From positions 704,001-768,000 of the forward strand of contig OZ241855.1 in assembly GCA_965202785.1 (NCBI GenBank): DNA of 64,000 nucleotides. Direction: 5' to 3'. Shown here piece by piece: positions 1 to 64,000 of this stretch. The position numbers were made by a program, and so were the translations under genes. Source of the stretch: Thermodesulfobacteriota bacterium. GTDB taxonomy: Bacteria; Desulfobacterota_D; UBA1144; Nemesobacterales; Nemesobacteraceae. The notes under the pieces were generated by a model. It was not told the DNA's origin. It searched no databases and worked only from the letters and a program-made list of their open reading frames with translations. How positions within the stretch are numbered: the first letter of the stretch is position 1; each line of letters begins with the position of its first letter.

Positions 1-80
1 GGGAAATCGGCGGAGAGTTCCACGAGGGGATAAAAACCCTCGAGCAGCTCGGGGAGATCTCGGGTTATTCGGGCAAGTGA
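1..80 (+). CDS. 3' end of a gene (partial), possibly a thioredoxin-like domain
   Basis: Frame from nt 3 reads EIGGEFHEGIKTLEQLGEISGYSGK*, resembling C-termini of thioredoxin/glutaredoxin-like domains; truncated by the window edge. Confidence 0.4.
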   Translation, partial: EIGGEFHEGIKTLEQLGEISGYSGK

Positions 81-201
81 AGGCTCCCCTACAAGGTGCT
101 GCGATCACTTGCTATTTCTTTGACAAGGGGCTTTTATCAATTATCCTTATCTGAGCATCCACATTATATTGAGTCGCTACAGGGCGGCAACGGGGTGAAG
201 G

Positions 202-1044
202 GTGGAGAAAAAAAACGACGGATTATCGCTCATAGTATGCTGTAACAAGTCCGGATGGACCAGGGCTTGGGGCATAAGCAGGGAGCGGTTCCAGTTCGTG
301 CTGGGCGCCTTGGGGATTTTCGTGCTGGGTGTGCTTTTCTCCTTTTTCCTGTCATACAAGTTCTACGGGGAAGCGCAAGAGGTCCGGGTGCAGAAGCAGG
401 ACGAGATAGACGAACTGCTAGCCGTCGTCGAGGCGATGTCGCACGACATAATCGTAGATAAGAAACTAGAGGACAAGTTCATAAAAAGGGTCCTTCGTCT
501 TGAGAAGAAGCTCGCCTCTATGGAAAGGACGCTCTCTGAGAAAAAACGGACAAGAACCCCCCCTATAGGAGGAAGCGGCTTCCGGACAAATGATATCGGT
601 CATGATTACTTCGACGCGGTCGAGAAGGACATAGACCGCCTCACCGAGGTCATGGACTCCATTCCTCTCGGAAAACCCATCCCGGGAGGAATCTCCTCGC
701 ACTACGGCTACAGGAAAAACCCCTTCTCGGAAGCCAGGGAGTTTCACGGCGGAGTTGATTTCAGGGGGAAGATAGGAGACGGGGTCGCGGCCACGGCGGA
801 CGGCGTCGTTGAGAAGGCCAACTACGCTAAGGGCTACGGAAAGCGCGTTATCATCAAGCATAAAAAAGGCTATAAGACTCTCTACGGACATCTCTCCAAG
901 ATAGCTGTCACCAAGGGCCAGAAGGTTGTAGCGGGAGAGAAGATAGGGGAAGTAGGGTCGACCGGCCGCTCGACCGGGCCGCATCTTCACTACGAGATAA
1001 TAAGGTACGGAAAGAGGATCAACCCCAAAAAATACATAAGATAA
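202..1044 (+). CDS. M23 family metallopeptidase with N-terminal TM helix and coiled coil
   Basis: HxGxD (FHGGVDF) and HLH (STGPHLHYE) M23 motifs; TTGACA at 120-125 upstream. Confidence 0.92.
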   Translation: MEKKNDGLSLIVCCNKSGWTRAWGISRERFQFVLGALGIFVLGVLFSFFLSYKFYGEAQEVRVQKQDEIDELLAVVEAMSHDIIVDKKLEDKFIKRVLRLEKKLASMERTLSEKKRTRTPPIGGSGFRTNDIGHDYFDAVEKDIDRLTEVMDSIPLGKPIPGGISSHYGYRKNPFSEAREFHGGVDFRGKIGDGVAATADGVVEKANYAKGYGKRVIIKHKKGYKTLYGHLSKIAVTKGQKVVAGEKIGEVGSTGRSTGPHLHYEIIRYGKRINPKKYIR

Positions 1045-1056
1045 GGAAAAGCCCGC

Positions 1057-1473
1057 ATGTACAACAGCAAGCGGAAGAACAAAAACAATAACTCGGGTGC
1101 CATGGAAACAGTTCTGGGCGAAGGCGTGGTGTTCGAGGGAATCATCTCGTGCGCGGGATCAATGAAGGTCGAAGGTGAACTCAAGGGAGACATAAAAGTC
1201 GCCAATTCAATCGTGGTGGGTCCTAACGGTTCGGTGACCGGGGACATAACCGCCAGAGAGGTCATCATATTCGGGAAAGTAACCGGAAAGATGGATGCCG
1301 GGGTGCTCGAGATTAAAAGCACGGGAGAAATAACGGGAGAAGTCCTGATCGAGACCCTGATAACCGAGGCCGGGGGAATCATGAGGGCGAAGTGCGAAAT
1401 GAAAAGCCCCGCACCGAAAGGCGTAAAGGAGAAAGTCCCGGTGCCCAGTTCCTCCCAAGCGGCGAAACCCTAA
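1057..1473 (+). CDS. Bactofilin (polymer-forming cytoskeletal protein)
   Basis: Beta-helix repeats (VLGEGVVFEG, VEGELKGDI, IFGKVTG); typical pairing downstream of an M23 peptidase. Confidence 0.9.
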   Translation: MYNSKRKNKNNNSGAMETVLGEGVVFEGIISCAGSMKVEGELKGDIKVANSIVVGPNGSVTGDITAREVIIFGKVTGKMDAGVLEIKSTGEITGEVLIETLITEAGGIMRAKCEMKSPAPKGVKEKVPVPSSSQAAKP

Positions 1474-1925
1474 TGGTGGTGGCTGCGGCGGCTTGCCTCC
1501 GGGGGATCGAGGACAGGCGCCGTAACCGATATCCGCGCGCCCGAGCGGAACTTTAACTCCAAAATCACGCTTTCTTTTATATCGCCCGAGAGCCCCTCTA
1601 GCATCACGTGATAGCCTCCCGGCAAAAGGGCGACCGACTTGCCCGCCGGAACCTCAATCGAAGCAACTTTCTTCATTGCCATTGAACCTTCCCTCATCTC
1701 AGTAACATGAAGCGAAGACGAAGAGGAGCAGCTGCAGCTTACCTCCAAAAGTTCGTCTCCCACGGCAGCGGGGTTCTCAATAACCATGTAGGCCGCGGTC
1801 ACGGAAGTGCCCGGGGGATTTTGCCTTACCCACGGATCCTTAACGGAGATTTCCTCCCTGCTCCAAGCCGGGGGAGCAGCAAGAAAGAAAACAGCTAAAA
1901 CGATCAGGGCTTTTCTTATGTTCAT
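1470..1925 (-). CDS. Copper chaperone PCu(A)C
   Basis: Signal peptide; DPWVR, AAYM, H-x-M and PGGYHVML motifs; co-oriented with SCO gene. Confidence 0.9.
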   Translation of the reverse strand: MNIRKALIVLAVFFLAAPPAWSREEISVKDPWVRQNPPGTSVTAAYMVIENPAAVGDELLEVSCSCSSSSSLHVTEMREGSMAMKKVASIEVPAGKSVALLPGGYHVMLEGLSGDIKESVILELKFRSGARISVTAPVLDPPEASRRSHHH

Positions 1926-1931
1926 CAGCGC

Positions 1932-2522
1932 TTACAGAAGAAGGCGTTTTACGTCGCCTGCGATTTTCTCCGGGTCAAGCTTTTCCTTGGGGTAGCGAAG
2001 GATCATTTCGCCTCCGGGGCCTATCAGGTAAACCGCGGGCGAATGAACCACGCCGTAGTCTGATTCCGAGTCCCCCTGCTCCTTTGAATAAAAGGTTCCG
2101 CAGGCGTCGTTTACCTGCTTTATCGTCTGCTTCGGTCCGGTGAGGCCGACTATGCGGTCGTGGAAAAACGGAACGTATTCCCCGAGTCTGGCCACGGTGT
2201 CGCGCTCCGGGTCAACGGTTATGAAAAGCGCCATGGCCCCCTCGTCTCCCACAAGGTCAAGCACCTCTCCCAGCATCCCCAAGGTGGTAGGGCATACATC
2301 CGGACAGTTCGTAAACCCGAAGTTAAGCAGTATGACCTTGCCCGAGTGGCCGGAAAGAGAAAACTCCCGGTTCCGGTGGTCGGTCAGGGAAAAGTCAAAG
2401 GCGGGGCGGCGATACTCATCCCCATAAAAGCTTCCCTTGTCCGTGCCGAGAAACCCAAGGACCGCAGCCCACACGAGAGCAATCAGCGCCAAAGTGATTA
2501 AAAGCCAGTAGTGCCGTTTCAT
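1932..2522 (-). CDS. SCO1/SenC family copper protein
   Basis: FGFTNCPDVCP (CxxxC), TVDPERDT, conserved His (VVHS). Confidence 0.93.
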   Translation of the reverse strand: MKRHYWLLITLALIALVWAAVLGFLGTDKGSFYGDEYRRPAFDFSLTDHRNREFSLSGHSGKVILLNFGFTNCPDVCPTTLGMLGEVLDLVGDEGAMALFITVDPERDTVARLGEYVPFFHDRIVGLTGPKQTIKQVNDACGTFYSKEQGDSESDYGVVHSPAVYLIGPGGEMILRYPKEKLDPEKIAGDVKRLLL

Positions 2523-2580
2523 TTTAAGGGACTCCGTAACAGACTAGGGCAGGAAATATACACCAACTTTCCGATTAAAC

Positions 2581-2671
2581 AAAAAAAAGAGCGCCTCAGG
2601 GGGGCCGAGGCGCTCTTCCTAACAAAAAGGAGGATGAAGGATGAGTATTGATCAATGTTTCTAATCAACAC
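2581..2671 (-). ncRNA. Putative ~90-nt small RNA with anti-SD seed
   Basis: Minus strand: own sigma70 promoter, 10-bp 5' stem (2645-2671), single-stranded UCAUCCUUCAUCCUCCUUUUUG, GC-rich terminator hairpin plus U-run (2581-2617). Confidence 0.65.
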
Positions 2672-2676
2672 TATAA

Positions 2677-2704
2677 AATATAAGTAATTTACTTAAACTG
2701 TCAA
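2677..2704 (-). promoter_or_regulatory. sigma70 promoter with a 7-1-7 palindromic operator
   Basis: TTGACA (2699-2704) and TATATT (2677-2682) on minus strand; TAAGTAA-T-TTACTTA at 2681-2695. Confidence 0.6.
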
Positions 2705-2732
2705 GGGAAAATTAAAAAAAATTTAAAACGGC

Positions 2733-2773
2733 AAAAAAAAAGCGGGCAGGGCGCCCATGCGCCGTGCCCGCTT
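2733..2773 (-). terminator. Rho-independent terminator of groESL
   Basis: AAGCGGGCA...TGCCCGCTT hairpin followed by T-run on minus strand, just after groEL stop. Confidence 0.85.
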
Positions 2774-2801
2774 CGTGGTTTCTGCCAGGTAGAGGCGGAT
2801 T

Positions 2802-4752
<1,951 letters not shown>

Positions 4753-4786
4753 CTCTAATACCTCCTTTTAACTTTTTAAAGCTGGG

Positions 4787-4813
4787 CTGGCACTTACACC
4801 TTCCAAGTGCCAA
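4787..4813 (-). promoter_or_regulatory. CIRCE element (HrcA operator), variant
   Basis: TTGGCACTT-N9-AAGTGCCAG versus consensus TTAGCACTC-N9-GAGTGCTAA; just downstream of a TTGACA (4840-4845)/TACTTT promoter. Confidence 0.88.
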
Positions 4814-4878
4814 CTATAAAGTAAGCACGTTTTTATGAGTGTCAAGGGAAATAAGGAAAAAAACAGGGATTTCCAGGG

Positions 4879-7491
4879 CTAGGAACGGTCCCGCTTTGCT
4901 TTCTCGCAGAGTTCCGCGAGTTTCTCAAGCGCCTCCATTGGGGTCATGTTCATGGGGTCAAGGGCCGCTAGATCTTCCGCCAGAAGCCCTTCCTTCCTAA
5001 ACGCAGTCTCAGATTCCCCGTCCGATTCCGTATCGAAAAGAAGAAGCTGACCGCCAAGCATAGACTCGGAGAGAGAGGCCTTTAACTTCTCAAGGGAAAA
5101 AAGAACTTTCCTCGCGGAATTAAGAACCTTCGCTGGAACCCCGGCAAGCCGGGCCACCTGTATCCCGTAACTGTGGCTCGTCGCGCCCGGGATGAGCTTG
5201 CGGAGAAACAGTATCTCCCCTCCCTCTTCCTTTACCGACACGTTGGAGTTGGTGATCCCGGGCTTTACGTCCGCCAGGTTCGACAGTTCGTGGTAGTGGG
5301 TGGCGAAAAGGGTAACGGGGCCCAGGTCGTAGAGATACTCTGAAACCGCCCACGCTATGCTCATCCCGTCAAATGTGCTCGTGCCCCGACCGATCTCATC
5401 AAGTATGACGAGGCTCCTCGGGGTGGCGTTTCGCAGTATATGCGCGGTCTCAACCATCTCGACCATGAAGGTCGAGCGGCCGGCCGTGAGATTATCAGAC
5501 GCCCCCACCCTTGAAAAAATACGGTCGACTATCCCTAGGCGTGCCGCCCGGGCCGGAACGAAACTTCCCATCTGGGCCATAAGCGATATGAGCGCCACCT
5601 GCCTTATTAGGGTCGACTTGCCGGACATGTTGGGCCCCGTGATGATCATGAAGCGCTTGTCCTCTGAATCAAGGGTGACGTCGTTCGGGACGAACCCCCT
5701 CTCAAGGCCTATCCTCTCGACCACGGGATGGCGGGAGTCTCTGAGTTCGATCGCGGGGTGCGGGACAAATTCAGGCCTGCAGTAACCGTAGCGCGATGCG
5801 ATCTCTCCCATGGAGCAGAAAACGTCCGTCTCCGCAACTACAGCCGCCGTGGCCTTTACGCGCGGGGACTCGGCGGCGGCCTGCTTGCGCACCTGCTCGA
5901 AAAGCGAGGCCTCAAGCTCGGTTATACGCTCTGCGGCGGTGAGTATCTGCTCTTCGTATTCCTTAAGTTCGGGAGAAATGAAGCGCTCGCTTCCCGCAAG
6001 AGTCTGTCTTCTTGAGTAATTCTCGGGCACGAGAGAAAGCTTGGAATTGGTAACCTCGATGTAGTAGCCGAACACCCTGTTGTAGCCAATCTTCAGGTTC
6101 GCTATCCCCGTTCTCTCCCTCTCGCTCCCCTCAAGTTCGGATATCCATTTCCGCCCGTCGCTCTGGATCTTGCGGAGCCGGTCAAGCTCGAGGGAGAACC
6201 CTTCCCTTATCACTCCTCCATCCCGCGCGAAAACGGGCGGCGCATCGACAAGGGCGCCCTCTAGGTAACCGCGCAGGTCGCGAAAATTATCCATTCTCTC
6301 CCGAAGCGACGCAAGGGCTTCTGAGTCAAGATCCAACATAGCGTCGCGGAGTCTTTCTATGTAAAACGAGGAATCCCGAAGGGATGCAAGGTCTCTGGGT
6401 CTTGCGGAAGGAGTCTCGATCCTGTGGATCAGCCTCTCAAGATCCCCGACCTTCCCGAGCGCCTCCACGAGATCTTCTCTCGCGGAAAGGCTCTCAAGCA
6501 ATTCTCCAACGGCTTCCTGCCTTTTCCCTATTTCTTCTGCGTCAAGCAGTGGGTAGCTCATCCAGCGGCGAAGCAGCCTAGCGCCCATCGGCGAGCGGGT
6601 CTCGTCCATTATGCCGAGCAGCGAGTGCTTAAGGGATCCTTCTGTCGAACTTCGAAGCTCAAGGTTCCTCGCAGTCCACTCGTCTATTTTCATGTAGTCG
6701 ACCGTGTCGTAGTACCTGGGAAACTCTACCTCCGGCATGAAGTTCTTCTGCGTTTCCCGAAGGTAATCAAAAAGCACCCCGCAGGCACGGACACATCCGG
6801 GTTCCTTCTCGATCTCAAGGGCTTCTAAGGTAAGCACCGAGAAACCGTCTGTGAGAATTTCCCTGCATCTCTCAAATTCCCACTTCCAGGAATCAACCTT
6901 CGTTACAATGGTACGGGGATTTGCGTCTAACAGGGTTTTAAGCCAATGAAGTTCCGAGTCTGAATCCGCGATGAGAATTTCCTTCGGGCCAAGGTGCGCA
7001 AGTTCCGAGACAAGGTCTTCAGGCGAGCGGAAAAAAGATGTCCTGAACTCCCCTGTCGAGATGTCGCAGAAGCAAAGTGCGGAGCCGTTTTTTTCTTCGG
7101 CTACGCACGCGAGGAAATTATTGCTTTTTGATTCGAGGTTTTCCGAGTCCAGAACGGCCCCGGGGGTAAAGACCCTCACGACCTTTCTCTCTACAAGCCC
7201 TCTTGTTTTCTTCGGGTCGCCCACCTGTTCGCAGATTGCCACCTTCTTTCCGCTTCCGAGGAGCTTTGATATGTGAGGTTCCGCGCTGTGGAAGGGAACA
7301 CCGCATAAAGGCACCGGATTTTTTTTCGAACGGTCCCTCGAGGTGAGTGCTATTCCGAGTATTTCCGACGCAGTTTTCGCGTCGTTGTAAAACATCTCGT
7401 AGAAGTCTCCCAGCCTGAAAAGAAGTATTGCGTCCGGATACTCCCTTTTCACGCTTAAGTACTGGCTCATAAGGGGGGTCTGTGAACTCAT
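4879..7491 (-). CDS. mutS: DNA mismatch repair protein MutS
   Basis: TPLMSQY, FRLGDFYEMF, Walker A GPNMSGKS, DEIGRGTST; start reassigned to MSSQTP at 7491. Confidence 0.98.
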   Translation of the reverse strand: MSSQTPLMSQYLSVKREYPDAILLFRLGDFYEMFYNDAKTASEILGIALTSRDRSKKNPVPLCGVPFHSAEPHISKLLGSGKKVAICEQVGDPKKTRGLVERKVVRVFTPGAVLDSENLESKSNNFLACVAEEKNGSALCFCDISTGEFRTSFFRSPEDLVSELAHLGPKEILIADSDSELHWLKTLLDANPRTIVTKVDSWKWEFERCREILTDGFSVLTLEALEIEKEPGCVRACGVLFDYLRETQKNFMPEVEFPRYYDTVDYMKIDEWTARNLELRSSTEGSLKHSLLGIMDETRSPMGARLLRRWMSYPLLDAEEIGKRQEAVGELLESLSAREDLVEALGKVGDLERLIHRIETPSARPRDLASLRDSSFYIERLRDAMLDLDSEALASLRERMDNFRDLRGYLEGALVDAPPVFARDGGVIREGFSLELDRLRKIQSDGRKWISELEGSERERTGIANLKIGYNRVFGYYIEVTNSKLSLVPENYSRRQTLAGSERFISPELKEYEEQILTAAERITELEASLFEQVRKQAAAESPRVKATAAVVAETDVFCSMGEIASRYGYCRPEFVPHPAIELRDSRHPVVERIGLERGFVPNDVTLDSEDKRFMIITGPNMSGKSTLIRQVALISLMAQMGSFVPARAARLGIVDRIFSRVGASDNLTAGRSTFMVEMVETAHILRNATPRSLVILDEIGRGTSTFDGMSIAWAVSEYLYDLGPVTLFATHYHELSNLADVKPGITNSNVSVKEEGGEILFLRKLIPGATSHSYGIQVARLAGVPAKVLNSARKVLFSLEKLKASLSESMLGGQLLLFDTESDGESETAFRKEGLLAEDLAALDPMNMTPMEALEKLAELCEKAKRDRS

Positions 7492-7744
7492 TGAATCATT
7501 ATTATACAGAATTGTGACAGGGTTTCGGAAATACCGGGACTGTACCATGACCCTAACAATCAGCAACGGAAAGAAAATCCGTTTTTTTAAAAGAACGCCG
7601 ATTCCGGCAGAAAAAAGGCTTTTGGTTTTCTCAACATTCGACTGCGGCGGGGGACGGAGGGACTTACATTTCAACTACGGTTTGCTATATGTGAGAATTA
7701 ACTACCCTTCCGTTGAAGAAACATTTCAAACTCAACCTGTTCCC

Positions 7745-8024
7745 AAGTCTTTGAAATGACGATACGGACGCAACTGGTCGATCACGAGGAGATTCTCGGC
7801 GACCTGTATCATAAGATTGGGTTCCTCGGAAATAAAGTGCATCCAAGGCGACAGCGCCTGTGCGCCGGACGAGACCGTGCCCTGGCCCAGGGTAATCTAA
7901 GTTTCCTGTACCCCGCACTGCCGTTTTACGGGAAATTCATCTTTAACTCTTTCATAGAAGGTTTCGGGAACCGTGTCATTCCACGCCGAATCCGCAAATA
8001 TATTTCACAGAGAGCTTCAACAAC
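7745..8024 (-). pseudogene. Decayed fragment of a TIGR04255-like protein
   Basis: Minus strand reads VVEALCEIY, frameshift, ADSAWNDTVPETFYERVKDEFP...QET*ITLG...WMHFISE...MIQVAENLLVIDQLRPYRHF; in-frame TAG at 7897-7899. Family recognised from memory. Confidence 0.55.
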
Positions 8025-8392
8025 GAATATCTCCCTGCAACTTCGTTCCAACACCGTACCGGCTAGAACCGTTACAGGAAATCTGTTCGCGTGGCAACTG
8101 TGCACTCATGATTATATCCTTGATAGGTCAGCTCAAAGATGAGAAACGATGACCCCAAACCTTGCAAGTAAGAAGGAATACTTCTCAGAATCCACAAGTC
8201 GGGGGGAGAGATCAGATGTGGTCAGTTAATTACAGGAGGGGAACTTTACATTCACTATACGCCGAAGCTCCCACAGTTTTAACCCGAGATAGAGAGATTG
8301 GAACTCCACGACATCGGTGCCTTGACCACTGTATTGCGAACCTTACGTACGGGAGGTGACAGATCAGGATTTACCACACAGGGAGGATACTC

Positions 8393-8446
8393 AAAAAAAC
8401 TGACGGCACGCAACTCCTTAGTGAGTAAAGAGCTACGTGCCGTCAG
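8393..8446 (-). terminator. Terminator of the RTX lipoprotein gene
   Basis: CTGACGGCACG...CGTGCCGTCAG stem plus T-run on minus strand. Confidence 0.7.
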
Positions 8447-8465
8447 GAACTATAAGAAATTTAGC

Positions 8466-9881
8466 CTACTGGTGGAACACGAATATCTCGCTAATCAAAG
8501 CTACCACTGTGCTTGTCGAAGTAGCACTGGTTAAATACGCAACAGTGGCTCCACCCACTTTAACCTCACTCTCACCTGCTGGCGCGCCAGATCTAGTAGA
8601 CTCTGCCACTGTTATTTCCCTTTTGTCGCTAGGAAATTCTACCAGAGCAACTCGGTCTTTTTCCGCACCAGGAGTAGCAGAGTAATTAAGGGTAAGGATA
8701 TCAGCCGGCTGCCCGTGGGAAACTACATAAATATCGTTGCCTCCCCCGCCGTCCAGCGCATCCCCAGCGCCTCCAGGGCTGATCAGCCTATCTTCGCCTT
8801 CACCACCGGTAATAGCACCGCCGCCAGCACCGCCTGTGAGCGTGTTGGCTTCTCCATCTCCTGTAAGCGCTACTGCAGTAGTGACGCCTGGCCTCACTGC
8901 CAAGTTCTCGAAGCCGCTAAAAGTAGCAGCAGTCTGGTCTACGAGACTGGTGTCTGCTGCAACTATGAGAGTATCGTTACCCTCTCCGCCATTAAGTACG
9001 TTTGTTCCTGGACCGCCATCAATCGTATCATCCCCTCCACCGCCATTAATAATATCATCCCCAGTGTCGGCAGCAGCGCCGGATACGGGATCAGCAGCGG
9101 CGAGCCCTCCACTAAGCACGTTATTGCCACCGTCTCCGGTGATTGTATCTGTGCCGCTGGAACCGATAACGTTTTCGATGCCTTCATAGGTATCTTCCGG
9201 CTGCGGATCCGCATCATCATCCTCAGGATCAGGAGTAGGAGTAACAAACTGGTTGTAACCCGCCGCAAGATTAATCTGTATACCTGTTATATTGGGGTCT
9301 TGGGTGGCAGTAATAATAGCGTCCATACCCGGAAAGGCGAAACTTATAGTGTCCGTGCCGGCACCGCCAATGAAGTCATCCGATCCGTCTGAACCCGCCA
9401 TAGACCAAAAGATATCATCTCCGGGTCCGCCGTCCATAACATCCATACCAGCCTGGCCGGCTATATCATCGTTACCTTCGTTACCATACAGTCTATCATT
9501 ATGATCTCCACCTCTTATTAGGTCATTTCCGGGTCCGCCCATGATTTCATCATCCCCTTCGTTACCATAAAGGACATCGTCTCCTCCCCCACCAGAAATC
9601 TCGTCGTCTCCATCTCTGCCATTAATTCTGTTTCGATCATCAGCACCGCAGATAACATCGCTTCCGGTACTCCCGTCATACGCCCTAATACCCTCAACCC
9701 TGTCACAGCCCTCAGGTTCTGTATCGTCACCATCACCAGATCCCGACCCAGTACCTGGGGGTCCTGGGGGTCCTTGCTGGCCTGGAGGCCCTTCGGGACC
9801 AGTATCCCCCTCGCATGCCCCAAGACCTAAAATCAATCCAGAGCAAAGAAATAACATCAAGAACATCTTAGTGAACTTCAT
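8466..9881 (-). CDS. Lipoprotein with collagen-like repeat and RTX/hemolysin-type Ca-binding repeats
   Basis: Lipobox LGLGAC; GPEGPPGQQGPPGPPG; many GGxGxD nonapeptides; IENVIGS motif; AGGAGG RBS. Confidence 0.88.
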   Translation of the reverse strand: MKFTKMFLMLFLCSGLILGLGACEGDTGPEGPPGQQGPPGPPGTGSGSGDGDDTEPEGCDRVEGIRAYDGSTGSDVICGADDRNRINGRDGDDEISGGGGDDVLYGNEGDDEIMGGPGNDLIRGGDHNDRLYGNEGNDDIAGQAGMDVMDGGPGDDIFWSMAGSDGSDDFIGGAGTDTISFAFPGMDAIITATQDPNITGIQINLAAGYNQFVTPTPDPEDDDADPQPEDTYEGIENVIGSSGTDTITGDGGNNVLSGGLAAADPVSGAAADTGDDIINGGGGDDTIDGGPGTNVLNGGEGNDTLIVAADTSLVDQTAATFSGFENLAVRPGVTTAVALTGDGEANTLTGGAGGGAITGGEGEDRLISPGGAGDALDGGGGNDIYVVSHGQPADILTLNYSATPGAEKDRVALVEFPSDKREITVAESTRSGAPAGESEVKVGGATVAYLTSATSTSTVVALISEIFVFHQ

Positions 9882-10307
9882 GCGAAAAATCCTCCTTAAA
9901 TAATAATTTTCAAAACGATTAAAAATATTTATGTGCTAATTTCACGAAATTAACAAATTAAGGAATATTAATTCCAGCAAAATTAATGTCATCACTGATT
10001 ACTCTACATGAAAACACATTGAAGTGTCAACATATTTTTCCAACTTCACTAAAACCACCGCCTTGGAAACCAAACGGTACGGGAGGAAGCAATAAACCCC
10101 CACCTAGCTCAAACAATAACACTAATAAGACCGAAATTCAACCTATATTAATAAAAACCGAAATTCACGGGCAAATCAAGCGCCACCGTGCTCCGCTCCG
10201 ATCACGTTCAAGCACCCACTCAAACCTAAGCCAAAACCATAACGCGAAAGCCGAGTTTTACAAGCGTTCAAGTGCTGGCCTCTTGAACCCGCGTGACACG
10301 GACCGTG

Positions 10308-11858
10308 CTAAATTCCCTTAAGCTCGGAGCCCCGACGCGGATGCTCCTTTCTCCAGCGAAGCCTGTTAAGCGCGCTGACGAAAGCCTTCGCGCTCGCTAT
10401 GGAAATATCTGTATCCACCCCCTGGCCCTGCGATATCACCCCCTCATCCGATATTCTGACGGTAACTTCTCCCTGAGCGTCGGTTCCTCCGGTTATCGAG
10501 GAAACCGAAAAATTCTCAAGCCTGGGATCAAAACCCGTCGCTTTCTTAACCGCCTTGAAAATCGCGTCAACCGGCCCAGAGCCCGTCTCGCGAACCGAGA
10601 TCTCCTCCCCTCCCGCCATGATCGTGACGCTAGCCTTGGGCGATGAGTCCGTTCCGCCCGAGTAGCTCGCGGCCGCAAACTCGTAATAATCAGAGGAACG
10701 CAGAAACTCCTGGTTTATCAGCGCCTCTATGTCCTCGTCAAAAACATATTTCTTCTTGTCGGCAAGCGCCTTGAACTTCGTGAACGCGTTCTCGAAAGCC
10801 TCAGGCTCCAAAACGTACCCGTACTCCTCGAGGCGGTCGCGAAACGCGTGGCGCCCCGAGTGCTTGCCGAGCACTATCTGGTTAGAGGGAATCCCCACTT
10901 CCTGCGGGGTCATTATCTCGTAGGTTATGCTCTCCTTAAGCACCCCGTCCTGGTGTATGCCCGCCTCGTGTGCAAAGGCGTTTGCTCCCACGATCGCCTT
11001 GTTCGGCTGCACGTTAACCCCCGTCACCTGGGAAACGAGCCTGCTCGTTGGATATATCTGCGTCGTGTTTATCCCGAAAGCGTAGGGCTTCTTGTCGCTT
11101 CTCACGCTTAAGCCCATCACTATTTCCTCAAGCGATGCGTTGCCGGCCCTCTCCCCGAGGCCGTTAACCGTGCACTCAACCTGCCTTGCCCCCTCGCTTA
11201 TGGCCGCGTGGGAGTTCGCTACCGCGAGGCCGAGATCGTTGTGGCAGTGAACGCTCAGGATCACATCGTCTAGGTTCGGAACATTTTTTACGAGCGTATG
11301 GATTATGTAGGCGAACTCCTCGGGAATCGTATATCCGACCGTGTCGGGGATGTTGATGGTGGTGGCCCCCGAGCGGACGGCCACGTCGACCGCGGTGCAG
11401 AGATAGTCTATATCGGTTCGCGTCGCGTCCTCGCAGGAGAACTCGACGTTGCCGGTGTAGTTTCTCGCGTGCTTGACGGCGCCGCTTATCATCTCGAGTA
11501 CCTGGTCCCTCGTTTTTCTTAACTTGTGCCTAAGATGTATCTCAGAGGTGGCGATGAAGGTGTGTATCCTCGGGTTCTCTGAGTGCTGAACGGCCTCCCA
11601 GCCGCGGTCTATGTCCTTCATGTTCGCCCTGCAGAGCCCGGCTATCTGGCAGCCCTTTATCCTCTGCGCTATTTTCTTTACGGACTGGAAGTCCTCCTCA
11701 GAGGATATGGGAAACCCGGCCTCTATTATGTCCACCCCCAGGCGCTCTAGCTGATAGGCGACCCGAAGCTTCTCCTCCGAGGTCATGCTGCAGCCCGGGG
11801 CTTGCTCTCCGTCCCGAAGCGTCGTATCGAATATGTGTATGTAGTTGCTCTTCGACAT
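10308..11858 (-). CDS. leuA: 2-isopropylmalate synthase
   Basis: DTTLRDGEQ, HCHNDLG, GERAGNA, regulatory domain GSGPVDA; start reassigned to MSKSNY. Confidence 0.97.
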   Translation of the reverse strand: MSKSNYIHIFDTTLRDGEQAPGCSMTSEEKLRVAYQLERLGVDIIEAGFPISSEEDFQSVKKIAQRIKGCQIAGLCRANMKDIDRGWEAVQHSENPRIHTFIATSEIHLRHKLRKTRDQVLEMISGAVKHARNYTGNVEFSCEDATRTDIDYLCTAVDVAVRSGATTINIPDTVGYTIPEEFAYIIHTLVKNVPNLDDVILSVHCHNDLGLAVANSHAAISEGARQVECTVNGLGERAGNASLEEIVMGLSVRSDKKPYAFGINTTQIYPTSRLVSQVTGVNVQPNKAIVGANAFAHEAGIHQDGVLKESITYEIMTPQEVGIPSNQIVLGKHSGRHAFRDRLEEYGYVLEPEAFENAFTKFKALADKKKYVFDEDIEALINQEFLRSSDYYEFAAASYSGGTDSSPKASVTIMAGGEEISVRETGSGPVDAIFKAVKKATGFDPRLENFSVSSITGGTDAQGEVTVRISDEGVISQGQGVDTDISIASAKAFVSALNRLRWRKEHPRRGSELKGI

Positions 11859-11955
11859 CCCTGAAACCTTGCTCCTTGCCTTGCCGCAAAAGCAGATTTC
11901 TACACGCACCCGGCGCAGTTGTCAAAAACAATTTCGCAGGGAATATGCCTGGCGC

Positions 11956-12222
11956 TCAAAGCGAATCCGTGTGACCGAGGTCCATGCCCGGACACACGGC
12001 GTCTCGCACCGCGCGCTTAAGTTCCTTTATCTCGGGGAACCTTCCCGTCTCCTTTCGCGACCACACAAGCTCTCCGTCCGCACGCACCTCGAACACTCCC
12101 CCGCTTGAGGGAACAAGCGACACCCCGCCGAGCGCTTCCCCGAAAGTGCCCAGAAGCTCCTGCGCCATCCAGACAGAGCGCGGAAGCCAGCCGCAGCGCG
12201 TGCAGTACTTTATCTCTACCAT
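11956..12222 (-). CDS. SelT/SelW/SelH (Rdx) family protein
   Basis: IKYCTRCGWLPR..WMAQELL, GGVFEV, GRFPE. Confidence 0.9.
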   Translation of the reverse strand: MVEIKYCTRCGWLPRSVWMAQELLGTFGEALGGVSLVPSSGGVFEVRADGELVWSRKETGRFPEIKELKRAVRDAVCPGMDLGHTDSL

Positions 12223-12360
12223 TTCGCCTTTATCTCCTCGCCCGAGGCGCTCACGCAAAGCCGCCTCCACAAGTTGATTATAAAGGCAAAAAAGATATAC
12301 TCAAAGACGAGGGAAGCTTTTCCCCGAATCGAACTTTTTCCCGGAGAGAGACCAAAGAAA

Positions 12361-12741
12361 ATGAAAAACCGAATCTTGCTCGCAACGCTTGTTTTTTCCT
12401 GCGCGCTCTTTCTCGCGGTCGGGTCCTCCCAGGCGGCCGACAGCGCGAAGGGGCAGGAAATCTACACCACCTTCTGCGCGACCTGCCACGGCCCCACGGG
12501 GCTTGGCGACGGGGTCGCGGCAGCCGCTCTCGATCCCAAGCCGAGGGACCTCTCGAGCGCCGCGATCCTCGAGACCTACACGGACGAGTACCTGGTAAAC
12601 GTGATAACAAACGGCGGGGCGGCAGTCGGCAAATCCCCGATGATGACCGCTTGGGCCGGGATAATAAGTCCCGAGGACATAGACAACGTGGTGGCGCACA
12701 TAAGGCAGAACCTCTGCAAGTGCGAGTATAAAAAGCAGTAG
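12361..12741 (+). CDS. Periplasmic monoheme cytochrome c
   Basis: Signal peptide, CATCH, axial Met (PMMTAW). Confidence 0.9.
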   Translation: MKNRILLATLVFSCALFLAVGSSQAADSAKGQEIYTTFCATCHGPTGLGDGVAAAALDPKPRDLSSAAILETYTDEYLVNVITNGGAAVGKSPMMTAWAGIISPEDIDNVVAHIRQNLCKCEYKKQ

Positions 12742-12744
12742 CGT

Positions 12745-12798
12745 AAAAAACGCGGCCCCCTCGGGAGAGACCCCGAAGGCAGCCGCGCCCCTTTTTTC
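12745..12798. terminator. Probable bidirectional terminator
   Basis: CGCGGC...GCCGCG stem flanked by A-run and T-run between convergent genes. Confidence 0.55.
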
Positions 12799-12816
12799 CT
12801 TATTATATATAAGGGC

Positions 12817-13698
12817 TCAGACTCCCCTTTCCTCAAGGCCCGGGGGAAGTTCTCCGTAATAGGGAGAGTCCTCCTCGTACATCTCAAGGACCTTCTCCTT
12901 CGGCATGTCGCACATATCTTCCGTGAAACCGAACATCCTGCATATGTGGCGAAGCTCCTCCTCCCTTCCTGGAAGCGGGTCCATGGGCTGTATAAGCTTC
13001 TGTCCCTCAAGCTCCTTTCTGACGTCCTGGTCCTCGGCAAGCGGAGTTCCGTACTCGTTTGAGTGATAGAGCCTGTCGAACCTCTTCCTCGGCCTCTGCC
13101 CGGGATCCTCGGCCGGGTATCCCACCGTCATGAGCCAGATGGGAACTATGTTCTCGGGAGTCCCGAGCACCTTCGGGAACTCTGCCGGCTTTCTCCCCGT
13201 GGCGATAAGGCAGCACCCGAGTCCCATGTCGGTGGCCGCGAGCATGGCGTTCGCTATGGCCTGGCCCGCCTCGACCCTCAGGAGATCCTCCGCCCTGTCC
13301 TTTGGAAAGCTCATGAGCCTCGGATAGGTGTTCTCGGTCAGTATCTTGTAGGTCCAGCCGTGGGCGGCGGTTATGGCCCTTGCGGGAAACAGCACCTGGA
13401 AGGTCTGTATGAGTTCCTTGTACCAGGCGTCCATGTTTATGAGCCACGCCACGATAATCGGGGCCTGGCGCAGGTGAATCTCGTTAAACGCGGATCCGCA
13501 CTCAACTATCTTCTCGAACTTCTCCGGGGGATAGGTCCTCTTGTCTATAACTATCGCCTCGGTCGAGTTGCAGTTGCCCTGGCAGGAGCAGTAGCGCGCC
13601 GCCTGGAGCATCTTCTGTATCTTCCAGTCCTCAACCTCTTTCCAGGGCTTGTAGAACCGGAAACTTCTCCTAGTGCCCATTGCTTCAAAAACTTCCAT
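12817..13698 (-). CDS. Nitroreductase family protein
   Basis: EAMGTRRSFRFY, MLAATDMGLGCC, LMTVGYP. Confidence 0.85.
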   Translation of the reverse strand: MEVFEAMGTRRSFRFYKPWKEVEDWKIQKMLQAARYCSCQGNCNSTEAIVIDKRTYPPEKFEKIVECGSAFNEIHLRQAPIIVAWLINMDAWYKELIQTFQVLFPARAITAAHGWTYKILTENTYPRLMSFPKDRAEDLLRVEAGQAIANAMLAATDMGLGCCLIATGRKPAEFPKVLGTPENIVPIWLMTVGYPAEDPGQRPRKRFDRLYHSNEYGTPLAEDQDVRKELEGQKLIQPMDPLPGREEELRHICRMFGFTEDMCDMPKEKVLEMYEEDSPYYGELPPGLEERGV

Positions 13699-13754
13699 TA
13701 TAAATCCCTCCTTTGTTTCTGGTTTGTTTTCTAAAAGTTTCTTCCCCGCCGCGC

Positions 13755-14519
13755 CTAAAGCGTGGTCCAGCCCCCGTCTATAACAAGATCGGAACCCGTA
13801 ACGTACCGGGCCTCGTCCGAAGCCAGGTAGAGCACCGAGTGGGCCACTTCCTCCGCTTCGGCCCTTCTCACCAGGGGAATCATGTCGGCCGCTATCGCGT
13901 CAAGCTGCTCCTCCGCGTCCGGGGGGTTCCCCATGAACTCGGGGTCCATCTTGGTCTTTATGTAGCCGGGACAGACGGAGTTCGTCCTTATATTGTCCTT
14001 TGCGTGATCAAGGGCCATGCTTCTTGTTATCTGCCTCACGGCCCCCTTCGAGGCATTGTACGCGACGCAGCCCTCCATTCCCACTATGCCGAGCACGCTT
14101 GAGTTGTTGATTATGGAACCCCCGCCGTGCTTTGCCATAAGCGGAACCACGTACTTGCTTACGAGAAAGACCCCCTTCACGTTTATGTCGATCGTGCGGT
14201 CCCAGACCTCGTTAGAGGTCGTTACCACCGTGCCGCCCTCTAAAATCCCCGCGTTATTAAACAGTATGTCCACGCTCCCGAAATCCCCGTAGAAGGCTTC
14301 TACCACCCTCTTTACGTCCTCTTCCACTGAAACGTCCCCTGGATAGGCCTTTATCTCCCCGGGTCCCGGGTTCTCCGCCACCACCTCTGAAAGCCTCTCG
14401 GCGGTTCTTGACATTATGCCCACGTTGGCGCCTTCAGCGGAGAACAGAAGCGCCGTGGCTTTTCCTATTCCTTCTCCCCCGCCCGTTATGAGCGCGGTCT
14501 TTCCATCAAGTCTTCCCAT
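13755..14519 (-). CDS. Short-chain dehydrogenase/reductase
   Basis: TGGGEGIG, NNAG, YNASK; start reassigned to MGRLDGK. Confidence 0.93.
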   Translation of the reverse strand: MGRLDGKTALITGGGEGIGKATALLFSAEGANVGIMSRTAERLSEVVAENPGPGEIKAYPGDVSVEEDVKRVVEAFYGDFGSVDILFNNAGILEGGTVVTTSNEVWDRTIDINVKGVFLVSKYVVPLMAKHGGGSIINNSSVLGIVGMEGCVAYNASKGAVRQITRSMALDHAKDNIRTNSVCPGYIKTKMDPEFMGNPPDAEEQLDAIAADMIPLVRRAEAEEVAHSVLYLASDEARYVTGSDLVIDGGWTTL

Positions 14520-14589
14520 TTTTATATCTCCCTTGCTCCGGGTAAGAAACCCTGCTTTTTTTTCAAGTTTTATTATATAATAACCCATT

Positions 14590-15495
14590 ATGAGCAACGG
14601 AAAATCTTTTACGGCGGCGGCGGTGCAGGCCGCTCCCGTTTTTCTCGACAAAAAGGGCACGGTCGAGAAAGTCCTGAGACTTATAAAAGAGGCTGCGGGA
14701 AACGGGGCTGAGCTTGTGGCTTTTCCAGAGGCTTTCATACCCACCTATCCCTACTGGCCGAAGGATATGGGGTTCGGCGCCGAGAAAAAGCTCACCATGG
14801 ACGCCCACGTAGAGCTTCACAGAAACTCGGTCGAGGTTCCGGGAGAGGAGACGAAGAGAATCGGGGATGCGGCAAGGCGTGCCAAGACCTGCGTCGTAAT
14901 AGGGGTTAACGAAAAAGAGGGAGGAACGCTTTACAACACCATCCTTTATTTCGGCAAGGACGGCACCCTTCTCGGCAGGCACAGGAAACTCATGTCGATT
15001 GACAGCGAAAAATGCGTCTGGGCCAACGGAACCGCCGAGGACGTGAGGGTATTCGACACCGAAGTCGGAAAGATAGGAGGGCTTTTCTGCTACGAGCACC
15101 ACATGACCCTTGAGAAGTACGCGATGTTCACCAAGGGGGAGCAGGTGCACGTGGGGCTCTGGGGAGGACACGGATTCGTCAAGGATACGATGGACTTTGC
15201 AAGCCGCCAGTACGCGTTTGAGGGACAGGTGTTTGTTATAATGTCAGCCGGCTTCATCGAAGAAGACATGGTTCCCGACTCCTTTCCCCTTAAAAAGCAG
15301 ACGATCTGGGACTATCCTGGGGGAAGCGGCATATTAAACCCCAGAGGGCAGTACATCGCCGGTCCCGTGTACGGAAAGGAAGAGATCCTCTACGCCGAAA
15401 TCGAGCTTGATCAGATAATAAGGGCGAAGACCGTTATAGACTGCGTGGGACACTTCTCAAGGCCGGATATATTCCGCTTCGAGATAATGGAGTGA
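14590..15495 (+). CDS. Nitrilase (carbon-nitrogen hydrolase)
   Basis: Catalytic triad FPEAF / HRKL / CYEH; C-terminal GHFSRPD. Confidence 0.92.
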   Translation: MSNGKSFTAAAVQAAPVFLDKKGTVEKVLRLIKEAAGNGAELVAFPEAFIPTYPYWPKDMGFGAEKKLTMDAHVELHRNSVEVPGEETKRIGDAARRAKTCVVIGVNEKEGGTLYNTILYFGKDGTLLGRHRKLMSIDSEKCVWANGTAEDVRVFDTEVGKIGGLFCYEHHMTLEKYAMFTKGEQVHVGLWGGHGFVKDTMDFASRQYAFEGQVFVIMSAGFIEEDMVPDSFPLKKQTIWDYPGGSGILNPRGQYIAGPVYGKEEILYAEIELDQIIRAKTVIDCVGHFSRPDIFRFEIME

Positions 15496-15529
15496 CTTCG
15501 CCCAGGACAATAACTTGTCCACTGGTCAT

Positions 15530-15979
15530 TTAGTCCCAAAGCTTAGGGTTCGGGTTCCGCGCCAGTTCGTCGGCAATCTGCAGGATTTTCTCCTGCCTAT
15601 CGCTTACATTCTGCGCTTCCAGCATCATGCTTTGATCTACCGGATCAAAAATATCGCTGGCCTTTCTGATCGCTTGCTTGTGTAAGATCCCTGCCAAGTC
15701 GCCTTCATTTGGAACAAAAGCATAAACGAGCCTGCAATCTAGTGCTTCGGCAGCTTTGCGGAGTGATTTTAACTTAATGACATCGTCCGCCTCGTTTTTC
15801 TCCAGACGAGCGGCGGATTGCTGCGTGATACCCATACGTTCTGCCATCTGCCGGACACTCATGCCAAGCGAGGTGCGGACAGCACGTATCCAGCCTCCCG
15901 AAGGACGGTCACAAACATTCACTCTGGAGAGGTGATCATCCAGTGCCCTCAATTGCATATACTTAAATTTGTTCATCAT
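15530..15979 (-). CDS. Mobile mystery protein A (XRE-type HTH)
   Basis: PSGGWIRAVRTSLGMS..QMAERMG, LRKAAEALDCRLVYAFVP, SMMLEAQ, KLWD. Confidence 0.85.
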   Translation of the reverse strand: MMNKFKYMQLRALDDHLSRVNVCDRPSGGWIRAVRTSLGMSVRQMAERMGITQQSAARLEKNEADDVIKLKSLRKAAEALDCRLVYAFVPNEGDLAGILHKQAIRKASDIFDPVDQSMMLEAQNVSDRQEKILQIADELARNPNPKLWD

Positions 15980-16069
15980 ATCACAGCCTATATTCTGTAA
16001 ATAGAAAGAATAATAACAGAATAAAAGCTGTAAGCAAAGCTTGATAAGGGAAGAGTCATCAAAAACGGT

Positions 16070-16143
16070 TGGCTGGGGCACTAGGATTCGAACCTAGACT
16101 AGCGGATCCAGAGTCCGCTGTACTGCCGTTATACGATGCCCCA
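16070..16143 (-). tRNA. tRNA-Gln (CTG)
   Basis: TGGGGCA...CT CTG GA...GGTTCGAATCC...TGCCCCAGCCA; cloverleaf with encoded CCA. Confidence 0.95.
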
Positions 16144-16292
16144 GAGTGCGAAGAAAAGATTATTTACTCTAAACCCCGCGGTGTCAAACCGGTGAAAACT
16201 ACCGCGGCCGGGGTTGATTACTCGTGGCCATCCAAGTAAATTAGCGGATACGGAGGTGGCGCCCGCAAAGGCCGCGCGGCGTTTTCTGGCCC

Positions 16293-16652
16293 ATGGACGA
16301 ACCGAACCCGGAAATCCTTGAGACTTTCGAGAACAAAAACCCGGAGAGGGATTACGAGATCGAGATATCGTGTCCCGAGTTCACCTGCGTCTGCCCGAAA
16401 ACGGGGCAGCCGGACTTTGCGACCATCACAATAAAGTACGTCCCCGACAGGCTCTGCGTGGAACTTAAGTCCCTTAAGCTCTACATGTTCTCCTACAGGA
16501 ACACGGGCGAGTTCCACGAGCACGTGACAAACAGGATCCTTAACGATTTCGTCTCCGCGTGTGACCCGAGGTCGGTCGAGGTGACGGGTGACTTCAACGT
16601 CCGCGGCGGAATAAAGACGGTAGTCCGGGCCTCACACAGAAAGGACGCCTGA
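16293..16652 (+). CDS. queF: NADPH-dependent preQ0 reductase (unimodular QueF)
   Basis: [32 protein letters not shown]. Confidence 0.95.
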
Positions 16653-16673
16653 GCGTCCCGGGCCCAAGACAGC

Positions 16674-17483
16674 ATGTACGTAAAAACCCAGGTAATAATC
16701 ACGGGAACGATAATACTGCTTATAATTCTGGTCGCGATTTTCGCGCCCGTTCTCTCCCCCTACGAGTACGACCAGACGAATTTCTCAAACGCCCTTCGCG
16801 CTCCCGACTCCGTGCACCTCATGGGAACGGACCAGGAAGGCCGCGATCTGCTGAGCAGGGTAATTCATGGATCGAGGATATCGATAGCGGTTGCGGTGGG
16901 AACCGCGGCGATGGCCCTTGTCATCGGAACGGTTCTCGGGGCGGTCTCGGGATACGCCGGGGGGAAAACGGACGAGCTGATAATGCGCACTGTTGACGTG
17001 TTCTACGCCGTTCCTGATCTTCTGCTTATCGTTCTTCTCACTCTCGTCATCGGAACCGGGGTTACGGGCATAGTCATATCCCTGGGGATAATGTCGTGGA
17101 TGAGGGTCGCCAGGATAGTGAGGGGAAGCGTTTTGCAGATAAAGTCGTTTGAGTACGTTGAGTCCGCAAGGGCGCTCGGGGCCTCGCCACGGATCATTCT
17201 CGCAAGGCACATACTTCCGAACACGCTGAGCCCGCTCATAGTCACCGTCACGTTTTCGGTGCCCTACGCGATTCTCACCGAATCCACCCTGAGCTTTCTC
17301 GGCCTCGGGATATCCCCGCCTGAGGCGAGCTGGGGAACGCTTGCGAGCACCGGGTGGCAGGGAATAAGGACCTTCCCCCACCTTATAGTGTTTCCAAGCG
17401 TGGCGATTTTCATAACGGCGCTTTCCTTTAATCTCTTCGGGGAGGGCATAAGAGACCTTCTGGCCACGGAGAACTCAAGGTAA
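16674..17483 (+). CDS. Peptide ABC transporter permease (DppC/OppC-like)
   Basis: HLMGTDQEGRDLLSR, EAA-like loop YVESARALGAS, LSFLGLG. Confidence 0.92.
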   Translation: MYVKTQVIITGTIILLIILVAIFAPVLSPYEYDQTNFSNALRAPDSVHLMGTDQEGRDLLSRVIHGSRISIAVAVGTAAMALVIGTVLGAVSGYAGGKTDELIMRTVDVFYAVPDLLLIVLLTLVIGTGVTGIVISLGIMSWMRVARIVRGSVLQIKSFEYVESARALGASPRIILARHILPNTLSPLIVTVTFSVPYAILTESTLSFLGLGISPPEASWGTLASTGWQGIRTFPHLIVFPSVAIFITALSFNLFGEGIRDLLATENSR

Positions 17484-19522
17484 TGGAACCGAAAAAGGCC
17501 ACATTCTGTGTCTTTCTCTTTGCTCTGCTTGCACTCTCCATCTCGGCCGAGGGCGCGCGCGCCAACCACGCCGACTGCGAAAAAGTCCTGCAATCCACCG
17601 AGGAAACCCTCGAGGCGCGGTTCCTGAAGCTTCACTGCCACGCCCGGGAGCGGCAGCATGCCGAAGTGCACGGGGTCCTCGCCGAGATAAAGGATAAGCT
17701 CCTCTTCATAGAGGACTACATCCTTTACTACGAAGCGGAGGCGGCTTTAGGCCTCGGGCAGAAGGAGAGGGCCGAGGCGCTTTTCCTGAAGATACTGAAA
17801 CACCACCCCGACTCGGCGATCGGCCATGACGCCCGTGAGCGGCTTGCCGAAATCCACCTCGAGAACGAACGTCACGCGGAAGCGGAAAAAACATACTCCC
17901 ATCTTGCCCGGAGGACCGACAGCAGGTGGAAAAAAGCCGTTTACCTCAAAAACCTCGGCGAAATAAAGGAAAAACAGGGAGACTTCCCCGCGGCCTCCGG
18001 GATATTCGAGAGGATATGGGCCGAGCACCCGGAGGTAAGCTTCTCGGATTACGCGTTCGAGCTTTACAAAAAAAACGGAAAAATCTTTACCCCCTCGCCG
18101 CAGCAGTTCGAAAAAAGGGGGGACGTAATGTTCGAGGCCGGAAACTGGGAGGGAGCGCTTGAGGCCTTCTCCAAGGCTCCCAAGACAAGCGCGGTGAGAA
18201 CGAAAACCGGCATCTGCCTCTACAGGCTCACCCGGTTTCCCGAAGCTCTCGATGTATTCTCTGGGGTCAACTCCCCGGAGGCCTTTCACTGGAGGGGGGT
18301 TACGCTCATGAGCATGGAGCGAGAAGAGGAGGCCATAGCAGTCTTCGAGAGACTCCTCAAGCTTAACCCCCAAAGCCCCTGGGCGGCAAAGTCGCTTCTT
18401 AAGGCCGCGAGGCTCCGCCACCTGCGCGAAGAACCGGAAGAGGCCCACCGGCTCTACCGCCTTGTCATCGAGAAATACCCCCAAAGGGAAGAGGCCCGGG
18501 AAAGCGCGTGGAACCTCGGGTGGATGCACTACAGTAAAAAGGAGTACGCAAAGGCCGTAGAGGCTTTCTCCGACCGCGCCTGGGCGAGGGGGAGAGACCG
18601 GGAGCGCTTTCTTTACTGGTACGCGAGGGCGTCCGAGCGGGCGGGAGACAAGCCCGGGGCGCTGTTCGCGCTTGGAGAACTCGCCGAATCCCAGAAAATT
18701 ACCTACTACTCGGCTCTCGCGAAGATAAGGCTCAGGGAAAAGCTGCTTCCGTCCCCGCCTCCCGCCGCTGCCTGGTCGGGAAACCCTTTCGGGAAAAATC
18801 CCGCGCTCAAGAAATTTCTTTTCTTCGCCAAGGCCGGGATATACGATCTCGCCCTCAGGGAAGCCGAGCTTCTTCGGCCCCAGGCGAAAACGCGCGCGCA
18901 GCGACTCTACCTCGCCTCTCTTTACCTGCAGGCACAGGATTACAAAACCTCCATAAGCCTGGCAAACGGCGTCAGGTCCCCCGAGGCGCTCCGCCTTTCC
19001 TTTCCCAAGGGCTTTGAGGAGCGGGTGAGGTTTTTTTCGCGCAAATACTCGCTTGACGAGTTTCTGGTCTATTCCCTCATAAGGGAGGAGAGCCATTTCG
19101 ACAAGGAGGCGGTCTCGGTTTCCGACGCGAGGGGGCTAATGCAGCTTCTTCCCTCGACGGCGCTTGAAACGGCGCCCAAGGCGGGTCTCAGCAATTTTCA
19201 GGCTTCCCAGCTTTTCTCCCCGGACATAAATCTTGAACTGGGATGCTATTATCTGAGCTGGCTGCTGGAGATCTTCGAGGGCAACTTCGCCATAAGCCTC
19301 GCCGGCTATAACGGAGGCCCCACGAGCGCCAAGACGTGGCATGAGAAAAACGGAACGCTCGACGTAGACGAATTCATAGAGGAAATCCCCTTCGAGCAGT
19401 CAAGGAACTACGCGAAGAAAATCATAAGGAGCTATGTCGCTTACGAGGCGGTCTACGGAAGGGAGAAAGATCAGTTCTCAAGGCAGAGCTTCGAGAAGTT
19501 CCTCAAGATCATGAGCCCGTAG
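17483..19522 (+). CDS. TPR-containing soluble lytic transglycosylase
   Basis: IREESHF, ARGLMQL, AGYNGG; TPR helices; signal peptide. Confidence 0.92.
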   Translation: MEPKKATFCVFLFALLALSISAEGARANHADCEKVLQSTEETLEARFLKLHCHARERQHAEVHGVLAEIKDKLLFIEDYILYYEAEAALGLGQKERAEALFLKILKHHPDSAIGHDARERLAEIHLENERHAEAEKTYSHLARRTDSRWKKAVYLKNLGEIKEKQGDFPAASGIFERIWAEHPEVSFSDYAFELYKKNGKIFTPSPQQFEKRGDVMFEAGNWEGALEAFSKAPKTSAVRTKTGICLYRLTRFPEALDVFSGVNSPEAFHWRGVTLMSMEREEEAIAVFERLLKLNPQSPWAAKSLLKAARLRHLREEPEEAHRLYRLVIEKYPQREEARESAWNLGWMHYSKKEYAKAVEAFSDRAWARGRDRERFLYWYARASERAGDKPGALFALGELAESQKITYYSALAKIRLREKLLPSPPPAAAWSGNPFGKNPALKKFLFFAKAGIYDLALREAELLRPQAKTRAQRLYLASLYLQAQDYKTSISLANGVRSPEALRLSFPKGFEERVRFFSRKYSLDEFLVYSLIREESHFDKEAVSVSDARGLMQLLPSTALETAPKAGLSNFQASQLFSPDINLELGCYYLSWLLEIFEGNFAISLAGYNGGPTSAKTWHEKNGTLDVDEFIEEIPFEQSRNYAKKIIRSYVAYEAVYGREKDQFSRQSFEKFLKIMSP

Positions 19523-20091
19523 TCAGAGCTTTTTTCAGGATGGAACTGAAAAGCGGAAAGGTTTCCCGATATTACCCCCGCCTCGAACTCGCCCCCGTAA
19601 TCGGAGAGCAGAACGTCTGCGCCGGGCTCGTCAGAAACCACGTGGTAGGAGTGAACGAAGTAAAACCAGCTTTGCTGCGGTATCCCTTCAAGTATGGAAC
19701 TTCGCTCGGGCGCGCTCACCCTGTTCCAGCCCATGTGAGGCACCTTAAGCTTCTTCTCGCCAACGCTAAACCTGACTACCTTCCCCCTGAAGACCCCGAG
19801 CCCCTCTTCCCCCGGAGCCTCCTCGCTTGACTCGAACAGGACCTGAAAGCCGAGACATATACCCAGAAATGGCCGACCGCTTGCGATGAAATCCTTTATG
19901 GGCCCGGTCATTGAGCGCTCGCGGAGGTTCCTCACGCAGTCGCCGAAAGCCCCGACTCCGGGAAGCACGAGGCCGCTTGAGCCCTCTATGTCCCCCGGGT
20001 TCTCGGTAACGCGGACCTCTATGCCCTGGGAGGTAAACCCCTTCTCGACGCTTCTCAGGTTCCCCATCCCGTAATCCACGATGGAAATCAC
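19471..20091 (-). CDS. hisH: Imidazole glycerol phosphate synthase glutaminase subunit
   Basis: DYGMGNLRSV, GICLG, QFHPEKS. Confidence 0.97.
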   Translation of the reverse strand: MISIVDYGMGNLRSVEKGFTSQGIEVRVTENPGDIEGSSGLVLPGVGAFGDCVRNLRERSMTGPIKDFIASGRPFLGICLGFQVLFESSEEAPGEEGLGVFRGKVVRFSVGEKKLKVPHMGWNRVSAPERSSILEGIPQQSWFYFVHSYHVVSDEPGADVLLSDYGGEFEAGVISGNLSAFQFHPEKSSDYGLMILRNFSKLCLEN

Positions 20092-20678
20092 TAAAGCGTC
20101 CCCTTGGTCGAGGGAATATCGTCACGACGCCCGTCAAGCGCCGAGGCTGTGTCCATGGATCTTCCCAGGGCCTTGAACATGGCCTCTATTATGTGGTGCA
20201 GGTTCGTTCCGTGGCGAAATTCGATGTGCAGGTTGCAGCGAAGCGAGTTCGTAAGAGACTTGAAGAACTCCTCGGCAAGCTCCGAGTCAAAATCCCCGAC
20301 CTTGCCCGGGGGAATCTCCCCCTTGAAAACAAAGCAGGGCCTGTCGCTAAGATCAACCGCCACCAAGACAAGCGCGTCGTCAAAAGGGATTACGGCATGT
20401 CCGTATCTGGTGATTCCCCTCTTGTCTCCAAGGGCTTCTGAGAAGGCTTCCCCGATTGCTATACCGACATCCTCCACGGTGTGGTGGAAATCAACGTCGA
20501 TGTCCCCTTCGGCCTTGACCGTGAGGTCAAAGTAGCCGTGCTTTGCGAACTGGCTCAGCATGTGGTCGAAAAACGGCACCCCTGTCGAGATATCGAATTT
20601 CCCGGTTCCGTCGAGATCAAGCTCAACGCTGGCACTGACTTCGGATGTTTCTCTTTTTAAAACGGCTTTGCGGGTCAT
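20091..20678 (-). CDS. hisB: Imidazoleglycerol-phosphate dehydratase
   Basis: FFDHML, HHTVED, HHIIEAMFKA, PSTKG. Confidence 0.97.
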   Translation of the reverse strand: MTRKAVLKRETSEVSASVELDLDGTGKFDISTGVPFFDHMLSQFAKHGYFDLTVKAEGDIDVDFHHTVEDVGIAIGEAFSEALGDKRGITRYGHAVIPFDDALVLVAVDLSDRPCFVFKGEIPPGKVGDFDSELAEEFFKSLTNSLRCNLHIEFRHGTNLHHIIEAMFKALGRSMDTASALDGRRDDIPSTKGTL

Positions 20679-21297
20679 TGTTAGACTGGGCTCCTTTCTT
20701 CGCGGCGGGGCGGCAAGTTTCGCTAATCATTCTATATACATACGTCTTTTATTGTCAATAAACCCGAGAGGGGATCATCGAGCTAACTAGTCAAAAGTTG
20801 CTGTCCTTTCTCAACTAACTTCCTGAAATTTCTATAAGATTAAATTTTTCACAGGTTCAAAGATTAAAAAATCTTTTAAGCAATTTTGTCAGTGTCTTGG
20901 ACAAGTTACAAAACAAAAATCTGTGGGAATTTGGCAGGGTGCAAAACAAACTTATAGGGAAATAGTATGCCTCGCGCGGAGAATTTGTGTAGTTGCAAAA
21001 ATGGTTTGATCACTTTTTCTTTATGCTAAGAGCGGAAAACAGGGGCTGGCATAATTTCTATTGATCCCTGTTAATCATTTGGTAAATTCCAATTATTAAG
21101 AGTATGCGGCAAAATCTGCTTGCGACTGCTGAGGGAAACCCTAGATCCCAAAAGTTCCGTAGGAGGAAATACGTCGGGATTACTAATTCCCGTGACGGTA
21201 GCGAATTTAAACTCACTGGCTAGGTGACGGAAAGTTTTTTCGAAATTATCGACGATTCTCCCAAGGGATTCTGAGTAGAGCCCTTTACAGCGAGAGT

Positions 21298-22203
21298 TCA
21301 GTAGGGATATTCATATCTCCATTCGTCATCTGAAAACCATTCGGCTATAAGTTCTGCCAGAACCGCATCATATGTTTTTAATTCCTCCCGTGTGTCAATT
21401 GAATTGTGAATACCGTCGGGAGGATCGCTCGCAAGGTTGGAGTTGAACCAAGACTGAACACCCTCGGCCCAATACTCATCGGCATTGGTTGCGGCATAGG
21501 TATCGAGCCACAAACCTGCTTCAATTGCATTTTCATAAGCGGCCTGCAGTCTTGGCATGAACTCCGGGTCAATGGAGACAATTCCTATTTGATGAATTGT
21601 GTGAGAAAATTCATGGATAAAGATGCTTTCACCTGCGTAGGGGTCTCCTGCAAATCCCAGCAGATTTTCTTCTCCTACGCTAGTTGCTGGTCTGACTAAG
21701 GTTGCACCGAGTCCACGTGCTCTAGTATTCCAATCAGTTTCTGGGAAAACTTCATTTAAATCGCTGTGCTCAGGAATATCCGTTGTAACCTCCTCAGCCG
21801 CCATAATTGCTATTCGTATTTTTCCTTCTATTATAGGTCCTATAACATCAGGTCTTTTCGATAACATACGTTCCATGAGATTTCTAACAACAAAAAACGC
21901 TTCATCTTCAACTTGCTCTGATGAAACTATTGGAATTCCAAAACCATCAAGATATTTTTCATAGAAGGGATCGAGATTGAACGATTCCCTCACTTGATCG
22001 GGAACAGCAGTCACCTCGAGATTGAGTTCCGGTTCTTCCGGCTGTTCCGGCATTTCCGGCTGTTCCGGCATTTCTGGCCGCTCCGCCTCTGGAGAAGTAG
22101 AATCACCACCTCCACCCCCACCGCAACTTAATATGAACAACACGCTAACAACGCAAAATGTTGCTAATAGTGCCAAGGTTCTGTTCTTAATTGTGAATTT
22201 CAT
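21298..22203 (-). CDS. Lipoprotein with zinc metallopeptidase-like domain
   Basis: Lipobox ILSC, Gly/Pro-Glu linker, HEFSH, YAATNADEYWAEG (lethal-factor/ATLF-like pattern). Confidence 0.75.
   Translation of the reverse strand: MKFTIKNRTLALLATFCVVSVLFILSCGGGGGGDSTSPEAERPEMPEQPEMPEQPEEPELNLEVTAVPDQVRESFNLDPFYEKYLDGFGIPIVSSEQVEDEAFFVVRNLMERMLSKRPDVIGPIIEGKIRIAIMAAEEVTTDIPEHSDLNEVFPETDWNTRARGLGATLVRPATSVGEENLLGFAGDPYAGESIFIHEFSHTIHQIGIVSIDPEFMPRLQAAYENAIEAGLWLDTYAATNADEYWAEGVQSWFNSNLASDPPDGIHNSIDTREELKTYDAVLAELIAEWFSDDEWRYEYPY
22026..22086 (-). repeat. 9-bp-period tandem repeat encoding (PEM/PEQ/PEE)n
   Basis: TTCCGGCTG/TTCCGGCAT units encoding PEMPEQPEMPEQPEEPE. Confidence 0.8.
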
Positions 22204-22280
22204 TTTTAGCCCCTCCCTTTGCTAGGTTTTTGTAAGGTAATTACCTCTATAACTAGCCGCTTGCTCCATCATATTTATTA

Positions 22281-22632
22281 AGGAATTATTCTTTTAGGTT
22301 GACAGATTACCGATGTCAACCGAACATCGCAGGCTGTGAAAGCTCCATACAGTCTAGTAGCAATTTTATTCTCCTGCTTAACTGTTTGTCAAGTAAAAAT
22401 TAAGTTATTTCAGGGTGATATGGAACGTTTAGTCCTAACAAGCCACCTGCTCCACTCGGGTAAATGGAACTCTCAAACCTTCCCCACATGAATTCAGCCG
22501 ATGAATTACCTGCTTCCACGAGAAGAGATGTCACCGGGATAAGACGGCTCTGGGAATTCAAAGTACTGCACCGCGGGTTCGAGGAAGCGATACAGGGCTT
22601 GGAGAACTTGTAAACTTAAGTCTATAACCCCC
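22281..22632. mobile_element. Decayed MITE-like unit with IS1595/ISNwi1-like terminal repeats
   Basis: Left AGGAATTA-ttcttt-TAGGTTGAC (22281-22303); right revcomp GGGGGTTA-tagact-TAAGTTTAC (22610-22632); flanks ATTTATTA/CATTATTA (6/8). Confidence 0.5.
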
Positions 22633-22874
22633 CATTATTAGATCCAAAAACACTCAAATATTATACAAAAAAACACCAACGAGAGTGCCATCATCCAGCA
22701 ACCGCTCCCTCGTTTTACTTTTGGCTAGTTGAGTATATTATCCCTTGGAAACCTAAGACAAACAATCAGAAATCCAGACTTCCAAGAAACACCTGCCTTA
22801 TTCTGTTTTTCAAGCGATACTTTTATTGATACAATAGTGCGTGGTTGGAGACCCGCCACAGCGAGGTAGCAGTT

Positions 22875-23549
22875 TTGAAATTCATATTGGTTCCTGTAAA
22901 AGATCTTTCAAGGGCAAATGAAAGGCTTGCCTCGGTACTCAGCAACAAGCAGAGAACCGAACTTGCCTACGTGATGCTGGAAGACGTGTTCTCCGCGATC
23001 GGCGACTCGAAGCTTGCCGATAACAGGGTCGTTGTTACGCTTGACAGGAAAGCGGAGAGAATGGCCCTTGAGGAAGGGTTTGACGTCATAAGGGAAGAGA
23101 ACCAGTTCGGGGAAAGTTCGTCGGTTGACCTAGCGATCCAGGTCTGCAGAAAAATGGGTGCGAAATCCGTGCTCGTGATCCCGGGCGACGCCCCTTTAAT
23201 AACCGGCGAGGACCTGGACTCCGTCCTAGAGAAAGAGAAGAAAGGCAAGTCCGTGATTCTCGTTCCCTCAGAAGATGAGCTCGGCACAAACGCAATACTG
23301 AGAAAGCCTCCCGACAGCATCCCCTCGATGTTCGGAAACGACAGCTTCAGGAAACACAGGGAGGAGGCCGAGCGCAGATACGTGCCCTGCGACATCTACA
23401 GAAATTTCAATATCAGCATCGACATTGACGAGCCCGGGGACATAGAGACATTCTCCCACCACGGCTCCCATACCAAGACCTACAGGAAACTTCTGGAACT
23501 GGGGCTCATAAAGAAAGAAACGGAAAAAAACGGGGCGGCGGCCGGCTGA
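22875..23549 (+). CDS. cofC: 2-phospho-L-lactate/PEP guanylyltransferase (F420 biosynthesis)
   Basis: ILVPVK....ERL, IPGDAPL, GTNAI, FG..SF..H, DIDEPGD; TTG start after GAGG. Confidence 0.88.
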   Translation: MKFILVPVKDLSRANERLASVLSNKQRTELAYVMLEDVFSAIGDSKLADNRVVVTLDRKAERMALEEGFDVIREENQFGESSSVDLAIQVCRKMGAKSVLVIPGDAPLITGEDLDSVLEKEKKGKSVILVPSEDELGTNAILRKPPDSIPSMFGNDSFRKHREEAERRYVPCDIYRNFNISIDIDEPGDIETFSHHGSHTKTYRKLLELGLIKKETEKNGAAAG

Positions 23550-23663
23550 TTTAGGCAGATCCGGGGCCGCGCCAGTTTCCGCTGAACCCCCGCGTGCGTG
23601 CGTTGAATCCTGGCGGAGTTCCGGTATAATTTCCTGCTTTTCGAATTACCTTTTTTTTCCGAG

Positions 23664-23735
23664 GGCGGCGTAGCTCAGGGGTAGAGCGGGGCTCTCATAA
23701 GGCCTGTGTCGGTGGTTCGATCCCACCCGTCGCCA
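23664..23735 (+). tRNA. tRNA with CAT anticodon, probably elongator Met (Ile2 not excluded)
   Basis: GGCGGCG/CGTCGCC acceptor stem, TAGCTCAG, CTCATAA loop, GGTTCGATCC; G1-C72 paired; CCA not encoded. Confidence 0.9.
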
Positions 23736-23740
23736 CTCCC

Positions 23741-24145
23741 CTACTTCTCTTTTTCTTCTTCGAAATCCAAAGAGGCAGAATTTATGCAGTACCTAAGCCC
23801 CGTGGGCTTCGGACCGTCGGGGAAAACATGTCCCAGGTGGGCGTCGCACTTTGAGCATAGAACCTCGGTTCTCGTCATCCCGTGGGAACGATCGGACTTC
23901 TCCGCTATGTTCTCCCGCGAGACAGGCTCCCAGAAGCTCGGCCATCCCGTGCCGGAATCGAACTTCTCCGAGAAACGGAAAAGCTCCTGCCCGCAGCAGA
24001 CGCAGATGTACATGCCTTTTTCGTGATGGTCGTGGTACTTTCCGGTAAAGGCCCTCTCGGTGCCCTTCTTCCTCGTGACAAGAAACTCCTCGGAGGAGAG
24101 CTGCTCCTGCCACTGCTCATCTGTTTTCTTTATCTTCTCAGACAT
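23741..24145 (-). CDS. msrB: Peptide-methionine (R)-S-oxide reductase
   Basis: [34 protein letters not shown]. Confidence 0.97.
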
Positions 24146-24152
24146 TGTCCGC

Positions 24153-25007
24153 TCACTCCCCGAGATTCCTCTTTGAATCCCGGGCCTCCCTCAAAAGGGC
24201 TGCCAGATTCTCTACATTACCGGAGGCGACGGCTTTTTCAATTTCCCCGAGCTTTCCCGCAAAACCGCGGATGGCGTCCAGCAGCGCGTCGCGGTTCTCG
24301 ATGAAAATACCGGCCCACATCTCGGGGGAGCTGCCGGCGATCCTGGTGAAGTCCGCAAGGCCCCCGCCCGAAAAATCAAAGAGGTTTCTCTCTCCTCCCC
24401 TTAAAGCCACCGCGCTCACAAGCGAATAGGCAACCGCGTGGGGAAGATGGCTTACAAGCGAGAAAACTTCGTCGTGGGATTCGGGGTCCATCTCGACCAC
24501 CTCGCTTCCAACGAGCGAAAAGAGCTTTTTCACCATGGAGAGAGCTTCGGGGCTGGTGCTCTCCACGGGAGTGACTACGCATCTTTTCCCCGAGAAAAGA
24601 CCGGGATCAGACTCCATGACGCCGGACGTTTCCTTGCCCGCGATGGGATGGGCTCCGACAAAGCGGATATTCCGGGGGGCATTTTCCATTTCCCTTACTA
24701 TGGAAGCCTTTACGCTTCCCACATCGCAAACCACCGTGCCGGGGGAAACGGATCCGGAAACTTCCCCGGCCACCCGTGCTATGGTATCCACGTAGGTAGA
24801 AACGACAACTATTTCGGACCCCGATATGCCGGGGCCGATTTCGGGAGCGCCCGCATCCGCGATTCCGTTCTCAAGGGCGAAGCGGAGTGACTCAGCGTCC
24901 CGCTCGACCCCGAAGACTTCCCCGACCTCCCCCGATTCGCGAAGGGCGGCCGCAAGGGAGCCTCCTATCAGCCCGAGACCTATCACCGTCACTTTTTCAA
25001 AAGTCAT
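24153..25007 (-). CDS. tyrA: Prephenate/arogenate dehydrogenase
   Basis: [24 protein letters not shown]. Confidence 0.93.
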
Positions 25008-26089
25008 CTTCTGAGAATTCTCCCAAGCGATTCAATGAATTTTTCGTTTTCACTCCCGAGGCCGAAACTTACCCGCAGGTGCGTTTTAAGTCCGTAGCCG
25101 CCCACAGGTCTCGTTATGACCCCGTCGCGAAGAAGCGCCTCGTAAACCGGCATCGGATCCCTCTCGAGATCAACGAGAACGAAATTTGTGTGTGACTCCG
25201 TGTACCTGACCCCGAGTTCCCCCAGCTTCTCGCGGAAATACTCCTTTGCGGTGCGGTTAAGCTTCCTTGAGAGGGCGACGTGTCCATCGTCGTCAAGCGC
25301 TGCGCAGGCCGCCACCTGCGCGGCCGAGTTCACGTTAAACGGCTCCCTGACCCGGTCCATGTAGGAAACCGCCTCTTTTGACGCAACCCCGTAGCCGATC
25401 CTGAGCCCCGCAAGACCGTAAATCTTGGAGAAGGTCCTCACCGTCACGAGCGATTCGCGGGCCGAGTGGTAGCGAAGCGTGTCCGGATACTCGGGGTCGT
25501 CCACGTACTCGAAATAGGCCTCGTCCACGAGCACTACCACGTTCTCGGGAACCCGCTCGAGAAACCACTCGAACTCGTCCCTTCTCACTATCGTCCCGGT
25601 GGGGTTGTTCGGATTCGCAATGTAGATGATTTTCGTTTTCTCGGTCACCAAGGAAAGCATGTCCTCGAGGTCGTGCGCAAGATCCGGCATCCGGGAGACG
25701 ACATGCGAGCATCCGAGCGACTGGGTGACGATCGGGTAGACGATAAACGCGTGACGTCCGTAGATGGCCTCGTCCCCGGGCTCAAGAAAGGTCCTCGCGA
25801 CGATCTCTATCACCTCGTTCGAGCCGTTGCCGATTACTATCGTGTCCTCGGGAACCCCGAGCTTCTCGGAAAGTTTCCGGCGGAGTTCAAAGCAGCCCCC
25901 GTCGGGATAAAGGTTGACCTTCGAGACGTGTTCTGAAAGAGCCTCTTTCGCAAGCGGGGAAGGGCCGAGGGGGTTTTCGTTCGAAGCCATCTTGGCCGCG
26001 CCCCGGATTCCGAGCTCCCGCTCGAGCTCCTCGATCGGCTTTCCAGGAACATAGGGAATAAGGTTCTTTACGCTTGCTCTTGGTTCCAT
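25004..26089 (-). CDS. hisC: Histidinol-phosphate aminotransferase
   Basis: SNENP, NPNNPTG, DEAY, RTFSKIYGLAGLRIGY. Confidence 0.95.
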   Translation of the reverse strand: MEPRASVKNLIPYVPGKPIEELERELGIRGAAKMASNENPLGPSPLAKEALSEHVSKVNLYPDGGCFELRRKLSEKLGVPEDTIVIGNGSNEVIEIVARTFLEPGDEAIYGRHAFIVYPIVTQSLGCSHVVSRMPDLAHDLEDMLSLVTEKTKIIYIANPNNPTGTIVRRDEFEWFLERVPENVVVLVDEAYFEYVDDPEYPDTLRYHSARESLVTVRTFSKIYGLAGLRIGYGVASKEAVSYMDRVREPFNVNSAAQVAACAALDDDGHVALSRKLNRTAKEYFREKLGELGVRYTESHTNFVLVDLERDPMPVYEALLRDGVITRPVGGYGLKTHLRVSFGLGSENEKFIESLGRILRR

Positions 26090-26117
26090 AGGAGGGGTTC
26101 GTCCCCCAAGCCCGACA

Positions 26118-27203
26118 TCAGCTCGACACTTCGGCGGGATAGGATCCCAGCACCTTGAGGAAAACGCAGTTGGCTTCCACTTTCTCGAGGGCGTCCTTTA
26201 CAGCTTCTTCGTCTCGGTGTCCCGAGAAGTCGGCGAAAAACACGTATTCCCACTGCCCGTCGTGCGAGGGTCTGGACTCGATTTTGGTGAGATTTATGCC
26301 GGATTCGGAAAAGGGGAGAAAAAACGTCGTGTGAAGTGCTCCCGGCTCATCCTTAACTGAAAAGGCGATCGAGGTCTTGTCCTCTCCGCTCGGGGCAGGT
26401 TTCTCCTTTCCCACCACCACGAACCGGGTCGTGTTGCGCGGGCTGTCCTCTATGTAGCCCTGTATCGTCTTCAGGTCGTATATCGACCCTGAGAATTCGC
26501 TTGCGATCGCGGCGACACTCCCGTCCCTTGCAGCTATCTTCGCCGCTGCCGCGGTGCTCGGGGTCTCAAGAAGCGCGACGCCGTAGAGGTTTGCGGCAAT
26601 CCATTTCTTGCATTGCCCGAGGGCGTGAGGGTGCGAGGCCACCGTCCTTATTTTGCTGACGTCCCCGTCGATGGAGAGCAGGAAGTGCTCGATGCGCTCG
26701 AAACACTCGGCCGAGATGTCAAGATCCCACCGGACGAGCATGTCAAGCACGTCCCCCACCGAACCCTCAACCGAGTTCTCGAGGGGCACTATGCCGAAAT
26801 CGGCCCTTTTGCTGTGCACTTCCTCGAACACATCCTCAAGGCTGTTTACGGGAAAAAACTCTGAGGAAGCGCCGAATTTCCGAAATGCGGCCTGGTTTGA
26901 AAAGCTTCCCGCGGGTCCGAGGTAGGCGACTTTATCTTGGTGCTGAAAGGACCTGCAGCGCGATATGATCTCCCTGAAAACAAAAAGGACATCCTTGTTG
27001 GAGAGGGGGCCGGGGTTGGCTTGCGTTATCTTGCTTTCTACCTCGTCTTCCCTGCCCCGGTCGTAAATTCCCAAAAAATCCTTTTTCTTGAGTCCGCTCA
27101 CCTCTATCGCAAGCTCCGCCCGCCTGTTTATAAGTTCAAGCAACTTGGCATCGAGGGCGTCTATTTCTCTTCTTACGGCGGCAAGTTCTTTCTTGGAGTT
27201 CAT
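26118..27203 (-). CDS. pheA: Chorismate mutase/prephenate dehydratase
   Basis: N-terminal CM (RREIDALD), ENSVEG, NTTRF, ESRP ACT domain. Confidence 0.95.
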   Translation of the reverse strand: MNSKKELAAVRREIDALDAKLLELINRRAELAIEVSGLKKKDFLGIYDRGREDEVESKITQANPGPLSNKDVLFVFREIISRCRSFQHQDKVAYLGPAGSFSNQAAFRKFGASSEFFPVNSLEDVFEEVHSKRADFGIVPLENSVEGSVGDVLDMLVRWDLDISAECFERIEHFLLSIDGDVSKIRTVASHPHALGQCKKWIAANLYGVALLETPSTAAAAKIAARDGSVAAIASEFSGSIYDLKTIQGYIEDSPRNTTRFVVVGKEKPAPSGEDKTSIAFSVKDEPGALHTTFFLPFSESGINLTKIESRPSHDGQWEYVFFADFSGHRDEEAVKDALEKVEANCVFLKVLGSYPAEVSS

Positions 27204-27291
27204 TATCCAGTCTTAAGGAGAAGATTTTGGAGAAGGATAGCGAGGGGGTAGGGCAAAGTCAAATAGCCCTCGGGGGGTAAAAACGGGGCTC

Positions 27292-28200
27292 CTAGCTGCC
27301 CCCGTTTCCCTTTACAATCCTAGGTTCCGCAAGGGTTCCCTGGATCCTTCCGGAGAAGCTGCCGTCCCCTCGGGAACCGAGAAAACCGCCGACAAGAGCA
27401 AGCTTTACATCTTCCGGAGAAGGCCTGAACGTAACGGAGAGATCAAGGGCGGCTCCCTTCCTTAATCGAAGCGGAGATGGAGCTTTTCCCTCCGCCTGCA
27501 GGGACAGTTGCGGATTCGTCAGGGAAAACTTCTCGACTCGCGATTCAAAGCGGTTGGCGGTGCCGCGAAGCACCACGCTCAGGTTGCTGTATTCCTCCCC
27601 CAGCTCAAACTCCTGCACCTTGTCCACGGCAACCGAAAGAGAAGGAGAGGACACCAGATATTCCATCTTCGATATCCCTCCGCTTTCCCCCTCCCTGAGA
27701 AGCTTTATGGTTCCGTCGACCTTCCCGCTGACAGAAATTCCTCCGTCCCCCAGAAAAAGACGTGAAACGGCCGAAGATTCGACGGAATTTATATCCACTT
27801 CCGCGCTCGTAACCCTGTTTTTTTTCATGTTTTGTGAAACCTTGCCGTCTATCTTCCCGCCGTATGCGTCAACGGAAAAGGAAATCCGGGTGTCATCGGA
27901 AAAAATAACGGATAGAAGCCCGGCGCTCACCCTGGCCCTGTCAATCACAAGCGGCTTCCTTTCCCCGAGGATCACTCGGATGTTCCTGAGCTCAATCGAG
28001 GAAAGACCTTTTAGGTCCGCGTCTCCTATCAGAACCGGAACCGGGGAGTTGTCCTGAATCTCGAAGATGATCCTCCTTTCGACCGAGTCCCGCGGAAACC
28101 CCAAAAGAAGAAAAATCAGAAGAAACGCAAAGAAGACCCCGACATAGAGACGGACGGAGATTTTCTCTGGTATTTTGATTCCGGTCTTTATGTTCATCAT
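27292..28200 (-). CDS. gspN: Type II secretion protein GspN-like
   Basis: N-terminal TM followed by FP motif; beta-rich; C-terminal GTLAEP; follows gspL/M-like genes. Confidence 0.7.
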   Translation of the reverse strand: MMNIKTGIKIPEKISVRLYVGVFFAFLLIFLLLGFPRDSVERRIIFEIQDNSPVPVLIGDADLKGLSSIELRNIRVILGERKPLVIDRARVSAGLLSVIFSDDTRISFSVDAYGGKIDGKVSQNMKKNRVTSAEVDINSVESSAVSRLFLGDGGISVSGKVDGTIKLLREGESGGISKMEYLVSSPSLSVAVDKVQEFELGEEYSNLSVVLRGTANRFESRVEKFSLTNPQLSLQAEGKAPSPLRLRKGAALDLSVTFRPSPEDVKLALVGGFLGSRGDGSFSGRIQGTLAEPRIVKGNGGS

Positions 28201-28209
28201 TTTCTCCGG

Positions 28210-28848
28210 TCACGATTCGCTGAAGGAAAAAGTGGACAGGCGGAATGAGACGTCACTGAGGTTCGGGTTGTCGAACCTGGTTTTTATCCTGAGGTCCGAG
28301 ACCTTGAGTATGGTCTTGCTTTTCTGAAATGTATAGAGAACGTTAAGCACTCTGGGAACAGGCACCTTGTTTATCTTGATCAGGACTGCTCTTTCCCGGT
28401 TTATCCCCTTCCCCCTGACCGACGGGTTTGTTCCCCTTATGGAAAATGAACGGCGGTCTATGCCGTTTCTGACGAGCGCCTTCTCCGCGACCGAAATAAG
28501 CGCATCCCTTTCCTCCCTCATCGAACCGCTGACCTCGGCCAGAAGATCCCTCGAGTAGCGGTACTCATCCTTAAGGGACCTCATCTCGCTTAGCTGCAGT
28601 CTCACCTGGCTGACCTCGCTTTTTACCGCAGAACCCCCGGGGAAAACCGCCCTGTAGGCGGAAAAGAGTATGAAAAGGGCCAAGGCCGCGGCGGCTATCT
28701 TGAGGGCACGGACATCCCTTGTGGAGAATTCTCCCCTGTCTACGAGTTCTCTTACCCTCCGCGCCAAGGGCTCGGTTCTTTCCAGAACCGCTGAGAGAAG
28801 CGATTTCAATCCCTGCATCAGTCTTTGCATCAACCCCTCCATTCTCAC
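28210..28848 (-). CDS. GspM/PilO-like bitopic protein
   Basis: Single TM, coiled coil, ferredoxin-like C-terminus; position between gspL and gspN. Confidence 0.6.
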   Translation of the reverse strand: MRMEGLMQRLMQGLKSLLSAVLERTEPLARRVRELVDRGEFSTRDVRALKIAAAALALFILFSAYRAVFPGGSAVKSEVSQVRLQLSEMRSLKDEYRYSRDLLAEVSGSMREERDALISVAEKALVRNGIDRRSFSIRGTNPSVRGKGINRERAVLIKINKVPVPRVLNVLYTFQKSKTILKVSDLRIKTRFDNPNLSDVSFRLSTFSFSES

Positions 28849-30311
28849 CTGACGACCATCGATATTTCGAATTTCAAGCCGCTGTTAACGGCCTTTCTGA
28901 CCTGCCCCATCTTCACCTGGGTGAAGCTGCCGGACTCCGAAAAGGCTTTCTCTATTGACGCTATCTCCTCGTAGGAATCGCTCCTGCCCCATATCTTGAC
29001 CCTGCCCCCGTCTTCGATCCTTATTTCGTCAACAGAGAAACTCACGTCTTTCGGAACGGCGGCGGAAACTGCCGTCAGCACCTCAAGCGGACTATGGGCC
29101 CCTCTTACCTGCTTAAGTATGTCAAGCTTGCGGTTGATGACCTCAAGCTTTCCCCTGTAAAAGGCGACCGGGTCCTGTGTCCCGACAGCCTCCGGAAACT
29201 CCCTCCTAAGATCCATCTCCATCTCGGAGCGTATGGAATTCATCTTGCTCCTGGCGGAGACCACTTCCGTCGCGCGCCCGAAAATAACCACAAGAAGCAG
29301 GGCGGCGCACAGGGCGACAGGAACCCGAAACTCCTTTAACAACCCTCCCGCCATCCCCCGCGGACTGTATCCGTTCCTTCTCAGGTTGAATTTTCCTCCC
29401 TTGCCGGAGGAACTTCCGTAAAGCGCAAGAGCGTACGCCCTTGCGAAAAAAGGAGAATCCTTGTGGCCGAGCTGCTCTATGAAAATTCTCTTTACCTCCC
29501 GGCCGAGCTGCTCGCTAAGTTCCCTCGCAACTCCTTCTACCTCGCATATCCCTCCAGTGAGAACCAGGCTCCTTGCTTCCTCTCCCGTCTCTCCCTCAAA
29601 ATAGCGCAGGGTGTTTCTTATCTCTTCCGCGATGAAGCGGCAGCTCTTGAGAAACGCCTTCCTTTTCTCCTCATCGCCGTTTATCTGGTCCAAGTCAAGG
29701 ACATCCGCAGCAAGGGATTTTTTCATTCTCCCGACGGCATCATCGCAGTTCCTTACCCTGCTGAGCCCGCTTTCGTCAAAAAACGAGAAATTGAGGTGGT
29801 CTTGGTCGGCATCTATAAGAAGGAGCGGTCTCGGCCCTTCAATAAGTTCCCCCAACGAAGAAAACGCAACAGGCGTGAAAGTCACCTGATCAGGATCCAC
29901 GCCAGACTCCTGCATGGAGCCCAGATAGCCCTCAAACACATCCTTCTCAAAAGCGGGAACTATGGCCTCGGACCCCTCCGGTCTCTTCACCTCGTGGTAG
30001 TCCGACAGCACGTCCTCCCCTAGGGCGAACCCGGTCGAGTTCTCAAGCTCGAAGCGGAAAACCCCCCTCAGCTTCTTTGAATCGGAGAAAGGAAATTTGA
30101 GGATCCTGAGAAGAAGCGGGGAAGAGCAGATTCCGGTAACGGCCCGGGTCCCCAGAGAAATTTCGCCTTTGAGAAAAGCTGATGTATCGCTGCTACCAAG
30201 CCCCCCGGTGAAAGAGGCCTTGCGGACTTCAGTCCCCTTGAGTCCTCTTCTTACTGTTACGGTCCTGACCTTTCCGCCGGAAAAATCGACTCCGATGAAT
30301 CCACCTAGCAT
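28845..30311 (-). CDS. GspL / PilM-PilN fusion-like protein
   Basis: Actin-like IGVDFS and LVLTGG, TM, PilN-like C-terminus; start reassigned to MLGGF. Confidence 0.7.
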   Translation of the reverse strand: MLGGFIGVDFSGGKVRTVTVRRGLKGTEVRKASFTGGLGSSDTSAFLKGEISLGTRAVTGICSSPLLLRILKFPFSDSKKLRGVFRFELENSTGFALGEDVLSDYHEVKRPEGSEAIVPAFEKDVFEGYLGSMQESGVDPDQVTFTPVAFSSLGELIEGPRPLLLIDADQDHLNFSFFDESGLSRVRNCDDAVGRMKKSLAADVLDLDQINGDEEKRKAFLKSCRFIAEEIRNTLRYFEGETGEEARSLVLTGGICEVEGVARELSEQLGREVKRIFIEQLGHKDSPFFARAYALALYGSSSGKGGKFNLRRNGYSPRGMAGGLLKEFRVPVALCAALLLVVIFGRATEVVSARSKMNSIRSEMEMDLRREFPEAVGTQDPVAFYRGKLEVINRKLDILKQVRGAHSPLEVLTAVSAAVPKDVSFSVDEIRIEDGGRVKIWGRSDSYEEIASIEKAFSESGSFTQVKMGQVRKAVNSGLKFEISMVVR

Positions 30312-30327
30312 CTTAAAGGTACGAGGA

Positions 30328-31488
30328 TTATACCCTCGCCTGCCCCTCCGCCGCTCTGGCGTCAAGTTCCATTGGCATTATTACATTCACGTAGCCGTCC
30401 TGCTTTTCTCCTTCCTCGCAGGGGACTACGTAAACCGGGTTTTTGTGGCCGGAAAAACCGATTATCACTTCCGAGGACCCCACGGCGTCAAGAACGTCCT
30501 GGAAGTACGTGAAGTTGAAACCGAGCCTCACCTCATCCCCCGAATATTCAACCGGCATGCTTTCTTTCCCCTCGCCGGTGTTGAGATAGGCACCCAGAAG
30601 CAGGCTCCCTCCCCCGAAGGCCATCTCCACGAACCTTCCCCCGCCCCTCACGTTGTCCGCGGAAAAAAGAGAAACCCTTCTGAGCGCAACCAGAAGCTTG
30701 GAGGCATCGACCGTGACCGTGTTTTTCGTCGAGACCGGAACCACCTGCATGTAGTCTGGAAATTCAGCGTCAATCACCCTAGAAATGAAAACAAGGTTTT
30801 CATCATTTAACTCAAAAACGAAGAAGTTCCCGCTGCTCCCGACCCTGACTTCCTTAGAGAGACGAAGAAGCCTTCTTATCTCCATAACCGCTTTTTTGGG
30901 AACCAGAATATCCTTTGGCAGGTTAAGGTTCTCTATTTTTTCATCGACAAAGCTAAGCCTGTGGCCGTCGGTAGCGACAAGCCTGAGCGTCTGCTCTCCT
31001 CTTTTTTCGAAGAACACCCCAGAGAGGCTTCTTCTCATTTCATCATCGGAAACGGAAAAGACCGTCTTGGATATCATTTCCTCAAGCCTCTCGGAGGAAA
31101 CCTGGAAAAGGTTATCCGATGAAACCTCGGGCACTCTGGGGAAATCGTCGGCCGCAAGTCCCGCTATCTTGAAGGAACCCGAGCTGGTAACGACCTCGAT
31201 CCAGTTGTTCTCGGTAGCGGTAACCGAAATCTCCTCTTCCTCCTTGATCTCCCTGACAAGATCCGAAAGGATCCCGGCGGGTACCGCCATCTTGAATTCT
31301 CCTTCGGTCTGGGCATCGCAGAAAACCGTGGCCGTGTTTTCAAGATCAGTAGCTTCCAGAAACAGACCCTTCTCTGTAGAACTCATAAGAACATGGGAGA
31401 GAATCGGCATGGTGGTTCTTTTCTCCACGACTCCCTGGATCATTCCCAGCTTCCTTGAAAAATCTCCGCCTTTGATTTTAAACATCAT
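30328..31488 (-). CDS. dnaN: DNA polymerase III beta clamp
   Basis: TMPILSHV, ATDLE, VATDGHRL, FPDY, VIMPM; start reassigned to MMFKI. Confidence 0.97.
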   Translation of the reverse strand: MMFKIKGGDFSRKLGMIQGVVEKRTTMPILSHVLMSSTEKGLFLEATDLENTATVFCDAQTEGEFKMAVPAGILSDLVREIKEEEEISVTATENNWIEVVTSSGSFKIAGLAADDFPRVPEVSSDNLFQVSSERLEEMISKTVFSVSDDEMRRSLSGVFFEKRGEQTLRLVATDGHRLSFVDEKIENLNLPKDILVPKKAVMEIRRLLRLSKEVRVGSSGNFFVFELNDENLVFISRVIDAEFPDYMQVVPVSTKNTVTVDASKLLVALRRVSLFSADNVRGGGRFVEMAFGGGSLLLGAYLNTGEGKESMPVEYSGDEVRLGFNFTYFQDVLDAVGSSEVIIGFSGHKNPVYVVPCEEGEKQDGYVNVIMPMELDARAAEGQARV

Positions 31489-31589
31489 CTTGAGAAGAAA
31501 ACCTCCGGTTACGGAAAAAACAGAAAGACTCTTCTTTCCTTTTTCCTTCGTGTATGTGCAAACAGTATCTCCATATGATAATAACCACT

Positions 31590-31882
31590 TTTCTCCCACA
31601 AAACCATAAACTGCAAGCCTTGATGTTTTTCCGCTACTACTTCTGATTCTTTGTAAGTTTTAAAGCCTTTTTAGTAGCCGTAGTCGTAGTTGCTGTGAAA
31701 AAGGTGAAATCAGTGAAATTGCCCTAAACATCTAGGTTTTTCGGCTCGGGGCGTGTTTATAACTTTTCTTTTTCCCAACAGATATTCACATCTCCCTCTT
31801 TTGTTCGTTCCACGCCTGTGGGGAAACAAGGATTCTTGCACAGTGTTTTCAGTTTTCTCTGACAGGCTGTTTCTTGGCTGGT
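31590..31882. other. Probable replication origin oriC
   Basis: dnaA-dnaN intergenic; DnaA-box-like TTTTTCACA (minus, 31694-31702) abutting DnaA-trio array (TAG TAG CCG TAG TCG TAG TTG, 31672-31692) and AT-rich stretch; more degenerate boxes at 31754, 31772, 31782, 31817. Confidence 0.8.
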
Positions 31883-33304
31883 TCAGGATGTGATGAACTT
31901 CTCGAGGGTGGTTGAGATCGCCGTGACGGCGTTTGAGACCGAGGGATCCCGTCCGATCTTCTTTTCAACGTTCTTCACTGCGTGGACTACCGTGGAGTGG
32001 TTTTTCCCGCCGAAGCGGTTCCCTATTTCCGGGAACGATGAAGACGTGTATTTTCTCGAAAGGAACATCGCTATCTGTCTGGGTTCTGAGACTTTTTTCT
32101 GCTTCTGGTTGGATTTCAGGTCCTTTACGGTGAGGTCAAAGAAGGAACCTACCTCTTTCTGGATGAGATCTATGGTTATTATCTTGGGGGTCTCTTTTTT
32201 CACCAGGTTGCTGAGAAGCTGTTTTGCCAGTTCTAGGGTTATCCTCTCTCTGAACATCTTGGAGTAGGCAAACAGCTTGTTCACCGAGCCTTCAAGTTCC
32301 CTTATGTTGGAGAGGACGTTCTGGGCCACGAAGGAGGCCACGTCGGCCGGGATCTCGATTTTCTCCTCCTCGGCCTTTTTCTCTATGATGGCTATCTTGG
32401 TTTCCACTTCCGGTGGCTGTATGTCGGCTGTCAGTCCCCACTCGAACCTGGATTTCAGGCGCTCCTCGAAATTCTTCATCACGCTCGGAGGCTTGTCGCT
32501 TGTTATAACTATCTGCTTCTTCGCGGTGTAGAGGGAATTGAACGTGTGGAAGAACTCTTCCTGTGTGCTGTCTTTGCCGGCGATGAACTGTATGTCGTCT
32601 ATTAGCAGGACGTCGCAGTTCAGCCTGTACAGGTTCCTGAACTTGTCCATTGAGCCCGTTTTTATGCTTTGCACCACCCCGTTTGTAAAGTGCTCGGCCG
32701 AGATGCAGAAGGTATTCAGACGGGTTCCGTTCTTTTTGAGTATGTGGTTCCCTATGGAGTGGAGGAGGTGGGTTTTCCCGAGACCCACTCCGCTGTGTAT
32801 GAAAAGCGGGTTGTAGGCCATTCCCGGGTTCTCCGCTATGGCGTATGAGGCTGCGTGGGCGAACTGGTTGCTCGGCCCGACGATAAAGTTGTCAAACGTG
32901 TTGGATGAACTGAAAAAGCTCGCTGTCTGGGGGTCGTGTGATTCCGTGCTTCTATGGTTCTCCGGGGCGCTGTTTTTTTTGGTTTCCTTGGACAAGGAAT
33001 TTTCCTCGCCCACGTCTATGATTACTTCAAAACCGTCTTTTCCGTAGAGATTGCGCGCAGTGTCGTTTATCAGTTGCAGGTAGTGGTTTTTCACCCACAG
33101 GGCCTGGAAGTGGGTTTTCGCTTCAAGCGTGACGATTTTTCCCTCGGTCTTCGCGACTTTTATGGAGAAAAGCCAGGAAGGGGGAAAATAAAGGTCTTGC
33201 TTGACGCCGTCTAGAACTGCATCCCAGTCAAACTCTGTTTTTTGTTCCGATTTGTAGTTTTCAGCAGCTAGGTTGTCGTGCGCAACTTCCTCTGTTTTTT
33301 TCAA
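31883..33304 (-). CDS. dnaA: Chromosomal replication initiator DnaA
   Basis: YNPLFIHSGVGLGKTHL, DDIQF, NIRELEG, FGGKNHSTV. Confidence 0.98.
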   Translation of the reverse strand: MKKTEEVAHDNLAAENYKSEQKTEFDWDAVLDGVKQDLYFPPSWLFSIKVAKTEGKIVTLEAKTHFQALWVKNHYLQLINDTARNLYGKDGFEVIIDVGEENSLSKETKKNSAPENHRSTESHDPQTASFFSSSNTFDNFIVGPSNQFAHAASYAIAENPGMAYNPLFIHSGVGLGKTHLLHSIGNHILKKNGTRLNTFCISAEHFTNGVVQSIKTGSMDKFRNLYRLNCDVLLIDDIQFIAGKDSTQEEFFHTFNSLYTAKKQIVITSDKPPSVMKNFEERLKSRFEWGLTADIQPPEVETKIAIIEKKAEEEKIEIPADVASFVAQNVLSNIRELEGSVNKLFAYSKMFRERITLELAKQLLSNLVKKETPKIITIDLIQKEVGSFFDLTVKDLKSNQKQKKVSEPRQIAMFLSRKYTSSSFPEIGNRFGGKNHSTVVHAVKNVEKKIGRDPSVSNAVTAISTTLEKFITS

Positions 33305-33546
33305 CAGCTCTTCTCCTGAAAAGCAAAAAACAACCTTAAAACGGATATTTCAGAAAAAATCCCGACCCACCCTCGGAAAGCGGAAATTAAGTCTAATTGC
33401 ATCGGTTTTTGGTGTCAAGAAAAAACGGTTCTCCGCCCTCCTGAAATCCCCGTTTTCACGCCTGTGGACGGGGAGAAAAAATTTTTCTCGGACGCGGCGG
33501 CTCAATTGACACGCAACTGCCTTTACAATACAATTTCTAACTGCAA

Positions 33547-34524
33547 ATGGGTGAAGAAGACGCCTTGAGATTTTTGGCCGACAGGTTCAAGGCTACTCAA
33601 AAAGAAGTTTTGACGGGGATAGGGGACGATTCCGCTGTTGTAAAAATCAGAGACAAAGCATGCCTTGTCGTCTCGACAGACACTCTGGTCGAAGGCGTTC
33701 ACTTCCGCCTGGGAACCCAGACCCCGAGGCAGCTCGGCAGGAAGGCGGTCTGCGTCGCCGTAAGCGACATAGGGGCAATGGGGGCGGTGCCGAGGTACCT
33801 TCTCTGCTCCCTCGGCTGTCGGAGCGAGGACTCAATGGAGTTCATAGAGGATCTCTCGGAAGGAATCGGAGAGGGTTGCCGGGAGTTTGATGTTTGCCTT
33901 ATAGGGGGGAATCTCTCGGAATCCCAGACCGTTTTCATAAATATGACGGCGCTTGGGGAGGTGTCGGGGGATGATATCGTGCTTCGCTCGGGCGCTTCTG
34001 AAGGAGACGACATATATGTGACCGGAACCCTGGGGGATTCCGCCTTGGGCCTGAGGGTCCTGTCGGGTGATTGCGGGATTGACGGATGCGAGGACGCTGT
34101 TTCAAGACACATCGGGCCCACGCCGCGTCTCCAGATTGGCAAGATGGTCGCAGAACGCGGGATAGCCTCTTCGATGATAGACATAAGCGACGGGCTTTTC
34201 TGCGACCTTGAGAAGCTGACTTCCGAGCACGGACTGGGGGCCGATGTAAGCCTCGGGAATCTTCCGCTTTCCCCCGGTTTTCTTTCCCTCTGCGGCAGGT
34301 TCTCAGAGGACGGCTACCGCCTCGCGCTCTCCGGGGGGGAGGACTACGAGCTTCTTTTCACCTCTTCTGCGCGGAACCGCGCCTCGATAGAGGAGGTTTC
34401 ACGCCTCTGCGGGATTGCTATCTCGAAAATCGGTTCTGTTACCGCCGGGCGGAAAATAAGGTTTTTTGACGAGGAAGGAAAGGAAGTTTTTTACGATATC
34501 GCTGGGTTTGAGCACTTCTGCTGA
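33547..34524 (+). CDS. thiL: Thiamine-monophosphate kinase
   Basis: GIGDDSA, SDIGAMG, DISDG, GGEDYELLF. Confidence 0.95.
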   Translation: MGEEDALRFLADRFKATQKEVLTGIGDDSAVVKIRDKACLVVSTDTLVEGVHFRLGTQTPRQLGRKAVCVAVSDIGAMGAVPRYLLCSLGCRSEDSMEFIEDLSEGIGEGCREFDVCLIGGNLSESQTVFINMTALGEVSGDDIVLRSGASEGDDIYVTGTLGDSALGLRVLSGDCGIDGCEDAVSRHIGPTPRLQIGKMVAERGIASSMIDISDGLFCDLEKLTSEHGLGADVSLGNLPLSPGFLSLCGRFSEDGYRLALSGGEDYELLFTSSARNRASIEEVSRLCGIAISKIGSVTAGRKIRFFDEEGKEVFYDIAGFEHFC

Positions 34525-34547
34525 TTCACCCACGGGGGTAATATTTT

Positions 34548-35888
34548 TTGGGCGAAAATTTCATTCTGATTCTTTTGTTGCTGTGCTGCTCTGCGTTTTT
34601 CTGCTTCAGCGAGGGGGCGCTTTTCTCCCTCAGCCGTCCGCAGAGGGAAAGCATATCGAAGCAGGGAGGCAGGGTTTCTGCGGCCATAGAAAAGCTCCTT
34701 GCCAATTCCCACAAGCTCATCTCCACGGTTCTTCTTGCCGACGAGATATTCAACATAGCCTACTCAAGCGTAATAGGTCTTACGGCGAGAAAATATCTCC
34801 AGGATAGCCCCGAGCAGACAGTAGCCCTCGTATCCCTGGCCATAGCCTCTCCCACGCTCCTTGTGTTCGGTGAGATCGTTCCCAAGACCGCCGGGGTGAA
34901 ATTCCCGAGGACAATCTCCAAGGCGGTCGCTCTTCCCCTTTATTTCTTCCACGTCGCGGTCACCCCGATCAGGTGGGCGATACTGTTTGTCTCCGGTTTT
35001 TTCATAAGGGCCTTCGGGGCGGACCTGGGACACCGCGCGCAGGGAAACGACATTTCCTCTGACGAGCTTGAGATCCTGGTGGGGATGGGGAGGGACGAGG
35101 GAGTGCTCAACGAGGTGGAAAAATACCTTGCCGACGGCTTTTTCAGGCTTGAGGATCTGCCTGCCCACAGGATAATGACTCCCGCTATAGACTGCTTCAC
35201 GCTTCCCCACGATATTGAGGTGAGAGACGCCGTCGGCCGGGTCCGCCAGATGGGTCGCTCCCGGATCCCGGTTTACGAGGAGGAGAAGGACAACATAGCG
35301 GGCGTTCTCTACGGCAAGGATCTTCTGAAGTGGAATTTTACCGAGCACAACCTTGCGGCCACCGTGAGCGAGTGCCTCAGGAAGCCGTATTTCATCCCCC
35401 GCTCCAAGCCCGCGGTGGCGCTTCTGCGGGAGTTCCAGATGCGCAGGATTCACATAGCGATAGTGGTCGACGAGTATGGAAGATTCGACGGGCTGGTGAC
35501 CATGGAAGACATACTGGAGGAGCTTTTCGGGGAGATAGAGGATGAAAGGTCGGTGCCCAGCAGGATTACGCCCGCGGTCCGCGGGGGAGCAATCACGATT
35601 CCCGGGGGAATGAAGATAGAGGAATTCAACGACGACTATCTTTTCTCGGTCGCGCGCTCTGCGGGGCTTGAGAACCTGGGGGACATACTGGAGGAGGCCG
35701 TGATCCCGCTTCGGATGGAAAACGAGACTATGGGCGGTTTTGTGTTCGATCTTTTCGGGAGGCTGCCCGCCGAGGGGGAGAAAATAGGGTTCGGGGGGCT
35801 GGTTTTCACGGTAAAGGGAAGGGAAGGGAAAAGGATTTCTGAGATAAGGGTTGACGTTAATAAGGAGGCGCGCGGCGATGTCCATTGA
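34548..35888 (+). CDS. CNNM/CBS/CorC hemolysin-family protein
   Basis: SEGALFSL, FGEIVPK, SRIPVY, VVDEYG. Confidence 0.9.
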   Translation: MGENFILILLLLCCSAFFCFSEGALFSLSRPQRESISKQGGRVSAAIEKLLANSHKLISTVLLADEIFNIAYSSVIGLTARKYLQDSPEQTVALVSLAIASPTLLVFGEIVPKTAGVKFPRTISKAVALPLYFFHVAVTPIRWAILFVSGFFIRAFGADLGHRAQGNDISSDELEILVGMGRDEGVLNEVEKYLADGFFRLEDLPAHRIMTPAIDCFTLPHDIEVRDAVGRVRQMGRSRIPVYEEEKDNIAGVLYGKDLLKWNFTEHNLAATVSECLRKPYFIPRSKPAVALLREFQMRRIHIAIVVDEYGRFDGLVTMEDILEELFGEIEDERSVPSRITPAVRGGAITIPGGMKIEEFNDDYLFSVARSAGLENLGDILEEAVIPLRMENETMGGFVFDLFGRLPAEGEKIGFGGLVFTVKGREGKRISEIRVDVNKEARGDVH

Positions 35889-37104
35889 GTTAGTGGTTCT
35901 TCTTATTTTGCTGTTTCTGATTCTGCAGGCATTTTTCGCCGGTTCGGAAATAGCCCTCATCTCCTGCGACAAAATAAAGATGAGATCCCTTGCCGAGGAA
36001 GGCTCCGCCGCCGCGGGGCTGGTTCTTGACGCCTACTCGAAGATCGAAAGCTTCATCGGCACCACCCTTATAGGGGTTAACCTTTCGCTCATAATAAACA
36101 CCTTGGTGCTCACCTTTTATTTCGAGGAGAGCTTCGGGCAGCGAAGCGGTCTCTACACGGTGGCCGTGCTCTCCCCGCTCATCGTCGTTTTCGGCCAGGT
36201 GGTTCCCAAGGCGGTGTTCGAGAGCAAGCGAAACTCCATAGTGCTCTGGATCATCTACCCGCTCTGGGTTTTCTCCAAGCTTTTTTACCCGGTGCTTTTC
36301 TTCGTCAATCTCTTTACCCGGGGCATCTTGAGCCGCCCGGGTAAAAATATGAGCTCCATAACCCGTGAGGAGCTTGAGGACGTGATGGAGGAAGACGAGG
36401 ACAAGCCGAGCTCGGACTACAAAAGAAGGGTTCTTCGCAGGATTTTCGGCTACTCCGAGACCACGGTCGGGGAGATAATGATCCCGCTTGTCAAGGTGGA
36501 CGCGCTTGAAAGAAGGTCCACGCTTCGCGACGTCAGGGGGCTCATAGCGGAAAAAAGCCATTCGAGAATTCCGATTTTCAGTGACCGGGTCGACAACATA
36601 ACCGGCATACTCAACTCGTTTTACGTTCTCGGTGAGCAGGACCTTGACAAGAGCGTGGAGCAATATGCCCTTCCTCCCTTCTATGTTCCGGAGTCAAAGC
36701 TTGTGAACGAACTTATGGACGAGATGAAGGGAGGGCGCGCCGGAATGGCCGTTGTGGTTGACGAGTACGGGGGGTCGGTCGGAATCATAACCCTCGAAGA
36801 CATAATTGAAGAGGTGGTGGGGGAGATAGAGGATGAGTACGACACCGGCGAGACCCCATGGAGAAGGCTCGGTGCCGGGCAGTATCTCATAGACCCCACA
36901 GTCGAAATAGGGCGGCTTAACGACGGCCTCGGGCTTGCCATTCCGGAGGGCGAGGATTACGAGACGCTGGCAGGATTCCTTCTTTACACACACGGCTCGA
37001 TTCCCGACCCTGGAACCGTGATAGTTTTCGAAAGAAAAACTTTCACAGTGGTCTCTTCGACCCCGAGGATGATAAGCGAGGTTCACCTGCGGACGGGGAA
37101 ATAA
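35878..37104 (+). CDS. CNNM/CBS/CorC hemolysin-family protein (tandem paralog)
   Basis: FFAGSEIAL, HSRIP, VVDEYGG, YETLAG; ATG at 35878 after AGGAGG. Confidence 0.9.
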   Translation: MSIELVVLLILLFLILQAFFAGSEIALISCDKIKMRSLAEEGSAAAGLVLDAYSKIESFIGTTLIGVNLSLIINTLVLTFYFEESFGQRSGLYTVAVLSPLIVVFGQVVPKAVFESKRNSIVLWIIYPLWVFSKLFYPVLFFVNLFTRGILSRPGKNMSSITREELEDVMEEDEDKPSSDYKRRVLRRIFGYSETTVGEIMIPLVKVDALERRSTLRDVRGLIAEKSHSRIPIFSDRVDNITGILNSFYVLGEQDLDKSVEQYALPPFYVPESKLVNELMDEMKGGRAGMAVVVDEYGGSVGIITLEDIIEEVVGEIEDEYDTGETPWRRLGAGQYLIDPTVEIGRLNDGLGLAIPEGEDYETLAGFLLYTHGSIPDPGTVIVFERKTFTVVSSTPRMISEVHLRTGK

Positions 37105-37129
37105 CTTCCTTTGCAGGCTTCGTTATAGG

Positions 37130-37729
37130 TTAGTGGAGGGGCTGCTCCCGCAGAAGTTCCCTTGCTATCAGTTTTCTGTATGATTCAAGCGGCTGGACCC
37201 CGTGTATCCTGAGTTCTCCAAGGTAAAGGGTAGGGACGCCGAGGACTATGTTTTCCCGGGCGCTTTCCATGTTCTTTTCTATTTTCTCTGAAAAGTTTCT
37301 TTTCCGAAGAGATTCCGAGAGTTCCTCGGGACAAAGACCCGACTTCTCGCCCGCCTCTAAAACGGTTTCGAGAAGACCTATGTTCTTTCCCTCCCTGAAA
37401 TAGGCCACGTAGCAGGCCTTGTGAAACTCCATGAACCTGTTTTTCTCCTTCGCAAACTCCGCCCCCTCAAGGCAGAGCCTCGAATTGGTTACGAATCCCG
37501 GGAGCTTTATCTCCACTCCGGCCTCGGCGGCCACGTTCTCAAGGGTTTCCGAGATACGGATGGTTCTCTCCGTTTTTTTCCGTTTTTTCCCCTCGGCCGG
37601 GTATTCGGGGTGAATCTCAACGCCGAGCCACTCCGCTTCGAGACTGAACTCCCTTGCGAGATCAAGCACCCTCTCGGTTGCCAGAAAGCAGAAAGGGCAA
37701 ATGTAGTCGTAGTAGAGAAAGATCTTCAC
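37130..37729 (-). CDS. DsbA/FrnE family oxidoreductase
   Basis: YDYICPFC, GVPT; GTG start assumed (ORF open to 37843). Confidence 0.85.
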   Translation of the reverse strand: MKIFLYYDYICPFCFLATERVLDLAREFSLEAEWLGVEIHPEYPAEGKKRKKTERTIRISETLENVAAEAGVEIKLPGFVTNSRLCLEGAEFAKEKNRFMEFHKACYVAYFREGKNIGLLETVLEAGEKSGLCPEELSESLRKRNFSEKIEKNMESARENIVLGVPTLYLGELRIHGVQPLESYRKLIARELLREQPLH

Positions 37730-37883
37730 GTTCCTGTAAGAATACACGAGTGCGATTCTTTCGGAAAGAAAAGGTTTCTGTATAGGGTCAGGTCTTTCTA
37801 CCCCCAGCAGTTCGTTTCGCGCGGAACCGGTCATATTGCGCATGCAGCCCGGTTTTCACTCTGGAGAAAAGCAGTTGCGCGCA

Positions 37884-40427
37884 TCAGATCTCGAACTTTG
37901 CGGTCATAAACAACGTGCGTCCTAGGATCGAATCCAGATACAATATGTGATCCTCATCGGAATCAGGGCGGGACTGACCCTCGTTGCCGATATTCAGAAC
38001 GCCTCCCGTGAGTTCGAACCAGTTAAGGCCAAAAGCGTTTCTCCAGCTAAGTGCGATATCGTGCCCTATCCACCTTCTGAAGGTTTTGGTGTCAGTTTCA
38101 TTCCGGAAAGACGTAACTGCGTGCATGTTCCACTGCGCTGTCAGATCGTTTCGGTCTGCCCGGAGCAGAACATGAATACGGTTGCGCGGAATATCTCCGG
38201 GCTGTGTCTCTGCTCCTACGCGTCTGCCGTAATTCGTTATCCTGATCCAGTTGGCATTGAGCATGAAATTCGCTAGGTCGGTTTTCAGGTCGCTGCCGAG
38301 CCGAGCCGTAAACCCGTCCATGTCAGTCTCTCCGCTGTTGGTCAGCGGGTTGCGGATTTCTGTTAATCGACCGTCGGAACGCATCACGCTCAGTCCCGGA
38401 TACTCGCTAAGCCTCCCGCTTCTCTCTAGGCCGACGACGAACTGCGTGTTCAAAGTGGCCGGTGTTTCCTGAAGACGAAGGCGGAACCAGTCGAAGTCGG
38501 CTGAGAACGGACCCCAGCCTGCAGAGACACCGGCGCCGAAGCTTTCCGACTCGTCCGGTTCCAGTTCCGGGTTACCGTCTGTGACCACCCGCACTTGCTC
38601 TCTGGAACAATCGGGAGTCGGTGTGTCGGCGTCGCATACATACGGATAATAGACAAATTCCTCTGCATGTAGGGCTGCAAGTCCGGGCGCGCGCGCTCCC
38701 CCGCTCCATGATGCGCGCAGCGCAATATTGGGTATTACGCGGTAAAGCGTCGCTATCCTGTGTGAAAACGCTCCCCCGACATCGTCAAAATCATCGTGGC
38801 GGACGGCGAACGACACGTCCACCGCATCCCCCAAAGGCACCAGAATATCGCCGAAAGCTGAGAGGCGCCTCCGGTCACCCATCAACGACAACGAAGATCC
38901 CCCCAACACATCCTCCGCGTTAACCGGCTCACCGCGAAGATTAAAATATTCTCTGGAATTGCTTGTCTCTACTTTAGCGACCTGCAGACCGGCGCTCCAG
39001 CGAAGCTTGTTGCCCATGAACTCAAGCAGCGGGCCGTCAAGCGTCACCCCCGCCTCAAGGTGGTCATCTTTGTATTTAGACTTGCTCCGCACGCTGCTCT
39101 CGCTGATTGCTGCCTTATGCTCTTCGGCTTCGGAAAGCGGATTCTGGATGTCGTAATCTCCGCTTTCAATAGCGGCGTTTATTGCGGGTTCATTAATGAA
39201 TGTGTGGCCATCTACTCCATAGTCGTAGCGATTGTAGTGAACATAGCCGTCATATCTTATGTTGTCCTTAATGTCCCCTCGCAGCCCAAGCGTAATATCA
39301 TAATCTTTAAGGTCCGAAACCCATAGGCGGTTGCCGTGCCCCAAGAAACGGTGGCCTACCGTGATACTTTCGGGGAAATTGCTCTCGTCAAGACCCTCAA
39401 AATTTCCACTTTCAATGAGGCTGTTTCTCAGCATTTCGTCCGGCGCAAGGGAGAAAACATTTGGATCCGGCGCATACAGGAGTCTTAATTCTTCCTTGGT
39501 TACGCGTCCCTCAATATATATATCAGCCGCATCGCCTACCGGATAATTGAAATTCATAAACGCGCTGTCATTCTGCCGACGTAGCATGTGCCAGGCGATG
39601 TCCGCATAGGCAAACCCGCAGACGGTGCCGAAAAATCCGCCCGGGGGATCCGTGAGTTCTCCCGTATACACGCTTTCATCGCAGTCGCCTAGCGGCCCCG
39701 AGACCCGTCCTCCGTCGTCTTTTACTAGGAAAACCGTGTTGCCGAGAGACGACACTCCTTCGGTGTCGGCGAAGGAACTTCCGGCTTGATATCTGGCACG
39801 GCTGTAATCTCGGTCGACGTCGCGTACCTCGTCCCGCCGGAAGATATCCGCCCCGACAGTAAGATTTCCCTCCCCGACGCTTGTGCCCCAGAGAACGCTT
39901 AAGTGTTCGGAATCGCCGCCCTCACCGCGGGGGCGCCCGGCATTTAGCTGGATATCAAGGCCTTCATAGTTTTTCTTGAGAACAATATTTATGGTGCCGC
40001 CGATCGCTTTCCCGCCATGCAGAGCACTCGTGCTGTCACTGAAGATTTCAATGCGTTCGACAGCCGCGACCGGAATGGAGTCCGTGTCAACCCCTAAGTC
40101 TGAGACCCGCCGCCCGTTAATCAGGATCAGGGTACGGCCTACTCCAAGAACGAGCGGCCTTTCGAGGCCGAAATTGTTAAAAGCCGACCGACCCAACAGG
40201 TCAGTTATCCTTTTTACGCCTGAGAGCTCAATGTCCCGCCGGGTGATAACTTTCACGTGGTGCAGGCTGCCGGATATCGCTTCGGAATACGGCCGGTTAC
40301 CGACAGGGCTCTCTTCCTTTGCGCTTGCATCCCAGGCCATGGAGTGGCCCGTCGCCAGGACAAGCAGTGCGAGAATAATATTCCAGGGTGCAACTTGGTT
40401 GATTGCCTCATAAAATTTACGAATCAT
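37884..40427 (-). CDS. TonB-dependent receptor
   Basis: Plug motifs (TLILINGRR, IPVAAVERIE, GGTINIV), GNPELEPDES, C-terminal beta strand. Confidence 0.92.
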   Translation of the reverse strand: MIRKFYEAINQVAPWNIILALLVLATGHSMAWDASAKEESPVGNRPYSEAISGSLHHVKVITRRDIELSGVKRITDLLGRSAFNNFGLERPLVLGVGRTLILINGRRVSDLGVDTDSIPVAAVERIEIFSDSTSALHGGKAIGGTINIVLKKNYEGLDIQLNAGRPRGEGGDSEHLSVLWGTSVGEGNLTVGADIFRRDEVRDVDRDYSRARYQAGSSFADTEGVSSLGNTVFLVKDDGGRVSGPLGDCDESVYTGELTDPPGGFFGTVCGFAYADIAWHMLRRQNDSAFMNFNYPVGDAADIYIEGRVTKEELRLLYAPDPNVFSLAPDEMLRNSLIESGNFEGLDESNFPESITVGHRFLGHGNRLWVSDLKDYDITLGLRGDIKDNIRYDGYVHYNRYDYGVDGHTFINEPAINAAIESGDYDIQNPLSEAEEHKAAISESSVRSKSKYKDDHLEAGVTLDGPLLEFMGNKLRWSAGLQVAKVETSNSREYFNLRGEPVNAEDVLGGSSLSLMGDRRRLSAFGDILVPLGDAVDVSFAVRHDDFDDVGGAFSHRIATLYRVIPNIALRASWSGGARAPGLAALHAEEFVYYPYVCDADTPTPDCSREQVRVVTDGNPELEPDESESFGAGVSAGWGPFSADFDWFRLRLQETPATLNTQFVVGLERSGRLSEYPGLSVMRSDGRLTEIRNPLTNSGETDMDGFTARLGSDLKTDLANFMLNANWIRITNYGRRVGAETQPGDIPRNRIHVLLRADRNDLTAQWNMHAVTSFRNETDTKTFRRWIGHDIALSWRNAFGLNWFELTGGVLNIGNEGQSRPDSDEDHILYLDSILGRTLFMTAKFEI

Positions 40428-40720
40428 TTTTTGTTACTCCTTTTTGCCGTTTGAACTTCTGGAACCCCTCCGTAACAGGGTTTCTGTACCCTTGATCAGG
40501 CATGTAAACACCCGCTCCGCTCAAATCGTCGCAAAAAACGGACTTTGTAAAACCCCGGCATTCACGAATCTAATCGAGCAGGAATCCGAATTATAAAAGT
40601 TATTTTATCCCAATTTCGTTTTTAACACCAACTAGGTATTATCACTTCGATAAAGAATTAAAATTTGCAGTTAAGCTCGAACTTGTATTTTGATCGTCAA
40701 AAAGGGAGGGATTTTAAGTC

Positions 40721-42181
40721 ATGAAAAAAGTCGCGGCACTCACTCTATTTTTCCTCTGTGTGTTCATATTAGTTTTTTCCGCTGCCCCGCCCGCTTTTGC
40801 GCATGAGATGCATAGAACAACTGCTAAACAAGCAAGTGATGCGAATATGGGGAGCGATGATCAGGAAGCCGAGAGGGCGGTGAAGGATTTCGTACTGCAC
40901 GTAAAAGAACACCGGGCGCGGGTCATGAGCGAAGACGCTCAAAGAGAATTCCGCAATGCCTTGAGAAGCAGCAACGGGGTGTGGAGACAGGGCGACATGT
41001 ACGTAATTACCGTTAACAAAGCAGGCAGCGGGGAACAAACCGGTACTTCTGTTCAATCAGGCGATATCGTGTTTTTTCATGGGAAATATCCTTCCTCCGG
41101 AAGCGGATCTTTAAGACACATCCCGATTTTCCGGAACCTGATCGACATGGTGGAGAGAGCGGGTGGAGAAGCGGTCTGCGTTCAGGACCGGACAAGGCAA
41201 TACGGCAACCATATCTGCGCCGTCGAGGATTCCCAGACGATCGGATCTGGAGCCCGGAATTCTTTTATACAGATTGCCGGTTTTAATCATGAGCGGGGTA
41301 ACGTGGATTTTTCCAAGGTCGAGTGTCCTGATTTCAGCGACGGATACTTTGGCCAACTTATAACAAACCCCGATGGAGAACAGTTCACGCGCACAAGGGC
41401 TGATATGGTCCGTGACGATGCGAGTCTTGAGAGTTACGTGAAAACGGTAAACGAGCACATTGCCAGCGAGCTTAATGACGCGCAGGGAAGACCTCCGCTG
41501 GAGAGAATGATTGAGCTTATGCCCTGCTGGAGGGATGAAAATGGGCCCTGGAAATCGGGTTCCATATATTTCTTTATATTCACTTATACGGATAAGCGGT
41601 TTGCGATTTTTAACGGAAACAACCCGGGGTCTCAGGATACGGCATTCCATGTCATAGACGATAACGGTCTCAACATTGCCCGGGCCATGCTGCAAGAGCT
41701 GCACAAACAGGATGATACCCCGGGCGAGGGTTTTCTCACTTACCTTTGGGACGATCCGACTGTCGACGGTGACGAGGTGCTCTGCAGGGAGACGGGATTT
41801 GTTTCTGTTGCGTCCCCCTTGGAGGATGAAGGTGAGGGTGAAGATGAAGAGACGTTTTTCTGCGACGAGGGAGCACCTATCCCCGGTAGGGCCCCCGGCA
41901 CCTCGGTTAAGCGCGGGTACTTCATGCTGACAGGCTTCGGCATAGAAGGAGATACCGACTATATCCTCGGTTCCGGCATTTATCCGAAGCCCCAGAGGGG
42001 CGGGGGTGGAGCTGGAGGATGCGCGATTGCTTCGGGGAGCGGGAACGAGCTTGAAGTTTCGGCCTTTAATCTGTTTTTGATCGCCGTAGCGTTGTTTCTG
42101 GCGACCTCGGGGAGGAGTCGCTTGGACGAAAAGCTTCTGACCAGGGGTCTGCGGGTGCGGCGAAAAGACAGGTGCCGGTAA
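40721..42181 (+). CDS. Secreted protein with two Cache-like repeats and Gly-rich/Cys C-terminal sorting motif
   Basis: Signal peptide; duplicated NGVWRQGDMY / NGPWKSGSIY; GEGFLTYLWDDP; GGGGAGGCAIA + TM + basic tail. Confidence 0.65.
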   Translation: MKKVAALTLFFLCVFILVFSAAPPAFAHEMHRTTAKQASDANMGSDDQEAERAVKDFVLHVKEHRARVMSEDAQREFRNALRSSNGVWRQGDMYVITVNKAGSGEQTGTSVQSGDIVFFHGKYPSSGSGSLRHIPIFRNLIDMVERAGGEAVCVQDRTRQYGNHICAVEDSQTIGSGARNSFIQIAGFNHERGNVDFSKVECPDFSDGYFGQLITNPDGEQFTRTRADMVRDDASLESYVKTVNEHIASELNDAQGRPPLERMIELMPCWRDENGPWKSGSIYFFIFTYTDKRFAIFNGNNPGSQDTAFHVIDDNGLNIARAMLQELHKQDDTPGEGFLTYLWDDPTVDGDEVLCRETGFVSVASPLEDEGEGEDEETFFCDEGAPIPGRAPGTSVKRGYFMLTGFGIEGDTDYILGSGIYPKPQRGGGGAGGCAIASGSGNELEVSAFNLFLIAVALFLATSGRSRLDEKLLTRGLRVRRKDRCR

Positions 42182-42424
42182 AGATTAAACCTGTCTGAGA
42201 AAGCACGCCGCGGGGGAGCGCGGCAGGAGTCTGTTTTTTGGCGAACAGAACCAAGTGCCGCCTCTTCGATCCCTTCGAAACAGGCGGTTTCTCCTCTTGG
42301 CGAACATGCCTCGGCGCCCGGATAGCGCTGGGGTCGGCACTCTCCACCCGGCTTGATTAAACCCCCCGGATTCAATATAATTTAAACCGCCTTTTTTTTT
42401 CATGTCTTGGTCAGGAGAGACTAG

Positions 42425-44425
42425 ATGAGCCCCAAATCCGCAATAATGCTTCTGCTGCTTATAGCGGCCTTCGGTTTTTTCGCCTACAACATCCGTCTTC
42501 TCTTAAGGCTTGTCACTCTCGGCAAAAAAGAGGACAACAGATTTGACAATATTCCCCAGAGGATAAGGAAGGTCATAGTCTACGTCTTCGGCCAGAGAAG
42601 GCTTTTCAAGTACCGTTTCGCCGGCATAGAGCACGCCATGATCTTCTGGGGCTTCGTCATAATAACGGTGGGGACGGTAGAGATGCTGATAAGCGGCGTT
42701 GTTCCCGGATTTCATTTCTTCCCGGGGTCCTTGGGGAAGGTCTACGAGCTGGTTCTTGACGTAGTGCAGGCCCTGGTTCTTGTGGCCATAGCAATGGGCA
42801 TAATAAACAGGCTCACCATAGGGAGAAGAAGGGAGGTTAACGGGCCCGACGCGGTCGTGATACTGGGTCTTATATTCGGCCTCATGATCACCGCCTTTCT
42901 CACCACCGGGGCGAAGATAGCGCTTGCCGAGACGAGTCCCGCGATGCTGCCGGTGTCCGGGGCTTTTTCCGGGCTCTACGAAGGCATGAGCACCGGGAGC
43001 ACCTTTTTCTGGAAGGAGTTTTTCTGGTGGTTCCACATTCTCATAGTGCTTTCCTTTCTCAATTACCTTCCCTACTCTAAGCACAGCCATGTCCTGACGG
43101 CCGTTTTCAATGTTTTTTTCCAGAGCCTGAAGCCCCGCGGGCAGCTCTCGGCGCTCGATTTCGAGGACATCCCCGAAGACCTTGATCACTTCGGCTCCTC
43201 GAAGATAGCCGATTTCAGCTGGAAGGACATACTTGACGCCTATACCTGCACCGAGTGCGGAAGATGCACGGACAACTGCCCGGCGTGGAACACCGAGAAG
43301 GTGCTCTCTCCGAGGGACATCGTCGTTAAACTCCGCCACTACGTCTCGAGCGAAGGGAAGGACATACTCGCCGGAAAGCCCCAGGAAGAGCAGCCCGACC
43401 TTCCCGACACCGAGTGGGTGACGCCCGAGGAGCTTTGGGCCTGCACCACGTGCAACGCGTGCGTCGAGCAGTGCCCGCTTTTCATTGACCAGATGGGCAA
43501 GATAATGGACATGAGAAGATTCCTTACCCTTGAGGGCCGCATGAGCGGAACCGCCACGAGGACTCTTCAGAAGCTTCAGAACAACGGAAACCCCTGGGGA
43601 TTCCCGGAAGCCGACCGCGGCGTCTGGCTTTCCGAGATGGAGGTTCCCATTCTCGGGGTCTCGGCCGAGAACGCAAGCGAATTTGACGTGATTTACTGGA
43701 CTGGATGCTTTGGGGGCTACGACCCGAGGGGCCAGGAAGTTTCAAGGGCGATAGTGACCCTGCTTAAGATTGCGGGGGTTAATTTCGCTGTCATGGGTCC
43801 CGGGGAGACCTGCACGGGTGATCCTGCAAGAAGGCTCGGAGAGGAAGCCCTCTACCAGATGCTCGCCGTCCAGAACATCGAGACTCTGAATGAATTGAAG
43901 GTGAAAAAAATTCTCGCAAACTGCCCCCACTGCTTCAACACCATGAAGAACGAGTATCCGCAGTTCGGCGGGCACTACGAGGTTGTTCACCACACCGATT
44001 TTCTCCTGCAGCTCATCCAGGAGGGCAAACTTAACCCCGACGCTCCGATCGAGGAGAAGATAACATACCACGATTCCTGCTACATCGGCCGCTACAACAA
44101 CGTTTATGATTCTCCAAGGGAGATACTGAGAAGCATTCCGGGGATTGATCTGGTGGAGATGAAGAGGAACAGGACAAAGAGTTTCTGCTGCGGAGCCGGA
44201 GGCGGAAAGATATGGATGGAGGAAGAGGCCCCCAGGGTTAACTGGAACCGCTTCGACGAGGCCGCGGATATTAACCCCGACACCCTGGCGACGGCGTGCT
44301 ACTTCTGCAACACGATGTTTGACGACGCCGCGCGATTCAAGGGCAAGGAGGAGGACATCGGCGTCCAGGACATAGCCGAAATCCTTAACCGTTCGGTTAA
44401 AACTGATGCGCCTCCCCCGTCGTAA
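42425..44425 (+). CDS. Membrane Fe-S oxidoreductase (FadF/HdrD-like)
   Basis: TM domain, two CxxCxxCxxxCP motifs, CCG domains (YHDSC, CCGAGGG). Confidence 0.9.
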   Translation: MSPKSAIMLLLLIAAFGFFAYNIRLLLRLVTLGKKEDNRFDNIPQRIRKVIVYVFGQRRLFKYRFAGIEHAMIFWGFVIITVGTVEMLISGVVPGFHFFPGSLGKVYELVLDVVQALVLVAIAMGIINRLTIGRRREVNGPDAVVILGLIFGLMITAFLTTGAKIALAETSPAMLPVSGAFSGLYEGMSTGSTFFWKEFFWWFHILIVLSFLNYLPYSKHSHVLTAVFNVFFQSLKPRGQLSALDFEDIPEDLDHFGSSKIADFSWKDILDAYTCTECGRCTDNCPAWNTEKVLSPRDIVVKLRHYVSSEGKDILAGKPQEEQPDLPDTEWVTPEELWACTTCNACVEQCPLFIDQMGKIMDMRRFLTLEGRMSGTATRTLQKLQNNGNPWGFPEADRGVWLSEMEVPILGVSAENASEFDVIYWTGCFGGYDPRGQEVSRAIVTLLKIAGVNFAVMGPGETCTGDPARRLGEEALYQMLAVQNIETLNELKVKKILANCPHCFNTMKNEYPQFGGHYEVVHHTDFLLQLIQEGKLNPDAPIEEKITYHDSCYIGRYNNVYDSPREILRSIPGIDLVEMKRNRTKSFCCGAGGGKIWMEEEAPRVNWNRFDEAADINPDTLATACYFCNTMFDDAARFKGKEEDIGVQDIAEILNRSVKTDAPPPS

Positions 44426-44475
44426 GCGCGTTCCCAAGCGCTTGGCCGGGCTTTGAGTCTCGGGGGGAGGAGGCG

Positions 44476-45699
44476 ATGAAGCTTAATAGACCAAAATCCC
44501 TTTTGATAGACTCGGGTGCAGGATGGTTCGATTCGGGTTCTTCTGCCACAGCCGGGATTTTCGGCGATCCTGCTCTCACCCTCTGCTTCTCGAGCGATGG
44601 GACCAAAGTGTTTTCCGAATCCGGGGAGAGGACTTTTTCAGAAGACCCTCTCGATTTGGTCGAGAAACTGGCTGCCGAGGGATACACAGCTCTTGGCTAC
44701 ATAAGCTACGACTACCTGAGCTACACGACTCCCGGGGTTGCGACCTCGAACGCAAAGCAGGGAGAGAGGCTCCCTTTCCTTTTTTTCCATTTTTACGAAA
44801 AAGACGGTTTTTACACAGCCCCTTGGGAAGAAGTTCTCTCTGCCCTCTCGCAGGAAAGGACGGGTCACGGACCCCTTCCCCGCTCAAATATTGAGAGGGA
44901 AGAATACGCCAGGAAGATTTCGGCGATAAAGGAACATATAGCGGCGGGAGACGTTTACCAGGTGAACCTTTCGCGAAAGTTCCGCTTCGAGCCTCTGGGT
45001 GAGCCGATTTCGTGGTTTCTGGATTTTTACCGCGCCCAGCCGGTTCCCTTCGCCGCCTTTATCGGTTTTCCGGGTTTTGAACTTGTAAGCGGCTCTATGG
45101 AGCTTTTTCTTAAGAAAAGGGGCGACAGCATTACCACGAGACCAATAAAAGGGACCGTCCGCAGGGATCCCGATCCACGACGCGACAGGGAGCTTGCCGA
45201 GGCGCTCGGGAAAAAACCCAAGGAGCGGGCCGAGAACCTCATGATAGTCGATCTCATGAGAAACGATCTCGGGAGAATATGCGGGTATGGTTCCATAGGA
45301 GTAAGGGAACTTTTTGCCGTCAGGCGCTACAGTACGCTTTTCCAGATGGAGTCCGAAATCGAGGGGTGCCTTCGCCCGGGAGTCGGACTCTCTCAAATAA
45401 TTGCCAGCACCTTTCCCCCCGGATCCGTTACCGGGGCCCCGAAAAGGGAAGCTATTCGCATAATAGACAGCCTTGAGCCCCACGAGAGGGGTCCTTACTG
45501 CGGAGCGATCTGCCTGTTATCTCCGAGCGGGGACTTCACCATGAGCGTCGCGATCCGCACCGGGGTGAACAGTTCCGAGGGCGCGGATTTCTGGTTCGGA
45601 GGCGGAATTGTGTGGGATTCGGAAGCGGACGACGAATACGGGGAGACGGAGCTCAAGGCAAAGGCTCTCACATCGATTGCGTCCCGGCAGATGCTATAA
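44476..45699 (+). CDS. pabB: Aminodeoxychorismate synthase component I
   Basis: [40 protein letters not shown]. Confidence 0.88.
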
Positions 45700-45708
45700 T
45701 CATTGGAT

Positions 45709-46518
45709 ATGGAGGAACTTTTCTTTCTCGACGGGAAAAGGCTTGAGGATGTGCCCGCGCTTCGCTCTCTTTTTTACGGGGAAGGGGTTTTCGAGAGTTT
45801 CAGGTGGAAGGGGTCCCCGCCCGTTTTCCTCTCCATGCATCTTGAGAGAATGAGAAAGGGAGCCTGTTTTCTCGGCATTCCTTTCCCCCCGGAATCCCAG
45901 GTGAGACTCAGAATCGAGGATGCCGCGGGGGGGTTCCCCGGGGAGGACCTGCACGTAAAAGCTTGTCTTCTCGCCCAAGGAGACGCGGTTTATCACTCAC
46001 AGCCCCGGGCGGCCGCGCTTCTTGTGTCCGTAAGACCCCGCGCGCAGAGTCCGGATACCCTCTCTCTCTGGGTCTGCAGAGAGAGAAGACCCCCGCAGAA
46101 CAGCCTTTTTTCTCACAAGACGCTTAATTATCTGGGAAACATCGTGGCGAAGAGAGAGGCTGTCGGGAGGGGTTTTGACGAAGCCCTTTTTCTCGATACC
46201 GACGGCAGGGTGGCCGAGACTTCGTGCCACAATGTTTTCTGGGCGAAAGGGAAAAGGCTTTTCACTCCGTCTTCTGAATGCCCGGTTTTGCCTGGAGTGA
46301 CCAGGGAAATCGTTTTGCGTTCGGCCAGGCAGCTTGGTTACGAGCCCGTCTGTGGGGATTTTCCCCTTGAGGAGCTTTTATCAAGTGATTACGCTTTTCT
46401 TACCAACGCTGTTGCGGGTATTGTTTATGTAAGCGGGGTGGGCGGCGACGCGATGCCTTCTGTTCCTCAGAGTTACAAGGTTATGAGGGAATCGCTTCTT
46501 TCAGAGTTCGGGTGGTAG
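45709..46518 (+). CDS. pabC: Class IV aminotransferase / 4-amino-4-deoxychorismate lyase
   Basis: YGEGVFE, HKTLNY, LPGVTR; follows pabB. Confidence 0.82.
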   Translation: MEELFFLDGKRLEDVPALRSLFYGEGVFESFRWKGSPPVFLSMHLERMRKGACFLGIPFPPESQVRLRIEDAAGGFPGEDLHVKACLLAQGDAVYHSQPRAAALLVSVRPRAQSPDTLSLWVCRERRPPQNSLFSHKTLNYLGNIVAKREAVGRGFDEALFLDTDGRVAETSCHNVFWAKGKRLFTPSSECPVLPGVTREIVLRSARQLGYEPVCGDFPLEELLSSDYAFLTNAVAGIVYVSGVGGDAMPSVPQSYKVMRESLLSEFGW

Positions 46519-46581
46519 AATTAAGGGGACGGAAAAAACTTTAGGGTTTGTTGTGGGCGCTAAGAAGCCGAGGGTGGTTTT

Positions 46582-46920
46582 ATGTCTGGCGAGATAACAG
46601 TCAGGGAGTATCAGCGGGAGGTTGACGAGTGGATAAGGGAAGTGGGAGTGCGGTACTTCTCCGAACTTACCAACCTTGCGCAGCTTGTCGAGGAGGTGGG
46701 GGAGGTAGCGAGGATCATGTCCAGGAAATACGGGGAGCAGAGCTTCAAAGGGGATGAAAATCGCCGGGAACTCGGGGACGAGCTTGCTGACGTCTTCTTC
46801 GTCTTGACATGTATAGCGAACCAGACGGGAGTTGATCTTACGGAGGTTTTGAGAAAGAATTTTGAGAAGAAAACACAGAGAGATGGAAAGCGACACGCGG
46901 ATAATCCCAAACTTCGCTGA
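46582..46920 (+). CDS. MazG-like nucleotide pyrophosphohydrolase (YpjD-like)
   Basis: LVEEVGEVA, DELADV. Confidence 0.9.
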   Translation: MSGEITVREYQREVDEWIREVGVRYFSELTNLAQLVEEVGEVARIMSRKYGEQSFKGDENRRELGDELADVFFVLTCIANQTGVDLTEVLRKNFEKKTQRDGKRHADNPKLR

Positions 46921-47047
46921 AGACCCTGTTGCGGGCTCTGGTTGTTGCAAAGGGCTTTCATTGTGGTATTCTTCCCCGTCCTGAGAAGAATCCGCCTTTA
47001 ATCTGCGGCAGTTACTCTATCGAATAAAGAGGAAAAATGCTTTGAAA

Positions 47048-47878
47048 ATGAAACTTGAAGAAAAGCCTATTGAAGACATACAGGCGAGAAAGGACTACAG
47101 GAATATCTCCATAGACAGAGTCGGCGTCTGCGACCTCAAGATCCCGCTTAAGATAAAAGGGTGCGAGATCGATTCTGAGAAGGACCAGAGCATTCAGGCT
47201 TCCCTGAGCCTGAGCGTTAACCTCGGTCCCGACCAGAAGGGAATTCACATGAGCCGGCTGCTTGAGACTGCCCTTGATTTCAACGGATCCTTCTCCTTGG
47301 AAAATATGGCTTCTTTCCTGATCGCTCTCTGCGACAGGCAGGGCTCAAAAGATTCCGACGTCAAAATAGAGTTTGATTACTTTTTCAACCGTCACGCTCC
47401 GGTAAGTGGCAAGATATCCCCACAGCCTTACAAATGCACGTATCACGGCGAGATGCACCCGGAGGGCATACGCCTTACCCAGAGCGTAGTGGTTCCGGTC
47501 AAAACCCTTTGTCCCTGCAGCAAGGAGATAAGCGATTACGGGGCCCACAACCAGCGCTCCAAGGTTTTCATAACTATTACGCACGAGGGAAAGAAGGAAA
47601 ACGATCCGATAGACATATGTCTTGAGGAAATAATCGGGATTGCGGAAAGGGGGGCCTCCTCCCCGCTTTACCCGCTTTTAAAAAGGGAAGATGAGCGCCA
47701 CGTTACCATGAGCGCCTACAACAAGCCGTGCTTTGTCGAGGATGTAGTGAGAAATATAGCTTCTGAACTCCACGGTAACCTCAGTTTTGACTCTTACGAA
47801 CTCAGAGTTCTTAACTACGAAAGCATTCACAGTCATAATGCCTTTGCCAGCATCGGCAAAAGATTCTCGGGCAAGTAA
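47048..47878 (+). CDS. folE2: GTP cyclohydrolase IB
   Basis: KGIHMSR, LCPCSK, AHNQRS, FVED, ESIHSHNA. Confidence 0.95.
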   Translation: MKLEEKPIEDIQARKDYRNISIDRVGVCDLKIPLKIKGCEIDSEKDQSIQASLSLSVNLGPDQKGIHMSRLLETALDFNGSFSLENMASFLIALCDRQGSKDSDVKIEFDYFFNRHAPVSGKISPQPYKCTYHGEMHPEGIRLTQSVVVPVKTLCPCSKEISDYGAHNQRSKVFITITHEGKKENDPIDICLEEIIGIAERGASSPLYPLLKREDERHVTMSAYNKPCFVEDVVRNIASELHGNLSFDSYELRVLNYESIHSHNAFASIGKRFSGK

Positions 47879-48026
47879 ACCGGCGTAAAACCCCGGATTG
47901 GTGCCTGTTTCCGGCTGTTTTTTGGGCACGGCCAGTTCGTACCCCCTAGCTAATAATGAATGCACGGGATTCTGCTCTTGGTGCCTTTCTGAGGATTGTA
48001 CCGTGCCTTGAACCTTGAAAGCCCTA

Positions 48027-48087
48027 GGATTTCGTAATTGCTTGATATCAAACAATTTTTTCCTGTTGATAGATTGTGAAATATTCT
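48027..48087 (-). repeat. Copy 1 of ~55-bp DnaA-box/IHF-like module
   Basis: Revcomp TTCACAATCTATCAACAGGAAAAAATTGTTTGATATCAAGCAATTACGAAA; 42/51 identical to copy 2 by manual alignment. Confidence 0.65.
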
Positions 48088-48333
48088 GATCCAGCATGGT
48101 TCAAAAGATGTAATTACCTGAAATTGCTTGATAATTTTTTTCGGCCCCCAAAGGCCTCTTTTAACCCTGTGTGAAATTGTTACTAGACAGTACCAACTCT
48201 TTTCTTATCTGTCGTAATGTGTTCTTTTCCCTTGTTTTTCAAGCAATCAGGGAGGATTTCAGTTTGTTTTTAAAGCGTGGAAAACCTGTGTAATTTTATC
48301 TCCTGACTGTTATTTTCCGTATGCGGAGGAAAA

Positions 48334-49461
48334 GTGCATACACTTTTGGAAATCATAAAAGAGGAAATACGGGAATCCGGCCCGATTTCCTTCCGCAGAT
48401 TTGTTGAACTCTCCCTTTTTCACCTGGAGCACGGCTATTACTCATCGGGCAAGGCGAGGATCGGGAAAAAGGGTGATTTTTACACCGCTCCATCGGTTCA
48501 CCGCTCTTTCGGGGAGACTATCTCGCAGTTCCTTGCCGAGGCGTCGCTTCTGCTCGAAGGAGAGAGTTTCACCGTTGTGGAATTCGGGGCCTCCGGCGGT
48601 CAGCTTGCCTTTGATATACTTGAGGCTCTTAGCCGAAATCACCCCGAGCTTTACTCAAAGACCGACTACGTAATGAGTGAGACGAGCCCGGCGGCGGTCC
48701 TGGTGGCTAAGGAAAGGCTCAAGGGGCACCGCGGGAGGGTTCGGTGGATAGATAATCTGCGGGAAATCGAAAAAGGCGGTTTCCGTGGAGTGGTGATCGC
48801 CAACGAATTTCTCGATTCCCTGCCCTTTCACAGGCTTAGGTCGGACGGAGAGGAAATCCGGGAGATTTTTCTTTCCCTTCGTAACGGGGAAATCGAGGAA
48901 GTTCTGCGGGATCCTGAAGCGGAAGGGGTTTCTGGCTTTTCAAAACGATATCTGGAAGGATACGCTCAAGGCGAAGAGGCGGAAGCTTGTCTGCTGGCGG
49001 GGAAATGGCTTGCCGAGGTGGGAAAGGCGCTTCAAAAAGGGTTTGTTCTATGTATTGACTACGGATATCTCGCTTCCGAGCTTTACTCCCCCGGAAGACG
49101 AAAAGGTACTTTCAGGTGCTTTTATCACCATGAACTGAGTTCCGACCCCTACATGAGAGTTGGAGAGCAGGATATAACGGCTGACGTTAATTTTTCCGAA
49201 CTTATGAGGATCGGAGATACCTTGGGCCTTTCCACCGTCAAGTATACAACGCAGGGGCAGTTCCTTGTTGACTGGGGAATTCTCGAAATTTTCAAGACAT
49301 ACGACAAACCCCAGAACCAGGGAGACCGTCTTGCGGCCAAGACGCTTTTTATGCCTGAATTCATGGGGAGAAGATTCAAGGTTCTGCTCCAGTCGAAGGA
49401 TTTTTCGCCCGAAGAACTGGCTGGGTTCGACAAGGACCGACCGTTCCGTATCATGTTGTAA
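48334..49461 (+). CDS. SAM-dependent methyltransferase, MidA/NDUFAF7 family
   Basis: GYYS, GDFYTAP, EFGASGG, ANEFLDSLP, IDYG, DITADVNF. Confidence 0.9.
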   Translation: MHTLLEIIKEEIRESGPISFRRFVELSLFHLEHGYYSSGKARIGKKGDFYTAPSVHRSFGETISQFLAEASLLLEGESFTVVEFGASGGQLAFDILEALSRNHPELYSKTDYVMSETSPAAVLVAKERLKGHRGRVRWIDNLREIEKGGFRGVVIANEFLDSLPFHRLRSDGEEIREIFLSLRNGEIEEVLRDPEAEGVSGFSKRYLEGYAQGEEAEACLLAGKWLAEVGKALQKGFVLCIDYGYLASELYSPGRRKGTFRCFYHHELSSDPYMRVGEQDITADVNFSELMRIGDTLGLSTVKYTTQGQFLVDWGILEIFKTYDKPQNQGDRLAAKTLFMPEFMGRRFKVLLQSKDFSPEELAGFDKDRPFRIML

Positions 49462-49488
49462 TCACTCCTAAATTTATCCAAAACAGGC

Positions 49489-49530
49489 TTGACAACGGAT
49501 TCTTTTAAAGGTTTAGTACCTTTAGTACTA
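49489..49530 (+). promoter_or_regulatory. TetR gene promoter with palindromic operator
   Basis: TTGACA 49489-49494; TAGTAC-N5-GTACTA 49514-49530 over the -10/start region. Confidence 0.6.
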
Positions 49531-49546
49531 GGAGCGATTAACCGTT

Positions 49547-50182
49547 ATGAGCAATAAAGATAAAATTATGGATGCCGCCACCGAGCTTTTCCATCTCTAT
49601 GGGTATGACGGAACTTCTATAGATATGCTCATAAAGAAAGCCGGTGTTTCCAAGAGCAATTTCTACTACTACTTCGAAGGCAAAGAAGAGCTGGGATTGA
49701 GTGTTCTCACAAAACTTGCCGATGATCAGATCCGTGAGTTCTCGGAAATCATGCAGACTGATCGCAATCCTGTTGAACAGGTTCTGGAAGCATACAAAAT
49801 GCTGATTTTTTCTCACCAGAGTCTTCTCGATCAGCCCATATACCCAGGTTCTTTTTTCGGAAACATTACCTTGGAACAGAGTTCCATCAACGAGAAATTC
49901 CGTCTTGTTCTGGATAAGTATTTTCAGGAATGCGAAGCTCTGGTTGAGGAATGGTTAAAAAGAGGAGTCGAACAGGGGTTTTTTAAAGAGGATATTAATC
50001 CGAAAGAGTTGGCCAGATTCATGGTTTCTCAGTTTGAAGGATCCATACTTCTGGCTAAAGCCAAGAAATCTCTTTCTCCTCTAGAAGATATGGTATGGCA
50101 GGGAAAACACCTCCTTTTTAAAGACGAGTGGATGCACTTAACCGACGAGTGGATTCGCCTAACCAGTGAAACCGAAAGCTAA
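49547..50182 (+). CDS. TetR/AcrR family regulator (NemR-like)
   Basis: HTH AGVSKSNFYYYFEGKE. Confidence 0.92.
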   Translation: MSNKDKIMDAATELFHLYGYDGTSIDMLIKKAGVSKSNFYYYFEGKEELGLSVLTKLADDQIREFSEIMQTDRNPVEQVLEAYKMLIFSHQSLLDQPIYPGSFFGNITLEQSSINEKFRLVLDKYFQECEALVEEWLKRGVEQGFFKEDINPKELARFMVSQFEGSILLAKAKKSLSPLEDMVWQGKHLLFKDEWMHLTDEWIRLTSETES

Positions 50183-50351
50183 CCCACATCCTTACCACCT
50201 AGGCAAAACCTATTTCCACTGGTACCCGACCTGTTGATTTTACGGCCTGAAGCAGTTACTCTACGCACGAGGATTTGGAGTTTCTGTGCTTTGGTCAAGC
50301 GCAGTTCTTTAAAAGACGGGGAAACAATAATCAAGGAGAGGTATAACCGGT

Positions 50352-51035
50352 ATGTCTGATACTATAATGAAGGCCCAGATCGGTGGGGATATAGCCCATC
50401 TCAGAAAACTGAACCCAGATCTTTACGACTCTTGGATGGCTTACCATGATTCGGTTTTTACCGACGGAGCTCTCACCGCAAAGGAAAAACAGCTCATCGC
50501 GGTAGCCGTAGCGCATATTACGGCTTGTCCCTACTGCATAAGGTCGAGGGTTAGAGCCAGCAAAAAAGAGGGAGCGACCGACCAGGAAATAGTCGAATCG
50601 ATATACGTGGGACTTAGGCTCAATATGGGGGGCCCTTTCGCGTTTTCGAGCCTGGCTTTTGAAGCCTGGGACACCCTCGAGAGCGGAATCCCGCTTACCG
50701 AGGGACATTTCTTCAAAAAGGACATAGCGAAGGAAATTGCCAGCTTCAGGGAATGCAGCGGTGATATTTCTCCCCACTTCATGGAGCTTCACAAGAAAAT
50801 CTTTGCCGACGGAGCCCTCAGCAAAAAAATGAAAAGAGGCATAATAGGTCTTGCCTGCGCCCACGCGACTAAATGCCCTTATTGCATAAGGGGAACAGTG
50901 AAGGACGCGCATACCGACGGAGTGACTGCGGAGCAGATGGCTGAGGCCATAAACGTTGCCATGGTCATGACTGCCGGTTCCTGTTACGCTCACACCAGCA
51001 TTGCCATGGATACGCTTAAGAGTCTCGAGAAGTAG
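50352..51035 (+). CDS. Tandem-domain CMD/AhpD-like peroxidase
   Basis: Two repeats each with DGAL..K.K and CPYCI. Confidence 0.88.
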   Translation: MSDTIMKAQIGGDIAHLRKLNPDLYDSWMAYHDSVFTDGALTAKEKQLIAVAVAHITACPYCIRSRVRASKKEGATDQEIVESIYVGLRLNMGGPFAFSSLAFEAWDTLESGIPLTEGHFFKKDIAKEIASFRECSGDISPHFMELHKKIFADGALSKKMKRGIIGLACAHATKCPYCIRGTVKDAHTDGVTAEQMAEAINVAMVMTAGSCYAHTSIAMDTLKSLEK

Positions 51036-51068
51036 TTTTAACGGTTTTTTTGAAAATCTTCCTTATGT

Positions 51069-51108
51069 GCCCTGAATGTTTCACGTGAAACATTCAGGGC
51101 TTTTTTTT
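51069..51108 (+). terminator. Terminator-like hairpin built around parS
   Basis: Perfect 32-bp palindrome GCCCTGAATGTTTCACGTGAAACATTCAGGGC followed by T8. Confidence 0.6.
51077..51092. promoter_or_regulatory. parS site 1
   Basis: Exact TGTTTCACGTGAAACA consensus. Confidence 0.92.
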
Positions 51109-51157
51109 AGCTTTTTTCCTCTGACCGAATACGGCTTTATATGGTAGATTCTCTTTC

Positions 51158-52552
51158 ATGTCGTCACTTGTGCCCGAGCGCGAAAGCACCATAGCAGCCA
51201 TTTCCACCCCGACTGGAGAGGGAGGAGTTGCCGTAATCCGCATAAGCGGCGGTGAATCTCACTCGATTGCGAGAAAGATCTTCGTTCCCGCAGGGAAATC
51301 GGGTTTTTCCGAGAGAAAACTCTGTTTCGGGAAGATAATCAACCCCGAAACAGGCGGGACGGTGGATGAAGTCCTGTGCGTTCTCATGAGTTCCCCCGAT
51401 ACCTATACGGGGGAGGACATAGCCGAGATACATTCTCACGGGGGACATATGGTTCCCCGGAAGATACTTGAAATTCTGATCGGCCTCGGGGCGACCCTCG
51501 CCGCCCCGGGCGAGTTTACCCAGAGGGCGTTTCTTAACGGAAAAATGGACTTGGCGCAGGCCGAAGCGGTTTCCGACATTATAAGCGCCCAGACCGAACA
51601 GAGCCTCCGGTACGCCGAGGCTCAGCTTGAAGGCACCCTTTCGGGCAAGGTTAACGAACTTAAGGATCAAATTCTTGACGTTCTGGCGGAAATAGAGGCG
51701 AATCTCGATTTTCCTGAGGAAGATATAGATCCCATTGCGAAAAACCGCCTGAAGGAAGCGTCCGGATCCGTGGAAAAAGAACTTTCGGCACTCATCGATA
51801 GCTACGACACGGGCAGAATGTTCAGGGACGGGGTGACGATGGTAATACTGGGTAAGCCTAATGTCGGGAAATCGAGCATACTTAACTGCCTGCTTGAGAC
51901 TCAGAGGGCTATAGTGAGCCCGATAGCCGGAACCACCAGGGATTTTATCGAAGAGAAAATAAATGTCGGGGGAATTCCCCTCGTTATAACGGATACGGCC
52001 GGCATAAGGGATACGGAGGACCGGATAGAAAAGCTAGGGGTGGAATTTTCCCTGAAAAAAGCCGAGGAATCCGAGTTCGTGCTCGTCGTTTTGGACCAGA
52101 GCACGGAACTTGATGCCCTGGACAGGAAAATCCTCAAAACCGCCGCCAAAAAGAAGCATCTTGTCGTAATCAACAAGATGGACCTTGAAGAAAAACTAGA
52201 AAGATCGAAACTGCGACGGATTCTTGGGCGAAAAAAGCCGGTTGAAACCTCGGCACTTGCGAAAGAGGGGATAGTGCGGCTCAGGCAGACCATGTTTGAG
52301 ACCCTTGTGGGCTCGCCTCGTGCCTCAGATGCCTCGGAACTGGTGCTTACAAATCTTCGCCACAAAAAATCCATGGAGAAAGCCCGCGACCAGCTGCACA
52401 TGTTCCTTGAGCTTCTTGAGCGGAACGAGTATCCAGAGATCCTCTCGATAGAGTTGCGAAACTCAATGAATTCGCTCGGCGAGATTACGGGAGAAGTGAC
52501 CACGGAAGATCTTCTGGGCAGAATTTTCTCCAGGTTCTGCATTGGGAAGTAG
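51158..52552 (+). CDS. mnmE: tRNA modification GTPase MnmE
   Basis: IAAISTP, GEFTQRAFLNGK, GKPNVGKSS, GTTRD, FCIGK. Confidence 0.98.
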   Translation: MSSLVPERESTIAAISTPTGEGGVAVIRISGGESHSIARKIFVPAGKSGFSERKLCFGKIINPETGGTVDEVLCVLMSSPDTYTGEDIAEIHSHGGHMVPRKILEILIGLGATLAAPGEFTQRAFLNGKMDLAQAEAVSDIISAQTEQSLRYAEAQLEGTLSGKVNELKDQILDVLAEIEANLDFPEEDIDPIAKNRLKEASGSVEKELSALIDSYDTGRMFRDGVTMVILGKPNVGKSSILNCLLETQRAIVSPIAGTTRDFIEEKINVGGIPLVITDTAGIRDTEDRIEKLGVEFSLKKAEESEFVLVVLDQSTELDALDRKILKTAAKKKHLVVINKMDLEEKLERSKLRRILGRKKPVETSALAKEGIVRLRQTMFETLVGSPRASDASELVLTNLRHKKSMEKARDQLHMFLELLERNEYPEILSIELRNSMNSLGEITGEVTTEDLLGRIFSRFCIGK

Positions 52553-52565
52553 AAGCGGGGCGGAA

Positions 52566-52581
52566 TGTTTCACGTGAAACA
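52566..52581. promoter_or_regulatory. parS site 2
   Basis: Exact TGTTTCACGTGAAACA consensus. Confidence 0.92.
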
Positions 52582-52584
52582 TTG

Positions 52585-53236
52585 GGGAATTACCAAGTTA
52601 AGCCGGTAATTCCCTTTGTATACACAGAGGAGATGAATAATGAAGAAATTTAGTCTTGTTTTCATGGTTTTTGTTTTAGCGATATTTCTTGCTTGCGATG
52701 ATAACGATAGTGACACTATGGAGATGGAGTCGGAACCGACATCAGTGCCGATGAAAGGGTTTTTCGCCAGCATTGATGAAAACAACATGAACGACTGTCA
52801 AAGTGAAGACCTGACTCTGATGGTGGAAGATGAGTTGGTCATTGGCAGTAGCAACGTTACGGCACTAGGTGCGGGCGAAGCATTTGATGAAGCGGTATTC
52901 GGATATATAGGTATAAAGACGGAAAGCCATATAGCTGCTTCTTATGTAACGTCAACAAGGGAAGGCAGTCTTGTCAATCCCGGCGTTCTTTACCTAAGGA
53001 AGAAAGGGGATATATACGTTGGATTCTGGGGTGGCGAAGCTACACGCCCAGAAGGCAATCCATCCGTTGTTTGTCCTTACATAATGGTTCCGGCAGGTAT
53101 GGCGGAAGAAGATGGTTGTGAAGCGGAAGCGTATTCTGAATATCTCAAGAACGAAGATGGTTTATTAAAGACTTGTACCGCAGCACCAAACAATTAATGC
53201 ACAAAAAGATTTCGTCAACTTAATTTGGTAAGTCCC
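52585..53236. mobile_element. Non-autonomous IR-bounded cassette carrying a lipoprotein gene
   Basis: Left GGGAATTACCAAGTTAAG; right revcomp GGGACTTACCAAATTAAGTTGAC (53214-53236); 8-bp flanks AAACATTG/AAACATTT. Confidence 0.7.
52640..53197 (+). CDS. Hypothetical lipoprotein
   Basis: MKK signal, lipobox FLAC, GAGGAG RBS, four additional Cys, AT-richer codons. Confidence 0.75.
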   Translation: MKKFSLVFMVFVLAIFLACDDNDSDTMEMESEPTSVPMKGFFASIDENNMNDCQSEDLTLMVEDELVIGSSNVTALGAGEAFDEAVFGYIGIKTESHIAASYVTSTREGSLVNPGVLYLRKKGDIYVGFWGGEATRPEGNPSVVCPYIMVPAGMAEEDGCEAEAYSEYLKNEDGLLKTCTAAPNN

Positions 53237-53339
53237 AAACATTTCACAGGGCACTCGGCGAAATGAGTTAGAGGAATCGGACTGTTTGGAAGATTATTCA
53301 GTTATTTAAGGTAGTTAGAATACAGTCTGCGGAGTTCTG

Positions 53340-53401
53340 AGAATCCATTCACAATCTATCGACAAGAAAAAGTGTTTCATATCAGTGAATTAAGAAACTC
53401 C
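53340..53401 (+). repeat. Copy 2 of ~55-bp DnaA-box/IHF-like module
   Basis: TTCACAATCTATCGACAAGAAAAAGTGTTTCATATCAGTGAATTAAGAAA. Confidence 0.65.
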
Positions 53402-53670
53402 AAACGAATTTTTAATAATTTGTTAACAGCTCAAAAATTCTCTGAGAATTTTTCGTGCGGACACGCTTCTTTGCCCGCCTCGGGGATAACGTTTTTTCTC
53501 TTCGCCCGGTTAAAATTCCTGCCCGTTTGCGACAACGGTTCCGCGGTCGGCCGGATTTGGTCAAGGATGTTTGAGAGGTATTTTTAATTTCTTAAATAAT
53601 CTTTTGTTTTCAGCGGGTTAACTGTTGACCAGTTTTTTATACCGTGTAACCTAACTCGCCGGGTGAATTT

Positions 53671-56085
53671 ATGATTTTTCCTCTTGGATGGCTTACCGAC
53701 TACCTCAAAATTGACGTTTCTCCAGAAGAACTGGGAGAAATGCTCACCATGGCAGGCCTGGAGCTTGAAGCCCTTGAAGACAAGGGCAAGGCTCTTGCCG
53801 ATGTCTGTGTCGCCCAGATAAGCAGCATCGAAAAGCATCCGAATGCCGACAGGCTGAGTGTCTGCGAGATTACGGACGGAGAAACCCGCTACACGGTTGT
53901 CTGCGGTGCGGACAACATGAAAAAAGGGGATAAGGTCGCTTTTGCCAAGGCCGGAACCGTTCTTCCCGCTACCCCGAAGTTTCCGGAAGGCCTCCAGATA
54001 AAATCCTCCAAGATCCGCGGAGAGAATTCCGAGGGGATGCTGTGTTCTGCGGATGAAATGGGTCTCTCGGGCGACGAAGACGGGATAATGATTCTTTCCC
54101 CCAAGGCCGAGCTTGGAACCAGCATGAACGAGCAGATCGGTTACGACGGCGTTATCTTCGAGGTAGGGATTACCCCTAACCGTCCTGACTGCATGAGTAT
54201 TTTCGGGATCGCCAGAGAAGTCTCGGCAATACTGGGTGAGAATCTTCAGAAACCGGTTTTCTCCGTAAAAGAGCAGGGGGAAAACATTTCGGAAAAGGCC
54301 GCTGTAGTTGTTGAGGATGCGGAATCATGCCCCAGATACTGCTGCCGCCTCGTTGAAGGAGTCAGAATCGGTCCTTCTCCCGCGTGGCTTCAGGAGAGGC
54401 TTGAGTACTGCGGAATCCGTTCAGTTAACAATGTTGTTGACGTTACGAACTTCGTTTTGCTTGAGCAGGGACAGCCTCTTCACGCTTTTGATTACGACAA
54501 GCTTGATCAAGGCCAGATCTCCGTCAGAAAAGCCAGGGACGGGGAAACGATAGAAACGCTAGACGGGGTCGAAAGAAAACTGCTCGTTGATGACCTGGTT
54601 GTCTGCAGCGGGGACCATCCCGTCGCACTTGCCGGGGTCATGGGTGGATCCGGCACCGAAATAGAGGATGCGACGAGCAATGTTCTGCTTGAAGCCGCCT
54701 ACTTTTCTCCCGTGGGAACAAGGAAAACGTCCAAACGAACTGGTCTCAAGAGCGAATCTTCGAGCAGGTTTGAAAAAGGCATAGATATAAACAACGTTTC
54801 GTTTGCGCTTGACCGCGCCGCCGAGCTTATAAGCCGCTTATCCGGAGGAACAGTCGCCAAGGGGATTATCGACGTGTATCCCGAACCTGTTAGCCCGAGG
54901 GAGATCTCCATGTCAGTCGACAAGGTCTGCAATCTGGTCGGAATATCCACCGATTCCCAGGAGATAGCGGAACTTCTCGAGAGTCTTGGGTTTGAGGTTC
55001 TAAGCATCTCGGCCGGGGAGCTTTTGCTTCGGGCTCCGACTTTCAGGGTGGATATAGAGCGCGAGGTGGATATAGTCGAGGAAGTCGCCCGTCTTCTGGG
55101 TTATGACAACATTCCCTCCGTCCTGCCGGAGGTTCCTATGGTAGCCAGGAAAACCAACGTGATAACCGTTATGGAGAAAAGGCTCAGGGACATTTTCGTC
55201 TCCTACGGTTTTCTTGAGGCTATAAACTACAGTTTCGAGTCTCCTGAACTTCTCAGGACGTTCGGCTTCGAGGAGTCGATCCGCATTATGAACCCGATAT
55301 CACGGGAGCTTTCGGAGATGAGGATGAGCCTTCTTCCCTCGCTGGTGAAAAACGTGAGGCTCAACCTCTCAAGACAGAATCAGGACGTAAGACTTTTCGA
55401 GTCCGCGAAGGTTTTTTACCCCAAGGACATGGACCAGCTGCCGAACGAAGTGAAGAAATTCGCGGCGATTGCCACCGGAAAAAGGGCGCCCGAGATATGG
55501 GACGGGGAGAAATTCGACTTCTTCGACATAAAAAGCGTGCTTGAAAGAAGCCTGGAGGTACTTTCGGTGGATTCAAGGATAGAGTTTGAGTCCGTTTCCC
55601 CCGATCATGGATTCCTTTGGCCCGGAAAATCTTCCGCCGTGCTGGTTGACGGAAACGTTCTTGGGATGGTAGGGGAGCTTCATCCGCATCTTCTGGAGAA
55701 GCTCGAGATAAGCGAAAGCGTGTACGTGCTTGAACTCGATCTGTCACTTCTCTCGGTCGTCTACACGAGTTTCGAGAGGAAATTCTCCCCGCTTCCCAAA
55801 TTTCCTTCTCTTCGTCGCGACATAGCGCTTGTGGTCGATGATGCGGTTCCGGTACGGGAAATTCTTTCGGTTATAAAAAAGGCGGATTCCGGTATAATAG
55901 AAAACGCTTGGGTGTTTGACGTTTACAAGGGAGATTCCCTTGAGGAAGGAAAAAAGAGTGTCGCGCTTTCCCTGATTCTTCGAAACAGGGAAAGGACCCT
56001 TACCGACGAGGATGCAAACAGGGTTCAACAGGATGTTCTTAAGAGTTTGGAAAAAACGATAGGGGCCGAATTGCGTTCGATTTAA
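53671..56085 (+). CDS. pheT: Phenylalanine-tRNA ligase beta subunit
   Basis: HPNADRL, TPNRPD, GQPLHAFD, RRDIAL, FDVY. Confidence 0.98.
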   Translation: MIFPLGWLTDYLKIDVSPEELGEMLTMAGLELEALEDKGKALADVCVAQISSIEKHPNADRLSVCEITDGETRYTVVCGADNMKKGDKVAFAKAGTVLPATPKFPEGLQIKSSKIRGENSEGMLCSADEMGLSGDEDGIMILSPKAELGTSMNEQIGYDGVIFEVGITPNRPDCMSIFGIAREVSAILGENLQKPVFSVKEQGENISEKAAVVVEDAESCPRYCCRLVEGVRIGPSPAWLQERLEYCGIRSVNNVVDVTNFVLLEQGQPLHAFDYDKLDQGQISVRKARDGETIETLDGVERKLLVDDLVVCSGDHPVALAGVMGGSGTEIEDATSNVLLEAAYFSPVGTRKTSKRTGLKSESSSRFEKGIDINNVSFALDRAAELISRLSGGTVAKGIIDVYPEPVSPREISMSVDKVCNLVGISTDSQEIAELLESLGFEVLSISAGELLLRAPTFRVDIEREVDIVEEVARLLGYDNIPSVLPEVPMVARKTNVITVMEKRLRDIFVSYGFLEAINYSFESPELLRTFGFEESIRIMNPISRELSEMRMSLLPSLVKNVRLNLSRQNQDVRLFESAKVFYPKDMDQLPNEVKKFAAIATGKRAPEIWDGEKFDFFDIKSVLERSLEVLSVDSRIEFESVSPDHGFLWPGKSSAVLVDGNVLGMVGELHPHLLEKLEISESVYVLELDLSLLSVVYTSFERKFSPLPKFPSLRRDIALVVDDAVPVREILSVIKKADSGIIENAWVFDVYKGDSLEEGKKSVALSLILRNRERTLTDEDANRVQQDVLKSLEKTIGAELRSI

Positions 56086-56100
56086 AAAGGGGGGCTTTTC

Positions 56101-56388
56101 ATGACAAAGAAGGATCTGGCAGGCGTTTTGTACGAGGAAATAGGGTTTTCGAGAAGGGAATCCGCTGAGATAGTAAACTTTTTTTTCGACTTGATGAGAG
56201 AGAAGCTTATAGCCGGTGAAGAGGTTAAACTCCCGGGGTTCGGAACCTTCAGGGTCACGAGAAGGAAGTCCCGGATAGGAAGAAATCCTTCCACTGGAGA
56301 GGAAGTAGACATACCTTCCCGCCTCACGGTCGTTTTCAAGCCGAGCAGGTTTCTCAGGAAAAAGATTGACCAGAAACGGGGGGATTAA
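56101..56388 (+). CDS. ihfA: Integration host factor alpha
   Basis: MTKKDL, GFGTF, GRNPSTG; canonical position after pheT. Confidence 0.88.
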   Translation: MTKKDLAGVLYEEIGFSRRESAEIVNFFFDLMREKLIAGEEVKLPGFGTFRVTRRKSRIGRNPSTGEEVDIPSRLTVVFKPSRFLRKKIDQKRGD

Positions 56389-57067
56389 AATACCGGACTC
56401 AAAAACGCCCCAATCTTCTTTTTTCAAGCAGAGCTTCATTGCCGGCATCCTGATTATCGTCCCTTTCGGGGTGACTATTTTTGTTCTCTACAAGCTGATA
56501 AAGTGGATGCTTTTCTTTTTCAGCACAGGCCCCGCCGGGATACTCCGCCACTTCATAGACGTTCCGCCTTACGTGTTTCAGGGGCTCTCTTTCGTCATAG
56601 GGATCCTGGCCACGCTGCTGCTGATCATTTTCCTGGGAGCCGTTACCAGGAACTTCGTTGGCAGAAGGATGCTTCTGTTCGGCGAGTCTCTTATCTCGAA
56701 GATTCCGCTTGCGAGAACTTTCTACGTGAGCGTGAAGCAGGTCGTGCAGACGCTTTTTTTCACCTCCCAGATGCAGAGCATGAGTAGGGTAGTGATGGTT
56801 GAATACCCGAGAAAAGGGATTCATGCCATAGCTTTCGTGACGGGAGTTACGGAGCCAAGGAGGGGCCATAACACGACGGACAATAAGCTTGTCAGCCTGT
56901 TTGTCCCCACGACGCCGAATCCGACAAGCGGCATTTACATTATGGTTCCGGAAGAAGATCTGCAGGAGCTGGATATTTCCGTAGAAGATGCGTTTCGGCT
57001 TATAGTTTCCGCCGGGATATCTCAAAGCGACTCCGATGTTTCTGGGCAAGATAAGAAAAACGGTTGA
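56366..57067 (+). CDS. DUF502 membrane protein
   Basis: FIAGILI..P, IPL...Y..VKQ, VEYPRKG, FVPTTPNPTSG. Confidence 0.88.
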   Translation: MTRNGGIKIPDSKTPQSSFFKQSFIAGILIIVPFGVTIFVLYKLIKWMLFFFSTGPAGILRHFIDVPPYVFQGLSFVIGILATLLLIIFLGAVTRNFVGRRMLLFGESLISKIPLARTFYVSVKQVVQTLFFTSQMQSMSRVVMVEYPRKGIHAIAFVTGVTEPRRGHNTTDNKLVSLFVPTTPNPTSGIYIMVPEEDLQELDISVEDAFRLIVSAGISQSDSDVSGQDKKNG

Positions 57068-58451
57068 TTCCTTCGGGATGATCGCTCCTGGGGACGTGAT
57101 CGTCGCGGGAGTATCCGGTGGGTCAGACTCCATGGCGCTTCTCTTTGCTCTTTGGGACCTGCGGGAGTTTTATCCGGGCACAGATGTGATCGTTTCCCAC
57201 GTCAATCACGGGTTAAGGGGTGCCGAGTCGGATGAAGACGCCGAATTCGTCAGGGAAGCGGCCCGGCGGCTCGGCTTTCCGTTTGAGTGCGTGCGGGTAG
57301 ACACGGAGGGCTTCAGAAAAAAACACGGACTCTCACTCGAGGATGCCGCCAGGGAGCTTCGCTACGGCTTTTTCAGCGATATTCTGACGAAACATTCCGC
57401 CCAGAGGATCGCCACGGCGCACACGCTTAACGATCAGGCGGAGACGGTCATAATGAGACTTATAAGGGGAAGCGGTTCCCAGGGGCTTGCCGGCATAAGA
57501 CCGTCGGTCGGCAACATAATACGTCCGCTCATAAACGTCGCCAAGCATGAAGTCCTCGAGTACCTCCGGTCAAAAGGAGAGTCCTGGAGGGAGGATTCGA
57601 CCAACAGTTCGGATGAATTTCTGAGAAACAGGGTAAGAAACGAACTTATTCCCCTGCTTGAGAGCTATAATCCGGCCGTCGAGCAGGTTCTCTCCCGCGT
57701 GGCGGCGGTCTGTGCCACGGAGGCGGATTTCATTTCGGCCGAAGCCGAGAAAAGATTCGGGAAAATTGCCCGCGTCGTGGCGGGAGGCGTGCTGGGAGAC
57801 GCGGAAGAACTTCTTCGCGAGCCCGCGGCGATCAGGTTTTCGGTGATGAGAAAATCTATTCTGGCCGCAAAAGGAGACCTGAACTCGGTTTCCGCCAAGC
57901 ATCTTTTCTCGATTGACGAGGTGCTGCGCTCCGAGGAGTCCTCTTCGGAGATAAACCTTCCCGGTCGAGTCGTTTTTCATGTGGGACACGGGGTTTTCTT
58001 TTTTGTGCGCGAGGAGAAGCTTCGCGAGTTCCCGCGAACCGAGATAAAAACCCACGGGACTCACACAATCTCCCGGGATCTTGAGGTCACTGTTGAGCTT
58101 ACGGATGACGCCTCCCTCTGGGGCGCGGCCGACGTCGGATACTTCACGCCCGAGAAAGTCGGTTTTCCTGTAACGCTCAGAAGCTTTTCCGAAGGAGACA
58201 GGTTCGTTCCGCTCGGAATGAAGGGGGCCAAGAAGCTCAAGGATTTTTTCATTGACGAGAAAATCCCGAGATTTCTTAGGAAAAAAGTGCCGGTTTTCGA
58301 AACCCGAGACGGAATAATCTGGGTGGGAGGGTTAAGAACAGACAACAGGTTCAAGGCGGATAAGAGGAAAGGACCGTGGCTCAGGATAAGGATTTGCGGC
58401 TCTTCGCAGAAGCTGCTTGACCTTGCGATAAAAAGTTCCTGGGAGTCCTAG
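57036..58451 (+). CDS. tilS: tRNA(Ile)-lysidine synthetase
   Basis: SGGSDS, HVNHGLRG, AHTLNDQAET, LRNRVR. Confidence 0.96.
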   Translation: MFLGKIRKTVDSFGMIAPGDVIVAGVSGGSDSMALLFALWDLREFYPGTDVIVSHVNHGLRGAESDEDAEFVREAARRLGFPFECVRVDTEGFRKKHGLSLEDAARELRYGFFSDILTKHSAQRIATAHTLNDQAETVIMRLIRGSGSQGLAGIRPSVGNIIRPLINVAKHEVLEYLRSKGESWREDSTNSSDEFLRNRVRNELIPLLESYNPAVEQVLSRVAAVCATEADFISAEAEKRFGKIARVVAGGVLGDAEELLREPAAIRFSVMRKSILAAKGDLNSVSAKHLFSIDEVLRSEESSSEINLPGRVVFHVGHGVFFFVREEKLREFPRTEIKTHGTHTISRDLEVTVELTDDASLWGAADVGYFTPEKVGFPVTLRSFSEGDRFVPLGMKGAKKLKDFFIDEKIPRFLRKKVPVFETRDGIIWVGGLRTDNRFKADKRKGPWLRIRICGSSQKLLDLAIKSSWES

Positions 58452-58456
58452 CATAG

Positions 58457-58517
58457 CAATAGAAATGTATTAAATTCCATACATTTCTATTGACAAAAAA
58501 ACAAACATCTTTATATT
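58457..58517 (+). promoter_or_regulatory. TA promoter with 14-bp inverted repeat
   Basis: CAATAGAAATGTAT-N8-ATACATTTCTATTG (58457-58492) overlapping TTGACA (58490-58495); TATATT at 58512. Confidence 0.65.
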
Positions 58518-58599
58518 TGTATATTGTTGCCGTCTAAGAAACTGGCATTGCTTACATTTTTTGTTGTAATCATTGATTTTATCGTGGGGTGACTAAAGA

Positions 58600-59379
58600 A
58601 TGCTTGGAAATTTCATACGTGAACAACGGAAAAAGCGCCGTATTGGGCAGGGAGAGCTTGCTTCAGAACTCGGTGTATCTCGTGCCACTTACGTGCAGAT
58701 TGAGCTTGGAAAGCGTGAGCTTAAGGTAAGTGAAGCCAGAAAACTCGCTGAAGTTTTTGACATGTCTCTTGAGGATTTTCTTAATGAGGAAGAACAGCCG
58801 TCTCCAGATATTGAGATTAAAAAATCAGGGAAGAAAAAACCAGCTAAAAAACACAATATCCGTATCAGCGTTCCTCAGGAAAAAGCAGAGAAGTTCAAAC
58901 AGGTTCTTTTGTATGTTCTGGCTCAAATAGGTGCCCAACCAAATATAGGCCAGACAGTGCTCTATAAGATTCTCTATTTTATTGACTTTGATTACTATGA
59001 AAAATACGAGGAGCAACTAATCGGTGCGAAGTATATTAAAAATACTTATGGACCTAGCCCTGTAATGTTCGCCAAAATCATTGAAGAACTTGAGGAAGAA
59101 AACAAAATCAAAGAAGTAAAAGCCAAGTTCCACAACTATGACCAAGTGAAATACTTAGTCAATTCAAGGGAACTGGATCTATCGTCTCTTTCATCCAAAG
59201 AACTTGAACATATCAACTGGGAAATACGGAGGTTAGGCCATATGACTGCTACGCAAATCAGCGAATTGTCGCATCTTGATACTCCTTGGATTGCGGCCGA
59301 AGACAAGGAGCACCTTGAGTATGAACATGTGTTCTACCGTCCTGGACTGACTTCCGTCAGAGAATATGAAGAACTTTAA
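58600..59379 (+). CDS. XRE-HTH + Panacea (DUF4065/SocA-like) antitoxin
   Basis: N-terminal HTH; LYKILYFIDF, YGPSP, SELSH..PW. Confidence 0.85.
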   Translation: MLGNFIREQRKKRRIGQGELASELGVSRATYVQIELGKRELKVSEARKLAEVFDMSLEDFLNEEEQPSPDIEIKKSGKKKPAKKHNIRISVPQEKAEKFKQVLLYVLAQIGAQPNIGQTVLYKILYFIDFDYYEKYEEQLIGAKYIKNTYGPSPVMFAKIIEELEEENKIKEVKAKFHNYDQVKYLVNSRELDLSSLSSKELEHINWEIRRLGHMTATQISELSHLDTPWIAAEDKEHLEYEHVFYRPGLTSVREYEEL

Positions 59380-59713
59380 TTCCCTGCCTGAATTCAAGGG
59401 GGAATTAAAAAAACTCTCTAAAAAATACGGCACTCTTGACAGCGATTTAGAGACATTCAAACAGGTTCTTTCAAGTTCTCCTGGTGGTTTCGGAAAGAAT
59501 TTTGCAGTTATCCATTCAACTGAAGTTGTCAAAATAATAAAAGCGCGTATGGCGTGTCGCTCTCTTCGCAACAGATCTCTTCGAATTATTTACGCATATG
59601 TTGAACACGAAGAGAAGATTGAATTCATTGAAATCTATTACAAGGGAAATAAAAAAAACGAAGACTTTAGCAGGATTAAGGGCTACTTAAAATCAGTTGC
59701 CGGGCCTGATTAA
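59366..59713 (+). CDS. RelE/ParE-superfamily toxin (putative)
   Basis: Small basic protein, F..ELKKL.KKY, LRIIYAY, IEIYYK; overlaps antitoxin stop. Confidence 0.72.
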   Translation: MKNFNSLPEFKGELKKLSKKYGTLDSDLETFKQVLSSSPGGFGKNFAVIHSTEVVKIIKARMACRSLRNRSLRIIYAYVEHEEKIEFIEIYYKGNKKNEDFSRIKGYLKSVAGPD

Positions 59714-59809
59714 AGCAATCTACTTTGGAACTCATGAAATTGTCAGATTATGGATGCTGTTACAAATTGTCTGGCAGAAAAAATTTTGGGACTTATATAC
59801 GATGCTATA

Positions 59810-60754
59810 CTAGTAACTTTCCCCGAGCCCGTTTTTAGCCACGTAGCACGCTCCAAGCACCCCTGAGTCGTCTCCCAGAGCGGCTCTCTTTATCTGAAGT
59901 CCCCTCTCCATTCTCCCAAGACACCTTGTTTCGGCTTCCTCAAGCGTTTTCCCGATAAAAAGTTCCCATGCGCCTGAGAGCCCCCCGCCCACGACCACCG
60001 TTTTTACATCGAGAATGTTTACGAGAATTGATATTCCCACCCCCAAATTCGCCCCGAAGTCGTTCCATACCGATATGGCTGCTTGGTCTTTTTCGCGCGC
60101 GAGTTCCGCTAGGCTCTCGGGGAGGGCTGATTCTTCGGTTCCAGCAAGCCTTTCGCGGAGTTGCGGGTCCTCGCGGACGATTCTCCTTATCGCTACCTGC
60201 GAAACATAGGTTTCAATGCAGCCCCTCGCTCCGCAGGCGCAAAGGGGTCCTGACGGGTTAATCGTCATGTGCCCCAACTCTCCGGCGAAGCCGTTTTCCC
60301 CCGACCAGAGCTTGCCGTCGAGGATTATTCCGCCCCCGAATCCGGTTCCCAGGGTTATCATTACCATCGAGTTTGAGCCTCTACCCGCCCCCGCCCGGTA
60401 TTCTCCGAGAGCCGCGCAGGAAGCGTCGTTTTCTATAAAAACGGGGGTTGCGGTTCCGATTTTCTCCGAAAGGACTTCTGTAAACGGGAAATTCTTGGTG
60501 TTTGCTATGTTCGGGGCCTGGACGAGAGTACCGCTTGCGCGGTCAATGGTTCCCGGTATTCCTATCCCGATTGCGGATACCCCTTCCCCGGCTAATCCTT
60601 CTATTAAGCCAGCGAGGTTCTCCATGAGCCGGGAGATACCCATGTGGGCGTCCGAGAGGGTTTTTCTCTCCCCGAGGGTTTCCCCCTCCTCGGAGATAAT
60701 TTTTCCCCTGATGTTGGTCCCCCCTATGTCTATGCCAAGGAATTTCCGCTTCAT
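59810..60754 (-). CDS. ROK family sugar kinase (glucokinase-like)
   Basis: GIDIGGT, ENDA, GELGH, CACGARGCIE. Confidence 0.92.
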   Translation of the reverse strand: MKRKFLGIDIGGTNIRGKIISEEGETLGERKTLSDAHMGISRLMENLAGLIEGLAGEGVSAIGIGIPGTIDRASGTLVQAPNIANTKNFPFTEVLSEKIGTATPVFIENDASCAALGEYRAGAGRGSNSMVMITLGTGFGGGIILDGKLWSGENGFAGELGHMTINPSGPLCACGARGCIETYVSQVAIRRIVREDPQLRERLAGTEESALPESLAELAREKDQAAISVWNDFGANLGVGISILVNILDVKTVVVGGGLSGAWELFIGKTLEEAETRCLGRMERGLQIKRAALGDDSGVLGACYVAKNGLGESY

Positions 60755-60984
60755 TTTCCGTTATTAAGCTGTGAAAAACCGTCCAGAAAACTCTATTTTA
60801 CCCTGTCTTTTCAGAAAATATTGACTGCGGTGGCGGATGAAGACACCGGATTTTTGCGCAAGCCGCATGTAACAAGGTATAAATTTATCCTGATTAGCGG
60901 GCGTTTCGCGTCGTGTATTTTTCGGGATTTATGTATTTAAGTTGACGGATTAGATTCAAGCTGTAAACCGGGTATAATGCAGTG

Positions 60985-62178
60985 ATGATAAGAACTTACA
61001 AGTGCAGGGTGAAGCTGTCCAAGGCTGGTCATGAACGGTTGACCGAGATATTCGCGATGTCTGCGGAGCTGTACAACGCAGGCTTGGAATCCCGCATTGA
61101 CTGCTACAAAAAGACAGGAGAAAGCCGCAGTCTTTATGACCAGTACAAGGAACTTGTGCAGGTAAGAGCGGAGTTGCCGGAGTTTGAATCTATATCCAAT
61201 ATTGTGTTTCGTGGCGTACTCTCAAGGCTTGACAAGGCGTACAAATCGTTTTTTCGGAGGGTGAAGGCAAAGGAGAAAGCCGGATTCCCCCGTTTCAAGA
61301 GCCGGAAACGCTGGCGAACCATAGAGATAAATGACAGGGCATGGAGTATGCTCAAGCGTGAGGGGAACAAACTGATTCTAAAGGTCAAAGGGTTTCCTCG
61401 GATCGAGGTAAGGCCGTCGAGGGAGCTTCCCCCGAATGCCCTGCTCAAGGCGATTCGGATTACCAGAAAGCCTCTGCGGACGGAAGTGGCGTTATCGTAC
61501 GAATTGGCGACTCCCGAGGCAAAACCATTTACCAGCCCCGTTGGAATAGATATGGGCATATCGAAGCGCCTGACCTTGAGCGATGGGGGAACCGTGGAGA
61601 AGCGGGAGATAGACAGAAAGAAACTGATACGCCTTCAACGCTCCGCATCCCGCAAGGTGAAGGGAAGCAAAAACAGGCGTAAAGCGGTGCGTCTGCTCGC
61701 AAAGGAATGGCAGAGGGTATCGGACGGGGAGAGAGATTATCTTCACCGCCTGACCAGAGAGATAGTCAAGATGTACGACTTCATTGCGGTAGAGAAACTG
61801 AAGACAGAAAACATGCTTCGCGACGGGAATTTAGCAAAGAGTATTTCCGAGCAGACTTGGGGCAGTACCATTACGCTGCTTAACGAGAAGGCCGAGAGTG
61901 CTGGCGTTAAGATGGTGGCAGTGAACCCCGAGGGAACTTCGCAGGAATGTTCTGCCTGCGGAGCAACAGTAAAGAAAGACTTGAGCGTGCGTGTCCATAA
62001 ATGCGACTGTGGTTATGTCGCCGACAGGGACATAAACGCTGCAATTAATATCCTTCATCGAGGTATCTCGATTGCGGGCGGGAATGTTACCCGCATGGTC
62101 GGAAGGATTAAAGAGAAGTCAGAAGTTGTTCTGACTCGGCCAAGAACAGTGTACGAAAGTGTCAACTTAAATACATAA
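60985..62178 (+). CDS. tnpB: RNA-guided endonuclease TnpB (IS200/IS605 type)
   Basis: RTYKCRV, LYN, GFPRFKS; RuvC GIDMG / AVEKL / DRDINAAINI; Zn finger CSAC..CDC; TATAAT at 60973. Confidence 0.95.
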   Translation: MIRTYKCRVKLSKAGHERLTEIFAMSAELYNAGLESRIDCYKKTGESRSLYDQYKELVQVRAELPEFESISNIVFRGVLSRLDKAYKSFFRRVKAKEKAGFPRFKSRKRWRTIEINDRAWSMLKREGNKLILKVKGFPRIEVRPSRELPPNALLKAIRITRKPLRTEVALSYELATPEAKPFTSPVGIDMGISKRLTLSDGGTVEKREIDRKKLIRLQRSASRKVKGSKNRRKAVRLLAKEWQRVSDGERDYLHRLTREIVKMYDFIAVEKLKTENMLRDGNLAKSISEQTWGSTITLLNEKAESAGVKMVAVNPEGTSQECSACGATVKKDLSVRVHKCDCGYVADRDINAAINILHRGISIAGGNVTRMVGRIKEKSEVVLTRPRTVYESVNLNT

Positions 62179-62183
62179 TTCCC
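62057..62183 (+). ncRNA. Putative omega (re)RNA overlapping the tnpB 3' end
   Basis: Hairpins ATCGAG/CTCGAT (62057-62072), TGCGGG/CCCGCA (62073-62095), TGGTCG/CGGCCA enclosing AGTCAGAA/TTCTGACT (62096-62142), then GTCAA; boundaries uncertain. Confidence 0.6.
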
Positions 62184-62188
62184 TTTAG

Positions 62189-63481
62189 ATGAACCAAAGA
62201 ACCGCAGCTGTCCTGTCAGCCGTTTTCCTGCTCTTTTTCTACCTTTCCTGTGAAAGACCCCCGGAGATTCCGAGCCCCGAGTCCATGCGGGAGGTTCCCG
62301 CGTTCCCCGAGATGGACGACGACCTTTTCCCTGAGGGACTGAAGGAATCCATCGGCGCAAGCGTCGAGAAACTTTCGCAGAAAAAGGATTCCCAGCTTGT
62401 TTTCGGACAGAAAACCGTCTCCGCAGGGGACTACGCGCTCGCACTCGGTTATCTTCTCGCCAAGCTTGAAGCGGGCGTTACCAAGGATGATTTCATAAAG
62501 GACGTAAGGGAAAATTTCGATTTCTACGGCTTTCCGGGAAAACCCTGGGGCAAGGTTTTTATAACATCTTACTTTTCTCCGGTGCTTTCCGCTTCCCGAA
62601 CCAGGACACCGCAGCATACCCAGCCGCTATACGGGGTTCCCGCCGACCTGGTGCGCCTGAGGATAGACAGGTTCGTCGAGCGATTCGAGAGATTTTCGTT
62701 TCTTGAGGACGACAAGATCGCCCGGGGAAAGCTTCAGTCCCTTTACGGCAGAGTCGCCTCCGGAGGCCCTGGCAGGACGTCGGAGCTGGTTCCCTATTAT
62801 TCTCGAAGCGAGATAGACTCCGGGGGAAGGCTCAGGGGGAAAAGGCTTGAGATCGCGTGGGTAGACCCTGTTGATGCGTTTTTTCTTCAGGTTCAGGGCT
62901 CGGGTAAAATAAGGTTTGCGGACGGAGAAGAGCGGGTCGTGGGCTACGCCGCCCAGAACGGACACGATTACGTGGCGATAGGGAAATTTCTCTTCGAGTG
63001 GATTCCGAAGGAAAAAATGAGCCTTTGGGCCATAGAAAGCCACCTGAGATCCCTCTCCTACGCGGAGAGGATGAAGATTCTTTACAAAAACCCTAGTTAC
63101 ATTTTCTTCCGCGGACTTGCGGGCAAGCCGGAAACTTCTTTCGGAACGGAAGTCGTCGACGGCAGGACTGTAGCGACCGACAAGGCTTTTTTCCCCAGGG
63201 GGGCGCTGGCGTTCATGGAGTTTGAGAGACCGGTTTTCGAAACTCCCTCTTCAGTTGAGCCGTCGCAGTGGGAACCGGTTTCCCGCTTTGTCGTTAACCA
63301 CGACAGCGGCGGAGCCATAAAAGGGGCCCGGCGCGTCGACCTTTTCTGGGGGGAGGGAAAAGACGCCTCCCGGCACGCGGGTGTGATGAAAAACTGGGGA
63401 AAGTTCTTCTATCTGGTGCCGAAGGGGGAATTCCTGACGGTGCTTAGGGCAAAAAACGGCGGCCAGGGCCAAGGAGGATGA
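62189..63481 (+). CDS. mltA: Membrane-bound lytic transglycosylase MltA (lipoprotein)
   Basis: Lipobox LSC, FFLQVQGSG, NPSYIFF, DSGGAIKG..RVDLFWG (3D domain). Confidence 0.93.
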   Translation: MNQRTAAVLSAVFLLFFYLSCERPPEIPSPESMREVPAFPEMDDDLFPEGLKESIGASVEKLSQKKDSQLVFGQKTVSAGDYALALGYLLAKLEAGVTKDDFIKDVRENFDFYGFPGKPWGKVFITSYFSPVLSASRTRTPQHTQPLYGVPADLVRLRIDRFVERFERFSFLEDDKIARGKLQSLYGRVASGGPGRTSELVPYYSRSEIDSGGRLRGKRLEIAWVDPVDAFFLQVQGSGKIRFADGEERVVGYAAQNGHDYVAIGKFLFEWIPKEKMSLWAIESHLRSLSYAERMKILYKNPSYIFFRGLAGKPETSFGTEVVDGRTVATDKAFFPRGALAFMEFERPVFETPSSVEPSQWEPVSRFVVNHDSGGAIKGARRVDLFWGEGKDASRHAGVMKNWGKFFYLVPKGEFLTVLRAKNGGQGQGG

Positions 63482-63482
63482 G

Positions 63483-64000
63483 ATGACCGACGAAAAAACA
63501 CTTGCATGCTCCCAGATGTCTTCCCAGAGCGGAGAACATCTCTACGGAACCGCTCTTGAGGTGAAAAACTGGTTTTTGCTTGAGTACTCCGGAGTATGGA
63601 AAAGGGATGCTTTTCCGGAAAGTGCGCTGCCGGAGGAGGTAAAGGAGCATCTTGGAGGCTTTCTCTCGTCTTTTGAGGAATCCAGGATTCAGCTGATAGG
63701 GGGGCCGGGCCCAAGCAAGGGAAACCCCGCTTTTTACTACGCGCACTCCTCTGAGTTTTCCCCGAAACTCTACAGGTTCGAGATAGAAACATACGAAGAC
63801 CTCCTCTCGATAGACCTCCCCGAGCTTGTCCGCACCGGGGAGATAGAGAAATTCTCCTGCGAAGAAACGCTCGTTCTGGTCTGCACCCATGGAGCCCGCG
63901 ACGGATGCTGCGCGGTCACAGGGGCTGAAGTTTACAGGGAGCTTCTAAAAAAAGAGGGGATTTCCGCGTGGAGAACCACCCACGTCGGGGGCCACCGCTT
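63483..64000 (+). CDS. Sucrase/ferredoxin-like 2Fe-2S protein (partial)
   Basis: Not in ORF track; MTDEKTLACS...WFLLEY...LVCTHGARDGCC...THVGGHR; runs off the window. Confidence 0.85.
   Translation, partial: MTDEKTLACSQMSSQSGEHLYGTALEVKNWFLLEYSGVWKRDAFPESALPEEVKEHLGGFLSSFEESRIQLIGGPGPSKGNPAFYYAHSSEFSPKLYRFEIETYEDLLSIDLPELVRTGEIEKFSCEETLVLVCTHGARDGCCAVTGAEVYRELLKKEGISAWRTTHVGGHR

Follow-up and report, generated by a model that had tools for sequence, protein, structure and literature searches.

TnpB, from which Cas12 descends and which serves as a compact tool for genome editing, is known mainly from IS605 and IS607 elements, which excise without leaving a scar. In the 64,000-nucleotide stretch of Thermodesulfobacteriota DNA analysed here (contig OZ241855.1, positions 704,001 to 768,000; hereafter the window), an intact tnpB lies between inverted repeats of the kind that bound DDE transposons, which raises the question of what moves such a gene and what the nuclease does for its element. 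A previous reading, made from the sequence only, proposed an RNA-guided nuclease captured as cargo of a non-autonomous IS1595-like cassette and mobilised in trans by a DDE transposase. Our analysis supports a non-autonomous IS1595-type unit, and points to a bond between the nuclease system and the transposon ends that is closer than capture implies.

An intact tnpB between 23-bp inverted repeats

The unit spans 1260 bp (60924-62183) and consists of 23-bp inverted repeats, identical at 22 of 23 positions, which enclose one intact tnpB. The left repeat, GGGATTTATGTATTTAAGTTGAC (60924-60946, + strand), was found by the repeat search and is common to 14 tnpB loci of sister genomes, while the right repeat (62161-62183) reads GGGAATTATGTATTTAAGTTGAC on the - strand. 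With up to three mismatches allowed, GGGATTTATGTATTTAAGTTGAC matched the window at only two places, and none of the 100 shuffled controls gave a match, which confirms the repeats described in the sequence-only reading; the pair 60924-60946 / 62161-62183 was also recovered as inverted-repeat pair I8. The same type of repeat had been reported on two more units in the window, and these were located at 22281-22632 (352 bp) and at about 52585-53236, the latter with a small lipoprotein-like ORF inside; the repeats of both are more diverged, with 5-6 mismatches. An integron attC was considered as well and dropped, because its core-site pattern does not fit the sequence.

The tnpB gene (60985-62178, + strand) encodes 397 aa from an ATG, or 398 aa from a GTG at 60982, and the ATG is the likely start. 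The ORF fills the unit, and its TAA stop codon (62176-62178) falls within the right repeat, as previously noticed. Pfam searches with this ORF gave Cas12f1-like_TNB (PF07282, 2.1e-21) and OrfB_IS605 (PF01385, 2.6e-17), and the protein matched solved ISDra2 TnpB structures with an E value of 7.6e-36. The residues D189, E270, D347/D349 and C322/C325/C340/C342 were unchanged in 11 of 11 relatives. By the known motifs of TnpB, we take D189, E270 and D349 to be the RuvC D-E-D triad and the four cysteines to be the CxxC...CxC zinc finger, in keeping with the earlier description of an intact nuclease gene. A TATAAT box at 60973-60978 (+ strand), 6 nt upstream of the ATG, is a possible promoter of a near-leaderless tnpB mRNA; "gtataat" was seen again upstream of tnpB in relatives, and a strict sigma-70 scan of the left end detected no complete promoter on the + strand.

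The tnpB unit is single-copy in its 1.64-Mb genome. A second tnpB, with 28% identity, is present elsewhere in this genome. No tnpA was found inside the unit, which agrees with the sequence-only reading, and the sole Y1_Tnp match of the genome (G000, 939596-939856) lies about 175 kb from it. Downstream, the start codon of an MltA-like gene is at 62189, 5 nt beyond the unit and inside the flank that is predicted below to encode the guide.

Target duplications, empty sites and transposases with similar ends

Relatives of this tnpB with 69-91% identity are multi-copy in 25 of the 35 other genomes of the genus. In the closest clade the 23-mer repeats flank tnpB in 14 loci, giving units of 1239-1268 bp, and in farther clades repeat variants were found that retain GGGAATTAT or GGGACTTAT at the tip, GGGAATTAT being the tip at both ends of the window unit; the repeats vary together with the tnpB clades. 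Repeat-bounded tnpB genes with duplications also occur in genome G045, from another family of the order, and in Acidimicrobiia, and the copies from Acidimicrobiia and OM1 MAGs, at about 40% protein identity, carry variant repeats of the same kind. No inverted ends were found in eight longer tnpB paralogues of G045, nor in any metagenome relative of 39% identity or less.

The sequence shared among the tnpB copies extends to the outer GGG/CCC of the repeats, and 8-bp duplications lie directly outside. Among 47 scanned loci, the duplication was 8/8 in 23, 7/8 in 4 and 6/8 or less in 20, and the last group, which includes the window copy, consists partly of loci mis-anchored by the repeat finder and partly of loci truly without a duplication. 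Duplications of 8/8 were also present in 6 of 26 further loci and in 4 of 25 metagenome loci. With the duplicate sites L183 and L185 removed, and L187 left out for its 7/8 match at a mis-anchored boundary, the total came to 37 distinct insertion sites with 8-bp target duplications, which are variable and AT-rich. In the window's genome, 10 of 27 sister insertions have a matching empty site of the predicted form (left flank, a single 8-mer and right flank), with 1-7 mismatches in 48 nt; neither repeat half was present at these empty sites.

The window copy itself has no 8-bp duplication, its flanks reading TATTTTTC on the left and TTTAGATG on the right, a caveat already raised from the sequence. 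The element is absent from this position in 27 of the 27 sister loci listed, 13 of which read ...tatttttcCTTTAGAGAACCAACAGGTTTAGATG... at the empty site (also given as ...tatttttcCTTTAGAGAACCAACAGGTTTAGATGAACC...). Compared with the empty sites, 18 bp (CTTTAGAGAACCAACAGG) are absent between 60923 and 62184 at the left junction (60916-60923), and in contigs of the public runs X20 and X4 the sequence continues from 60923 to 62184/62183 through the same 16-18 letters. The copy therefore stands without a duplication because 18 bp of target, together with one duplication copy, were lost at one junction, and two histories fit: insertion at TTTAGATG followed by a left deletion, or insertion at TATTTTTC followed by a right deletion. 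The insertion is recent and lineage-specific, being absent from all sister genomes at this site. Since the window's genome holds only fragments of IS1595 transposase genes, and none that is intact, the copy is probably stranded.

Matches to PF12762 (DDE_Tnp_IS1595) were present in 31 of 36 genomes of the genus, the fragment in the window's genome (G000) counted. A first 18-mer inverted-repeat search near the transposase genes yielded ends at just 4 of 30 loci, since the units are often 3-5.6 kb long and carry cargo, and a scan for the motif plus a duplication was too strict. The ends of the transposase units were found by a 23-mer pattern search across the whole genus, which had matches in 24 of 36 genomes, while the reversed control pattern had none. 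One complete unit of 1788 bp (L043) has perfect 23-bp repeats, an 8-bp duplication, a transposase and a small passenger ORF, and its repeat agrees with that of the window unit at 19 of 23 positions. Further units (L194-L199, 1973-5578 bp) have repeat pairs, 8-bp duplications, an IS1595 transposase at one end and restriction-modification genes as cargo; the repeats of L194-L196 agree with the window unit's repeat at 21 of 23 positions, and the transposase of L194 matched PF12762 (1.1e-38) and PF12760 (8.6e-09). Restriction-modification cargo was likewise found in a unit with a 7/8 duplication and no transposase (L200). DDE elements with the anticipated ends thus exist, although these ends match the window unit's repeat at 19-21 of 23 positions and not exactly, and co-resident transposase elements do not always have the same repeat variant as the tnpB units. 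In the window's genome, a 19-codon remnant of an IS1595 transposase lies beside the repeat of a decayed unit.

No IS1595 transposase was found within the tnpB loci (112 loci with 0.4-1.5 kb of flank), so that the tnpB unit looks non-autonomous and always solo. IS1595 elements of the ISNwi1 group have ends with the consensus ggnnatTAT, make 8-bp duplications and include passenger-carrying forms. The tnpB unit has terminal inverted repeats of the family type and, in its relatives, the 8-bp duplication at 37 sites; it encodes no DDE_Tnp_IS1595 transposase of its own, which makes it a dependent unit and, strictly speaking, not an IS. Most likely, it is mobilised in trans by IS1595-family DDE transposases that share its ends.

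An omegaRNA-like fold that uses the right repeat and a one-sided G

Covariation in an alignment (A2) of 23 diverse units, which takes in their final 220 nt and 16 nt of flank, points to an omegaRNA-like structured region at 62057-62183 (+ strand), with five helices and a pseudoknot. Covarying pairs on the + strand include a helix (62149-62153/62172-62176) and the pseudoknot (62080-62083/62180-62183), both of which would use bases of the right repeat. In A2, which supports six helices, 92.9% of cells pair, compared with 28-48% when the partners are slid, and both sides have changed in 15 of 28 pairs, a level reached by 0 of 500 shuffles. In the window copy, a subterminal segment, GTGTA, shows covariation with TACAT, the variable core of the right repeat, and other copies have CCT/AGG or AGA/CTA. 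The loop GGGA is paired with the final four bases (UCCC), a pairing that reads GGGG/CCCC in one copy from Acidimicrobiia. Folded as a single sequence, the region gave -40 kcal/mol (z -2.55). Both sequence conservation and the fold stop at the outer tip of the right repeat, the fold at 62183.

This fold fits a TnpB omegaRNA, with a scaffold that would end at the element boundary and the usual 3' pseudoknot, an arrangement described for prokaryotic omegaRNAs in the available text of a review (PMC13565253). By analogy with TnpB omegaRNAs, and given where the fold ends, the flank TTTAGATGAACC... (62184-62203, + strand) is predicted to encode the guide, which would then consist of the 8-bp duplication and the right flank. 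Expression of the omegaRNA is something that we infer from the sequence. One contig of an RNA library covers a related copy (61609-62118, 74 differences), for which DNA carry-over is possible; the public runs were used as contigs, from which RNA ends or levels are not readable. Rfam, searched at a permissive threshold over 60700-62400, gave no RNA family, and nhmmer with the omegaRNA region found no stand-alone copies elsewhere in the genome. Of the earlier proposal, the non-autonomous IS1595-like cassette holds, given the shared ends and the 112 loci free of a transposase. "Captured as cargo", however, understates the relationship, because an omegaRNA-like fold built into the right repeat indicates an old, co-adapted lineage and not a recent capture.

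In the orientation set by tnpB, position -9, immediately 5' of the left copy of the duplication, was G in 37 of 37 sites. This G was preceded by T in 19 sites and by G in 12, with ATG predominating in one clade. At the mirror position on the right, C was found in only 7 of 37 sites. For the window insertion, a G precedes the 8-mer under both of the histories given above. Among 12 TnpB-less units with the same kind of ends, a left G occurred in 5, a right C in 6 and neither in 4; the comparison of 37/37 with 5/12 gave a Fisher P of 9e-6, with a small control and related sites. The repeats are identical over 23 bp and so give the transposase no evident cue to the direction of its cargo. We propose that the G is one-sided because, in the empty allele, a TAM is read beside the target formed by the duplication and the right flank, and we consider a TAM role for this G somewhat better than an even bet. 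A TAM of one base would be unusually short, as those of TnpB usually have 4-5 nt (review PMC13565253).

A proposed maintenance module and its alternatives

We propose, with a probability of roughly 0.8, that this is a non-autonomous IS1595-type unit of tnpB and its omegaRNA, which is moved in trans and for which TnpB serves as a maintenance module. According to this model, the two 23-bp terminal inverted repeats enclose only tnpB and the omegaRNA, and IS1595-family DDE transposases would recognise these ends in trans and make the 8-bp target duplications. TnpB would be the module that maintains the element, refitted to a transposon of the IS1595 type, with an omegaRNA scaffold that would overlap the 3' end of tnpB, stop at the outer end of the right repeat and pair with repeat bases. 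An empty site may exist before insertion or may arise by recombination between the two duplication copies, and in it the target (duplication plus right flank) would be preceded by a left flank with G as its invariable last base, in many cases as TG or ATG. Where the element is present, the final C of the repeat would occupy the TAM position at the right junction and thereby prevent self-targeting. The empty allele would be cut and repaired from a copy that holds the element, by which the insertion would be restored or spread.

A fuller picture combines these parts: an old TnpB lineage of Dadabacteria and Acidimicrobiia, rebuilt for a DDE transposon with which it never shares a unit, with an omegaRNA built on the repeat, a duplication that supplies the first 8 guide nt, a G as TAM and a terminal C that protects occupied sites. 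The G at 37 of 37 sites would then mean that an insertion is kept only if its empty allele is open to cutting by TnpB; a bolder option is that TnpB helps to choose the insertion site. We put forward this picture as a whole tentatively, at slightly worse than even odds.

Two alternatives concern the origin of the repeats. A tnpB-only element of the IS200/IS605 type (IS1341 group) might have inserted 3' of TTGAC in the loop of a palindrome, so that the repeats would be the halves of its target; the two repeats, joined at TTGAC, would indeed make a neat hairpin, and IS200/IS605 elements insert beside short motifs (review PMC13565253). Boundaries just after TTGAC on the left and TCAA on the right, which the sequence-only reading had named as the sign of such an insertion, were nevertheless not seen: the shared sequence of the copies reaches the outer GGG/CCC, the duplications lie outside the repeats at 37 distinct sites, and the empty sites hold a single 8-mer and neither repeat half. 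The duplications and empty sites together rule out an IS605-type insertion into a palindrome and show transposition by staggered cuts. Moreover, the repeats change with the tnpB clades and pair with the omegaRNA, an uninterrupted palindrome of the repeat sequence was not found in the genome, and no Y1 transposase is nearby, all of which leaves the palindrome a negligible chance. Another enzyme, either a transposase of a different DDE family or TnpB itself, might have made the repeats and duplications, since a transposase is never linked in cis in the 112 loci and the ends are tied to the IS1595 protein by inference. We regard this as improbable, because units with such ends and 8-bp duplications encode PF12762/PF12760 transposases beside one end, and because the 19-codon transposase remnant adjoins the repeat of a decayed unit in the same genome. 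As for TnpB acting as a transposase, this protein is not known to have strand-transfer activity.

The remaining alternatives concern the role of TnpB. If tnpB had been domesticated as a host regulator or defence gene, with the repeats as relics, one might expect what the window shows, namely a single copy, 5 nt upstream of the start codon of a cell-wall gene, in a genome with no transposase present. Yet none of the 27 sister loci has the insertion at this site, TnpB keeps its catalytic residues, and in sister genomes the clade has multiple copies and fresh duplications. Conserved synteny of tnpB with the neighbouring gene was not seen across species; domestication is thus very improbable. A more serious, though still unlikely, alternative is that the transposase or a host factor prefers targets with this G, which would then not be a TAM, with TnpB as a passenger that has another role or none. 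In its favour, the 24 ends of the TnpB-less units have a G outside the 8-mer in 11 cases, against about 25% expected, in a small control sample, and the usual TAM length of 4-5 nt (review PMC13565253) also speaks for it. A preference of this kind would not, however, be expected to favour one side of repeats that are identical over 23 bp, where G was found at 37/37 and the mirror C at 7/37; in 4 of 12 TnpB-less units the G is on neither side, and the asymmetry follows the direction in which the guide would be read. We therefore retain the maintenance-module model, with the G as its candidate TAM.

Relation to known TnpB and IS1595 systems

DDE-linked and solo TnpBs with inverted ends are known already. 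Altae-Tran et al. (2023) described six DDE-associated TnpB branches (DDE-1 to DDE-6), all with inverted terminal repeats, as well as solo TnpBs whose ends are nearly identical to those of transposase-bearing systems and for which mobilisation in trans was inferred. The unit described here resembles those systems in that TnpB lies within symmetrical DDE inverted repeats, with the 3' end of tnpB near the transposon end. It differs in its partner, as the main text of that paper names only IS630 and contains "IS1595" 0 times, and in its neighbourhood, as those branches were defined by an adjacent transposase gene and none is adjacent in our 112 loci; it may still overlap with one of the six. Neither the pairing of a repeat with the omegaRNA nor a one-sided G was found in that main text. 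A 2026 review (PMC13565253) gives, in its available text, ISL2, IS630 and IS1031 as prokaryotic DDE partners and treats the rarity of prokaryotic DDE-OMEGA systems as unexplained, with inflexible target recognition suggested as a cause. As judged by the listings, our literature search found no relevant paper that joins TnpB and IS1595, one of the matches having IS1595 in a gene table only, and a search on ISNwi1 gave nothing relevant. The IS1595 partner, the strictly solo state, the omegaRNA on a terminal repeat and the one-sided G thus appear to be new.

Fanzor1, a homologue of TnpB, is carried in transposons of several DDE superfamilies with terminal inverted repeats and target duplications (Bao and Jurka 2013, PMC3627910; PMC13565253), and there, too, readout of the guide RNA crosses the end of the transposon. 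Of the two Fanzor duplications, the 5' one forms part of the TAM and the 3' one belongs to the RNA scaffold, and a 3' pseudoknot is no longer present in Fanzor1 (PMC13565253). Here, unlike in Fanzor, the duplication is variable and would supply the first 8 target nt, the TAM-like G lies outside it, and the pseudoknot with the last four bases of the repeat is kept. With the IS1341 group the unit shares its tnpB-only content, a size of about 1.2-1.3 kb, a 3' omegaRNA and the need for a transposase in trans. Its kind has both terminal inverted repeats and duplications, whereas IS200/IS605 elements have neither according to the available text of the review (PMC13565253); the unit also carries no Y1 TnpA, and its ends are thus not the repeat-free, duplication-free ends of that family. 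Subterminal hairpins and insertion 3' of a fixed motif of 4-5 nt are further marks of IS200/IS605.

IS1595 elements that transport other genes offer a further comparison. Passenger-carrying elements of the ISNwi1 group have GGnnnTTAT-type ends, 8-bp duplications, passenger genes and their own transposase. They were reportedly treated as "transporter IS" by Siguier et al. in 2009 and in ISfinder. Our unit is like them in its ends, in the 8-bp duplications of its relatives and in the gene between the ends, and unlike them in that it has no transposase of its own and that the RNA of its cargo is fused to one end.

If the fuller picture is true, it would be a natural case of RNA-guided homing made compatible with cut-and-paste DDE transposition in bacteria. 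This lineage would offer a concrete, testable solution to the rarity of DDE systems, in the form of a scaffold fused to the repeat, a guide that begins with the duplication and a minimal TAM, ending in G, outside it. DDE-mobilised TnpBs that never lie next to their transposase can escape surveys based on gene neighbourhood. For the design of experiments, dozens of natural pairs of insertion and empty site are at hand, and genome editing would profit from a TAM this short, should it prove real.

The insertion site and the downstream MltA-like gene

The MltA-like gene downstream of the tnpB unit starts 5 nt 3' of the right repeat (window 62184-62191). A GAGAA stretch, which lies 5' of the start codon in the sister genomes, is among the 18 bp lost at the insertion, so that repeat sequence has taken the place of this gene's translation signals. 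When analyzing the orthologous site (corresponding to window 62184-62200) in two sister species, we found a 12-bp in-frame remnant directly 3' of the ATG of the same gene, TCTATAAGTCCC in L080 (genome G019) and TATATAATTCCC in L081 (genome G025). Both remnants resemble the outer end of the repeat, which suggests that an older insertion at nearly the same spot as the tnpB unit was followed by loss.

Further units with related ends and their targets

Also within the window, a second unit, at about 52585-53236 (region 52563-53252), has inverted ends related to those of the tnpB unit (GGGAATTACCAAGTTAAG... and GGGACTTACCAAATTAAGTTGAC) and carries a small lipoprotein-like ORF. It interrupts one copy of the palindrome GAATGTTTCACGTGAAACATTC; the duplication reads AAACATT(G/T), and an intact palindrome of this type is found at 51069-51100. 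Since L043 and L199, two IS1595 units of sister genomes, are also inserted in this palindrome type, it may be a preferred target. A 352-bp unit at window 22281-22632, in which no cargo could be recognised, looks like a MITE; its ends, AGGAATTATTCTTTTAGGTTGAC and GGGGGTTATAGACTTAAGTTTAC, are diverged forms of the tnpB unit's type, and its duplication is degenerate.

In the sister genomes, four IS1595-type units of 3.3-5.6 kb (L194, L197, L198 and L200, the last without a transposase) carry restriction-modification genes, encoding among them a D12 methylase, Eco57I/MmeI-like fused enzymes, and a ResIII helicase with an N6_N4 methylase.

IS1595 transposase remnants and other tnpB genes

Outside the window, the same genome (G000) holds a 1220-bp unit at 265712-266931 with ends of the tnpB unit's type and two small ORFs, one of which has a DTG motif and was retropepsin-like by eye. 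Next to its right repeat, 19 codons survive from the N-terminus of an IS1595 transposase; the unit is a decayed transposase element, and its content was replaced. Another repeat of this type, at G000 1314126, is followed by tRNA-like fragments and a Rieske-like ORF (both by eye), and by an IS1595 transposase represented by its N-terminal part (aa 22-136); the region, 1314126-1315965, reads GTCAAGCCCCTAACTACTTATT at its far end, and there is a similar string at about 270220.

No inverted ends were found in a scan of a second, distant tnpB (G000 1452090-1452947, minus strand; 28% identity, 411-aa frame) and of the longer tnpB paralogues that form a group (L174-L181) in G045, a genome from another family of the order. 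These genes may be ordinary IS605/IS607-type copies.

Follow-up and report, generated by a model that had tools for sequence, protein, structure and literature searches.

A probable non-autonomous IS1595-family unit carrying tnpB, with a predicted omega-RNA scaffold that runs through the right terminal inverted repeat

TnpB is usually explained by the scarless excision of IS605 and IS607 elements. According to the passages compared here of a 2026 review (PMC13565253), IS200/IS605 elements have no terminal inverted repeats (TIRs) and no target-site duplications (TSDs), carry subterminal hairpins, move as single strands through the Y1 TnpA, and use a fixed 4–5-nt target that is also the TAM; the same review names ISL2, IS630 and IS1031 as DDE partners of TnpB. 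Six DDE-associated TnpB branches were reported by Altae-Tran et al. (2023, PNAS, PMC10691335), whose main text, in the parts compared, names IS630 for one of them. In those branches, the TnpB-bearing elements are bounded by inverted terminal repeats, at most 250 bp separate the 3′ end of tnpB from the element end, and solo tnpB copies share the ends of transposase-bearing copies, implying mobilisation in trans; the unit described below is alike in these respects. IS1595 has 0 occurrences in the main text of that paper (the supplements may list it), and a literature search for TnpB with IS1595, judged by its listing, found no paper on such an association. A further parallel comes from Fanzor1/Fanzor2* of eukaryotic TIR/TSD transposons (Yoon et al. 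2023, NAR, PMC10711439), where, in the passages compared, non-autonomous cut-and-paste elements carry nothing but an RNA-guided nuclease of the TnpB type, the TIR lies inside the guide-RNA scaffold, and the guide is drawn from the flank.

The locus studied here lies in the window, the whole 64-kb stretch of DNA that was analysed; unless a genome position is named, coordinates are positions within it. Its tnpB gene is enclosed by the following features.

60924–60946, + strand: left TIR of the IS1595-family element, GGGATTTATGTATTTAAGTTGAC
60973–60978, + strand: TATAAT, putative −10-like box, 6 nt before the tnpB ATG
60985–62178, + strand: tnpB, 397 aa from the conserved ATG; stop codon TAA at 62176–62178, inside the right arm
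62161–62183, + strand: right TIR, GTCAACTTAAATACATAATTCCC; also the 3′ part of the predicted RNA scaffold, and encoding the last six tnpB codons and the stop

The element spans 60924–62183 (1260 bp). Its 23-nt arms are complementary at 22/23 positions (96%) and enclose an intact tnpB, which bears out the inverted repeat seen in the original prediction. The arm details given there are also present: TTGAC forms the 3′ end of the left arm, and the right arm opens with GTCAA, and the CTTAAATACATAATTCCC behind it agrees with the left arm at 17/18 positions. An IS605-type insertion into a palindromic, hairpin-like empty site was considered and rejected; the 23-mer flanks other cargo elsewhere in the genome, and sister copies bear the inverted repeat at unrelated sites, with TSDs. 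Also rejected was the 23-mer as an UP element plus −35 box: the distance to TATAAT is ~26 nt, and a simple promoter scan listed no such promoter. TATAAT 60973–60978 was itself not among the hits of that scan; it is conserved in the 5′ alignment of 16 copies.

The conserved tnpB start is ATG 60985, not GTG 60982, since the codon before the ATG is not GTG in 24/36 copies and the codons found in its place (GTA, GCA, GTC, ATC, ATA, GCC or GCG) are not start codons. The frame is open for 386–399 aa in 35 of the 36 copies. Pfam assigned OrfB_IS605 (PF01385, 2.6e-17) and Cas12f1-like_TNB (PF07282, 2.1e-21) to the protein. ISDra2 TnpB (8h1j, 8bf8, 8exa) is the closest natural solved relative, only the AI-designed nuclease 9yyg scoring higher, and chains of 8h1j and 8bf8 match at E ~7e-36. 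VGIDMGI, IAVEKL and ADRDINAA are the D/E/D motifs and align with those of 8h1j, at residues that we take to be D191, E278 and D361 of ISDra2; the RuvC catalytic triad is intact. Besides the RuvC triad, the likeness to ISDra2 extends to the zinc finger, a scaffold laid over the 3′ end of the gene, and the predicted placement of the guide after the right end of the element.

The ends that enclose the gene are not those of IS200/IS605; IS605-type ends are absent at the element. The one Y1_Tnp match (31 bits, genome positions 939596–939856) is ~175 kb away and unlinked. Whereas IS200/IS605 elements, as described in the passages of PMC13565253, are marked by missing TIRs, missing TSDs and a fixed tetra- or pentanucleotide target, the lineage of the window copy has TIRs, variable 8-bp TSDs, a DDE partner and a flank motif of 1–2 nt. 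More distant TnpB relatives (36–38% identity; seven Firmicutes-type records aligned and judged by eye) have the IS200/IS605 layout; a Y1-type gene precedes tnpB in some of them, and their conserved 3′ ends mostly finish in TCAC. The 3′ scaffolds of these relatives are too divergent for alignment, and the scaffold end is not placeable from them.

IS1595 members typically generate 8-bp duplications. Comparison with transposase-bearing elements of related genomes established that the TIRs of the tnpB units are also those of IS1595 elements. Six of the seven longer TIR pairs examined (L022–L027) contain a transposase of 308–324 aa; Pfam identified DDE_Tnp_IS1595 (1e-38 and 1e-42) together with Zn_ribbon_IS1595 in the two that were scanned, and all six were found again with the L023 transposase as query, at 69–100% identity. 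Perfect 8-bp TSDs flank five of these six autonomous copies, the TSD of L022 having an extra G (table read by eye). TIRs of the window type are present on L022–L027 and 19 transposase loci, and the TIRs of tnpB subgroups that differ in this respect have look-alikes on further subfamilies of the IS1595 transposase, such as L069, L067 and L071 (by eye). Restriction-modification passenger genes occur in L022, L025, L026 and L028. Such passenger-bearing IS1595 elements share with the tnpB units DDE_Tnp_IS1595 with its N-terminal zinc ribbon as transposase type, GGG-starting TIRs and 8-bp A/T-rich TSDs; unlike them, the window unit no longer has a transposase, its cargo being tnpB with the tnpB RNA.

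Sister copies define the limits of the element. Conservation begins at GGGAATTAT and ends at AATTCCC, first in 16 copies and then in 36 copies from 13 genomes, and directly after the terminal CCC the 36 aligned right ends are unrelated in sequence. Of the 64 distinct tnpB loci, 40 have an 8-bp TSD matching at 7–8 of 8 positions. The occurrence of several copies at separate sites with differing TSDs suggests that the tnpB unit is mobilised in trans by IS1595 transposases. The arrangement extends to more distant hosts: in a genome from a different genus (40% TnpB identity), TIR and TSD are present in the seven copies read, and a G precedes the TSD in six, the seventh being ambiguous. In a MAG titled Paracoccaceae (31% TnpB identity), the inverted repeat measures 27 nt and a G stands before the 8/8 TSD (AAGTCATT).

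Stacked hairpins over the tnpB 3′ end had been read from the sequence originally, and both fold energy and covariation in the 36 right ends uphold them. The predicted RNA is composed as follows.

62058–62183, + strand: predicted omega-RNA scaffold, from covariation and fold energy; overlaps the tnpB 3′ end
62058–62063 with 62066–62071: helix H1
62073–62078 with 62090–62095: helix H2
62096–62101 with 62137–62142: helix H3
62117–62122 with 62131–62136: helix H4
62149–62153 with 62172–62176: helix H5, covarying; 62172–62176 lies inside the TIR
62080–62085 with 62178–62183: candidate pseudoknot

The minimum-free-energy fold of 62049–62183 has −40 kcal/mol; 200 shuffles gave −30.2 ± 3.3 (z = −2.95), and one of them was as good. 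Across the 36 right ends, standard pairs fill 95.8% of 1277 pair cells, against 37–47% when the partners are slid by 1–3 columns. Changes on both sides occur at 13 of 36 pairs and the observed covariation score was reached by 0 of 500 shuffles, figures that overstate independence because the set consists of related sequences. In H5, pair 127:150 is GC in 17 copies, AU in 16, CG in 2 and GU in 1, and pair 128:149 is UA in 26, GC in 7, CG in 2 and UG in 1, with 0 unpaired at either. Since this covarying helix pairs TIR bases with an upstream strand, the scaffold reaches into the TIR; in the 40%-identity clade of the other genus, a helix stands at the place of H5 in a different register (by eye). 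The candidate pseudoknot is nearly invariant, and its single compensatory case (L043) lends it weak support. Rfam matched no omega-RNA family, giving two chance-level matches (E 3 and 9.7). We infer from the helices and the conservation boundary that the scaffold RNA continues across the right TIR as far as the final base of the repeat.

If the scaffold does run to the last base of the TIR, the guide would be the host DNA that follows, and the flanks of independent insertions carry a signal that fits such a placement.

60914–60915, + strand: TG in the host flank, at the TAM-like position; adjoins the 5′ side of the left 8-mer 60916–60923 (TATTTTTC)
62184–62203, + strand: predicted guide, ~20 nt of host DNA beginning directly behind the TIR; made up of 5 nt and the opening mltA codons

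Among 39 independent insertions whose TSD matches at 7/8 or better, the base just 5′ of the left TSD (position −9) is G in 36 (binomial p ~8e-19); only L010, L047 and L116 (3/39) are without it. The base before this G is T in 22/39 and G in 12/39. This flank G looks like a TAM, and a TAM-like base 5′ of the TSD implies a guide made of the TSD and the right flank. The predicted placement of the guide thus rests on the conservation boundary at CCC and on the TAM-like flank base, which together favour what the original prediction had offered as its alternative, namely a scaffold spanning the whole repeat and a guide in the mltA start region. The 20-mer 62184–62203 occurs once in the genome, at the element's own locus, where it is preceded by TTCCC. 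The conserved flank signal, of 1–2 bases, is shorter than the 4–5-nt TAMs of IS200/IS605 described in the passages of PMC13565253. The TAM may also extend into the A/T bases at the start of the TSD, which would shift the beginning of the guide 1–3 nt downstream.

The main reading of the original prediction was a different one: a scaffold that stops at GTCAA (62165) and a guide consisting of the fixed right repeat, aimed at TTGAC plus the repeat in junctions or at the element's own left end. GTCAA and TTGAC are indeed similar to the motifs of ISDra2 at its end and in its target, and the arms match at 17/18 positions. We nonetheless consider this reading highly improbable. Its scaffold end is contradicted by H5, in which 62172–62176 of the would-be guide pair with 62149–62153, and the covariance alignment of 3′ regions, named beforehand as the test that could count against it, gave conservation through the terminal CCC and variable sequence after it. 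TTGAC/GTCAA is the inner portion of the IS1595 TIR and is shared with tnpB-less, transposase-bearing autonomous elements; further tnpB subgroups have TACAC or TAGAC in its place. Fused or cargo-less repeat junctions, the proposed targets, did not materialise either; TTGAC plus the repeat is absent from the genome at up to 4 mismatches, and no overlapping +/− TIR pair was found among 84 TIR matches in 36 genomes of the genus (table judged by eye). Moreover, a fixed-repeat guide equals both ends, which have the same 5′ neighbour GTCAAC, and would turn an intact nuclease on its own element. What stands of the predicted omega RNA of an intact TnpB is the 3′ scaffold; the fixed terminal repeat as guide, with its TTGAC TAM, is not supported. 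A layout in which TIR and TSD are both scaffold, the guide begins after the 8-bp TSD and the TAM lies within the TSD has a precedent in Fanzor1/Fanzor2*, where, in the passages of PMC10711439, TIR and TSD are predicted scaffold and the RNAs extend ~15 nt past the TSD. For the present lineage it is quite unlikely. The TSD is present in occupied and empty alleles alike, and a TAM wholly inside it could presumably not discriminate between them, so that the element would be cut; nor is any TSD position as conserved as the G at −9, the best being T at position 6 (24/39 vs 36/39). Our case thus differs from Fanzor1/Fanzor2*, as far as the passages compared go, in being bacterial with an ISDra2-like TnpB, in a variable 8-bp TSD that is most likely guide and not scaffold, and in an RNA that may retain pseudoknot-like pairing.

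The flank signal could have another origin. DDE transposases often show target preferences. The G might accordingly reflect target choice by the transposase, or selection on insertion orientation, and be no TAM, while the RNA layout could still hold; the TSDs are indeed A/T-rich in tnpB-carrying and autonomous elements alike. We judge this unlikely. Autonomous IS1595 copies with the same TIR have the G in only 5/19 cases (Fisher p 5.5e-7 vs tnpB copies; 7/24 if five dropped, doubtful TIR calls are restored). The signal is also one-sided, the mirrored flank position being C in only 9/39, whereas a symmetric transposase complex should give a two-sided one, and the G stands on the side where a right-flank guide would require the TAM.

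The window copy adjoins a host gene.

62189–63481, + strand: mltA (lytic murein transglycosylase A; Pfam MltA 1.5e-40, 3D domain 1.8e-17), adjoining the element

The copy has no matching TSD (TATTTTTC vs TTTAGATG, 3/8), and an intact IS1595 transposase is absent from its genome, where a 44-position fragment with an internal stop is all that there is of the IS1595 domain; the copy is therefore probably stranded. Related strains have an empty site whose joint omits exactly 60924–62183. The empty-site contigs have 18 extra letters between the left flank and the mltA start that resemble the following 16–18 nt, contain AGG 7 nt before the ATG, and are missing in the window; the difference could be a repeat-unit polymorphism or a deletion beside the TIR. 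The would-be protospacer in the empty alleles is preceded by ...AGG in one form and by ...GGA in two others, a mixed fit of the window copy to the TAM-like motif. A single RNA run has a contig at this locus (0.06 share), and that contig carries the empty allele. One could read the window copy as a stranded or domesticated remnant in which TnpB and the RNA have ceased to act on an empty site and whose main effect is to give transcription or translation signals to mltA: besides the points just named, there is only one close copy in the genome, the native letters with the AGG are gone, and the tnpB stop lies 10 nt upstream of the mltA ATG, mltA starting 5 nt past the TIR. That reading is rather unlikely, as this copy keeps an intact tnpB frame, intact catalytic motifs and unbroken scaffold helices. 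It concerns the present state of the window copy and is compatible with the family-level reading.

Taken at the level of the family, the most probable explanation, which we hold with good confidence, is a non-autonomous IS1595-family unit with tnpB and its omega RNA as sole cargo, a scaffold through the right TIR and a guide from the host flank. We propose a plausible mechanism on this basis. IS1595 transposases would recognise the shared 23-nt TIRs, move the unit in trans and make the 8-bp duplications. The scaffold would be transcribed from the tnpB 3′ end through the right TIR, which would thereby serve both as transposase site and as RNA scaffold. With the TSD and right flank as guide (in the window, the mltA start), cleavage by TnpB would fall on the corresponding empty allele, in which the guide sequence is preceded by a short TAM, roughly A-T/G-G, just 5′ of the TSD; the occupied allele would be spared, the same position there reading TTCCC. 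Both the nuclease activity of TnpB and its role in homing or retention are deduced here from sequence. The benefit of homing to a DDE element is not obvious, because cut-and-paste DDE excision itself already leaves a break, a ground on which the passages of PMC13565253 call the benefit of a homing nuclease doubtful. The chances appear evenly balanced that a TnpB lineage has settled permanently in IS1595-type elements, with its scaffold re-tuned as the TIR changes (left TIR, right TIR and upstream RNA strand co-vary), and that the near-universal G, with T or G before it and in tnpB copies only, is the footprint of TnpB-driven retention or homing.

TnpB in DDE/TIR elements has already been described; what seems to be new is the partnership with IS1595 and the signature in the flank. 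The flank G, the helix into the TIR and the switching between TIR subgroups find no mention in the passages of PMC10691335 and PMC13565253 compared here. For genome annotation, mltA sits directly behind a mobile element, which may have removed the native mltA leader. A compact, sharply bounded scaffold of ~125 nt and a short predicted TAM may be of interest for mining TnpBs as small genome editors. In place of a self-matching guide stands a proposed layout that would be a prokaryotic counterpart of the Fanzor-in-TIR-transposon arrangement, and the census of natural insertions yields a testable prediction: the guide should begin with the bases behind CCC, the TAM should end in G just ahead of the TSD, and the partner should be an IS1595-family transposase. 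If the footprint reading is true, non-autonomous copies would persist only where the flank supplies a TAM, and the TSD would be the first 8 nt of the guide. The family would then offer direct genomic evidence of OMEGA nucleases benefiting DDE transposons, with the TAM readable from insertion sites.

The 1260-bp unit at 60924-62183 carries an intact tnpB, flanked by a ROK-family kinase gene (59810-60754, minus strand) and mltA (62189-63481). The encoded TnpB has OrfB_IS605 and Cas12f1-like TNB domains (Pfam), and its three RuvC motifs are intact when aligned to ISDra2 TnpB. The latter (8h1j/8bf8) is the closest natural solved relative (E about 7e-36), with the AI-designed nuclease 9yyg as the only structure match scoring above it. 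The original prediction had described hairpins over the tnpB 3' end and terminal repeats; this description is accurate, as the repeat was found and the fold of 62049-62183 was stronger than shuffles (z = -2.95).

Features of the window element (window positions)
60985 (conserved ATG) to 62176-62178 (stop), plus strand: tnpB, intact frame
60924-60946 / 62161-62183: inverted repeat, 23 nt, 22/23 complementary
62058-62063 / 62066-62071: scaffold helix H1, covariation over 36 right ends
62073-62078 / 62090-62095: scaffold helix H2, covariation over 36 right ends
62096-62101 / 62137-62142: scaffold helix H3, covariation over 36 right ends
62117-62122 / 62131-62136: scaffold helix H4, covariation over 36 right ends
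62149-62153 / 62172-62176: scaffold helix H5, added to the RNAalifold set and counted over 36 right ends

The window's genome (1.64 Mb, one contig) holds a single close tnpB copy. A second, distant tnpB-like frame (L002, G000:C1:1452090-1452947) shares 28% identity with the window TnpB, and copies resembling it are present in many relatives. At 58600-59713 lies the gene for a 259-aa protein with HTH_3 and SocA/Panacea antitoxin domains, whose end is overlapped by a 115-aa ORF without a Pfam match; the two may form a toxin-antitoxin pair.

Homologues of the window tnpB (70-85% identity) occur in 16/24 sampled genomes of the genus, often in several copies. Alignment of 16 and later 36 copies from 13 genomes showed that similarity starts exactly at GGGAATTAT and stops exactly at AATTCCC, with unrelated flanks. 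Most copies lie between 8-bp direct repeats, target-site duplications (TSDs) that match at 7-8 of 8 positions in 40 of the 64 distinct tnpB loci (102 examined). A pattern search for the terminal inverted repeats (TIRs) hit 84 places in 24/36 genus genomes, of which seven inverted pairs with arms 2-5.6 kb apart were taken for cargo reading. Six enclose a gene for a 308-324-aa protein; both of the two proteins scanned with Pfam carry DDE_Tnp_IS1595 and Zn_ribbon_IS1595, and a search with one of them recovered all six genes (69-100% identity). These six elements also hold restriction-modification passenger genes and have 8-bp TSDs, read by eye as five perfect and one with an extra G. The window unit is thus a non-autonomous IS1595-family element with tnpB as its sole cargo. 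Of the IS1595 domain, the window's genome retains just 44 positions, as a fragment with an internal stop, and the window copy is probably stranded.

The seventh pair, in a genus relative (L028, G020:C1:1206099-1212706), bounds a 5.4-kb element without a transposase; its inner ends are of the tnpB type and its cargo, ResIII-helicase and N6_N4 methylase genes, is restriction-modification-like. The right inner end resembles the 3' scaffold of tnpB units, possibly a tnpB 3' remnant, which points to an exchange of cargo within the tnpB vehicle. In the window's own genome, another inverted TIR pair (L166, G000:C1:265712-266931) encloses 1.17 kb of unrelated cargo, a weak DUF5678-like ORF (108 aa) and a retropepsin-type aspartyl protease ORF (147 aa), with neither tnpB nor transposase. 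A solitary TIR copy (G000:C1:1314126-1314148) has one mismatch to the TIR consensus and two to the window left arm, and adjoins sequence that by eye resembles minus-strand tRNA genes. Two tnpB loci from different genomes and TIR subgroups, L010 and L036, share the right flank GTACCTTTCTAAAA and the atypical TIR end TTCCA; insertion into another repeat, or recombination inside one, may explain this.

These comparisons bear on where the guide of the omega RNA begins. The original prediction placed it in the fixed right inverted repeat, with TTGAC as the target-adjacent motif (TAM). However, conservation runs through the terminal CCC, and the sequence beyond it is unrelated among the 16, then 36, copies, the outcome set beforehand as refuting that idea. 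The reading of TTGAC as a TAM is likewise not supported: this motif is the inner part of the IS1595 TIR, present also in autonomous elements without tnpB, and is replaced by TACAC or TAGAC in other tnpB subgroups.

RNAalifold on the 36 right ends returned four helices (H1-H4) with compensatory changes, to which H5 and a candidate pseudoknot were added before pair counting. Paired cells made up 95.8% of 1277, compared with 37-47% when partners were slid, and the observed covariation score was reached by 0/500 shuffles, both controls being indicative only since the right ends are related; 13/36 pairs changed on both sides. H5 reaches into the right TIR: its 3' strand occupies positions 8-12 nt from the TIR end. 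Two H5 pairs switch cleanly between TIR subgroups with no unpaired case in either (GC 17, AU 16, CG 2, GU 1; and UA 26, GC 7, CG 2, UG 1), so change in the TIR is accompanied by change in the upstream RNA strand. A check by position over a wider locus set agreed, except for two rows reading 0/5, whose right boundary, placed by the TSD, was one base out of position. The TIR changes at both ends because the transposase site must; for the upstream strand, pairing in the transcript would be the only evident reason to track it. GGGAAT in the H2 loop (62080-62085) is also complementary to the last six bases, ATTCCC. The two stretches hardly vary, with one compensatory case (locus L043), and the pairing recurs in a distant clade; we treat it only as a lead to a pseudoknot. 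Taken together, the helices and the conservation boundary argue for a scaffold ending at or very near 62183, a layout that we consider probable as a whole. The guide would then lie in the flank, comprising TTTAG and the first mltA codons. The original prediction had offered a guide at the mltA start as its alternative, which the conservation boundary and the reach of H5 into the right TIR now favour.

If the guide consists of the TSD and right flank, the TAM must sit on the tnpB 5' side, just outside the TSD. Among 39 independent insertions (TSD at least 7/8, one orthologous pair collapsed), the base directly 5' of the left TSD is G in 36 (binomial p about 8e-19), the exceptions being loci L010, L047 and L116. 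The preceding base is T in 22/39 and G in 12/39, and the next one upstream is A in 16/39. At the mirrored position past the right TSD, C occurs in just 9/39, which makes the signal one-sided. When the TSD filter is lifted, G is found in 45/52 copies with a recognisable left TIR, the window copy included (TG, 60914-60915). At transposase-proximal ends of autonomous IS1595 copies, used as a control, G occurs in 5/19 (Fisher p 5.5e-7; of 30 loci, 5 without a TIR call, 5 doubtful calls and 1 duplicate site were dropped), or in 7/24 with the doubtful calls restored. Seven copies with TIR and TSD were read in a genome of another genus (TnpB 40% identical), with G before the TSD in six and one ambiguous. 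A MAG titled Paracoccaceae (L165, 1279-2661) carries a tnpB 31% identical, a 27-nt inverted repeat and the TSD AAGTCATT, matching 8/8 and preceded by G. As its TIR is of the same type as the window's and its TSD is perfect, the IS1595-tnpB association extends past the window's phylum.

In an empty allele the guide sequence would be preceded by the left flank, and in an occupied one by TTCCC. Given this difference between alleles and a tnpB-specific G at the place required of a TAM, we infer that a short TAM has the flank G as its last base. It might instead reach into the first A/T bases of the TSD, shifting the guide start by 1-3 nt. The conserved signal falls short of the 4-5 nt that passages of a 2026 review (PMC13565253) give for the motifs of IS605 elements. 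Were the entire TSD part of the scaffold, as proposed for Fanzor1 (Yoon et al. 2023, PMC10711439), an 8-bp duplication would leave the occupied and empty alleles indistinguishable, and conservation at every TSD position is below that of the flank G.

At the window locus, contigs from three sequencing runs are missing precisely the 1260-bp element, and 60923 and 62184 are joined through 18 other letters (CTTTAGAGAACCAACAGG, or variants ending GGA); related strains thus differ in whether they carry the insertion. Neither a right TSD copy nor those 18 letters are present in the window allele; among the missing letters is an AGG placed 7 nt ahead of the mltA ATG. This ATG (62189) lies 5 nt past the TIR and 10 nt past the tnpB stop, and no Shine-Dalgarno-like motif precedes it in the window allele (62176-62191); the gene may rely on read-through or coupling from the element. 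Among the empty alleles, one form has AGG and two others have GGA just before the would-be protospacer, which leaves the window copy with a mixed fit to the TAM-like motif. On the other side, a hairpin and T run resembling a terminator (60900-60923, GGCGTTTCGCGTC then GTGTATTTTT) stop exactly at the left TIR, and the T run therefore supplies the left 8-mer.

TnpB associated with DDE transposases is already known as a kind. The main text of Altae-Tran et al. 2023 (PMC10691335) describes six such branches, all with inverted terminal repeats, and solo tnpB between the same ends, implying trans-mobilisation; it names IS630 and not IS1595, which its supplements may list. Passages of the 2026 review (PMC13565253) name ISL2, IS630 and IS1031, and question the benefit of OMEGA to DDE elements. 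Fanzor scaffolds are embedded in TIRs, according to sections of Yoon et al. 2023 (PMC10711439), as is proposed for the window element. The IS1595 partner, the TIR-tracking scaffold helix and the insertion-site G appear to be new details as far as these main texts go. The DDE-associated TnpB described here yields a testable prediction of both TAM and guide.
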